The notes beneath the pieces are model-generated. The model had not been told where the DNA came from. It did no database searches and saw nothing but the letters and a program-made list of their open reading frames with translations. Positions 1 to 64,000 of a stretch of 64,000 nucleotides of DNA are shown piece after piece. The position numbers and the translations under genes were made by a program. How positions within the stretch are numbered: the first letter of the stretch is position 1; each line of letters starts with the position of its first letter. The stretch is from Octopus vulgaris. Its lineage: Eukaryota. The DNA is taken from positions 20,770,001 to 20,834,000 of the forward strand of contig OX597817.1 in assembly GCA_951406725.2 (NCBI GenBank). The letters are read 5' to 3'.

Positions 1-169
1 GAATCCCTGAAGATGATCTACCCGATGCTCATGGATATTACGGATTACACTTTCGATTATCCTATTAATACGTAGGGTGACCTTAAGAGACATGATTTAT
101 GGAAACGCACGTTGTGATACATTAAAGTGTTTATAAATTTTACCCAATGATTATTGTTATTATTGTAGA

Positions 170-1850
170 TTTGCATATTATAGATTTGCAGAATGTTAAA
201 TTCATTTGTGCTTCGTCGATGTGTTGACACCTGTTTTCTAACATGTTCATGGCATTTAGTTCCAACTCTTCATTTTAACTCCAATGTCATTTCAGAAATT
301 TATCCTAGGCATCAATTATAACCACTACTTTAATCAACTCCTTGTTAAAATGTACTAGAATTATATTCCAGATGTTAGCCATTAGAGACGTTTCAAGAGA
401 GTCCATTTTATCTGCCACTGTCTAAACTTCATATCTTTATTCAATATCTCTGAGTGCATTCTGAATGTAATTACAGCCATAAACGAGGAGTTCCGTACCA
501 TACACACCTGCTGGCTAATAAGTTTCTGACAAGGACATCAAAGCTCTTTCTCTTTTATTTCCTTCCAAATATCTCAGTGAATTTGCCCATCTGGTGTCAT
601 CGCAGAAAAAGTGTATACCTTTTACATGAAACTAAAAGTTGCTACAGCTTTAACACAAATAGAAACAGTAGCGTGTCTAACAAGACCCTACAAACGAGCA
701 GTACGAAACATCTAACTCGCATTCCTGCGTAATGATCGGATATATTACTGGCGCTGTAATAGAAGTGTCCTTGCAGTATTAAAATATTATACTCTTTCTT
801 TTTTTGTTAAGAAATTCTTACGCAGATGTGGGCAGTAATTCCGCTTTATGAGAACCAGTTTGCAGAAAGGTTAAAGGCCTACTTCGAAGAAAAAGCATAA
901 CTCACAATAGATGTTTGTCAATCAACATGAGAATGATCCGGTGTTAAACCTACAGATAATTAGAAATAATTGGCGGTTATAAGTTCTGTTACAATACGTT
1001 TAACATATTTTGCACTCAACAGAACGTCTCCTCCGTATATGATAGTGATAAGTAGGACTGCTTACCACGTTGAGGATTGTCAAATGCTTTCAAGTTATTG
1101 TGCAATAAGTTTCGAAACTATTCTCATTGTGCTTAGATCCTGTGATCTCTTTAGTACCACTATATGCCAGACCTGTGTAGGCTTGAAATATTGTCACGGC
1201 CACAACACCGCGAAATCTTTCAGTGCAATATTTCATGTTTACCTAGACTTGTTTTCCCAAATCCCTTTCAACATGCGAACATTCCCTAAGTAAGTTATTG
1301 TGACCTGGGTTTTGTTTATTCCTTTTCAGTTTCACTTCTCGTTAGAAAACTTAGCACAGTGGGTTGGCATCAAACTACAGTAATAACAATAAAATGCATT
1401 TATGTTGGTCTGTACGGCATCCACTTTCTCAAACACCGTTCAACGGTGCCGGAATTATCATAATACTTTGAATTTTTAAAATAATGTATGCCCATTCAGT
1501 TTGCTTTCACCTTTCTTTTTTATAATGGTGACAAGATTCTAGGATTTGAAAGATTATGGACACACATTTCTCTGGCAGAAAAATCCTAATTCGGCCATAT
1601 CCGTAGATGGCACTTAGCTATTCCTGTCAGCAAGATGTGGTGATCTCATCTAGAGTTGATATGTTTCTCTTATTTTTCAGATGCCCTTAGGTGTGCAAGC
1701 AGTTTGTTAAAACAAATATTTGTTACTGACATTTTTATTAGTGTCTACATTTCTATCGTTCAAAGTAAAGAAAAATTCAGCTACGTGCTGTGTCTTTCCC
1801 AATACAGTAGCATGTTTTCATTTGTAAATATATTTGGAGGCAGCTGAATA
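170..1850 (+). pseudogene. Decayed 3' part of an LRR-containing class A GPCR (LGR/GRL101/RXFP-like)
   Basis: Manual translation gives collinear motif remnants broken by stops/frameshifts: LRR-like TLHFNSNVISEIYPR (265-309), IRDVSRES..LPLSKLHI (381-435), LNVITAINEEFRTIHT (461-508); hinge-like YKFCY (978-992) and DCLPR*GLSNAFKLL (1056-1100); TM1-like CAISFETILIVLR (FGN-like) in ORF 970-1293; TM6-like ASSLLKQIFVTDIF in ORF 1656-1847. Confidence 0.45.
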
Positions 1851-3077
1851 TTCCGTGATACAATCTGTGTGAATATAAAAGCTGAATAAAAGCAAGGAGA
1901 AATTAGTTTCGAAATCAAAACAGGAATTTTCAACAGCCATATATACCCACATCATTTAGTGTTTCCATATGTAAATTTAGCCTGCGTCTGGGGAAGTGAT
2001 TAAGAGCAAATGGGAGGGTCACATTAAGGATTTCATTTCTATTAAATTACATTTCTTCAAAATTACGTTCCACCTTCACCGGACGTCCGTGATAGTTTTG
2101 AAAATGAATTATGTACTTCATAGATCCCTCTAAACTCGAAACTACCATATAACTCTACTTTCACTTGTTAAGAAAAATAATCTATCGGTCCAAATAATTT
2201 TATGAGAAAGAGAGTTTTATTTGTGGCGATTACGGTGTGTTCATGCAAGTGACGTCCCTCATGTCACTTTTATATTTTGACACAGTTGCCCATTTTTTTA
2301 CAAATTCACCTATTTATAACCAGAAGCTTATGGTAATAGTCATCCGCTGAAAGAGCAGCTAATCTTCAACAGATATAGCTGAATCTTGGTAGCGATAGAC
2401 AGTCAGAAAAATAAAGTTTAAAACTAGGAACGACGGCAACGGTGACTATACTATCATAACTGAAGATTTTTGTTGAGAACGTAACACTAAAATAAAAATA
2501 ACAGTAAATTGGTAGACTGACCATGATGGAAAATATAAAACAAGAAATAAAAGATTACGCTTAATGGAAAACAAACATTTGAACAAGGCATATTCCAAAT
2601 TTGAAAGAAAGAAAACTAGTTTTTATCTGTGAAGTAATCTTACGCATAAAAGGTAATTTTATTATAAAAACACTAGACTTGAAATTAAAATTTTGAGAGC
2701 TAAAACAGTCTTAACCTTTTCGTTCGTAAATATCATCAGGCAAACAAAAATATACTTCAATATCGAACAGAATAATGAACTTTAAGGGGTGGCATTGTAC
2801 ATGAGTTTGTGTTTATATATGGTTGCGTGCAGGAGTGTGTGCATGTGCGCGGTTGCAGGAGTGTGAGCATGAGCGTGCATGCGTCTGTCTGTGTTTGTTC
2901 GTGTGTGAGTATGCATGTGTGTGTATGTGTGTATGAGTGCGTCTCTGTGCATATGTCTTAATTACAGTGTTTTAATTAAATCCTGAAACCCGCGGGCCAT
3001 CCTATGGTCAAACAAATTCTATCTATCGACCTATCACTCGATCTACCTACCAATTTACCAAAATTTATATAGACAGG

Positions 3078-3360
3078 TGTGAAAGCGCATGGGCTAGTGG
3101 TTAGGGAGCTGCACTCACGATCGCAAGGTCGTAGGTTCAATTCCTAGACCGCGTGATGCGTTGTGTTCTTGTGCAACACATTCATATCATGTTGCTCTGC
3201 AATCATTTCGAGATCTGATATGTTGTACATCATGTGTTGCCGATTTGATGGAGAATGTACAGAACATACTTTTGATCATTTCTGCAGGTCTTTCGTAAAA
3301 ACTGAACACTCACACGTCAACTTCGATAGGAGATTCCATCACATAGACAGATGCTTCGAA
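3078..3360 (+). mobile_element. Diverged tRNA-derived SINE
   Basis: Head gggctagtggttaggg (A-box-like) ... ggttcaattcc (B-box-like), related to the head of the SINEs at 4863 and 33190; 3' boundary approximate. Confidence 0.65.
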
Positions 3361-4862
3361 TTACTGAATATTTTACAGGGAATTCTCGTTTTTATTACTT
3401 TTGTTTTTGTACTTTGTTTTTCATTGTCCACTACCTGAATAAATTCCAAGGGATTTTAATCTTTCGTAGCTACTTTCATTTTAGAGAACTTGGTGTCGCT
3501 AAAGTGGAGAATTGTATTCTATCCACTAATAGATAGTAAAAGGACTTTTGCATGGTAGCTGGCAGGAAGGGTGAAAAAGCCTCCAATATTTAGAGCTGAT
3601 ATCCGGAGCAAATTCCTATTTTTCAGCCACTGGTTTTGATAAATTCCCACTTAAATATCACAATACTAAACAGTACATCGGACACTCTTACATCACAGGT
3701 AATAATAACATTCGAATGGTTTCCGTTTTCATATCTTACCACACTACCCATTAGGACACATACGATCTGAGAAATATATAGAAAAATACATATATATTAT
3801 AGGCACATACCCATATATGCATAAATAAATACATGCATACATCTATGCATACAACTGCTTAAAAACATCCAGCTCGTATTTCCAGTTAACAAATTAACGT
3901 TTAGGCAAATAATAGTTGAAACACCTAGATTTGCAAGTAAATGTCTATCTATCATTCTAGATGAGCTCGGATTTTCAGAAAAAGAAATCAAGTAAAACAC
4001 TCGCAAATTACAGTAAGACTATGCAACACATTTTAAGGTTTAAAATGTGATGTTGTTATCTTTATCTATATTCCGAAATTGGGACAATGTACTTTTGTTA
4101 GAAACTAGCCTCTTCTCCAGTGGACGAAATCCGGAAGAATCATAAATACATATATACATGCATATACACATACATATATAAGTAGGTACGTACATACACA
4201 CATAGATACATCCATATATACATACGTACACATGCATATGTATTTATATGTATATATGTATATGTATAGAAGTAATTAATATTCAGTTGAATTAGGTATT
4301 GAAGTTGAAGCACCAAGTCAGTTCCGTTCAGTATTATCTGCACAAGTAGAAGTAATGTGAATAAAATCAAAATAAATAACAGGGTTTGAAGTAGTAATGC
4401 ATTATGTTTATACTATTACAAATAGTTATATCAGTACACACTTATTATTGTATATTTATATTTAATTATGTCTATATATTATCATTCATTCTATTACCCT
4501 GCTTCTGATTCCTTACATTCAATAAATAGATAGTACGTATAACTTTCCAGATAAATTCCACATGTAAGTGGTTTGAGTGGTCTTTATAGAGACCACCTAA
4601 CAATTAATTAAATAAAGATGAGGTATTTAGCTGAAGCTTCATTTTAACGTTTAAATTGATCTATATATCACTTTTAGCTAACTTGGTTATAATATCCCTT
4701 TCTGGAATTTAAAAAGGATATTTTATTTTTATACAACATAATAATATTGTTTATAAACTTTCTCATTGTAGCATAATGAGTTTAATAGTGTTTGTCCGTT
4801 TAACTGGTAATAACATCATGAATTAATGTCACCCCTTACCATACCTATTTTATAGACATTTA

Positions 4863-5250
4863 AGTGGAGGCGCAATGGCCCAGTGGTTAGGGCAGCGGAC
4901 TCGCGGTCATAGGATCGCGCTTTCGATTCCCAGACCGGGCGTTGTGAGTGTTTATTGAGCGAAAACACCTAAAAGCTCCACGAGGCTCCGGCAGGGGGTG
5001 GTGGTGATCCCTGCTGTACTCTTTCACCACAACTCTCGCTCACTCTTACTTCCTTGTTTCTGTTGTACCTGTATTTCAAGGGGCCGGCCTTGTCACTCTC
5101 TGTGTCACGCTGAACATCGCCGAGAACTACGTTAAGGGTGCACGTGTCTGTGGAGTGCTCAGCCACTTACACGTTAATTTCATGAGCAGGCTGTTCCGTT
5201 GATTCGGGTCAACCGGAACCCTCATCGTCGTAACCGACGGAGTGCTTCCA
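4863..5250 (+). mobile_element. Full-length tRNA-derived SINE (octopus OR-type, long tail) with 12-bp TSD
   Basis: tRNA-like head ggcgcaatggcccagtggttagggc...ttcgattccc; perfect target-site duplication tatagacattta at 4851-4862 and 5251-5262. Confidence 0.9.
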
Positions 5251-5897
5251 TATAGACATTTACTACAATCTAATTGATTCTTTCTAAAGTTTTGTTTCTT
5301 TTTCTAGTGGGTAGAGTGCTACCTGTGACAGCATGAAGTTCATGACCAACAGCCAGCTATGATCTGTCAACTCACTTTGCTCTTTATTTTAAATATACGT
5401 AGTCTGGTAGTCTTCAGTTTCTGCTGATGATATGGAGATAGATTAATTCGAAATGTATTACAATACTATGAACCCCACATTGTTCCATGCCACACTAAAA
5501 TTTGTAGTTAATGCTTCTCTTAGCTATTTTTGCTACCATAGTGACAACATGATATTCTTCCATCATCTTGCTCTTTTACAATATTTGATAAAAATTATAT
5601 CAATATATCTTGTCTGCTTAAAATCACTATTTGTACAGCTGAAGATACCACTGTATATAAATTGATGTCAACATTGGATTGTTCAATTAAATGGAGCCGC
5701 TTTAAACGGTCGTACTGCATTACTATTGGAAATTCTGTTACTTCTTTGATTTTATGCATGCTGGAGATTTTTCTGAAGATCCGAGATCTTACAGAATGAC
5801 AGGTAGACAAATACTTGCAAAAGCAGATACCCCGATTGTTATTTATATAAATGTTAATTTGTTAAACAGAAATACAAGATGAACTTTTCCAAGCCAT

Positions 5898-5946
<49 letters not shown>

Positions 5947-6009
5947 GTGTGTGTGTGTGTACATCAATCACATAACGATGAGGTATTCGTCGAATAGTTT
6001 TAGTTAACT

Positions 6010-6056
6010 AAAACTGTCAGAGGAACGGGAACGTGAAACTCTGAGTAACAGCTTTT
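6010..6056 (+). ncRNA. Type I minimal hammerhead ribozyme motif (U4A variant)
   Basis: Stem I ctgt/acag (extendable aaaa/tttt), core CAGAGGA 6018-6024, stem II acg-GGAA-cgt, GAAA 6035-6038, near-palindromic stem III actctgagt, GUA cleavage triplet 6045-6047. Confidence 0.65.
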
Positions 6057-6156
6057 GTTATATTTCTGCTGCTTTTAAATAAAGAATATTACTCTACCTC
6101 TGGTATCTGAGTACTCTTTTTTTCGACCTTGTTTCACATTTATGTGCTTACTTCGG

Positions 6157-6975
<819 letters not shown>

Positions 6976-7011
6976 ACACATATATGTGTATCTATCTTTC
7001 AATCTATCTAG

Positions 7012-7055
<44 letters not shown>

Positions 7056-7070
7056 AAAGAAATATATATG

Positions 7071-7488
7071 TTCTTTTATTCTTTTACTTGTTTCAGTTAT
7101 TTCCATGCGGCCAGGCAGGAGCACCGCCTTTAGTCAAAGAAATTGATTCCACGACTTAGTCGTAGTAAGCCTAGTACTTATTCTACTCTATCGGACCCTT
7201 TTGTAGACCGGCTATGTTACGGGGACGTAAACACGCTAGCATCGCTTGTCAAGCGATGTTAAGGGGGCAAGCACAGGCACTCACACACATACACACGCGC
7301 ACACACGCAGGTGCACACACATATTCGACCTGCTTCTTTCAGTTTCCGTCTACCAAATCCACTCACAAGGCTTTGGTCGGCCCGAGGCTATGGAAGAAGA
7401 CGCTTGCCCATGTTGCCACACAGTAGGACTGAACACGGAAACATGTGGCTAGGAAGCATGCTTCTTACCACACAGTCACATCTGCGCC
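7071..7488 (-). mobile_element. Abundant octopus tRNA-derived SINE (bipartite, internal (CA)/(TA) tract)
   Basis: Near-identical organisation to copies at 7566, 9326, 41351, 58587, 62908; minus-strand head ggcgcag..gtgtggtaag..gttcagtcc. Confidence 0.88.
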
Positions 7489-7565
7489 TATATATATATA
7501 TACATGCACAACATGCAGTAGGTACGTTATCACCATTTTATATTCTTAATAACGTGCGTGCGCAT

Positions 7566-7956
7566 TCTTTTTTTTTACTTGTTTCAGTCATTTGACTGCG
7601 GCCATGCTGGAGCACCGCCTTTAGTCGAGCAAATCGACCCTGGGACTCATTCATTGTAAGCCCAGTACTTTTTGTATCGGTCCCTTTTGTCGAACCGCTA
7701 AGTGACATAAACATACCAGCATCTGTTATCAAGCAATGCTAGGGGGACAAACACAGACACACAAACACACACACACATATATATACATATATACGACAGG
7801 CTTCTTTCAGTTTCCGTCTACCAAATCCACTCACAAGGCATTGGTCGGCCCGGGGCTATAGTAGAAGACAGTTAGCCAAGATGCCACGCAGTGGGACTGG
7901 ACCCTGGACCATGTGGTTGGTTAGCAAGCTACTTACCCCACAGCCACTCCTGCGCC
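7566..7956 (-). mobile_element. Abundant octopus tRNA-derived SINE
   Basis: ttttacttgtttcagtcatttgactgcggccatgctggagc ... cacagccactcctgcgcc; same family as 7071-7488. Confidence 0.9.
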
Positions 7957-8983
7957 TTTGTTCTTAATTTTCTCTGCGATGGAGTACTATATGGTCACAG
8001 ACGGTGCCCAACTGAAGCATGCCGTCTTTACATACGGCCTTTTATTCGCGTTTCTGCCTCATTCACTATAAAAATCCACTTTTCATGGATAATGTACCTT
8101 GCTGGCATCTATATGCGTGTACGTGCGCATCTATATATGTGTACGTGCACATCTTTTAGTATGTTTATGTATGTTTTTGTCTGTTTGTATGTATTTTTAA
8201 AGGCACCTATTTTGTCACTGAATTTTGATACCAACAAAATTTGAAACATGTTTTTCAAGCAGCTAAAGATATCATCTAATTTTGTCATCCTCGAAGCATA
8301 ACTTGGGTAGAAAAGCAAAATTAATTATAAATAAATTCACACTCAATTGGAAGTATATATTATTTTTGCTCTTTAAGTTATATTAGTGCAATGTAATAAA
8401 AAAAAAATGCACAATTTCTGAATTGGTGACATCTCATTGCAATTAAAATTTCATCAATATCCCATAGACCGTACGTTTATTGTTCTTCGTTTTGTAGTTC
8501 TTTAGGCAGCGTGATCATTAAAATCGCATAGGAAGGACAATGTGTCATTGAAGTTTAAATTGTTTCAAATAAAATATATTCAAAATGAAATATAATAAAA
8601 ATGTATTTATGCAATTTTTTTTTTCTTTGCATCTTTGATACTGATACATATGGCAGTAAATGCTATATTTTTAACGGTATTAAAACGAATATATTTTAAA
8701 CGCTCATCCTTCAATCAGTATATGCAAAACAATAGAAAAACTAGGCTGGCATCTGTGCCGTACTGTTTTTGACAGTATAATCAATCATATACGAAATATT
8801 TCATATTCTTTCAATTGGAATTTCCTAGTCTATAAATATGACTATGAATCGGATAAAGTAGTGAAAAAAAAGCAGCAGAAAAAGCTTGATACGATAAAAT
8901 CAATATTTCTTTGTTTACTCCAAATTCATTAGAGGTAATCAAATTACACACACACATACACATACACCTGCGCGCATACACAA

Positions 8984-9068
<85 letters not shown>

Positions 9069-9284
9069 AATATGCCTATACCCCTATATTGATCACCACC
9101 TAGAATACTCTGTGAGAACGGAAAAGTGCACAGACTATATTAAAAGACTAACTGCATGCTCCTCTGGAATTGGTGAAATTGATGAAAACAGTTGTACTGC
9201 GAACGCTATAAGGCTCAAAAATTGATTAGGGATCTTCGAGATATACTTCAATATTCGGTGCTTATGAATTTTTATAACCCAAAT

Positions 9285-9325
<41 letters not shown>

Positions 9326-9328
<3 letters not shown>

Positions 9329-9690
9329 TCTTTTACTCTTTTACTTGTTTCAGTCATTTGACTGCGGACACGCTGGAGCACCACCTTTAGTCGACCAAAT
9401 CGACCCCGGGACTCATTCTTTCTAAGCCCAGTACTTATTCTATCGGTCTCTTTTGCCGAATCGCTAAGTGACGGGGACGTAAATACAGCAGCATCGGTTG
9501 TCAAACACACAAATATATATATATATACATATATACGACAGACTTCTTTTAGTTTCCGTCTACCAAATCCACTCACAAGGCTTTGGTCGGCCCGAGGCTA
9601 TAGTAGAAGACACTTGCTCAAGATGCCACGCATTGGGACTGAACGCGGAACCATGTGGTTGGTAAGCAAGCTACTTACCACACAGCCACT

Positions 9691-9692
<2 letters not shown>
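9326..9692 (-). mobile_element. Abundant octopus tRNA-derived SINE in (TA)n
   Basis: Same family sequence, flanked by (TA)n on both sides. Confidence 0.9.
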
Positions 9693-9735
<43 letters not shown>

Positions 9736-10679
9736 TCACACATTGTTTATTTATTTTATTTAAACAATTTCTAGTGCGGTGTTTCATCCAGCAAAAATTA
9801 TTTTAAGTCATACGACGCAAAAAACAACAACATTGTATATTGCTGTATCAGCAGATAGAACTTATGCAACTTGAAATTTGTGTAACTAGAATGTATAGCG
9901 CCGATCATTTTCGTCCCGCTCTGAGGCGATTCATATCGTTTAGGTTGTGAAGTATTGTGCTCTTTAACACAGTACGTCTTAAAGGGTCTTCATTTGGAAT
10001 ATATACTACACCCTACAAACGTTTCAACGAGTCCTATACACATGAAGACTGTGACGTGAACAACGTTTACATTATTATAACTGCTTCTAAATCAAAATGT
10101 TGTTTTACTTGTAAAAAACAATGTGTTACGTCCAATTAATCTTGCTTTGCGAAAATATATTCTCAATTTTCTTAACGTAGACTTCCTTGAATTTTATTTC
10201 TTTGACGTAATTTATATAATTACTTCTCCGAATAAAGTAATAACAATACTGTTTTTTGTTTTGATTTTCGGAGGAAAAGAGACATGAATATTTCTTTCCA
10301 GGAAACGTTAAATCAGTTATTTAAAAACATCAACACATACATAAGAATATTAGTTCTTCAGAAACATGAAATCATGAGGGTTATGAATATTTTCTTATAC
10401 TAAATCCATAAGATTAAAGACACTGACAGACCTAATCTATGCTTATACTTTACTCATTGAAGAATTCTAACAGAACATAAGCTTGTCTGAGATGGTTTCT
10501 AGTGCCAACAGAACCTTCAGTGTCCTTGGAGGCGCCACATCACTTTTCAAAGATCCAGTTCACGAAGAAGTAAGTTGACACTACAAGGGGACTTATTGAA
10601 AACTTAGTAGGAGTGCAGGTGAGGAATTATCTACATTATGTACATTATTTACAATCGACAGATATTTGTTCTCATCTTG

Positions 10680-10811
10680 TTTGTTGTTTACCCTCCAGCC
10701 TTCATCATGTGTCTTGGGGAAATTTCGAACCTGCGTATTTTTCGATGTTATTATACAGGTCACAGCCTGGAATCGAACTCGGAATCTTGGAGTTATTAGC
10801 CGACGCTCTTT
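10680..10811 (-). mobile_element. tRNA-SINE fragment
   Basis: Minus strand reads agagcgtcggctaataactccaagattccgagttcgattccaggc (B-box-like gttcgattcc); the motif cttggggaaatttcgaac recurs at ~25501. Confidence 0.55.
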
Positions 10812-11082
10812 AGGGTCAGTGTTTTGACTGCTATTTCGGCATGGTGGTATCTTTCAGATACACTTATTTATAGTTTTAAATAATTATTACCTTTGTATGG
10901 TATTTATTCCCATGCTGGCCACTTGATGTGATCGATATTATCCTTATTTATAAATTTATATAATTCGTCACTGTATTCACTGCGGTATTTAATTTTGACT
11001 ATATCGCGCTTGTGAGGTGTTTGGCGGGCAATTTGGACTGGCTTTGTACATACGTGCATGTATATGTATGTATGGACGTTCG

Positions 11083-11140
<58 letters not shown>

Positions 11141-11145
<5 letters not shown>

Positions 11146-13004
11146 GATCAAAATAAAAACATGATGCCAAGGATTCAGCGGTACATATGTTTCGGGCCTT
11201 TATTAGACAGATTTATAACAATGCATAATGTATGTCTGTGGCCTTCTTCAGCCGCGCACAACAGCTTCCACAAGGACATGTGTTACATCAAAAATTCTTG
11301 GTTGGGGATGCAAATCCTCTCATTCGCGTACGACATAATGCGGCAACAGCATAGAATTGAAGCGTCCATCTCTTTCTTCTCTCAATGTAGAATGAGGAAA
11401 TTTGGATGTTGAAGTAATGTAAATAAATAAATACATATATAGACGTGAAGATGGAGGGGCGAGAATTCAGGACGAGGGATAAAAAATGTATGTATAAAAA
11501 GTGTAAGTATAGAAAAAATATAAAAATGTAGAGTATAAAGATATAAAGGGATATAAGGAGATGTAAAGGGGGTATAAAGAATATAAAGAAATATAAATGA
11601 ATGTAAAGGCATAAGGTTATAAAGTAAAATAGAAATAGAAATAAAAGTAAAAAGTAAAAAAATAAAAATAGGAATAAACATGATAAAAATGTAAAAAAAT
11701 ATAAAGATAAGGGATGTATAGAGGTTACGGACCAAACATGGTGGTCAGGAGATTGATAAAGTTTAGTTGTAGAAGTTGTCTGGGGACCTAGTGTGTTGTA
11801 AATCAGAGCTGTTGAGCGTTTAATCTAGTTCTTTGAATTAATTGGTCATCTTGTACATACATACCATCATGGATACATACACCCATATACACGCGCACAT
11901 ATACCGCGCATACACGGCTCCAAGCCTATAAGCATACACACGCACTCACGTGTAAACATGTACATAAACACACATACACCCACACGCACGCGCGTACATA
12001 TACATACATACAACAGAATATCCGCATGTATACACGGACATTATACGTGTACACACCCATATATACATACGTGCGTCCATCCTTACATACACATACACAT
12101 ATGCCCACGCTTCCAGGTTTAGATATAAGATATTAAAGGATGTATATAAGAACGTATGTAAAGAATCACGCACTCACGTCCACACGTGCACGCACACACG
12201 GCTGTGTGTCCATATGTGCGTGCACATATACACTTACATACACACACAGAGACATACGCGCATATGGGTATAGCTATAAGATATTAAAAGATGTATACAA
12301 ATAGGTGTAAACATATGAGTATAAGAAAACATGTAAAAAAATGTAAAGAAATACGGGGTATGCACATCCAGACGTAGATGTTTACTCGTACATATGTACA
12401 CATATGTATACGTATACATACGTACACGGACGCTCGTATAATCATAAAGCGGATCCATAGGTAAGTAAATAAGGGATAAGCAAAAAAATAGACATATATA
12501 GAGATATAAAGCGATAAGTTAGGGGTAAGAATGAGGGTAAGAGTAAAAATTAGAAATAAAAGTAAGAAATACAATATAAAATAAGAAATACAATGTAAAA
12601 GTTAGAAATGAAATATAAAAATTATAAAAATTATAAGAATTAAGATAAGGGATGAAAATAAAAATGAGAATAAAGGTAAAGCGAAGTAGAATAGGATAAA
12701 GCAAAATAAAAGTAAAAATAAAAATAAAATAAAATAAAATAAAATAAAATAAAATATAAATATAATTTGGTAAAGTTTAACATGAGATGAAGGTGGTTGG
12801 AAGTTAGAGGTGTGTGTTAAAGGTGCCCACGTAGGGGCGGGCGGGGGGAACTGAAAGTTGGAAGGGTGGGAAGTGGAGTTTGGCGGTGTGCGTTCAACAT
12901 CCGAGTTAGAAATGTGAAAGGGTATAGATATAGGGAAATAAAGAGACTATATAGGAAGGATATGGGTGTAGGAGAAGAAATATGTAGGGAAAAAAAGATG
13001 TATG

Positions 13005-13008
<4 letters not shown>
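11141..13008 (-). mobile_element. Hammerhead-bearing non-coding retroelement (Penelope-like/retrozyme-like), copy 1
   Basis: 11141-~12040 is closely repeated at 43991-44888; bounded by (TA)n; purine-rich low-complexity body; carries a hammerhead at 11178-11255. Confidence 0.75.
11178..11255 (-). ncRNA. Type I hammerhead ribozyme, canonical core
   Basis: Minus strand: gcgg-CUGAAGA-aggcc...ggccc-GAAA-cauaug-UA-ccgc. Stem I gcgg/ccgc, stem II ggcc/ggcc extended by acaga/ucugu, palindromic stem III ACAUAUGU (11183-11190), GUA triplet; predicted cut between 11182 and 11181. Confidence 0.85.
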
Positions 13009-13047
<39 letters not shown>

Positions 13048-13168
13048 ATATTTCGGAATGGTCATATTCGGAATGGCCAGTTAAGCCAATAAAAACACAC
13101 GCACTATATATTTGGTTTTATTTTGCTTCAGTGTTATTTATTTTTTACATTAATCTTAAACTTATTTC

Positions 13169-13213
13169 GGTCAGAGTTCTTTCGTCACACTCATGTGACC
13201 GCATCAGTGGTCC
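13169..13213 (-). ncRNA. Degenerate hammerhead-like motif
   Basis: Minus strand: ggacca-CUGAUGC-g-gucaca-ugag-ugugac-GAAA-gaac-UC-ugacc; perfect 6-bp stem II, but A9C and imperfect stems I and III. Confidence 0.4.
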
Positions 13214-14694
13214 TTTGTTTTCTTCTTTCTTATTTGTGTCTCACCTTACTAACCATTAGCCATTTTGTATTTCTATTGTATGTCTTTATTTGCGCATGCT
13301 TATATCTCTATGTGCGTCTATGTTTATTTAGTGTGTGAATGTGGGGAGATGTATACATATATATATATATATATATATTCGTATTACACTCATTTTCCTT
13401 TGCACACGTTACTAAAGGATTTTCAATGTGATTACCGATAAAAGGTAGTGACTCATTCTATGTACAATACATTTGTTGGTGTATTAATATAATCATATGT
13501 AATCATGTTGTATAGTCAACATCAACAGCTTCTGTCCTTTTATATAAACATTCTTTCTAACTTGGGAAGTACTTTAAACAACAAAACTGTTTTGACCAAA
13601 ACTGTTTCGCCTGGAGCACACGTAATTGTCTTTGTCCCTCTGAGAATCGTTTTATATTGAACCAGCCAAGCGTAACTTTAACTTGAAACTTGAATACGCA
13701 TACTAATGACATAAATAGTGCACTGTATTAGATAATCTGGTTGCATCATTTGATAGAATGACGATAATCTTATCAAAACATTACTGGAATTGTACTGAAA
13801 ATCTAATGAAAATAATGCTGTATATCCTTTCATTGCATAAGAGTTACCTACCAATTAACATCCCTTGTCACAGATATGGCACATCATTAAATATTGTCTC
13901 TATCAAGTGATTCCCAGTAGCAAATAAGAATATTTAAGTAGCAGCCCATGGCAAATAGTCTTATTTAGAACTAGTAAGCAACGCGCTATATATAAGACAC
14001 TTTCGGAATCATTCTATAAAGATCTATGTCGGGAAATACTTGGTTAATGAAGATTTTATTTTAGAATTTTTGTGTATATGGATTTCTCTGGATTTTTCAA
14101 TGTGATTACATATACACTGTGATTATATATACATAGTTGGGAATGCGTCTGCACATGTATATGGATTATTAAATAAGAAACACAATCAAAGGAAATTTCG
14201 TGTTCGCTTTCGTGGTAAAATTTATTTACACTGTTTAAGAGAGTATATTTACATTCGTGAGCTGAGAATCTTCATATTAGCGGCAAAATACTTCCCATGA
14301 TAATTTCCATAAACAAATGATTTCAGTTGATACCCTATACCATGTCAAACTTTAAAATTTCCATCGGATATGGTAGAAAAATCTGGTTATAAATCATCTT
14401 GAAATTGTTGTAGCACTGAAGCCATAAGTACGAGTGGAATCTGCTAAATTTTGAAAAGTCATTTAGTGTTAGACAGGGTGTTTCCTACTTCATTATAGTT
14501 TGAGCGAAGCAGAGTTCTGTCAGACGCTATATAGACTGGATGTATAGGAAGCACAAAAAGAAATAGATGTAGAAACAAATAAATAGACACATACCTACAT
14601 ATTTTTGAACACACGCACCCACACAAATGCGTATACACATGAAGTGTTGCAGTGCATCCTATTTATTGTATAACGTTAATTTCATAGACTTTTT

Positions 14695-15225
14695 AGTACG
14701 GTCCGGAAGCAAAACGTCGAAGTCAGGTGTGGCACACAGCAAACTAAATGCAGTGGGAAAAAGCGAGAACGAGAAATAAAAATTAAAACCCATGCTTTGT
14801 TGCTCTTTTCACAGAAATAGAATCGTCAATAATGAATTCCTACCTCAAGGACAGATAATCAGCATTTTTACCGTGAAGCTCTTGAAAGGCTGCGAAAATG
14901 GATCGCTAGTGTGTGGTTAAATATCAAAGGCACCTGAATACTGCAACACGGCAATGCATCTTGTCACATGGCACTCTGGATTACAGAGATTTTTGGCATA
15001 AAAATGTACTCCTTCTTGTCCCTCAATCCCATATACGCCTAACCTGCGTCCTCTAAGGGCAACCTTTGGCATACTGGGAAACATAAAAATGGCTGTAACA
15101 GACTAGCTTCAAACCATTCCAGTTTCTGAGTTCTAATACTACAGTGACGAGTGGAAACGTTTTAATCGCTGTGTGGATTCCCAAGGAAACTACTTTCAAA
15201 GAGGCACAGTTGATTTGCAGTTTAA
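14695..15225 (+). mobile_element. Old mariner transposase fragment
   Basis: Frameshifted remnants PEAKRRSQVW, EFLPQGQ, YREALERLRK, LQHGNASCH, a PYSPDL-like segment and RCVDSQGNYF. Confidence 0.75.
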
Positions 15226-15419
15226 TTTTAAACTAGCGCGACTCATGAATATTTCGCGGAAGTAATGGTAAACATAATGCCTTACTTCTGAAAACTTCTC
15301 CTTCATATCTCTTCTATCTTCTTCCTCCCCTTCTCTTTTCGTCCTCCTCCCCTTCAACTAATCGCGTGGAAGCGATACTGCCGGTCTATATAACGGAAGA
15401 ACAATCAGAATTATTCTTT

Positions 15420-15593
15420 TCTAAACTAGACATTTTGGGGGAGTGGGTCAATCGATTACATTGTCCTCAGTACGCAACTGGTACTTAATCTATCTAGCGC
15501 GGACGGATGAAAGGCAAAGTAGACCTCGGCGGAATTTGAACTCATAACGTAAAGACAAACGAAACACCTCTAACGATATCTGCCAGCTCACCG
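15420..15593 (-). mobile_element. tRNA-SINE (second family, ggcggtgagctggcagaa head)
   Basis: Reverse complement of the family at 23174/23994, including the central gcctttcatcc...taagtaccag motif. Confidence 0.75.
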
Positions 15594-16974
15594 AATTAAT
15601 GAGCAGAATTATTATAAGTTAAATGTGTTTATTGAAAAAAAATATTATTTAATTTATAGACCTCGTACATGCAGGCGCGCACACACGCATGTGTATATAT
15701 TTGTAGATACGTCAATGAAGAGTTTTCAATTTGGTTAGGCCTAGATCGAATTTGTATTTTTTTGTTCAAATTCAGTAATATACTTGAAGCTTAATGAAGC
15801 TATAATCCATCAAGCAGAAGACTTTCATGCAGTGACATAGAATGATCGCTGCACTGTTCAAATATTTGGTTTACGGATGTTTAACGGGATTAATTGTCAA
15901 TATGTCATTGCAGACTGATAATCAAATCAAAAATTTTGTTAGTCGAAATATCAATGGAAGCAGATGACAAATAGCAATAAGATAATTGCCAATGAATTGA
16001 ATATGTTCCTCTTGTCAGTTTAGTAGCACTGCATTGTTCGTGATTGACATAATCCTGCTAAATCTACATCAAAACTCAACGGATTAGTCTTTGCATATCT
16101 TAAGACATACAATACTAAACAAAAAATTCTAGCGCATAAATAACAATATTTTTTTTACTTAATGTGCATCCCATTTAAGTTTCAACGCCGTGAGAATTCG
16201 AAACTTAGGTTCAGTCTAGACTCAGATGTACAGGACGTGAAATGAATGCCAGAAGACAGTCGTTAGTATTCAACACATCTGCGTTAGTATTCAAACAAAG
16301 AGTTATTTTGTAACCGAATCTTCTTGTAGACTTACAAATGAAATAAATTGTTACATTTTGTTTTTAACTTGAGCGGTGTATGATATAAGAAAAGGAAACA
16401 CGTTGTTCTGAAACAAAACATGAAATACTTCTTTCATTATATTACCATCTAATCAATCTCACTTTAGAGTATTTTCATTGAGAATTGAAATATATAGAAA
16501 TAGAAAAATAAACGAAGTGACATATTGTTCTCGCTATTTTTTTTTTCTTTCAGAACTGGTAGATGTTAATGACAATTTTTTTTTCCTTCTTCTGAAATCT
16601 AAGTAACATTTTAAGATAGCAAATATTTAAAACTTAATATAACAACGTTTACACCTCGAAGGTGTGATTGTCAATAATAAGATTGGAATAAAATGCGTTG
16701 TTATTATTGATATTTGCCCGTAAACAGTTTTAGATATAATATTGGTGTTGATTTTTACGTTGTTCACCAGTTCGTGTCATTGCTTACTGCCATGAATACT
16801 ATAAACTCTGTTGAAGTGTTCATCGAGAACATCTTCGAAAACAGTCTGTGTATGTATATTGAAACTATAAGCTTATAGTTAAGAATAATTAACGATATCC
16901 ATACCTGCACACAAACATACATGCATACACACATACAGAAATTCGCATGCACGCATAAACACACATACATATAT

Positions 16975-17110
16975 GTAGCGCGTGGTAAGAAGCTTGCTTC
17001 CGAACCACGTGTTCATGGTTCAACCAACTGCAGTCATCTACTGAAGTCACGGCCGACGAAGGCCTCGAGAGTGGATTTGTGTGACAGAAACTGAGAGGGC
17101 CGTCGAATAT
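16975..17110 (+). mobile_element. 5' half of the abundant octopus SINE
   Basis: gtggtaagaagcttgcttccgaaccac...gtggatttg...gaaactga; its (CATA)n tract is followed directly by the mariner. Confidence 0.7.
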
Positions 17111-17162
17111 ACATACATACATACAAACATATATGCATACATACATACATACCACTCATATA

Positions 17163-18451
17163 CAAGTGGGGCGTTCAATAAGTAATGCCCCTGACCCACT
17201 TCCCATAGCAGTAGAGCAACGAAACATGGCACAGCTATTAGTCTTTTTCTACATAGGAACCACCCAGAGATACGCATTTTTCCCTTCATTTGATGCGACT
17301 CTGGAGACCGTTTTTGTAGAAGAGCCCAGCTTGGTCCTCCAACCACGACTTGACTTCAGAAATCAAGGCTGCATCATCTGGGAAAGGCTTTCCTTTCAAA
17401 AACAACTTCATGGCTGGGAAGAGGTGAAAATCAGAGGGTGCAAGGTCAGGATAGTAGGGGGATGGGGGAGGAGTTCATAGCCGCACGCCTGTGCTTCTGA
17501 TCTGGCGACACGCGAGTTGTGAACTGGAGCGTTGTCCTGCAGGAGGAGGATGCCTTTGCTGATCTTACCCCGCTTCTTGATTTTGATAGCTTCTCTTAAT
17601 TTCCTCAAAAGTGAAGCATATTAGGCTCCTGTAATTGTGGTACCCTTTGCCAGAAAATATGTCGTCACTACTCCGTCCTGGTCCCAGAAGACTGTGAGCA
17701 TGACCTTGCCAGCGGAGGGCTGCACCCTTGCCTTCTTTGGAGGAGGTCATGGTGCTTCCACTGCATTGACTGGGCTTTGGTCTCTGGATCATAGCGATGG
17801 ACCCAGGTTTCATCCTGTGTAATAAGTCTTTTGAAAAATTTGGACTCATCTTCTTGGCACATCTCCAAATTCACCCTCGAGCACTCGACGCGTTCTTGCT
17901 TCTGGAAAGGTGTGAGCAACTTGGAAATCCACCTGGCAGACACCTTTTGCATATGCAAATGGTCATGAATGATAGTTTCCACTGACCCGGTACTAATCTT
18001 GACCTCATGGGCTATTTGGCGAATAGTTATGCGTCGATCTTCCTATATGGCAGCCTCAACTTGACGGACGGATGCCTCATCAATGGCAGAAGGGGAACGA
18101 CCAGATCTGTGAGCTGTTTCCACAGAGTTCCGACCATGTTTGAATTCACGATGCCAGCGTTTTACAAGGTCATATGATGGGGCATCATCACCATAAGTTA
18201 CTTTCATTTCATCAAAAGTCTCCCGTGGTGTGCGTCCTTTCAAATACAAAAACAGGATCATTGCTCGACACTCAACAGGCTCCATTTCACACTTGACTCA
18301 GTTCAAACACCTGTAAATCAGAAACCACAATTAGTTAGAGCTGTAATTTGCCACTTAATCTATAGAGATATCAATCATTGCACATGCAAAATTTCAGCTA
18401 GATCAAACAACTGCAAGTGGGTCAGGAGCATTACTCATTGAACGTCCCTAG
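17163..18451 (-). mobile_element. Full-length mariner (Tc1/mariner) DNA transposon, inactivated transposase
   Basis: ~38-bp TIRs (ggggcgttcaataagtaatgcccctgacccactt / aagtgggtcaggagcattactcattgaacgtccc), TA on both sides; minus-strand transposase from ATG 18285 split over several ORFs: HTH (VKRWHREFKHG), ARWISKLLT, ITQDETWV, LQDNAPVH, LLPHPP. Confidence 0.95.
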
Positions 18452-18472
18452 TATATATATATATATATGATT

Positions 18473-18957
18473 TACAAATTAGCACGAAGCCTAAGCATGC
18501 AGAAAAGCATCAACCTGCTAGAATTAAGAGGTAAAGTCTTAATTAAACCACCGTAAAGCACATATATAAAACAAAAACAGTAGGTGAGGAAATATTCAAA
18601 AGCACAACTATATAAGACAGTGCAGTTCAGGACATCAACATACCCGGGTTTCCGTTTTTGGAAATGTTAACCTTGATCCACTTTAGTACTATTACTAGTA
18701 CACTAACGGCATATAACTTGATGGTATTGAAAATTTCCTAGAAGGTCTAAACTAAAGTGACTCAAGGATGTATTTAGATGTCCTAAACCTGCATAATCTT
18801 TCATAATCTTTTTTGAATGTATTACTTCTTTCCGTTTCTTCACTTACTGTTGTTCCTCTGTTATCTCGTAGTTTTACGGTGATGTAATTAAGAGTTTAGC
18901 TCTTATTTCTAACAGGTTGATGTTTGTTTGCATCCTTACGCTTCGTGCTAATTTGCA
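18473..18957. repeat. Fold-back element with ~85-bp imperfect terminal inverted repeats
   Basis: caaattagcacgaagc...caccgtaaa (18473-18557) is the reverse complement of tttacggtg...gcttcgtgctaatttg (18873-18957). Confidence 0.8.
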
Positions 18958-19299
18958 ATTTAAAGCTAAATAATCCTTTTTTGTCTGCGAACCACCTATG
19001 TTACTACTGTTGATACCATCAACTTTCATTTTTATCTACAGATGATATTATCAATAGTAACATTTTATTTCAAATCTTAGCGTTTAAATGTTTTGTTTAT
19101 AAATATTCCTGCAACTTGTGCTGTGCCTTTGACGCTAAAACAGAGCCATTTTGAATATACGATGACATGTGATTTTGTCTCCAGATACACTAACATTAAA
19201 AATGGAACTGGAATAGTAGCACGTTTCGACGTTTCAAACGTGCAACAAAATAATTACTGCCTTTGTTTTTGGTTGTGTGGAATTGGAACAACTCTATAA

Positions 19300-20420
19300 T
19301 TCTTGAAAACGCGAGTGGAATTGTTGCACACTGTTATTATATATTGTTATAGATCTCCCCGTACGTGTGAAGCAAGATTCGTTAAATTGTTGAATTGTTA
19401 AATCGTTGAATTTTGACGCTGTTTTTGCCTGTTTTGGAGATTTTTCCATCCCCAGTTATGGGTGAAATGATGAAAGAAGTTGAAATGGAGTGTGGCGCAA
19501 GTTATGCATCTGCAACTACAGCAGGTATTCCGACCAACACCCTTAAAGTTTACGAGATAAAAATAGACACAAAGGAATGGAAAAAAGAAAGCAAATTGTT
19601 ACAAAAGGAAGGGGCCAATTTAAAACCGACCCCACCAGAAGTGATGAAGAATGTAGCAAGGAAAACGGTTGTCTTCAGGACGTTATCAAACGTTACCAAA
19701 ATAAAATAGAAATTGCCCAACTAGCAGCAATTGAGGAATGTCTACGTGACGTGAAAGGACTAACCACCTTCTATATGCGTGGAAGAAAATTCGGCACAGT
19801 GGAGGTTAGGTTCTCCAGCAAGGAGGACCTTATTAAGTACTCCACTGAACCAATAAGGTCACAAGACTGAGTGTTGCTGCCGATGTATTGTGTTGCCAGA
19901 GTGGGAGTTCCCTCCGAGATCGAAGAGGCATGGCTGGTGACAACAGTCATGCACGGAATGGGGGAAGGTGCCAGGATCCGAAGATAACAAGAACGAAGAA
20001 AGTTAATTGCCGGGGTTACGGCCTAAAGATGGTGGTTCATTTTCGGTTAAAGGACCTACTCGGAATTGTAGAAGAGATTCTTCTACTAGAAGACATTACG
20101 TTAAGAGTAGTGTTGGAGTGAAGACCTCCAACATGTTTTCTATGTAAACAGAGAGGGCACATAGAAGCAAGGTGTCCGGGTCCTGACCATAAACAAGTAA
20201 ATGGGAATAAGAAAAAGTGACATGTGGTAACATATGTGAAAAGCACCGCCATAGAGCGGAAAATGACGAAGTTTAAAGGTGCCATAAGAATTAAACTGTC
20301 AACCCGGAACGCAACAAAGGTTGGTGATTGATAAGGAAAGGTATAGAAGATTAAAAGAACTATTCGGAGATGAGGTAAATCTTTTTGGGGAAGAATTTGA
20401 ATTTGAAGAACTCGCAAAAG
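19300..20420 (+). mobile_element. L1/Tx1-type LINE ORF1 (gag-like) remnant
   Basis: Frameshifted ORF1 ending LRVVLE*RPPT-CFLCKQRGHIEARC-P (CX2CX4HX4C zinc knuckle, 20134-20175); similar to the element at 39156-41350. Boundaries approximate. Confidence 0.75.
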
Positions 20421-22669
20421 TAGTTAAATACGAAGGGTTAATACCCTTAATGAATGGTAATTAAAATATTAAAATATATTAAAATATTTCACAACAGTAC
20501 ATACTCATACTAAACTATTATTATACATATATATACATCAACATACACAGATAGATGTGCGCAGACCGCATACATATACATACATATAAATGCAAAACGA
20601 AAATATACACATAAATGCATGTACACATATGTATACGCAATCTAGCTCGCATGCAAAAATCACTTGTATCCATATAGACTATAAGCAAAATTCATAGATG
20701 GGGAAGTGGCGCTCTTGTTTGCAACAGAAAGCTAAAGACGTAAGTAAGGGAGGGGGAGGGGAACTTAAAATTACAGGGCTCTATACAAGTAACGAATAGG
20801 GAGAGAAAAAAAACGAAAGAAAGGAAGAGAGAGAAAAAAAGAAAAGGAAAAAAGAAAAGGAAAGAAGAAAAAATAATAACATTCTGACTATACGCGACGA
20901 ATGTTTGTATACAAATTATGTAAGCAGTAAATACACATATACGGACACATATATAGAGACGTCTTTAGCACTCTCCTATTTACATATTATTTACTTCATT
21001 ACATGCCCTTTTACAAATATTCAATAGTTTCAGTTATTATCTGCCATCTATATTTCATTCTTCTTGGATAGAAACGACCAGTTCGTTCGAGAATATATCA
21101 TTTATAATTATTTTAACGTATGAGTAATATAATCGAAATAAAAGCATTTATCAATAAATCTAAATAATTTTCAAATAATTATTTTCCTTATTTGATTGTA
21201 TTTTAATGTAATTAATTTAATTCTTTAACAGAACTATTAAAGATTAGAATTAAATCTTCTCTATTATTTTAATTGTTGCTTTTTTCATTAATTTCCATTT
21301 TTTTTATATTAATATATATTTGTGTTATATATTAACCTATAGTTGTAATAAACTTTATGGTGGCGCTAATTTCGTAAACATAAAATGCAAAAGAGTAATC
21401 CTAATTTATTACTGTAATACGTGATCCACAGCGACTGAAGATTAGCAATTTATTTTTAATATTCTCATTAGTCTTTAATTGTAAATCAGTTGACGAAATT
21501 TTTCATTTGGAAAAGAAGAATCATAATTACTTGAATCGAAACATCCGTAACATAATGCGTAGCATATATTGATGTTTAATAAAAGAAGCTTGACGTGGAA
21601 AAAATATCTGAACAAGAGTTGGATCATGAAAGAAATAATATTCTATATTTCTTCAGAACGCTCCTATTTTTACCGAATTCAGAATCGCCTATTATTTTTG
21701 TTAATAATTATGCGTTTTTCCCTTTTATCTTTGAACAATTCCTGCAACAATTTGGGCGGTTCCCTAGAGCATACAGCAGAGGTGATTGTGAACATTTGCT
21801 TACTGCTTTTTCTCCAGAGGGGACGAACATGATTGCTTTCAACTTCATGCATGTTCTCAACTAAATCTAGGATTTCCTTTCCGAGAGGGAGCTGAAGGTG
21901 AAGTGAAATTGAATATATTTAATGGTGGTTTAGGGAATACGCTGCGTATGTCTTCACCAGCGCAAACCTCTCTCACCATGAACCTGGTAAACACGGGCGT
22001 GAGCAAATGCTTTGGGTCCTCTAGGTTTCGTGTTTGACCCACAGTGCTTCTTTATGACTTCGGATATTTTATTATCTGCTCTTAATTATAGAACTCGTGG
22101 CTGGTTTCACATAGAATCTCTACGTTGTGTTTAAAACGATTGCTCTTACTGCTTTTCGCGATGATATCTAGACAGCTTGCTTCAACAATATAGTCACTCT
22201 CCACGGAGCAATTCTGGGAAATTTGAATATAATCCACATTAAATCACAAATTTGTCTAGAATTCTATCGCACCATTTTATTGCAAAATATACTTGCATTA
22301 CATCTCACTCTTTACTAACATGCCCCATTTACATAGCAGATAGTTATTGCTTACGTTCAAGTTCCTAATCAAGCAGAGCTTGACATACGTCTGAGATTTT
22401 AAAAACTTTCAACGGCAAATGTTTGTCAATATTGAATTCGTTCATATGGTTTGTCCCTCAATGGTTATAATTGGCAATTCAGTTTGTCATGTCTAATTTA
22501 TAGCTTTCGGCCACAAGCATCATTCTTGATATCCAACGTTCCCGATCTGTCTCATTAAAGGGCCAATTAATTCTTCATAATTCTGTATTTTGGTCATGTG
22601 CTTCTTCATTTTCTTTAAGGAATGCGTTCAGTTCTCCATTAACTTGTACCGCTCTTCCTCTTCGTCCCC

Positions 22670-22875
22670 TTCGTCATCGTGGTCGTGGTCCTACAGCTCT
22701 TCCTCCACCACCTGTACCACCACCTCCTTCACCTCCTCCACCACCTCTACCTTCACCATCTTCTCCTCCACCTCTTCCCCTTACACCTCCTCCTACCGCT
22801 GCTGCCGCCGCTGCTGCTGCTGTTACTACTACTGCTACTGCGAATTATGCTGCTGCAAATACTACTACTACTACA

Positions 22876-22922
<47 letters not shown>

Positions 22923-22934
22923 AACTACTAATTT

Positions 22935-22970
<36 letters not shown>

Positions 22971-23040
22971 TACTACTACAGCTACTAATTTTACTACTAC
23001 TACTACTACTTCTACTACTACTGCGAATTATGCTGCTGCA

Positions 23041-23071
<31 letters not shown>

Positions 23072-23165
23072 ATACTACTACTATGACTACTGCGAATTAT
23101 GCTGCTGCAACTACTACTACTACTACTGATGCTACTGTTTGTACTCCTTCTGTGACTACAACTAC
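22670..23165. repeat. Compound trinucleotide microsatellite (CCT/CTG/CTA) with a higher-order unit
   Basis: (TAC)n arrays interrupted three times by ctgcgaattatgctgctgcaa. Confidence 0.9.
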
Positions 23166-23173
23166 TTATCATT

Positions 23174-23335
23174 AAGGTGGTGAGCTAGCAGAAGCGTTAC
23201 ACTGGACAAAATGCTTAGAGGCATTTCACCGTTTTTATATTCTGAGGCTGAATTTCAGCCAATATCGGTTCTGCCTTTTCTCTTTTTCAGAATCGATAAC
23301 TTAAGTACCTGTCAATCTCTAGCGTCAATGAGGTC
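23174..23335 (+). mobile_element. tRNA-SINE (second family)
   Basis: aaggtggtgagctagcagaagcgtta...gataacttaagtacc directly after a trinucleotide tract. Confidence 0.7.
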
Positions 23336-23751
23336 CATTCCTCCAAGGTGGGTGCTACCGGTTCGAGATAAACGCTACAGGCACGGATCGGTTATCAGAT
23401 GGGCTTGTCTGAGGTGCGCACAGAGTAACGATAGCATTCTACAGCAGTCGTTCAATATATCCACACATATATACATCCCTTCCTTCTCATTGTATACCGT
23501 GTATACTTACATTTGTTGCCTTCTATCAGGAGCACTACATCTCTATATCCCTATCATCGTCTCACCCGCACTATTTAACATTTGTATATTATGTATATAT
23601 CACTTCCTTTTCATTGTATACCGTGTATAATTACGTTTGTATGTTTTAAAAAAAAAATTTGTCATTATATTTAAACTCCACACTTTATGTCGGTCTTTGT
23701 ATTGATACCATCATTCTTCACCCTAGTGGTGCATACCTAAAATCATTATTA

Positions 23752-23913
23752 TCTTCTTCTTCTTCTTCTTCTTCTTCTTCTTCTTCTTCTTCTTCTTCTT
23801 CTTCTTCTTCTTCTTCTTCTTCTTCTTCTTCTTCTCTTCTTCTTCTTCTTCTTCTTATTATTATCTTCTTCTTCTTATTATTCTTCTTCTTATTATTATT
23901 ATTATTCTTATTC

Positions 23914-23993
<80 letters not shown>
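23752..23993. repeat. (TCT)n/(TTA)n microsatellite
   Basis: Direct inspection. Confidence 0.95.
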
Positions 23994-23995
<2 letters not shown>

Positions 23996-24208
23996 GGCGG
24001 TGAGCTGGCAGAATCGTTAGCACGTTGGACGAAATGCTATGCGTATTTTACCAGTCACTGCGTTCTGAGATCAAATTTCACCGGAAGTCAACTTTTCCTT
24101 TTATCCTTTCGGGGTCGATAAAATAAATATTAGCTGGACACTGCGTTCGGTTAATCGACATATCTCCACCTGCTCCAAGAGCAACCCTTGTGGCAATAAT
24201 TTGAAATA
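23994..24208 (+). mobile_element. tRNA-SINE (second family)
   Basis: aaggcggtgagctggcagaatcgttagc...atcctttcggggtcgataaa; embedded between (TTA)n and (AAT)n. Confidence 0.8.
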
Positions 24209-24270
24209 GTAATAATAATAATAATAATAACAATAATAATAATGATAATTATAGTAATTAATAATAATAA

Positions 24271-25500
24271 CACCGAAGATTCAGTAGGGCTGTTAACAAC
24301 TGTTAAACATTTCAGCAATGACATTGGAATGCACTCTGGACTTGATAAATGTGCTAAAGCAACTTTTGTAAGAGGCTAGCTCAATCAAAAAGCTTCCATT
24401 AAATTAGATAACGACGCTACCATCAAGGAGCGTCACCCGCAAGAAAATACATATACTTGGTGGGTAAATGAAGGAGATGGTATACAACATGCTACTATGA
24501 AGGAAAAAATATTGAAAGAATATTACAGGAGAATAAGTCTCATACTAAAAACTGAACTCATTTCTAAAACTCGCATTGGAGCCATTAACACTCTGGCACT
24601 TCCAATAGTGGAGTATTGTTTTAACATCATTAACTGGATTCTTACAGGGCTCAAACGCCTCGTCAGAAAGACAAGAAAAAGGGGAAATCCTAAGAACATG
24701 CACCACCTAAAAGCAGATGTTGATCGTATGTATCTACCTACAAGTGAGGGGTGGGGAGAAATGAAGCAGGCAAACAGTGCTAAAAGACCTCCACAATAGT
24801 AATGAACGGGTGCTTATCTAATACAGAGGACTGGACACGACGACTTGTGTGCAAACATAAAAGCAGTACAATATCATAATGTCAAGGAAGATGGAAATTC
24901 GGAAAGGAACTTGGAATTAATCTTGAAATGGTTAAAGAACCTGAAACAACTGTCCAAAACTAGCGAAATGGATCAAGCAGACTGCAAAAAAGAACGGTTA
25001 GAAACAAATTGAGGAGCGATGGACCCATAGGCCTCTGCATGAACAATATATTCTTCGAAGTCGAAATGCTGATGAAGATCACGCAACAACCCCTTTCAGT
25101 AGCTCAGAAGTTCAGGATTTAAAGCAGAAACTGGAGGTTTCATACTGACACGATACCCAAGCTCACAAAAAATCTAACAGACTAACATTCTTCGAAATTG
25201 TTCTAACCCTAAATGCACATTCCGCAACACCCTTGACGGAATAATGGACCATCTCGACACGGGTTATTCTGTGCTGTCACCAAACGAATATAAATATTGC
25301 CACCATAGCGTAGGACAGTATTTACATTGGAAAGTATGTAAACACAACGAAATCAGTAAATATTGAGCCAGTCGTTGAAGGTAACAATGTCACCCAGGGA
25401 TTTCCTAGTTAACACTGACAGAACGATCCAAGCTAATCGACCATATATAATTTTTAAAGACAGAGAACACAAATACTTGTAGATTAATAGAAATAAATTC
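24271..25500 (+). mobile_element. R4/Dong-clade LINE, 5'-truncated, decayed RT C-terminus
   Basis: FSNDIGMHSGLDKCAK, KEYYRRISLILKTEL..AINTLALP, MHHLKADVDRMYLP; begins right after (AAT)n, the type of site Dong elements target. Confidence 0.85.
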
Positions 25501-25589
25501 CTTGGGGAAATTTCGAACTTGGGTTCTAATTCCTAAAGTATTTTTCGATGTGAGCGCTGTGAAACGAAGATAACTTCTACCGTAATCCG

Positions 25590-26940
25590 GCATGCCGTTG
25601 TCGCTGCAATGCACAGAGGCATCTCGGTGGTCAAAATTAATGGCTACCTCTCAGAGTCGTTTCAGATCTCCCGAGCGATCCGTCAGGTGTGTCATCTCTC
25701 CTCCCTTTTGTACATATTAACAATTGAGCCTTTACTGTGGAAGCTGGGGCTGTTGCAGTGCATTTCACACGAAAGGGTACGCGGTAGGACTCTGTCGGCG
25801 TATGCGGACATCACAGCGATGGTGTCGGACATCTCGGATATCATTGGATGAAGAGAAAATTTGATGGGAGCGAAACCTAACTGGGAAAAGTCGCTATTCA
25901 CCTGGAGAAGCAAGTCTATGCCGTCCAAAAGCGTCGTTTGGCTCTGGAAGGACGGGCCGGTAATGTTGCATGGTGTTTTAGTTAGGACCAGATCTGCAGG
26001 TGGATAGAAACTGGTGAGGTGACGAGCAGGTTAGTCAGTCTTCCCCCAAAATGGGCTGCGTGGTATCTGTCACTGAAAGGCCGGACGGAGGTGGCGAATG
26101 GGTACATCACATCCGTCATCTACAACAGCTTGACCGTCCCGCCTTGCATTGTTCGCACCCTGTCAAGTTGGAGCGCCTCCTTTTCAAATTATTGTGAAGG
26201 AGACAGGTTCCATTGATGAGGCAGTCCATTTTCTGCCAGCACCTTCAACGCGGAGGACTGCGCATGTCATGGCCAATTATGCGTAGACAAGCGCTAAGTC
26301 TGCGGGATCTCCAGTTATTCTGCTTAAACAGTGAATAGGTGTGGTCACCGTTTGCTCCACGGTTTGCTCCAGCTCGTCTCCTTGACAGAGCTGCAGTCTT
26401 AGGTCAAGAAGAGACCCACACAGGGTGAGTAGCATCTGGAATGTTGCCAGGGACTCACTGCCCTCTACCAGGAGGCCAATGCAGTCAGTGGAACATTCAC
26501 TCTCAAGTATTATAGAGGGTTAGCAGAGGGAAAGTGTGATGACCCACTCGGAGAGGCTTTCGGCGTCGATGAATTCGAACGGACCAGTCTGGGATAACAT
26601 CCAGAAATCTCTCGCTTAGCAGTGCTACCAGATAGGGAGCACTACACGTTCGAGATAAATTATACTGGTAGAGAGGTGCTGTCGGAAGGACCTGACAGAG
26701 ATACGCGCATTGATGAAGGCGCTCTGGACGCACTTGTCCAGACTCAGTGCATTACTGACTTATGCAGTTTGTCGAACAGCTATTGTTGCATGTAGGATGG
26801 ATCCGGCTATCGACCAAGACCAAAGTGATGAACGACCGGTCGCCTCACTTTGGCCAGGTAGGGCAGGCAATTTACCTCTGTCTAGTGGCACTAGAGAAAG
26901 AGGATGTATGGTGGATCAGTAATATGGATACACTTTTTGT
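25590..26940 (+). mobile_element. L1/Tx1-clade LINE ORF2 reverse-transcriptase fragment
   Basis: VKINGYLSESFQISRAIRQVCHLSSLLYILTIEPL (RQGCPLSP-like), SAYADIT (YADD-like), LSLKGRTEVAN; many stops. Confidence 0.85.
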
Positions 26941-26989
26941 ACTCGGAATGATCTCAGAGTCCCAGAAATCCCCTGTACAGTGCTGTCAT

Positions 26990-27400
26990 GTTATTAATGT
27001 GCGCATATGGATTTGCAGATCACGCACCGACTTCACATCTGGTATTGCAATACGTACCGGTCCTGCATATTGATAGCAGTTCATTTGCGGGCGATATATC
27101 ATTTCTTGAAACTTGTCAGCATTGAACAGTGTATTATCGTCTTCAACCCACTTTTTGTGCTTACATTTCTCCATATCCATAGAATCCTTAATTGAATGTG
27201 ATACTTTGATACATTGGTATCACCAGAATAGTTAGTGTGAGATGCTGCTTTATGACTGAAGGCAATTCTGACTGAACTACTTTGAAAAGTAGTGGTTCCA
27301 GTACAGTTCCCTGATTGAAGGACTCCACTTATTATTCATGCCTCCTCGGAGATAATATCACTGGATACGACAGCCTCATTCCCATCTTGTCATGCAAATA
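26990..27400 (-). mobile_element. CR1/L2-group LINE RT fragment
   Basis: Minus strand QGTVLEP (PQGTVLGP-like), KWVEDDNTLFNADKFQ, VRDLQIHM. Confidence 0.65.
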
Positions 27401-28021
27401 TTCTCCCACCCCTCCCAGAAATTTGCAACTTGAAAGCAAAATATAGAAAAGTATTTGCTGTGGTTTTGCGAAAGGTTTCTTACATCTGTTTGAAAGAAAA
27501 TCTTCAAAGCATCTGGGTGCGCCGGCGAGTTGGAATTCCTCTCATCATTGGCTCATATAATATGCTTTTCTTTTACATCGAAGCAGCAGATTGTTGTTTC
27601 TGTCCTATGTGGATATATTTCTATGTTAATGTCATTCTCAGGGAATTATTCTGATGATAATGAGAATGAACGTTAGTACATTATTTTACCAACTCTCCTG
27701 TTCTTACTCATCCAATGTAAGATCCCATGCACTTCATGGGTTGCAGTGCACAAGAATGCATATTCAGTATTGTATTCATTTTGCGTATTAGGTTTCAATA
27801 CATGTTGATCATTTTCAAAAGCAATTATTTGTAGGAGAATCATTTTACAATTCATTCAGCGTAGCCGGTAGAATGTTACTCGGTATGAAATATTGTTGGC
27901 AATATAAATTATATACAGTTGTGTTACAGGTACTCACATGCACTTACATCCTCACGCATACACATCAGTGCACATACACACACACGCGCACGCACATGCA
28001 TATGTGTGTGTGTGCATGATG

Positions 28022-28072
<51 letters not shown>

Positions 28073-29143
28073 TATATGTATACTTATATATATGCAGATG
28101 TGAACATGCATGGGCAATGCTATCTTCATTAGTCATTCTTTGAGATACTTTGTAATCTTTACTAATTTTTTTTTCATTCTTGTTTTGTTTAGTATCATTC
28201 CAATTTATGTCAAGCTGCTAAAGAAACCTCCATACGAATCTTAATGATGTGAAGTATGTCGCCTTAGGTTTTCTTATAGTTTTCCTAAATTAAAAATATT
28301 ATCTAACAATTTCACTTTTATTACTTGCTTTATCTTTTCTCTTGATTTCGTTAATTTGTTTCGTTATCATTTTGTTCTGTACCATTTTCGTTTCATTGCA
28401 TCGCTGATGAGTCGAAATACGTTTCCCCCGGAGAGTTACCTTATCTCCAACAGTCCTGTATATTTATTTTCTATTCTTATGATGTAAATTACATACAAAT
28501 CCCCTGTGATTTTACAGTTCTATCAGAATTCCTATAGTACGAATTTCTAAGCTCTGAGTCCTACTGACATAATATAGCAAGAACATGTTATGATAAAACA
28601 GACTTTCACATCAGCATGATTTTATTCACAGATAAGAATATTATTACGTACATGATCACGCACGTTTATTACGTACACGATCGCACATGCACACACGTGT
28701 AAATATCAAAATGCATACAGACCAACACACACACACGTGAGTGTGTGTGTGTGTGTGTATGAGTGAGAGAGAGAGGCTGTTTATGGTTATATTTGGATTC
28801 TCTACAAAAGAATAAAGTGGAGATGACACGTTTTTATTTTGTTTGAAAAACAATGAAAGCATTTCCGTATAAGTGGCGACAAATGCAGCACACTTAATCC
28901 TCAATGCTGCTACACTCTATTCATAAACTGACACCACTTTTTAATATATAGATATGCTTACGAAACATCAGTTTTCCAGAAATTGAACTCCCTCACCCTT
29001 TTTCTATCTCTTTTTTTATCCTTTCGTTTTATTGTATACAACTCCAACAAATTAAAACAGTTCACAGAATTAAGTTTACGAGTTGATCATTTGTAACGGC
29101 TGGGTAATATGAGTTCTTATATGACGATGTAGCAGCGAAAAAT

Positions 29144-30830
29144 ATGGCAAGGTTTGTCAAATGTTTAGAAGATATACATGCATACTGTTTCTTTGTGGAT
29201 GACTTGAAATTTTATGCCATGAATGAAACGAAGAAGAGCCTTGACTTAGTTACAACTTTCTCAAAGTATATATGGTTGGAGTTTGGTCAGAAGAAATTTA
29301 GCTATATGGTTGTGAAAAGGATGGAAACTGAAAATCGAACTAGGAACATCTCCTTCAATGACATAACGGTTTCCTCTATATCTGATGAAGAATGCTACAA
29401 GTGTCTATGTTACGATGTCACTTGTAGCAAAACACATGCCACTAAAGTATATTACCGCCGAATAAAGACAATATGGATCTCGGAACTCTTTGCATTCAAT
29501 AAAACTGTGGCCCACAATGTGCTTGCAGTGCCAGTACTCATATCAACATTTGGGCTGCTTGATTGGTGGCTTGATGGGATCCGAGCCGTTCGTGGAAAAG
29601 CCCTGAAAATACTAAAAAGCACACATAATTTCCCCATCAACAGTGATGTATACCATCTCTCCCTGAAACAAAAACAAGGGAGCAAAAGCTTGACATCGAT
29701 CCAGACCGCCTTTGAATGTTGTATCATATCCCTTCCGAAACTTTTTTAACCACCAAGTATCGAAGTGCATCCCTTCACCACGTTTGCATAGATGAAGCTG
29801 ATAGAATCATAAGACTTGGAAAGCAGCTCCTTGATCAGCATTCCTTGCTTGCTAAAGTTAAATACGTTTCCAAAGAACTCGCACTATTTTAAAAAATGCA
29901 ATGTATCATCACATGAATAGATGAGCGTTTAACACCAGAATACCAAGCATGTATATATTAGTAGAAAGCTGAGAGATGATGATAACATTGATCATCAAAG
30001 CAATCCTTCATGGACCAACAAATTGGTAACTAACACATGGAAAGGCATGCGTTTGCAAACCAGGAACAGGAAATAACAACCGAATACTTCACGGATAAAG
30101 AAAAAATATAAAACAGCGACGCGAGAAAATGAGCAAAATGTGGTATCTAATGTAGGCTTTGTGAAGTTAACCACGGATCTACCATCCACATATAAAGCAA
30201 TTGTCCGAAAATGTCATCACGGTATTATCCACCAATGGGACATGATATGACTAAGACACCGTAAAATGAGATCTATCAGAAGGAAAGTTCAGAGGCTAAC
30301 AGAAAAAGAACCCACAGTATGGTAGAAGCCATTGCCACTCATAATAAAAAGAAGCATTGTTGGAATGTCCCAGTGAAACCTCATTAAAATGTAAACATAA
30401 TGTACCTGGCATAGTGATTTGAGATGCAGGAGAGGTAATGTGTACAGCTGTGGAAATCAGCTGGCCGGAGTATGTTAATATAAACCTAACGATCAGTGAC
30501 AAAGAAAATACCCACGCTGAAGTATTGGGAAATCTTTAGCTACTGTATCCAGATTACAAGTTCAGGTCTATACCTGTAATTATTGGGGCACTGGGATATG
30601 TAGTGCAAGACCTAAGTACGAATCTTGAGAAATTAGGATTGTCCAAACCAAAAAAGATAAACTGATTCGAAGACTACAGATCCAAGCCATCACCGGAACT
30701 GTAAAAATTTGTGAAACTTTACAGAAGTTTTTCAATTATGTATGAGCATGTCTAGACATTCAACTATATGCATGAGAAAACATACATACCATAAAACATA
30801 CAAACCTGCCTATATACATACATACACTGT
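29144..30830 (+). mobile_element. R4/Dong-clade LINE 3' half (RT plus REL endonuclease remnant)
   Basis: ORF 29144-29749: FFVDDLKFYA, LEFGQKK, YYRRIKTIWISEL, LAVPVLISTFGLLDW; downstream KHNVPGIV..EISWP..KENTH (PD..(D/E)xK-like region). Confidence 0.85.
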
Positions 30831-30844
30831 AAATAATGATTGAA

Positions 30845-32345
30845 TGACACGGGATTATTACACTAGACTTGGGAAAATATGGCAGTCGGAATTCCCTTTT
30901 TGCAACAATATCCCACAAAGCATTTTGCATTACCGGTGCTGATCCCAACATTTGGGATACTTGATTGGTCTGTAGAGGAAATCCATTCAATAGATATCAA
31001 AACCCGCAAAATGCTGACAACAGCTGGGAACTTCCACAGAAACAGTGATGTTGACAAGCTCTACCTAAGAAGAAATGAAGGTGTTATAGGCCTGAGATCA
31101 GTGCAGACGTCCTTCGAATGTCGCATGGTATCACTCAGGCAGCTCCTGCTAAACAACAGAAGCAAAAACAAATATATTAATGCAGTCTTCAAAAGTGAAG
31201 TGACCAACATTGTACACGTTTGCAGAGAGCTCCTCAAGAACCAATCTTTTCCTAAAGATCTGCTATATAACCCCAAAACAGATGGGCTCTCTTACCTGAG
31301 ACAAAATCAGGCTGGAAAACACACTGCACATAAAAGGCCGTGCATGGATATGTTGCCCGGGATCTTGAAGGAGACAGTAGAATTGACATGAAGCGCAGTC
31401 TCTCTTGGACATAAGACCACCACATCACATCACACTTTGAAGGCTATGCGTTTGCAATCGAGGAACAGGAGATTGCTCGAAAGTAACAGGTGAACAAGAG
31501 AGACAGTGATGCTCTTGTAATCCCAAGGTGCCACCGCATGTATAGGTTATGTCATGTTTCTGTGGAAAACATTACGCAAGTGATTAGCAGCTGTCCTAAA
31601 ATGTCGTCATGGTACTTCTTTCCAATGTGGCACGATGTTGTTGCTAAAACAATTTACAATGCCATCTCCAAAAAAGACGGACCTGAAACAAATTTAGAAA
31701 ATCCTTCTGTTATGGAATATATTCTTAAAACACAACTCAAGGTATACTGGTGGAATATTCCCATCAAAACGTCTGTCAAATGTAAGCATAACATGTCGGA
31801 TATTATTGTTTGGGATAAAAGAAGCAAAGGTATGTACCACCACAGAGGTTAGCTGCCCTGCAAATAAAATTATCTCTTTGAAAATCAAAGAAAAAGAGGA
31901 TATATATGGACAACTGCTTCGAAACACCAGCTTCTATACCCAGACTATAAATTCATATTCACCAAATAATAATTGGAGCACTTTTTTTGTTAGTAAATGG
32001 TTAAAGGAGAATCTGAATAAACTTGGTGTTTTAGAATGAGAAATCGACCGGCTGATTCGTACATCACAAGTCACATATGTCAGTGGAATAGTAAAAATAT
32101 GCAAGAATTTTCTCAAATTGCAAACGTGAACTTGTCTGTGTTAACTAAATCGTTGTAGGAAACCGGCTCACTGGTCTGCGGAAAGAATATAAATAATTAA
32201 AGATAGAAGTGACATACATGCTTACAAAATTACCCTGCTGATGTTGTTTAAATTCCAATGAAGGATCCTTGGATATAAGTTAGAAACAAGCAATTTCTCT
32301 ATTGACAAGAAATCTTGAAATAAAACTAAATAACATGCCTACTAT
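30845..32345 (+). mobile_element. Second R4/Dong-clade LINE 3' half, tandem to the previous one
   Basis: FALPVLIPTFGILDWS..NFHRNSDVDKLYL, RLCHVSVENITQVISSC (CCHC remnant), KHNMSDIIVWD..EVSCP..KEDIY; ends at (TA)n. Confidence 0.85.
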
Positions 32346-32351
32346 AGATTG

Positions 32352-32430
<79 letters not shown>

Positions 32431-32459
32431 GCAAACAGACACACCGATGCATATACATG

Positions 32460-32555
<96 letters not shown>

Positions 32556-33189
32556 ACCCTTCTTCTCGACTCTCTTTGTAACATGTGGTAACCTCCAATC
32601 AATACTGTATTCCGTCATTTAAATTACATTAAACATTTATTTCTGATAATAAGTTTAGAGCTACATGTTTAAATGTTAGTCACCATTTCCGGCATTTGAA
32701 ATGTTTCCGACGAAACTCATCACGCTTAAGTACGAATAGGTTACAGAAATTAGCGGCATTTCCCGATTATTCAGCGTTCTGTTTATTCAACTGCATTAAT
32801 CGTAAATTTTAATTTCAACAACACATATTCAGTTTAACTTTAAGATTATTTTAAACTATAAAAGGTCATTACTTTCGAAAATATTGAATACGTGACACGA
32901 AATTCAAGCAGCATTTACTCAATCGCATATTATGGACATTGGTAATTATTTAATGCCTGAATGGATATGTTCTAGGATCTAATGAAAAAAAAAACTAAAC
33001 TTTTATGTTATGTTCTTCATTCGCAAAAGTGTACGAATTTTTGATGAGTCAAACAGTCGCTACCGAATTATTAATTGCGCTGAGTGCTCCAAAATTACTA
33101 TGAGAACATTTGTTACAACATAGGTGATTTGATATTCATTATATAGCAGGAACGCTATGTTCGATAAGTATATGTATGTCTCTTATTTA

Positions 33190-33484
33190 GGGAGGCGCAA
33201 TGGCCCAGTGGTTAGGGCAGCGGACTCGCGGTCGTAGGATCACGGTTTCGATTCCCAGAACGGGCGTTGTGAGTGTTTATTGAGCGAAAACACCTAAAAC
33301 CTCCACGACGCTCCGGCAGGGGGTGGTGATCCCTGGTGTACTCTTTCACCACTCTTTCTTCTGTTGGCCTGCTCGCTTAGCCAGCGGGGTGGCGTCATTC
33401 AAAGGCTAAAACAATGCGAACGCATTGTGACCAGCGATGTGTAACAACATCTGATGGTCTGGTCGGTCACGTGATCACGTGAAT
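33190..33484 (+). mobile_element. Full-length tRNA-derived SINE (octopus OR-type, short tail) with 11-bp TSD
   Basis: Same ~160-bp head as 4863-5250 but a different tail ending ggtcacgtgatcacgtga; TSD tctcttattta at 33179-33189 and 33485-33495. Confidence 0.9.
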
Positions 33485-34528
33485 TCTCTTATTTAAGTAT
33501 ATTTTCAATAGATATTCTATGAAGGTGTCAATACTCATATGATGTTAACAAAATCTTCTCATAAATGCGTTTTAAATTATATTTAATCTCGTTTCCACTC
33601 AGAGCATGTGTATTGCTGACTGTTGTGCTCTTACACTTTTCACCAAACAAACATACTATAATCAGTACTTATTGAATCTTCGGTAATATCAATTGCATTG
33701 TCCGTCTATAATAAAACAGAAAATACCGAATGTAGGTGAATGACTTCTGTTTTTCACTCGCGCAACAGTCTGTACTTCCTTCTCTTATATATATTTTCGT
33801 AGTTCATCGACCTCACTTTATTTATTTTCTTCTCGTTTTGGTTCACATGACGATCCTCTACGTTATTTAGTGTTCACGTTTGCAATCGATCAATAGATCC
33901 ACAGCGTATGTTTGAAGTGTTTGGACACTACTGACACATTAATATCCTGATAAAATATTTCCTTCTGACACATCTACAGAGAATTAAGGTGCAATGTATT
34001 TTTTGCATATCCCTGTAATTATATTGCAGATTGTATGTACAGCAATGTGCATATTGCTTGACTGTGGTGTTTTCAAATCTGAGAACATTGATTCTGCTGC
34101 TTGATGGAACTGCTTCTGTTGTGTTTCTTTGAAGTGTGTAAAATTTTCTTTCTTTCCTTCATTGATGCATGAGGCCGTTGTAATGATAATTGGTATGCCG
34201 ATTGAGGATTGTGAAAGAATTTACTTATCAGGTTTTTTGTTTATTTTTTTCTATCTAGATGTGTGGGGAGAGGAGGAGGTACGATGAACATAGCTTTCCT
34301 ACTGTTATGGGTTTTTTATTGCTACTGGTCCTCTCAGAAGTCTAGGAGGTACTGAAAACATAAGACTTGATAATTATGATGTGTTTTTTTTCATCCTGAA
34401 AGGGCAGCAACTGTGGTAGATTACATTGCAGGATGGTTTGCGTGACTCCTTTGTTTACACACACACACGAACAAACATACATACACAGATATATACACAC
34501 ATATACATATGCATACAAGATATATATC

Positions 34529-34652
<124 letters not shown>

Positions 34653-34662
34653 GTATATATAT

Positions 34663-34746
<84 letters not shown>

Positions 34747-35200
34747 CTGTGTGTGTGTGTGTGTGTGTTTCTGTGTATGTATATATACACTACAGCAATT
34801 TCTACTTAATTCATAAGACTACTTACTGAAAAAAGGAGCTCTCCTCGTTGATGTCAGTGTATTCCGTAGCAGTTTATTTTCGAGTTATGTTTCCTGAATA
34901 ATTACTGTGCGAATGAAAAATAATGATAAATTATTATATTCCATACATTGCTTACATGCTTTATTGCTCTGTGTAAAGAAATGTTCGTGTTAATGTTTGA
35001 CTTCGTGCAATAATATCGCATTGTCTTGAATTTTTTACTATTTTGCTGATCTTGATGATATTTTCCCTGTAAAATCCCATTTGTTTAATAGCTCTTACAA
35101 TTAATATTTGTTTTTGTAGTAATTGCGAAAATATTTTGGCGTCACAATTCCATTGTAGAATTTCGTTTCATATACAATTATACAATTGCAAGTTTGGAAG

Positions 35201-35735
35201 ATGTTAGCATTGGTTGACATTCGAGATTACGTGATTCCACATCGATGTCATCAATACGGCTTCATTCTTGTAAACGTCTTCTATTCATCAGGTAAGAATT
35301 GATAATTGATTAATTAACTTAACTGGCAACAATTTACATCAGGCACGCTGCGTCCCTACACTTCTGGTAATTATGCTAATTTCTAGCTTCGATTTGTTTA
35401 GATTCGCTACGTGTAAAAGTTACGGGTAGAACAGCTTGCAGGTATGGATAATAAAAGAGCCACTCACACGTGTAAGGTCAGAATCATTGGCGAGGCTTGT
35501 TATGGTCTTTATTGAGTGTCTATCATTATCTTTATATTTATTTTAAAGCTGATTCGTAGATATTTTTCTCCCTTATACGAATATCATTTCATAGGATTTA
35601 ATACGACATTAGACCAAACTTTAAGGAGGAAGCATAGTTATTTCTTTTCCGGAATTCCTGCCGTTACATTATCCTGTGTATTTACCTATTTCGAAGATTG
35701 CAATCTCGTACCTGAGAAAGAAAATACTAATACAG
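35201..35735 (+). pseudogene. Candidate first two exons of the downstream receptor remnant (leader plus MAM-like start)
   Basis: ATG 35201 open to G|gtaaga (35291, phase 1); ag|35595-35735|gtgagt is an open phase 1-1 exon ending GIPAVTLSCVFTYFEDCNL (C-x-F-x4-C, MAM-like). Link to downstream exons is inference. Confidence 0.25.
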
Positions 35736-36309
35736 GTGAGTATATAGAAGTTGTCATTTTATTGCTAAGGAGTAAAGTGTCACTTTCAGTTAGAACCAAC
35801 ACAACTTTCTATTGAAAGAAACTGCTGCATGAGCAGAGAAAAGCAACTGTTGCATATACAGAGATAAATACACTACTAAATGCCATCAATTATGGTTGAA
35901 TATTATCTTTTTGTATATAATCCACTTAACATATATTGAAATGCACGGAAATGTAACATAGCTATATTCTAAAGGAACACACTAGCCATGAAATCGATCT
36001 GAATATTAATATATCATAGATATTTGTATACAAAGAATAGTAATGTATACGAACTCATGAAAATTATTTTATGTCTGCCATACCACGTAGTTCATTACAA
36101 CATAGAATGGTCAAAATAATGGGACATCGTTGAATAATTCTGACATCAAATAAGATAGTTTGCCTGTGATTAGTACCAATCCACAGAAGGGAAATTTTAT
36201 TAAATTAATGGTACACTTAAGATTGATTACGAAAAATACACGTATCCATACAGAGGACAATAATTTTTCCTTTTTTACAACCAGCTTATAGGCATATAGA
36301 TAAGTCGTA

Positions 36310-36713
36310 CTACAACTGGTTGCGTAATAGGAAGTTTGATTCATAACCACATGGTTTCACGTTCAGTTCCACAGCCAGGCACCATTAGAAATATCTTCTA
36401 CTGAAGGCTCGGGCCGCCAAACGCCTGAGTGGATTTGGTAGATGAAAGATGAAAAACGCATGTGGTGTATATATGTGTGTGTGTCTCTGTTAGTAATTAT
36501 GTGTCTTTTTATATCTGTGATTGTCCCAAACACTACCTGGCATCCGGTGTTGGTTTGTTTGTTTCCGTTAAGCTACTAGTTCTGTACAAGAGAACTATGC
36601 AATAAGTACCTGGCTTTAAAAATATTAATGGCGTCGATTTGTTCGGCAAAAAGTTTTCAAAGGCGGTATCCACATAATGGCTTCAGTCTCATGACTGGAG
36701 AAATTAAAAGAAT
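36310..36713 (+). mobile_element. Old diverged copy of the abundant octopus SINE
   Basis: aaccacatggtttcacgttcagttcc...gagtggatttggtaga...aataagtacc...atggcttcagtc. Confidence 0.7.
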
Positions 36714-36947
36714 GATAGTCGGTTATAACGATCAACCTATGAATTGACTGCTTTCGTTCTTTCCCTTCACCCTTCTGTCCTCTGTCATTCTCCCTCTCAC
36801 TGTCGGTAAAGTTCTAACCACAAATTCTTCAATGGTGGTGCAACGGCATGGCCATAACACTAAGTCTGACATGTATAAGAGAATAAAAGGATAAAAGGAA
36901 ACATACTATTACTATTACTGCTGCTGCTTCTACTACTACTACTACTT

Positions 36948-37019
<72 letters not shown>

Positions 37020-37026
37020 ATATTAA

Positions 37027-37580
37027 ATGCCCTGATGCAGTACCAGGCAGTGGCTCTCATGGCTTCTCATCTTAACTGATTGAAAGTATTATCATGTGCA
37101 ATTATTTTGTCTTGGTATAAAAGATGGGCTACAGCACATATTCTGCTCAATACCACAGATATGCTTGTCAGTTGTTTGACTTTAACCAGTTGAGAATGTC
37201 CCTTAGTGACTGACGATATGTGCATCTCTGACCACGAGCAGAAGTAGTGGGGTAGCATCATAGCCTTGTGTTGAAAGCAATTCTTTGAGGTTTGGATAAT
37301 TCACATTTGGAAATAATGGGTGATTGATTCAATATCCTTAAACAACCCTTATTCAGGGACCTTTTGAGTGGGATGGGCTACTCAACAAGGAAAAACGTCT
37401 AACTGGGCCCCACCTGCAAGGTCATGCGCTGTTTATCTTAATATGAGATTACCATGTTGCACACATATTGTTGTGATGCATGTGCCTGGTGTACCCTTAT
37501 CAGACGGTAGTTATGATGGGTATACTGGGCTTCGTATATTTTACCCCAGTGTCATTTTGATTGCATGCAATGTTCTCTCA

Positions 37581-37582
<2 letters not shown>
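37027..37582. repeat. Unclassified ~550-bp interspersed repeat flanked by (TAC)n/(AAT)n
   Basis: tgccctgatgcagtaccaggcagtggc...; further copies at ~38170-38302 and 41881-42312, always next to (AAT)n. Confidence 0.8.
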
Positions 37583-37655
<73 letters not shown>

Positions 37656-37663
37656 GTAATAGT

Positions 37664-37694
<31 letters not shown>

Positions 37695-38358
37695 TAATAA
37701 TAATAATAATAATAATTAATAATAATAATAATTAATAATAATAATAATTAATAATAATGATGATATTTAAAAATAATAATAATAATAATAATAATAATAA
37801 TTAATAATAATTATAATAATGATAATAATAAGGAATAATAATAATTAATTGATGCTAATGAATAATCGATAATAATAATAATAAGAATGATAATAAGCAA
37901 GAACAATAATAATAATAATAATAATAATAATAATCTTAGCCTGGAAGAAGAAGAAGAAGAAGAATCCCCAGCAAGAGGTTAATAAAAATAATAGAGAACT
38001 AATAATAATCAATAATACTAATAATAATAAGCAACAAGACCTGATGCAGTACAGGGATTTTGGATTGCCGAAAATGGCTTAAGCAGTTGCATAAACTGAT
38101 CTGAGAGTAGTTATCATATGCATTGATCTGTCTTTGATTGAAAGGAAGGATGTCCTAAGGAATTCTGCATCAAACCACAGATTTGCTTGTCAGTTGTTTG
38201 ACCTTAACCAGTTGAGCATTTCACTTAGTGGCTGACAATATGTGCATCTCTGATAACGAGCATCATAGCTATGTGTTGAGAGGGATTCTTTGGGGTTTGA
38301 AAAAAATGTTTATATTTAAAGAAACATATTATACTAGCTAAAATGATGAATCTGATAC

Positions 38359-38410
<52 letters not shown>

Positions 38411-38456
38411 GTATTAGTAATAATAATAATGACAATAATAACAACAGTAATAATAA

Positions 38457-38985
38457 TGGAAAAAAACAGTTGTTTAGAATCGAGCAAAATATAATTTATC
38501 CAGAAACTGATGATGATATAGAGGAGGAAAGATTACTTCTTGATGCTAATGAAAATCGACAGTTTTGGGTTAAGACTGAGAGTAAGCAAGAACAACATAA
38601 TATTGCAGCTGAATGGCTTCTTAGCCTGGAGCAAACAGCTTTTTATCCCCAGCAAGAGGTTATTTACTTCACAGAGAACTGTACGAGTCAAAAGATAAGC
38701 AACTGGAAAGCAACAAGACCTGATGCCGTACAGGGATTTTGGATTAGAAAATGTTAAGCAGTTGCATAAACTGATCTGAGAGTAGTTTAATGCATTGATC
38801 GGAGAAGAAATCCCACTTTGATTGACAAAAGGAAGGATGTCCTAAGGAAGCATCAAAAGGAAATGCTGCCCAAATATATGGCACACTAGGCATAACAACA
38901 ACGTGAACTTCCAACCTGTTGTCTCTTGGGGTCTCTGGGTGAGACTTGGAGCCAACTTGTACAGACATAAAGCAAAAGTCAAACA
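38457..38985 (+). mobile_element. R4/Dong-clade LINE RT N-terminal fragment
   Basis: HNIAAEWL, KISNWKATRPDAVQGFWIRK (NWKAPGPD.VQGFW-like), LTKGR; between (AAT)n arrays. Confidence 0.75.
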
Positions 38986-38987
38986 TA

Positions 38988-39053
<66 letters not shown>

Positions 39054-39155
39054 CAACAAAAACAATGATAATAGGAGCAGAAGTGGCTGGGCATAGGCGC
39101 AGGAGTGACGGTGAATAGGCGCAGGAGTGGCTCTGTGGTAAGTAGCTTGCTTAAC

Positions 39156-41350
39156 TCATTGCGCATGAGCGAGCCAGAGTTGTGATTGACACTGAAGCTG
39201 TAAGACGTGCTTTTGAAGCCGTCTTAAATTGAAGATTTTTGAAACTCAGCTGTAAGGTAAGATTTTTTAGGGTCTAGTGGGAACCTGTTGTCTACCGCAA
39301 TTATTTTTTACAAACAAGAAGTCCTCACTGGATTCTAGTCTGCCTGAGGCTGAAGGAAATTTGTTTTCACTTAATTATTGGTTTGGAGGGCGTATCCCGC
39401 CGCAAAACTTTTGTTTGAAAATAGTGTTTGTCCAGGAATAGCTCCGTGGGAATTTTTAGAAAAAATTCAACAATATTGTTCCTGTCAAGGAGTGAGTAGA
39501 AAATGGGAATTATTTTTTAAGTGTTTAATAATTGCGTTAAAGTTTTGGCCTGTAGTACCGAGTGGTCTTTGCTGTGTTTGAACTGTTGCTCTCTCTTCAT
39601 CTATCTTTTATGTGAAAAAAAGCTCTTAATTGAACTGTTAATTTTTTTCCTTCCTTTTTGTTTGGACTTTTTTCTCTTCCTTCTTTTTCCTAAATTATTT
39701 TGCATTTCAAAAACTGTATTTTTGGATTTTTAAAAAAAGAACACATCGCAAATAACAATGGAAAGTTGGTGGAGTGGGAAATTACACCACCCCAAAAATG
39801 GTTAAAAGAACTTGGAAGTAAAACGGTGGTTTGAGGACCTACTCTAAGACCCTCAACGCCATTGCCGTTTTCAGAAAGGATATAATCGAAGGAAATCTGG
39901 CAGAATGTAAGCCAGAGGTTAGGTTTATCAATTGGGGTGTCAAATACGCAATCTTGTGGTTGCTGTTTGACTCCCCTGAAGTGGCTCGGGAATTTGCGTG
40001 CCAGCTCCTGGAGGGTAATGACATTTTGTTTCTTCCCACTTATTGTGGGAAGAGCTCACGAGTGGTTGGGTCTTCGGCCTGCCACCTGGAGTTGAGCCCG
40101 AGTGCATAGGAGATGCTATCCGCCGGGGTCTGAGTTGCAGTGGCACAAAAGCTCCTCAGCGTAAATATTCTGCCTGCGGCTGACTGGGAGGGATCAAATG
40201 TTGTTTTGACCCTATGGACCCAGTAAGCCGAAAGTCTGGTATTTCCAGACTTTTTGAGAATGGCCAGGTCTAGGTATCCGGTGATACTTGAGGGATGACC
40301 GCCCCAAGTGTCATCGATAATTGGAGCCTGGCCATATAAAAAAAGAACTGTCCTCAAGGGCAAAGCAAAGTCCTGGAGCGGTTGACGGAGAGATCTTTAG
40401 ACAAGAGAATGTAGGCAGCCGAGGAGACGGAGGACTCCTCAAAGAAAAGCCGCAAAAGAAAAAAGGTGAGCAATAATGGGTGCTCACCGAGGATGCTGGG
40501 GATGAGGGAGGGGAGGCGAATTTCCCGGTCACGATGGAGACGCACCCACCAACAGTCGAAAAGAAAAAAAGAGGAAGAGGAGAAGAAACACGACATTGCC
40601 GGCAGTCGGAGACATGGCGCCGGAGAGTCTCGGAGCCTCGTTGGTTGTGCCACCGGTGGGTGGGGGGAGACACCATTGGCGGGAATCATGCTGCCAACGG
40701 TAGAATTGACCCCATCGGACCAGGAGAACGAAGAACTGTTGGTCTTCTTTTATAGAGGCGGTGAGGTGGAAAAGTTGGTTGAAGAACACTACGAGGGAGT
40801 ACCTTTGGCCATCACACGGGATGCCGAATGGCCTCTGCAGATAGCTGTGGAGGTCATAACGTTGCGCGTATTAAAAAAGCTGGAGGGATAAGAGAGGAAT
40901 ATTGCTCGTGGGCGGGTGACGACAACTCTGAGTTCGCCTTGATTTTAAAGCAAGCATGGGCGATGGTGGAGTACTCGGACACCAGCGATGATGAGGTGGA
41001 AAATTGACAAAAGGTTGAAAAGCCTCAGTGTTATAATGTGTAAGAGGCTCGGCACCTCATTTTTAAATGGACTAGTGTCGATTGTATATTGAAAATTTTA
41101 TTGTATGTTATTGCATGTTTCTATTTGTAATGGACTATTAAGCCCAATAATTGCAAAGACTGTGGTGAGAGGTTCAATACCTCGTTTTATGAAGAATAAT
41201 GAATTAGTGATGCAAAAAAATAAAATCGGTGTACGTTCTTTGTAATCTCCCATGAATATCATCCTACTTTCATCATTCACCTCATTAATGTATGTGTCCA
41301 GCCAGCGAGCTACTCTTTGTAATGCCTTTATGGCAAATCTTAATGAAATA
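39156..41350 (+). mobile_element. 2.2-kb ORF1-only L1/Tx1-type element inserted into a SINE head
   Basis: 16-bp TSD aagtagcttgcttaac (39140-39155) / aagtagtttgcttagc (41351-41366); decayed ORF1 with FLPTYCGK and YPVILEG*PP followed by a frameshifted CCHC knuckle; no RT motifs seen; A-rich 3' end. Confidence 0.75.
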
Positions 41351-41490
41351 AAGTAGTTTGCTTAGCAACGACATGGTTCCCGGATTCAGTCCCACTGCGT
41401 GGCATTTTGGGCACATGTCTTCTACTATAGCCTCCAAAGTCTTGTGAGTAGATTTGGCAGACAGAAACAGAAAGAAGCCCGTCGTATATA

Positions 41491-41555
<65 letters not shown>

Positions 41556-41558
41556 GTA

Positions 41559-41591
<33 letters not shown>

Positions 41592-41832
41592 CTGTGTTTG
41601 TGTTTGTGTTTGCGTGTCTGTGTTTGTCCCCTCCAACACCGCTTGACAGCCGATGCTCGTGTGTTTACGTCTCCGTAACCCTAGCGGTTCGGCATAAGAT
41701 ACCGATAGAATAAGTACTAGGCTTACAAAGAATAAGTCTGGGGGGGGGGGTCTATTCGCCCAACTTAAAAAGGCGAAGGCGGTGCTCCAGCATAGCCGCT
41801 GTCAAATGACTGAAGCAAGTAAAAGCGTAAAA
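41351..41832 (+). mobile_element. Remainder of the abundant octopus SINE whose 5' end is at 39115-39155
   Basis: Resumes exactly where the head at 39155 stops, runs through the (TA)/(TG) tract to tcaaatgactgaagcaagtaaaag. Confidence 0.88.
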
Positions 41833-41880
41833 TACTACTACTACTACTACTACTAATAATAATAATAATAATAATAATAA

Positions 41881-42310
41881 TTGCCCTGATGTACTACCAG
41901 GCAGTGGCTGTCACGGCTTCTGATCTTGACTGATTGGCAGTATTATCATGTACATTGATATCATTTTGTATAAATAATGGGCTATAACAACTATTCTGCT
42001 CAATAACACAGATGTGCTTCTCTGTTGCTTGATCTTAACTAGTTGTGCATGTCTCTCTGTGGGTGACGATATGTGCGTCTTTGATCATGAGCAGAAGTAG
42101 TGGGGGAGCATCATAGCCATGTGTTGAGAGGAAATATTTGGGGTTTGGAAAATTAACCTGTGGAAACATGTGTCTTTCCTCCAACACATTTAAACAACCC
42201 TTACTCAGAGACCTTTTGAGCGGGATGGCTACTTGACCTGAAGAAAATTCTAACTGGACCCCACCTGGAAAGTCATGCACTGTTTATCTTGATATGTGAT
42301 CAATATGCCG

Positions 42311-42312
<2 letters not shown>
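41881..42312. repeat. Copy of the (AAT)n-associated ~550-bp repeat
   Basis: Collinear with 37027-37460. Confidence 0.8.
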
Positions 42313-42379
<67 letters not shown>

Positions 42380-42682
42380 GTGTATGTGTGTGTGTGTGTA
42401 CATATATATATATATATGTACGCATATCTCGACGATGGAGATTTTCGGGTGAGGCTTATATTTTAGAAGATTCCTTCTGGCCTTTTGGAGTCGGCAGGGA
42501 AGCCAAAAGCCAAGGCTGAATCGTACAGCCGTATACCTGCTTGGTTCTTTGGTCGTCGCAAGATAGCAGCACGGTTGAAGATCGATGGCCGATGAGATAG
42601 TTAGATAATCACCTAGTGTTACTCTTTATAGCGAGGCATTTCCCTCTGCACAACATTTCTAAGAGGTCTTAGGCCAGCACTC

Positions 42683-42749
42683 TTTGGGGCCTGAAGATAC
42701 GCCGTAAGGCTAAAACTCTTATGATCGAGAAACGCAGGGTAACCCCAGA
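42683..42749 (+). ncRNA. Type I hammerhead-like motif, partly degenerate
   Basis: tttgggg/ccccaga stem I, CTGAAGA 42691-42697, GAAA 42729-42732, stem III acgcagggt (one mismatch), GUA triplet; stem II poorly paired. Confidence 0.5.
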
Positions 42750-43055
42750 ATCCGACCGCCCTCATTATAATATATATATATATATATACTAATAATTGCG
42801 TCGCCGCATACCGAAGTTCAAAAATAGCAGCCAAAATCTTAGTCATTTCTTGTACTTTAAAAAGGGTCTTCCAGAGAACTCAAAAGTTTAAACACACAGG
42901 CAGAGGTTAAAGCAAACGAAAATCAATCGATATCTGATCATCCGTAGTATTACTAAAATTCACCGTGTTAACGGTCCTGTTTTCATACCGAATCCTACTT
43001 GGTGAAATTTATTGATTACTTCTTAATTAATTAATTTTACCCTTTGTTATTATTG

Positions 43056-43111
<56 letters not shown>

Positions 43112-43827
43112 GTAGGTATATGATGTCATATACTGTAATTTAAAAGACCTGTTGCCATCTATCAAAATTTAGTTTCAAATTTATCCAACATTAGACATTA
43201 AAAACGATATTTGTATTGGTAGTTGCTGTAGTCTAATAGCTTAAATTCAGTATATATCGCTTGAAATATACAATCACAAGAAGGAGTTCATATTCATTTT
43301 CATTGATAATTCCCTTGTTATATTGACGATTGAAATTATTTTCTTCAAAGAACCTCTCTCGTGGTTAGTCGCCATCATGTCTCTCAAGTTTTATTGTGAC
43401 TCGTCACCTGATATTTACATTTATCTTCTTTGTCACCACTAGTTCGTGTAAGAATCAAATCGGCGTCTGAAGTTTTTATCTTCATTTGCGTTGTCGTCAA
43501 TTTTTTTCTCCTATGATTCAAAACAAAATGTTTGTATAAAATTTTAATGATTTCTACACATTTATACATTTGATATTCACGGCTCTGTTTACAAGTGAAA
43601 ATTTAATTAAATACATTTTCCTCAGTCGCCTCAAACATAAATATCTTTTGAAAAAAAAAGCAAGTCTTATCATTTATAGAAATAATATCTACGCAACAAA
43701 ATTTTGAAAAGGCCAATGTATTTAAAGAAATCGTTCGTGAGTTTTGCAGTTATGCTTCGTCTCGGACACATACAAATACATGCAGGTATGCCGACAGGCA
43801 AGCAGGCAGACAGGGACCGATATACAT

Positions 43828-43916
<89 letters not shown>

Positions 43917-43921
<5 letters not shown>

Positions 43922-44882
43922 AATTCGGGGTGAGTACTTGATAATTATAGGCACCTGTGTATACCGTTTGGTGGTGTAGGTGGTGGAGTAAATTGATCAA
44001 AATAAAATAAAAACATGATGCGAAGGATTCAGCGGTACATATGTTTCGGGCCTTTATTAGACAGATTTATAACAATGCATAATGCATGTCTGTGGCCTTC
44101 TTCAGCCGCGCACAACAGCTTCCACAAGAACATGTGTTACACAAAAAATTCTTGGTTGGTGATGCAAATCCTCTCATTCACGTACGACATAATGCGGCAG
44201 CAGCATAGAATTGAAGCGTCCATCTCTTTCTTCTCTCAATGTAGAATGAGGAAAATTGGATGTTGAGGTAATGTAAATAAATAAATACATATATAGAGGT
44301 GAAGATGGAGGGGCGAGAGTTCGGGACGAGGGATAAAAAATGTATAAAAAGTGTAAGTATAGAATAATATAAAAATGTAGAGGATAAAGATATAAAGAGT
44401 TGTAAGGAGATGTAAAGGGGGTATAAAGAAATATAAAGAAATATAAATAAATGTAAAGGCATAAGGTTATAAAGTAAAAATAGAAATGGAAATAAAAGTA
44501 AAAAAACCTGATAAAAACATGATAAAAGTGTAAAAGAATGTAAAGATAAGGGATGTATAGAGGTTACGGACCAAGCATGGTGGTCAGGAGATTGATAAAA
44601 TTTAGTTGTAGAATTGTCAGTAAATCAACAGTTTCGTCTGGGGACTTAATGCGTTGTAAATCAGAGCTGATGAGCATTTAATCTGGTTCCTTGAATTAAA
44701 TGGACTTCTAGTACATACATATCATCATGGATACATACACCCACATACACGCGTACATATACGCCTCCAAGCCTATAAGCATACACACGCACTCGCGTGT
44801 AAACACGTACATAAACACACACGCACCCACACGCTCGCGCGTACACACACATACATACAACAGAATATCCGCATATATACAC

Positions 44883-44888
<6 letters not shown>
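43917..44888 (-). mobile_element. Hammerhead-bearing non-coding retroelement, copy 2
   Basis: Closely matches 11141-12040; (TA)n on both sides; ~70 extra bases at 43917-43990. Confidence 0.8.
44032..44109 (-). ncRNA. Type I hammerhead ribozyme, canonical core (second copy)
   Basis: Same core and stems as 11178-11255; the one visible difference is in the stem II loop region. Confidence 0.85.
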
Positions 44889-44940
<52 letters not shown>

Positions 44941-44944
44941 TTAT

Positions 44945-45110
44945 GTAAAATAATATGTGACAAATATTCAATAGCCAAGATAAAACTCTGAATTTCGGAT
45001 GCCGAGGTGGAAATCCACAACCGAAGACATGGTGTTGTGGATTTCCACCTCGGCATCCGAAACTCAGAGTTTTATCTTGGCTATTGGATACTTGTCACAT
45101 AATATTTCAC
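44945..45110. repeat. Long near-perfect hairpin (77-bp arms, 12-nt spacer)
   Basis: 44945-45021 is the reverse complement of 45034-45110 with a handful of mismatches. Confidence 0.95.
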
Positions 45111-45455
45111 AGATAAATTTCATCTATTTACATAATATTGTGGTCTCTTTCTTTCTTTTGCTATCTAACTGTTAAAGTGTCAACCGTTTTTTCATACCGA
45201 TATAATATTTGCAATCTATCTATCTATTTATCTATCTATCTATATATCTATATTTCTATTTGTCTCTCTGTCTATAATAAGTGTGTGTGTGTGTGTGTGT
45301 GCATATGTATGTGTGTTTATGTTAGACCTGGATTGTCCCGCCGACTTCGAAGTATAAGGCTCAGACAACGTACTCTTTATTTGTCAGCCATGATACTTAT
45401 GTTGAATGCGACGCTTCGAATTTGTTTATGAGTAGGGCAATGTTGGTGGATTACT

Positions 45456-45575
45456 TGTCTTCTTTATGCTGATGGTCAAACCAAAGGGATTACGTGCAGT
45501 AGAAAACCGTTCTAGAAGTTCCTGAGCTTCCTCTAAAGAGGTCACTGCTACTGCGGCATCACCTGCAAAAAAATA
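45456..45575 (-). mobile_element. RTE-clade LINE RT fragment
   Basis: FFAGDAAVAVTSLEEAQELLERFSTARNPFGLTISIKKT matches the RTE FADD...FGLTIS.KKT region. Confidence 0.8.
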
Positions 45576-45687
45576 GATTACGAATGATACTGGTGCGCAG
45601 CTGTGCTCTGGTATTGAAATGCCGGCAACCGAATAGTCAACCTCTGGTTCGAAACGGGAATTTGACACCAAATTGTATGTCATCAAT

Positions 45688-46772
45688 ATACAGTATACAT
45701 ATACTATATATATATATATAAGCATAATATATACATATATAAACCATGTATCCTACACCTTGATTCTTGGAACTTACCCTTACATATATGAATGTATATA
45801 TGTATATGTATATATATGACTGTATCCGAAAATTTCTTCACACAACTTGATTAAAAATTCAATATGAGCTATATGTAGACATGCACAAATTCTGTAAGTT
45901 TAAAACCTTTCATCGGATCTCCATGAATCGAACTTTCTTCAATGCAGTTAATCTTACAACTTCTTTTGTATCTACCCCTTTTGATGTTTGGGAATTCTCT
46001 GATGTTTTTTCGGCTGACGAGTACGAGCCATCTGTATTCACTGCATTTTTTGTAGCTTATTAAAGATGTCCTCGTACGAAACGATCGTACCGAGATTTTA
46101 ATCCATTCTTGTTGCTTTTTTTCTATATGTATGTATATATGTATGTATACATATATCTGCACTCACAGGTCAATCTTCGACACCCATCCCTTCTCCTCTC
46201 TGATTCCTTCTTTCTCTCTATCTCTCTCTTTGTTGCGTTTGTCCCTCCTCTCTCTCTCTCTCTCTCTCTCCCGTTGCTTCTCTTTCTTTTCTTTCTCTCT
46301 TCTCTGTCACGTGACTGCTGGCCGAAATCTGCCTTTCAGCTTCTGATCAGCGTCGTGTTAACATCGTTGTTTTTCGTCCGCCGCTATAGACATCGCCGAT
46401 AAGGCTCCTTTCCTTGCGCCAGAGAAAAATTTTTTTGCTTGTTATCAGTCGTAAGACACTTGTTGTTGTTTTCACCGTTAATGCTTCTGTATTTCATGTT
46501 TCTGTATTCCATTATTTTTTGTTTTTTTATATTCGTCCCTTTTGCTGTCCTGGTGTCCGTATGCATTCGATCCGAAAGTTTTCTAATGCTCGTTGCTTAG
46601 TTATTCTTGAGGGCTGGCCGTGATCTAGTAGTCTCAAGATTGATCAGCCGAAATTACTACGATGATCCGGTTCTTGACTGAGGACTGGGGTTTTCGAATG
46701 TCCTGTCCGTGTTTATTGTGTCGTCTTCTAAGAGTTATACGTTCTTGTCCATGTTGTATTTTTCTACATACC

Positions 46773-46827
<55 letters not shown>

Positions 46828-46975
46828 ACATACATATATACATACATATATATACATATACATATATACATTCATATATGTAAGGGTAAGTTCCAAGAAT
46901 CAAGGTGTAGGATACATGGTTTATATATGTATATATTATGCTTATATATATAGGTATATATATATATACTGTATA
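45688..46975. repeat. ~130-bp inverted repeat pair enclosing the 46008 hammerhead
   Basis: 45688-45818 (aaaccatgtatcctacaccttgattcttggaacttaccctt) is the reverse complement of ~46845-46975. Confidence 0.85.
46008..46095 (+). ncRNA. Type I hammerhead ribozyme, fully canonical
   Basis: tttcgg/ccgaga stem I, CTGACGA 46014-46020, 7-bp stem II gtacgag/ctcgtac extended by catct/agatg, GAAA 46078-46081, palindromic stem III ACGATCGT 46081-46088, GUA triplet, predicted cut after 46089. Confidence 0.92.
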
Positions 46976-46981
46976 TGTATA

Positions 46982-47400
46982 GATAACGCCTGGAGAAGAT
47001 CCTAAATGGATATAGAAAGAAAAATAAAAGAGCAGATAAATGTTGAGCGGCAAGTTTAGCGTCCAGAGGCGAAGAGCAGCGAGATGACAGAGTTAGTAAC
47101 ATTTCTACAGTAGATAGAAGGAAAAGAAGGAGGATCTGTGAGAGGGTGAGACGGAGCGGCAGAGACAACAGGGAAGGAAGTCTACAATGTGAAGGCGGGA
47201 GACAGAGACAGAGAGAGGAAGAGAGGAAGTTGGGATGCTAGAAAAGAAATATACATCTCTGCCTTTCGCCACCGGACACTTAGCTTGCCGGTCAACATCT
47301 ATCACCTGTCTTGGCATTTCTCTCTCTCCCCCTCAACATTTATCTGCTCTTTTGATATTTTTCTTTCTATATCCATTTAGGATCTTTTCCAGGCGTTATC
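46982..47400. repeat. Fold-back element with ~66-bp terminal inverted repeats
   Basis: gataacgcctggagaagatcctaaatgg...aaatgttgag (46982-47047) versus ctcaacattt...ccaggcgttatc (47332-47400). Confidence 0.9.
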
Positions 47401-47867
47401 CATCATACCAGCCTTCGGCCAACAGGCGGTGTTCATTCCATCTTCGTCAATCGCCTTAAATTACGTTTGTTTACTTTCGTACGTCCACTCTGTATTTGCT
47501 CGATCCCTGAATTTCCGTTAATTCTGCGGATGCCACCGATAACCGATATTTTCAGCATTATTGTTAAAGGCATGCAATTGTGTATTAGTATTTCGGTCGA
47601 TAACGGATGAATAATTAGAGCCCTTCTCTCTCTGTCCCTTGTGTACGCTTCTTAGTATTTAATACATTTTCATTTATCATATATATATATATATATATAT
47701 ATATTCATATACACCTACATTTCAGTGAGTTTTGATGCTAGAGAAGACGTTCTGCGTAGCGTGAATAGGTTTCATCTGAAGTCATGGCCGTTTTGGTAAA
47801 TGTAGTATGTTATTAGATATTATTAATGTGTATGGGTGCTCTTTAAATATTTCAAACAGTAATGTTG

Positions 47868-48051
47868 GTTTAACATTTTGTCCCAAGGCCAGCGACTCGA
47901 AGCTCGGGGTAAGTCAATTGAATCGGCCTAATGCTCAACAGGGTACTTATTTTATCGACTCCGAAAGATAAAAACAGTCGATCTCAGCAAATTTGATATG
48001 CCGCTAAATATTTTACCCGGCATGCTAACGATTCTATCCGCTGACCACCTT
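47868..48051 (-). mobile_element. tRNA-SINE (second family), diverged
   Basis: ggtacttattttatcgactccgaaag...gctaacgattct; reverse complement of the 23994 family. Confidence 0.7.
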
Positions 48052-49491
48052 ATTTCAACCAGTAACATCAGATTTCGTTATTGTGTTGTGACTTCATGTT
48101 GCTGGTTAACTTTTATGTCCTGGGTTATATAACCACGACCCTACATCAATCCCTAGAATGAACGTGTGCAAACCCGTTCGTGTCGATTCCTTCGAGACCC
48201 TATTTCATAGAATAATTCTTCTGATATTCATGTTGTTGCGGTTATTACTATGTTTTTGTTTCGAATTAATAGTTAGCTAATGTTCATCAAATCATTTTGG
48301 CTGAAATCAAACTACTATTTTTGTACAAGGCATCGACTGTTTTTCACACCGACACAATATTTGCAATTTAGTGGGGATCCTCTTATTTGTGTATTCTGTT
48401 TTGGTCTAAGTTAGATTTCTGCTCTATTGATCATGTGTATAGTTTTGCGAAGTTTGCCAAATATATGGTTCGAAATAGGGACCAAAATATACTTTTACTT
48501 TTTTTCATTCTTTGCATGGTTGTATGTTTGTTTAATTTGTTTTGCCTATTTTTCCATGAGTAGCTTTTAGGGTACATCAAGTATTGCTAATATAGAAATT
48601 ACAGTTATATCTAGATGTCACACATATTATTCCATTGTGTAAGTAATTTCCTGCTATCACAATAGGGAATCAAACATCATTACTATTCTCATAAATATAA
48701 ATTACTGACTTTGTTTGTGCCATGCGTAATATAGTCATTCTTCCTCTATACTTTTCTTTTCTTTTCATTCTATCTTTCTTTCACTTTTCCACTTTTTCAT
48801 TTGAAATCCTCTACTGTATTTGCTAGATAACGTCTCTGTTCTCTTTTGGCAAAATTTCAATGCAACCATTGCCGAAACTTATGGGAATATATTAAAATGT
48901 GCATTTAATCAGTTCACCCTACGTAACTCACTGACAGATCGTAAATTATCAATTCAACGCAAATATACTTTTTGCATTACTATAGACATCTTATATATGA
49001 ATAATAAACAACTGTGAACACGTAATGAGCTTTATATTTTAACAATTATTTGATAATTCGTATAGAAATTGAGTTCAAAGATGTCAAAATCATATTTAAT
49101 GGTTAAGTAAGGGATATTAATATATTTTTCGAGAAATAGTTTCAATTCAAAACAAAAAGAGCAATTGATGATTATGTGGAATACGTTTGCACCATATAGG
49201 TACCTTACACCTGTAAGTTCATTACTGTGTTCATGAAATATAATAGATAATAATACCTGTTTGAATTCAAGAAGATAATAGTATGGATTTTATGGACCAT
49301 TTTTTTCGAGGATTTCGTACAGGTGTTGTACTTTTGCATTAGAAGTCTGAGTGAAGAGAGTTGACTGTCGCAAATGTAATACATCAATTTTGCAACATAT
49401 ATTAGTTAAAGACTGCAACACGTTCACATGTGTTGCATGTAAATAATTTGAATAATATTTCCTTTCAATCAATTATAAATGTTTCCGTCAG

Positions 49492-51659
49492 AATGTATTG
49501 TGGATGCAAAGTAGAAATGGTCAGTTTCATTTTGGAATTGAAGATTCCTATTTACAATAATTGATAAATACCTGTTACATGATACTGCATGGAACAATAT
49601 ACTGAATATTTTAACGTGACAATTCCAGTGAATGGTTTATGTCAAACATTTCCTTTTGGAATAATACTTCAGATCCACTTAAATGGTTAAGGAAATGATA
49701 TGTTTCATAGAATTTAACGACAATCAGTGTACAGATATATAAACAGAAAACGATAAAAATATATACCATGCTTTAACTGCCATGGTGATATTTCTATTTG
49801 TCAGCATATACTTCTGATAAGATTAAATAAATTCATAGCTATTACTCTGCAGTTCCATAAATGGAAGTATAGGGAATTAATTGTGGAACTACTACAAACG
49901 TTCTAATGTGGAAACATTTCTTACAAAATGAAATGTTACTTAACTCATTTTTACAAGTTTTATGTTCCGAACTAACTTCACTCAACATTATTTAGCCACT
50001 ATATTTACTAACACTTACATGTTGTATATGCTTACACGCGCTTGCTTTTCCATTGAGCGAATTATTTCAAAGAACGTTCTCTTAATACACATTTATGTGG
50101 CATTAATGAGAAGTAGAGAATAGTAAATGCCGATGAATGATAGAGTTCTCCGTTTCTATTTCCAGAGAATGTATTACTGCATTTTGTCGGGGTATACTGG
50201 TACCAAACATATTTCATTCATACTCGTGATAAAAATAATTCACTATAAACTGAATGTACCTAATCAACACACTATGTAAATAGGTAAATGCAATTCTTTA
50301 CGTACTTTATGAATGAAATCTGCTTCTTTCCCAGAAACTCATATATGAACGTACAATATGTATTTAATATATATTCATTGCCTAAAGGGTGTAATTATAC
50401 TTTCATATCCAAATAATACATTCCAAATATTATACTGGTACTAACAAACACAGTACTGCTAAAAATATAGCGTGTATACTCGATTGCATTGCATTTCATA
50501 TGGGTGTATATTTAGATTATAGTAATTTTTACAAATTATTTCAAGTTCTAGCGAATTACAAATGAAGACGTGGAATGGCGTAGATTATATTGGTACCAAC
50601 ATGTTGAATGCAGTAAGAGAACGTCATGTGGAAGTAATTTTAAAAGATTATTTCTATTTCATTTCAGTCTATCAGCAGATTGTATTTAACCCTTACGGTC
50701 ACCATCCAGCTTTCGTTCATTTCGAAGGCCACAAACTTCAGTTTCTCCGCTCTTTCCTTAATTTTACCGGCGACGTATTTAGAGTCGCTAAAACTACACA
50801 CGCGCAGATACATAACATAATAATATTCATTGCTGATTACCCTTCCAAACTTGAGTTTCTTCTGCATACATCCTACATATTACCTTACACAAAAGCAACA
50901 TTGACTTCATAAAGATAGACGTTATCATCTTTTACAATAGTGTCACATCACTCATGGCCACGGAAATTAATTTCTCATATCACTACACGTTTCTTGTTCA
51001 TACTTTGGATCATATCGAAACAGATAGTGAACATAATACTACATCCCTACTCTCTAAGCATCACTAACTGGTGCACGAGCAATTGTTGTTCTACTTGGTA
51101 AAAGTAAAAACCGAATATCCTGCAAAGACAAGAACATTAACATCTTAGAAACCTAAACATTGCATTAAGTACTCCAATGTTCCTTCTGTAAAACTATGGA
51201 ACAATAGGGACGTAATTTCTTTTATAGATAGTACTGGTCGATCGGAGATGACATGGCAATAAGGAAAATTATTGGTAACTCATAATTCATACCATGACAT
51301 TCGTTAGAGTTGAAATGCATCACCTTCGCCGATTATTTTTACTGGTGAAAGCTTTAGCTCTATATGAGTAATAAAATAGCACAATGATTACATCTCGTAT
51401 TCGTAGAGAGAGAATACTTCCACACACAAAAACAATATTAGCGCTTTAAAAATTTAAATAAAATTGAGTAAAGATCTCATATATTCGACGCTGATGCTGT
51501 ACACAGAAGTGAGATCATAGGCAACATCCATAAAAATAAAAACAACGTGTATGATTTTCAATAAGCCATATATCTCCTACATAAAACATAAATGCATAAA
51601 AAATATAGAGTATATATGTATTAATATATATGAGTAAATATCTACACACACACACACAC

Positions 51660-51697
<38 letters not shown>

Positions 51698-51824
51698 GCA
51701 CACACAGAGTTGCGTATGTACATTACAAATATATATATATATATATGTATATATATAGATAGATATATAGATATATATATACATATACATATACATACAC
51801 ACACACACATACACACACACACTC

Positions 51825-51874
<50 letters not shown>

Positions 51875-54039
51875 TTTACTACTGCGTAATAGGTTAAAAT
51901 ATTTTATATGTACAAAAATTAAGGCGGTGTTCTGGCAGAATCGTTATAACACTAGACAAAATAAATTTCCAGAAAAGAAACCGATTCCATCTAGAAAATG
52001 CATAAAATATTTCATTTACGTATTTACATCGTGAGTCCATTAGATATATTCAGTTTGTAACGAATCTTTTTCTTAGTACTAGAATGAATGAAATATTTTC
52101 GCCACTAATATATACGCCAAGACACAATGCAGTAATACACTGACGATAGAAGTTGATCCAATAATTTGGCTAGTTATTTATATGTGTAAACGTGTTAAAG
52201 CGATGCAAACTCTGCGTGGCTGAAACATTGTATATTAGATTCCAAAATTATATTACACTATTTATTTCCAGATCTGATATTTCAGTAAATAGAAGCGCAT
52301 AGCCAAATGTATTTTGTCAAACTGAGGAATACCACACTCTCCGGATTGAGTCGTTGCCTCGAAAATTTTGCCTTTCACAGCATTGAATTATTATAGAACA
52401 GGTAGATTAATTAGGAATTATATGGATATAGGGCCAGAACTCTTAGATTGTTCATTTTTGTATCGTTTTCTTTTTAACCTTCAAATAGTGTTTAATTTTC
52501 TTTCTTTATGGCTATATGGTTGTTCTCCTTTGCTTTATTTTAACTGATTTCTCTATGAGTTGAGTTTAGGGTACATCAAATAATAATGCTACACTTATTA
52601 CGATTTTCTTTTGTCACATTATTTAAAATATGAATAAAGATGAAACTGGAAGTTTATTCAATTTTTCTCGCAGCATACATATTGAGCTTTTACTAAGAAA
52701 TGCTTCAGAGTGATTTTTTAATGAATGTGTACTAGACACAATTATTTGGGAAGGCGTACAGGACACAATTATTTGGAGAGGCGGAAAGGGATTACCCAAC
52801 CGGTTATGAAGGCAGGAGCGTTGCGGTTATTAAGGTACTAAAGTTTCATGCATGTACGGTCTTAAAAGTTTGGAATGCCAGATCCACATATAGTTAGAAA
52901 CGTATACTCACTAAAAACAATAATTATACAAAGTGGTCGTACATACATTTGGCATACAATAATATATGCATCTAAAATATATGTATGACGATCCATACAC
53001 ACACACTCACGCGCACATACGCATGTATGTATATATATATATATATGCTCACATACATCTGCATATTAGGAAATATATTAGAATGAAAATATTATCGTAT
53101 TTGATACATATGCATACACATCGACCTGTTAAATGCACTGAGATAATTACAAATATACCCCAGTATAGCGACTTCACACATATTCAGTTTCGTACACGCC
53201 TCATAAATGCACTCGCTTAAATATATACAAACTCATATATACGCGTATACGAAGCTGCGAATATAACTTACATGAATATACAGGAATATTGTTTTTTAAA
53301 TTAATGCATAGAAATATGCATAAAATATGTACATATCAGCACGAGCATATGCATATGCCCATTGATAGATAAATAAGGGATCTACATATATGCATTTACA
53401 AGTAAAACAACATCATCCATGCAGATATACACCATTGTTAACCAACTACAATTGAGTCAATATGCATACATAACATATGAGGAAAAACAGAAAATAAGCA
53501 AATATAGGAACTCAGACCTATTAAGTTTCGGCAGTTTGGGTAAAAATAGAGGTGTAAGACTAGAAGTTAGTAGGGTGGTATAGCTGAAGATGAAGGTATT
53601 TAATTATGACAAACGGATCGATGTAGATTTCAAATACAATAACAATACAAGACCAACTATGCGGTAGTGACGTTCACGGTAGGAAGTTATTAAACGTTTA
53701 ACAATCACTAACTCCATCGGATATAACAGAAATACTGACAAAGAAGAAATGTCCAACTCTCCGGCAAGTTTGTACAAGTTAGTGGTGGTGTCCACATACA
53801 GCACAATATCATTCTATGCGAAAAGTATACACCTTCGAATAAGAGTGCATGATGTAACTGAAATCATATTACAAAACGTCTTTAACTATTCAGAATTCAC
53901 TCAAATTTATTTCTCACTCCTGATTTTGATATGCGAAGTCACACTTAATTGTATCCAAGATGTACCATTGTATCACTTGATAGCGGAAACCTCAGCAGGA
54001 GATATAGCATGATTCATCTTTGATTTCCCTTATGTTTTC

Positions 54040-54101
<62 letters not shown>

Positions 54102-54194
54102 TATATCTAGATATATATGATGTATGTTATTCATGCATGTATGTATCTTTCTATGTGTATGTGTATATAATACATACATACATACATACATATA

Positions 54195-54263
<69 letters not shown>

Positions 54264-54485
54264 GTAGGTATGTGTCTATACATATTTTTATTTACGTTGT
54301 TAAGAGTTCCTTCGATATAATTTCATTTCTTATCTTAAATAACTTTAGTGCATTTATATTTATTTATCTGGTTAAAACCTGCACCGAATGATGACAATTG
54401 CGGTGGTGTTAACGAAAAAGTAGACGTCGAATATGACGTTTATCTTAAGTTTGATGAGCTTACATTCAAGGACAAGACATATGCT
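49492..54485 (+). pseudogene. Two decayed MAM-domain-like units split over candidate exons
   Basis: Manual reading through stops/frameshifts: LWMQS..GTIY/TEYFNVT..LCQTF (49492-49690); VEWRR..|YQQIVF..FVHFEG (50552-50740); DF.KDR..LLQ, SWPR..DH, LTS*..HCIKY, HGNKENYW (50903-51275); open phase-1 exon ending VYLKFDELTFKDKTY (54349-54485). Order fits the MAM motif layout but identity is low. Confidence 0.33.
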
Positions 54486-54668
54486 TGAGTTATCATTAAT
54501 TAAATCCTGTCAATTTGCAATAGTGTCTAATGAAATTACTTTCAATTTAAATCACAGCTTCGATTTACTATTAAATTTGTTCTTAATTAGATAGCATTCG
54601 TAGTGAATTGAAATGAATGGCTGTAAAATGAAAGAAAATGATTGGCGTGTCATTCTGTAGTTCTACAG

Positions 54669-57600
54669 GGTGTGCTGATGGTATGTGGCGGTCTCCCGTC
54701 AACACATAAAGCATACTTATTCGTAAGTAATATTTCCTTTCATCCTTTTCGCTGGTTTGTTAAATTACTAATATATATCTGTGAAAGAAGACATCACACG
54801 TACCAATTCAAAATTGATTGAATTATAGAAAATTTTGATGCAGTCTGCCATTTTTATTTTCGCACTATTTATACATCCTTTATTTCATTATTCTTTATTT
54901 TTCTTTTTTATAGCGACAACAGTAACTAGAGATGCAAAAGCTATATCTAATAGAGTGGGTAAACTATGTATTTATAATGAGGTCAAAAAGCTTAACAAAT
55001 GAAAAAGAAAAAATAACTGGTATGCGTTTGTATTTTCGTATGATGTGTAGAAGAAGCACATTATGTATCGTGAAATTTTCAATCCATGCTACCTATGCTA
55101 CTACGTACTACAAAAGTGGATTGAAGGGTTCATCAAAATATTTTTGGTGAATTGTACCAAAGCTGACTTCTTCAAAATTACGCTTAAAAAACTATAAGTT
55201 AGAATATATTCCCAACGTATTTTTGTTTTGTATCTCACATCGTGTTTATGGAAATGTCTGTACAATAAGGAAATAAGGATTTAAACAAAGAAATGTAATC
55301 TTTGTTTAATGTCAATTCATTATACATGATTCTCTTTATATAGCTAGAAGTTGAACTCCAATCCATTAGCGAGAATGTAGGCAAAGAAAATTGTGTTCAT
55401 AGTGAGAAGGAATATCAGCTATAGAATGCTCAATAATACGATGCAGAGATTTCTAGAAGTATATGAGGCTAGTATCGTAGTGAGATATTGAAATGATTAA
55501 CCGAAGAAAAGAAATTAAATATCATTTCTGCCGGCATTGTGTCAAATACTTGCAGTTCATTTTTAGTAAACAAGAATCCTCTTATATCATTTGTTTTTGA
55601 AGCCGCCTACTAAATGTTTCGGCATTATTATTTTTAAATGAATCAATTTTATAACGGTTAAATTATTCATTAACTATTCTCATTGTAGGACCTCAAAATA
55701 TGTTTCTTACGTTTGTGCAGCGTAATGTGCAGCATACCAAAGAAGATAGACCTTGGAAATAATACAATTCAGAAATGTCAAAACGCTGCGGCATCTTACA
55801 TGTAAGTAGTAGAAGCAATTTATAATAATTACTTGTATGCAATCCCCGAGAACCGTAGTTATTCCGTAGGACACTTTGTCCAACAGCATATGGTATCAGG
55901 CACAAGATATCATTGAAAACAAAAACGCTTTTATATTTTGCTTTCGAAATGTACAAGATACTGATCCTCATTGCATGTATTTACATGACTTTTTGTTACT
56001 TCAATAAACCTTGATAACCGAACACTTTTGGATATAACTTTCGCACTTTTTCCATTTTCATTTTTTCTAAATTTTGATTATTGGGGGCAAATATTCATCA
56101 TGTATATAAAATTTGAAATTGCAAATTTTCACTCATATCTGTGTTCCAAATATTCTTTTGTGATAAACGCTAATGGTAGATGTGGAAATACGATTCGTGT
56201 ATTCAGTGGGACCGTTTGTTTGTTGTATTCCCGATACTGTTTGTTTTATGTTTGTAAAGCATAAGTTCAAATAAATTTTATTATCATGTCAATATGAATT
56301 TCCTTAAACGTTTTTATATTTAGCCTCTAATTAGAACGCAAGTGCCTATCACTGTATTTTTATTAAATCCTATAAGAAACAGGTCCTCAAATAATTTATT
56401 AATTTTATGCTGTTTAATGTCAATGTAAAAAGTATTTTTAACACGATAAAACGATACACTGTCTGTCTGAATACTAAGTTGTAAAGTCGTAAAAAAATTG
56501 AAGTTGAAATGCTTAATTTTGTATGTAGTTGGTAGGATAGGCTTCGCAAAAAGATAAACCAATGATACAGTCAAGATAAACAAAAGTGTTGCAGTCATTT
56601 TCTTTGTGTCTATATTAAGCGTGAAATAGCCTCCAAAGAACGTTATATGTATGTAGTAAAAGTCAAATAAGCAACATGTTCAAACAAAAATGGACGTGTA
56701 GCATGCAACGAGGAACAATCAGATATTAATATTTCCTTATTGTACAGACATTTCCATAAATTATAGTTCTTGCATATTATTAGTTAATCGTGTAACTGTT
56801 GGAAGTACATGAATATTAATAAAACTACTAGTAATAGCAACATTCCTAGCCTCGAATGTAAAACGTTTAATTTGCCTGAGGTCCACTACTAGAATGCACA
56901 GGAATATATTCTCAAATAAAATGAAAGAAGTTGCAGACGTTGTATGTTAAAAATTATTTAAAGTTAACTGCATCCTTTGTATTTCATTTTCTCTATTTCA
57001 AAGGAATGCGAAACGCCTTCCACACTTCATATTTTGGCATGCCGATGAAATAGTGAGGTGATAAGAAAAATAAAAGGAAATAATGGCACTTACTAAATAC
57101 ATCTGATACTTGAGAGAGTAACAGTGACATTTTTAAACATATATTTACATCCATTAATACCTAATTGTAAATCTTCATAATCTATTTTTTAAAGAGTCGT
57201 TATTTATTTTATAATTGGAGGAGGGCAGAAGGAATATTTCATATGCATGTACAAACATGTAATGTGAATGAAATTGTTTCATTTGCATTTTGAAAGCTTA
57301 GCTAACGCTATTTATATATTCCATGCGCTCCAGTAGCTACATTTCCTCTCAGAAATACATAATCCTATCCTGAAGAAATTATGAGGCATCAAAAAGAAAA
57401 TCTCCTGGGTTTTCTTCTAACCGTTGCTGAAGGTAGTGAAATTTGCCATACTAAAGATTTTAATGTGAAAATAAAGATAATAAATTATTTTTAAATACTC
57501 AAAGCAATAGAGTTCAACTGGATCATAACGGGTTTCGTGAAAGATACCCAATGATTGCACGTCAGTATCATTAAATACTAGTTGACTAGTATTTTTCCAT

Positions 57601-58788
57601 TGCGGAAGAATTAATGCAAACATCGAAGTCGACGCAATTTAAATGTCAAAACTACAGACATGGAACGAAGTATGTGGTAGCTATTCTGTCACTCTAAAGT
57701 TACCGCCCACCTACCAACATTATATTCCTAAACTTTAATAGGACTTTCAAGGCAGTGTCTTAACCGAATCAATAAAATGTTGTCTACAAGAACTGTGTCG
57801 AATGTTGTAATCGTATCAGAATAATGCCTATAGTACATCCTCAATTTCTTTGTGTAAGGATATATGCTATACGCTAGCTACTCATCCAAACAGTTTTATA
57901 TTCTTCCATAACCAAATTAGATTTCAGCAAAGCCGAGAGAGCTTTTGTTAACTGCATTTGCATAATGCTTTAAATCCACCTTCATGTAGCTTCTCTGTTA
58001 TTACTAACGAATTTTGTAATAATGCAATTTATATGCGTTTAAAAACAGTAAGTATACGATTGTATACTGCTCATTTATGTCGCTGTTGTTTATTTGTGGT
58101 TCGGTAGCTTAAATTCCGTTCTGGCTGACTTATATCGCTTATGTTCTGAAGATTAGTATTTACATAGAAGACAACTTCTCAGTTCCTGTCTCAAAACATT
58201 TCTTCGCAGCTTTTGGTATATAGAAACAATTTAATTACTGTCAACAGCTTATTTATTCTTTTAAATGTTTTTCTGCACTGGGACTAATATATGCATTTCT
58301 AAAGGAGAAGCAATTTCGCATTTCGGTAAGACTGATTATTTTCAGTGTTTATGTGTTTGCATACACAAACACACATGTACATATGTATATATAAATACAT
58401 ACGCACGCACAAACACATACGCATGTACATATATATGTATATGCATATATATAGACTGAAAGATTAGGAAACAAAATACAGTGCAACTATATGAAGACGA
58501 TACACAACAACATCTACACACAGTTATATATATATATATGTATGTATATATATATATTTATACATATGTGTGTGTATATGTATATATACTCTTTACTCTT
58601 TTACTTGTTTCAGTCATTTGACTGCGGCCATGCTGGAGCACAGCCTTTACTCGAGGAAATCGACCCCGGGACTTATTCTTCGTAAGCCCAGTACTTATTC
58701 TATCGGTCTATTTTGCCGAACCGCTAAGTGACGGAGAAATAAACACACCAGCACCGGTTGTCAAGCGATGTTGGGGAAAACAAACACA

Positions 58789-58852
<64 letters not shown>

Positions 58853-59704
58853 CATATATACGACGGGCTTCTTTCAGTTTCCGTCTACCAAATCCACTCA
58901 CAAGGCATTGGTCGGCCCGGGGCTATAGCAGAAGACACTTGCCCAAGATGCCACGCAGTGGGACCGAACCCGGAACTATGTGGTTGGTTAGCAAGCTACT
59001 TACCACACAGCCACCCCTGCGCCTGTGTATAAATGTGTGTAGCTGTTGTTGTGTACCATCTCCATATAGTTGCAATGTATTTCGTTTCCTAATCTTTCCG
59101 TCTCCTCCTTCCCTTCGTAGTATGAAAAGCATTGACCAGTTTCTCAGCTCCGTTCCTTTACTTCTATAACACAATATTCTTGTCTTAAGAATCTATTAGT
59201 ACTCTGTGATTACCTTCGCACAATTCCAATTTGTTTTGTAATCCTTTCCTTTCAAGTTCTTGAATTCTTTCTGCCTATGATTTCACTGAAACTCCATTTG
59301 CCTACTTATCCTCCCCCAGTTTATGACTAGAAGATACTCTATTAATTTCTGAGTTTCTATATTTATTTCTCTAGTAGATTGATATGGTTATACATTGTTC
59401 TTTGGTTCTTTTTATTCGAAGTTTTGCAATGATCTCTTATCCTTTATCATCTGCGTTTCCTTTACGAACATTGGGTAATGTACAGAAAGAATTTTGAATT
59501 CTCAAGTTTATGGAGGGTGAAAATTTGGACGACTGTCTGAGTCATCTTTCCTTTACTAGTAAACCATCTGTCTGTACCTATATTGGCAGTATACCAACGG
59601 CATATATAAAATACATGCAAGTACATAAACAAATAAGGAGGTGTGTACACACACGCGCACACACACACATACACCAACATATATATATAAGAAACGACAC
59701 ACAG

Positions 59705-59781
<77 letters not shown>

Positions 59782-60790
59782 AAACAATATGAACAGCTTT
59801 TCTTTCATACATGCTTAACATACGCTAACTTTTAATATTAAATAACCCCTATTGTCTAGAATTCTCATTTATCTTGTATGATGATATGATAATGATAACA
59901 TTGATGAAGTTTTCAGTTTTTCTCAATCTCATCACATGAACGAAAAGCAGCAGCGTATAGACAGCCTGATTTGAAATAGGTAGCAATTGAAAATGAAAAT
60001 ATTCTTACACAAGGTAATATCGCTGCATCATTATTGAATTTATAATTGTGTAACGGCAAACTCGATAAATTTCATAGTATCTTTCACGCATGATATATCT
60101 GTTTGTGAAAAGAGAAGAACATTAGAAATGTCATTAATAACAGTATACGAAATAAGTAAGCAGGACATTATTTTTGATATTAAATAATGAAGTTTTCAAA
60201 GATGTTCTGACCTCGGAATTTATGAGTTATAAACGTATTTCCATGATACTTACATGGTAAAAAAACAATGCACCGACAACAGACACAGTTTGTTTGTTGT
60301 TTTTTTCTTTGTTTTTTTTTTTCGTGTTTTACTGTATTTTTTTTCTTTTAGACGATGGCATGGGAAATTTATAGAAAGTTAATAGATTTGGAAATGTTGC
60401 CGTTGTGAAGAACGGGACAAAGTATTAATATATACCAATAACAGTAGTTAGTAAAACGTATTAACTGGAAATCAGCGGTGTTGTCAGTTTTATAACTTAC
60501 AAGCTCATGAAAAATACAAATACACATACACATGTGGGTGAAAGGCAAAGTCGACATCGACAAAAATTGAACCCAAAATGTAAAGACGGACGATTAGCCG
60601 TTAATATACAACATCTCGCCGCCTTCCTAATTACCAAATTTCTGGAAATTATTCTGGTAACATGTGTCAATGTAAATGAGAAAAATGGACGTTCAATCAA
60701 ATGGTTTCTTACTTACGCTAAGTGTTGTATTTTCTTATTTAAACCTTTGGATGCATCTATAAAGTTGATATTTGTTAATTTGATTGTAAC
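54669..60790 (+). pseudogene. Decayed LDLa-LRR-7TM receptor (GRL101/LGR-type GPCR)
   Basis: LDLa-like CADGMWRSPVNT*SILI (exon 54669-54722, ag/gtaagt), ICVPNI..FCDK (~56137-56170), FKCQNYR..EVCGS (57638-57681); LRR-like KKIDLGNNTIQ, PTNIIFLNFNRT (57710-57745), ITKLDFSKAERAFVNC (57908-57955), IYIEDN..FF (58158); hinge exon ends ICISKGEAISHF-G|gtaaga (58325) and joins in phase to ag|60352 DDGMGNL..FGNVAVV; WKS (60466); TM6/7-like RLAV..FLITKFL and IFLFKPLDASI in ORF 60507-60815. Confidence 0.55.
58587..59023 (-). mobile_element. Abundant octopus tRNA-derived SINE, full length
   Basis: Same family as 7566-7956; sits in the predicted last intron of the GPCR remnant. Confidence 0.9.
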
Positions 60791-61538
60791 ATTGCTGCAT
60801 GACCGACAACTATGATGATTAGGAGATGCTCTCTGAAATTCCCCTTAGCGTGGTGTGAGGGATTTAGCTCGGTCACAGATTGTTACCAAAAGAAAATTTT
60901 CCTACGTTTGTCATTGTACAATGTCTGTTATTGTATAAGCCTAAATATGTTAATTCCCCGATGGTTGGAAGGTAGAAATGCGGCGTAATGCTTTACGAAC
61001 TTTCTCTTTTCATATGTGTAAGCGTGCGTTTGCATAGCATATATATGTGTACGTGCGAACAGGTTTGTGTAAGGATATCTACTTCTTAAGACAATTTCTT
61101 GAATACGTATGTATATTTTCAATACAAATTCTTCCATGAACGATTTTCTCTATCCACGCGAATGCATACATGCTTTAAAATATCCGTTTATCTTTACACA
61201 CTAAAATGCATGGATGAAGGTATAAGTACCTTAAAATTTCTTTCTACGCAATCACGTATATCAGTATATGAAGCCATACATATTTCGCATACTTGTGGAA
61301 GATATATAACCTTGTGAAACAATTAAGAGACAGCTAACTGAGAAGTATTCATGTGTACGAACTAAGGCTTAATGTTAATGTTAAAGAGAGGAGCCCCAAT
61401 GCACCATCCATCAGGAATATGTACAAATGCCCTTAATTGAGTTTTATGAAAGCAAACGCATGCACACACACACGCACACACACACACACACACAAATACA
61501 CATGCGTACACACATACATCAGCACTCAGAAAAATATA

Positions 61539-61576
<38 letters not shown>

Positions 61577-61720
61577 CAATAATAAATCTCTTTGCAAATA
61601 CTGATAGGGCACAGAAAGTGTGTCAATAGCCAGCTGGAGAAGATGTTCTCCTGGGACTACGAGCTACAGTAGCATCCACCCTTAGTGGTTAGCCACATTT
61701 TAATGGCAAATATACTTCAC

Positions 61721-61790
<70 letters not shown>

Positions 61791-61881
61791 TTATAAATGA
61801 GGATAATATCGATATTTAAATATCGATGTTATCAAGTGGCCAGCATGGGCAAAATACCATACAAAAGTAATAATTTTTTAC

Positions 61882-62045
61882 AACTAAAAATAAGGGTGTC
61901 TCAGAGACACCACCATGCCGAAATAGCAGTCAAAACCCTGACTCTAAGAACCACGTTAAATGTTCATATCGCACCATGAGATAGAGTCAGGGTTTTGACT
62001 GCTACTTCGGCATGGTGGTGTCTCTCAGAAACTCTTGTTTTTAGT

Positions 62046-62046
<1 letters not shown>
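61882..62046. repeat. Long hairpin (65-bp arms, 35-nt spacer) between (TA)n tracts
   Basis: 61882-61946 is the reverse complement of 61982-62046; a single arm recurs at ~10811-10876. Confidence 0.92.
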
Positions 62047-62090
<44 letters not shown>

Positions 62091-62539
62091 CATTATGTCT
62101 GGATATGTATATCTTTGGTTAACTAGACAGTAGTTTAACCACTTGCTCCTTATTCAAAGTCATCGCAATAAAGAAATTTTAGGTATTTAAATTAACGATA
62201 GATAACGGCGGAGGTGATAAGATAGTTACTACATGAGCAGATATTGATAAACAATTTGCGTTTGGATCTCTAAATGATGGCTTAACGTTTTAGAGGAACA
62301 TTGGCTTTCTGTATATCAATCCATATGTCCTTAACATCTTCCTACAAACCTACAAACCATTAAGAATAAACGTTAAGCACCTATTATTAAGATATGATGT
62401 TACATTTCTTATTGCTTGCTACAAATTCTCATTCTGATTTTCTCGCTCACGATCGCCATTCTCCTTTTTCGCGTTGTTATTGCCCTGATAGTTGTAGTAG
62501 TAGTAGTAGCTTTCGATGTTGTTGTGGCTGTTGTGGTTC

Positions 62540-62613
62540 TTCTTCTTTTTCTTAATATTCTCCTCCTCCTTCTTCTATCTCTTCTTCTTCTTCTTCTTCT
62601 TCTTCTTCTTCTT

Positions 62614-62651
<38 letters not shown>

Positions 62652-62725
62652 GCCACCATTACTGCTGCTGCCACCACTACTACTAAAGCTGCTACTGCTA
62701 CTACTACTACTACTACCACTACTAG
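62540..62725. repeat. (TTC)n/(CTA)n compound microsatellite
   Basis: Direct inspection. Confidence 0.9.
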
Positions 62726-62857
62726 CATTAACCATTTTAGTTTATTCACATCCCTTCATCTGTTATATGTTAGTAAATATACGTATATGCTTCCATATAT
62801 AGGTATATTATATGAATACATATATGCACATATATACACTCACGCAGTTACCCCCCC

Positions 62858-62901
<44 letters not shown>

Positions 62902-62907
62902 TATTCA

Positions 62908-63300
62908 GGCGCAGGTGTGGCACCGTGTTAAGAAGCTTGCTTCCCAACCACATGCTTCCGGGTTCAGTCCTACTGCATGATACTTTGGGCAAATGTCTTC
63001 TACTATAGTCTCGGGCCGACAAAAGTCTTGTGAGTAGATTTGGTAAACAGAAACTGAAAGAAGCCCGTCATAAATACATATATGTGAGTATGTGTATGTG
63101 ATTGACCCCCAACATTGCTTGACAACAGATACTGGTGTGATTATGGCCCTGTAACTTAACAGTTCGGCAAAGCAGTCCCATAAAATAAGTACTAGACTTA
63201 CAAAGAATAAGTCCTGGGGTCGATCGGTTAGACTAAACGCGGTGCTCCAGCATGGCCGCAGTCAAATGACTGAAACAATTAAAAGACTAAAAGAAAAAAA
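62908..63300 (+). mobile_element. Abundant octopus tRNA-derived SINE, full length
   Basis: ggcgcaggtgtgg...gggttcagtcc...catggccgcagtcaaatgactgaaacaa with an A-rich tail. Confidence 0.9.
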
Positions 63301-64000
63301 AACTATGTATGTATGAAGATAAAGTATATATTCCTTGTGACCTGTCCTATATGTATTTTTTTTTCATTTTATGTCTTACTTTATAATTTGAGAAAAATCA
63401 CATTTTCAATACGTGTGTCATTGTGCCTGACCACCAGTGTGGTCGTGTTCTTTCTCATTGCTAACACGAACAGACACCTGGACAATTTAAAGAATTTAAT
63501 GGTAATTCTCTCTATTTGTGAAAGTTTCTCATCCTACTGAATGGTTTTATTCGAATATCAATGAAATATAGAGAATGCTAGTGTGTGAGGGTGCAAATAT
63601 TTGCGACTATGACTGACAGGTAATATAGCAGGCGCGTCAGTAACACACTGTGCTTGGAGGCAGTGAATATGATATGGTTTGCTAAATCGCCCCAAGTTTA
63701 TCTACTAATTCATTTTGACGACTCAGCGAAAGAATGTCGTTCACATTAGGAGGTCGCTTTGGCATTGTGAATAGCTAACAGCTTTTATTATGTGCTTTAA
63801 TTCAATGTGGAATCTATCCAAGCAGCCTATTGTTGTATTTGCCGACAACATTATCATCGTCAGCGAGGCAATATATTTTGTTGTTGTTCTTGCTTTTCGT
63901 GCTCTTATAGTTAAAGTTGCACTTGGTGCTTACATCTATGTTAATGCTGCTTATGATGAAAAGAGCTATGATGATGACGATGATGAGAGTTGAGTGATGT

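Follow-up and report, generated by a model that had tools for sequence, protein, structure and literature searches.

A sequence at 46008-46095 of the window, by which we mean the whole 64,000-nt stretch of Octopus vulgaris DNA analysed here, reads as a hammerhead ribozyme, and it raises the question of where such a motif came from and whether a single copy could sever the transcripts that run through it. We consider it very likely that this hammerhead belongs to the pseudo-LTR of a young Penelope-like element (PLE) of the Hydra clade and is carried on a 311-bp truncated tail inside one arm of a probably older inverted duplication. Efficient cutting is predicted to depend on a dimer, and the lone copy is likely a weak or silent passenger.

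The motif and the element that carries it

The features needed for this part of the analysis are as follows.

46008-46095, + strand: type I hammerhead motif, cut predicted after 46089 (sequence reading, script check and covariation)
46014-46020, + strand: core CUGANGA box, here CUGACGA (read from the sequence)
46028-46070, + strand: structured loop II of 43 nt, with helices 46029-46033/46064-46068 (outer) and 46041-46045/46051-46055
46081-46088, + strand: 8-nt palindrome, predicted intermolecular helix III
45816-46126, + strand: 3' end of a Hydra-clade Penelope-like retrotransposon, truncated on its 5' side (pseudo-LTR, short end), 311 bp, non-coding
45814-45818, + strand: left copy of a 5-bp duplication, overlapping the element end; a putative target-site duplication
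46125-46129, + strand: right copy of the 5-bp duplication (sequence comparison of the fragment flanks)

The motif at 46008-46095 is a genuine, intact type I hammerhead motif for which self-cleavage is predicted. Helix I joins 46008-46013 to 46090-46095 (6 bp, including one G-U pair) and helix II joins 46021-46027 to 46071-46077 (seven Watson-Crick pairs, with G10.1-C11.1), the GAAA element occupies 46078-46081, and a GUA triplet sets the predicted cut after 46089. CUGANGA, GAAA and NUH stand in three-helix order with helix I open, which is the type I arrangement. Reading and script both confirmed the canonical core, the 7-bp stem II, the 6-bp stem I and the cut position given in the original prediction. 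A type I descriptor scan of both strands of the window returned this motif as its single match, and 200 block-wise shuffles of the window returned none at the same descriptor stringency.

The 43-nt loop II folds into two further helices (z = -3.4) and carries unpaired bases that are conserved in the aligned sequences. Across 17 aligned sequences the core box is unchanged except at N7, an invariance to be read in the light of their having been chosen by core match with one mismatch allowed. Two-sided changes were found at 15 of the 27 pairs in these sequences, and the covariation of helices I and II is partly built in, given that the sequences were in part selected for pairing there and that four of the 17 rows are misaligned in helix II. 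Paired cells amounted to 85.4%, compared with 73.0% after shuffling, and none of 500 shuffles reached as high a value. The outer helix of loop II has 91.9% of its cells paired, with two-sided change at three of its five pairs. Rfam gave no hammerhead here at the gathering score, nor among the 34 matches at E<=10. The absent match is a limit of the library and concerns no defining trait of the hammerhead class; our guess is that the 43-nt loop II is the reason for it.

The hammerhead is not specific to this locus: it occurs in hundreds of near-identical copies on clipped retrotransposon tails. A search of the window's own genome (2.8 Gb) gave 973 candidates, the best 40 of 973 being 98-100% identical. 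Exact matches were found at 412 places for a 23-mer and at 195 for an 86-mer, with 0 for the controls in both cases. The fragment is common to all 29 of the other fetched loci, whose match to the window spans approximately 45816-46131, and the copies, truncated at different 5' points, are embedded in TA repeats, frequently with a second arm in inverted orientation. The motif is intact because its insertion was recent, as the 195 identical copies indicate, and not because of selection at the site. The family is also present in DNA contigs of four sequencing runs under three organism labels, which were not used as evidence; the arms were masked in that material, and it showed no allele lacking the fragment. 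Among four runs guessed to be RNA, contigs from three span the predicted cut; these are strandless family alleles that may be DNA, and they too were kept out of the evidence.

In long copies the same strand carries, upstream of the motif, about 1.3 kb of untranslated sequence, preceded by a GIY-YIG domain and, further upstream, a reverse transcriptase. Copies run for variable lengths into this 3' untranslated region and then into the GIY-YIG/reverse-transcriptase ORF at 95-97% DNA identity, which places the motif in the pseudo-LTR of elements with these two domains. The element protein is encoded by a single ORF, with the reverse transcriptase followed by GIY-YIG, of 1072 aa (L068:3457-6672, + strand); the same arrangement was found in other copies, and open frames of 1090 and 1091 aa occur in two copies. 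Two long asparagine-rich insertions (17% N overall) stretch the protein of L068:3457-6672 to its 1072 aa. In the sister subfamily, a hammerhead stands just before the ORF and another follows it in four of five fetched copies, and the cut-to-cut spacing is 4650-4722 nt in five copies, one of them from the window's family. Pseudo-LTRs with a hammerhead, partial tandems and inverted 5'-truncated copies are all present, as in EN+ Penelope-like elements. Pfam analysis of the excised domains gave GIY-YIG at E=9.8e-5 (23.0 bits, with a cut-off of 22.6) and RVT_1 at E=0.0017, which is under the cut-off. The full-length ORFs gave no reverse-transcriptase or GIY-YIG match in Pfam or NCBIfam, the latter returning weak unrelated matches only, and a PDB search with the reverse-transcriptase region gave one match (E=1.7).

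The clade was assigned from motifs and by-eye comparison with the published alignment, not from a tree. The Hydra motifs RW[R] (RWR at 37), DKT at 124, CxCX5C, CxxC and CxH are present, and the sister subfamily protein carries RWK. DKG, CX2-5CxxC and GxKF/Y are absent, there are no two cysteines inside GIY-YIG, and CxxC and CxH lie near the end. Insertion is into (TA)n, as in the Hydra clade, but the 4650-4722 nt between cuts exceed the descriptive, non-diagnostic Hydra trait of <3 kb. Judged from these sequences, the motif comes from a young Penelope-like element of the Hydra clade and is its pseudo-LTR hammerhead, a point that the original prediction had missed, and the family is a new one of a known kind.

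The copy in the window stops 37 nt beyond the predicted cut, at the shorter of two 3' ends that are fixed in the family: 17 of the 29 oriented loci have the long end and 12 the short one (L028 was left out of this count because of its wrong orientation). Among 30 loci (L001-L030), every two-armed insertion (11/11) combines a short with a long 3' end, and the two end points differ by about 133 nt. This agrees with the two start sites described in the available part of PMC11167929. In the full element, two pseudo-LTR copies some 4.7 kb apart on one RNA would pair via the 8-nt palindrome, and the paired hammerheads would cut out a unit-length RNA. At this locus, the element protein would have nicked TA-rich DNA, and reverse transcription would have begun at the short start site, which lies 37 nt beyond the cut, and halted after 311 nt. 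The locus itself carries little weight, being a stranded retrotransposon tail; the family, which is young and has copies with long open frames, is of modest value.

Cutting as a monomer or as a dimer

Stem III had been described as a perfect palindrome, and the ribozyme had been thought able to cut any + strand transcript through the locus. The 8-nt palindrome is indeed present, but in a monomer it forms no 8-nt stem, just A15.1-U16.1 and one C-G pair that close a 4-nt loop. Helix III is 100% paired in 17 representatives, and all seven distinct types of central 4-mer among 46 distinct motif sequences are self-complementary with G-U allowed; the search left the four central helix III bases free, and the fetched loci overlap, so that these counts are non-independent. 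Two adjacent central bases change together (AU in 13, CG in 2 and UA in 2 of the 17 sequences). Because adjacent bases are unable to pair within one strand and yet co-vary, an intermolecular helix is supported, and the covariation of the palindrome across subfamilies points to dimer use. The co-change of two adjacent bases offers clean comparative support for the dimer model of PLE hammerheads. Dimer use also agrees with how such hammerheads are viewed in the literature (PMC4209133 and the review PMC6765202, which cites Lunse et al., RNA Biol 14:1499).

Folding was compared by nearest-neighbour energies, which leave out the hammerhead core and tertiary contacts. A double hammerhead from two co-folded copies was predicted at -60.4 kcal/mol and two monomers at -54.4, a difference of 6 kcal/mol in favour of the dimer. 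Forming helix III in the monomer brought no gain in stability (-22.8 vs -23.1), whereas pairing of the core with the palindrome gave a predicted fold at -27.2, 4.4 kcal/mol below the helix III monomer; the consensus fold of 11 sequences also pairs these two parts. When two 137-nt copies were placed in an artificial close tandem, the inter-copy helix was not favoured (probability 0.007). On both strands of the window, the descriptor scan found no second canonical copy as a partner; the closest copy that is identical lies 315 kb off on the opposite strand. Efficient cutting is predicted as a dimer only, and the lone copy is for this reason likely to be a weak or silent passenger. Given the covarying palindrome, the core-sequestering monomer fold and the lack of a second canonical copy in the window, the claim that any + strand transcript could be cut here is doubtful.

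A copy of the same origin might instead cut well as a monomer, with the long loop II docked on helix I, and so sever + strand transcripts. The core and helices are intact, and the helices of loop II are conserved, with two-sided changes. According to the available part of PMC7229834, cleavage does occur in certain animal type I monomers whose helix III has 2 bp; an axolotl monomer with such a helix and a tetraloop was 22% cleaved in an hour, and a coral monomer with tertiary contacts reached ~0.8 per minute. However, covariation between adjacent palindrome bases would be useless in a monomer, a self-inhibited fold is predicted, and no helix I extension is conserved beyond 4 bp in the 11 aligned sequences. 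In addition, the part of PMC4209133 available to us describes a single Schistosoma PLE motif as inactive and dimers as slow. We regard efficient monomer cutting as unlikely. A more improbable suggestion is that the single RNA inhibits itself via core-palindrome pairing and that the even palindrome, together with the long loop II, acts as a switch activated in trans by another copy. If this were true, the hundreds of identical copies stranded within host transcripts would be cut only when element RNA is abundant, and this would amount to transposon-triggered cleavage of host pre-mRNA.

The inverted arms and the host locus

The motif lies among several further repeats.

45686-45818, no strand assigned: left inverted arm, outer part, locus-specific
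46130-46156, no strand assigned: left inverted arm, inner part, which resumes after the inserted fragment; 27/27 identical to the reverse complement of 46818-46844
46818-46976, no strand assigned: right inverted arm, uninterrupted (sequence comparison)
46157-46775, + strand: 3' end of another repeat family, truncated on its 5' side, with a terminal TA tract; enclosed by the arms
45751-45795, + strand: remnant of ~45 bp, the end of a third repeat family, within the arm and mirrored at 46868-46912
45420-45685, no strand assigned: older, dispersed repeat to the left of the arm, matching other places at 80-86%
46605-46687, + strand: non-circularly permuted hammerhead-like layout inside the enclosed repeat, cut predicted after 46633

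The inverted pair within which the original prediction had set the hammerhead is real, with 129 of 133 positions of 45686-45818 matching the reverse complement of 46845-46976, but it is unrelated to the hammerhead. The segment 46125-46156 equals the reverse complement of 46818-46849 at 32 of 32 positions, and the ribozyme-bearing fragment sits inside the left arm, because the arm resumes past it. By the logic of the sequence, the simplest order of events would be the inverted duplication first and the 311-bp insertion later. The left arm repeats, in inverted form, the DNA that immediately follows the 3' end of the enclosed repeat, and it abuts the truncated 5' end of that repeat, suggesting that 45686-46156 and 46818-46976 may represent a templated inverted copy made during the enclosed repeat's insertion. 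An inverted pseudo-LTR was rejected as the origin of the arms. A second inverted pair was seen at 46974-47050 and 47329-47407 (91% over 80 bp).

The hammerhead and the arms might be taken for one selected unit, which would be either MITE-like or a hairpin with a regulatory role, displaying the ribozyme within an intron of the host. The close match of the arms and their position on either side of the motif fit such a unit, and a + strand transcript could pair them. However, the arm was found at 0 of 29 other family loci, and the full arm core matched these two places only in the genome, which largely refutes this explanation. Moreover, one arm is interrupted by the fragment, the arms enclose another repeat, and no host gene was found in the ORFs examined. 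We consider a selected unit highly improbable, and a MITE with terminal inverted repeats was rejected, as arms common to many cassette copies were not found.

The host intron in question had been assigned to a GPCR pseudogene, for which we found no evidence. Pfam analysis gave no GPCR family among 147 long ORFs from both strands of the window (146 that passed a complexity filter, out of 295 of >=55 aa, plus one) and none that was credible among 126 of the 260 short + strand ORFs, namely those from 30 kb on. A motif search gave no GPCR motif cluster in the window, and a decayed or divergent gene is possible. Overlap apart, these lists omit the 134 short ORFs that precede 30 kb and 149 ORFs of middle length. 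Contigs of four presumed-RNA runs left 49-52 kb uncovered, and no splice joint among those listed was credible; we did not count this as evidence. Elsewhere in the window, a mariner transposase remnant occurs at 18046-18297 (-) and 17671-18042 (-) (HTH_48, E=8e-11), and broken frames at 24380-24796, 29108-29746 and 30867-32036 (+), which have no Pfam match, appear by eye to be pieces of a retrotransposon ORF2.

The enclosed repeat (46157-46775) has 2161 candidates in the genome (related loci L100-L118 and L126). An extra, pseudo-LTR-like partial copy stands upstream in 12 of 19 fetched loci, and three tandem copies at 829-bp spacing were found on C6. The layout at 46605-46687 in this repeat has three 6-bp helices in an unusual strand order, in which the chain enters through the core; the strict form matched once in the window and in 0 of 50 shuffles. 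Copies of the enclosed repeat retain the layout, and no two-sided change was seen in it. Its 6-bp helix III may make it a stronger candidate for monomer cutting than 46008-46095. Hammerhead-like motifs of unrelated repeat families also occur beside fetched copies, at L004:1954-2046 (+), L031:3186-3269 (+) and L081:8046-8107 (-).

A further explanation would make the motif at 46008-46095 the monomer of a non-coding retrozyme, that is, of a short tandem ribozyme repeat, and not a piece of an autonomous element. In being of type I and having a helix III that is short and palindromic, the motif does resemble animal retrozymes as described in the available part of PMC7229834. However, no short tandem of the unit occurs in the 30 loci, and the continuity of the copies with the 3' untranslated region and the ORF refutes a retrozyme monomer for the family; we give it very little credence. 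A chance match in AT-rich repeat DNA, which the empty Rfam result might favour, has a negligible probability and is refuted by the shuffles, the excess of pairing and the conserved position in the element.

Comparison with known systems

The pseudo-LTR hammerhead of a Hydra-clade element, our preferred reading, has its closest counterparts in the available part of Craig et al. 2021 (PMC8557442), section 11 of which defines the Hydra-clade motifs of C-terminal-endonuclease Penelope-like elements. The supplement, as far as we have it, includes TA-targeting Hydra families with hammerheads, one of them from Octopus bimaculoides (Hydra-1_Obim), which is by eye a different family from ours. The likeness extends to one ORF with reverse transcriptase then GIY-YIG, the motifs RW[K/R], DKT, CxCX5C, CxxC and CxH, TA-repeat targets, 5'-truncated and inverted copies, and a type I hammerhead, close to the 3' end, whose helix III is nearly palindromic and whose cut site has A, as in 13 of 26 published rows. 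In contrast, the octopus unit measures ~4.7 kb with a 1072-aa, 17% asparagine protein, whereas published ones are generally <3 kb. Its palindrome is even, with 8 nt, whereas the rows have 9-10 nt with a loop of 1-3 nt, and its 3' ends lie ~133 nt apart, whereas the published tail is 30-40 bp. The long conserved loop II has 43 nt and two helices, compared with 3-10 nt in the 26 Hydra-clade rows that have been published. Our literature searches listed no paper on this family, and supplements beyond that of PMC8557442 could hold similar motifs.

Metazoan PLE hammerheads, in the available parts of Cervera and de la Pena 2014 (PMC4209133) and of PMC6765202, likewise lie in both flanking repeats and have a long helix II and a short palindromic helix III. 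They are mostly single, from truncated elements, occur in opposite-strand pairs and have been proposed to act as dimers. Animal non-LTR retrozymes, as far as the accessible parts of PMC7229834 and bioRxiv 10.64898/2026.07.22.740005 describe them, share a type I hammerhead with a weak helix III, and the axolotl hammerhead of the former cleaves better as a dimer. However, those retrozymes are short non-coding tandems, whereas the octopus motif forms the end of an autonomous coding element and stands alone at this locus. The Poseidon element PAc of Anolis belongs to another clade and is, according to the available part of PMC11167929, the one Penelope-like element reconstituted in vitro; its insertion in vitro did not need cleavage by the ribozyme, and RNA-seq showed no ends at the cut site. 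PAc resembles the octopus element in that its pseudo-LTR holds a hammerhead close to the start of the ORF, its two 3' ends are fixed and its targets are AT-rich.
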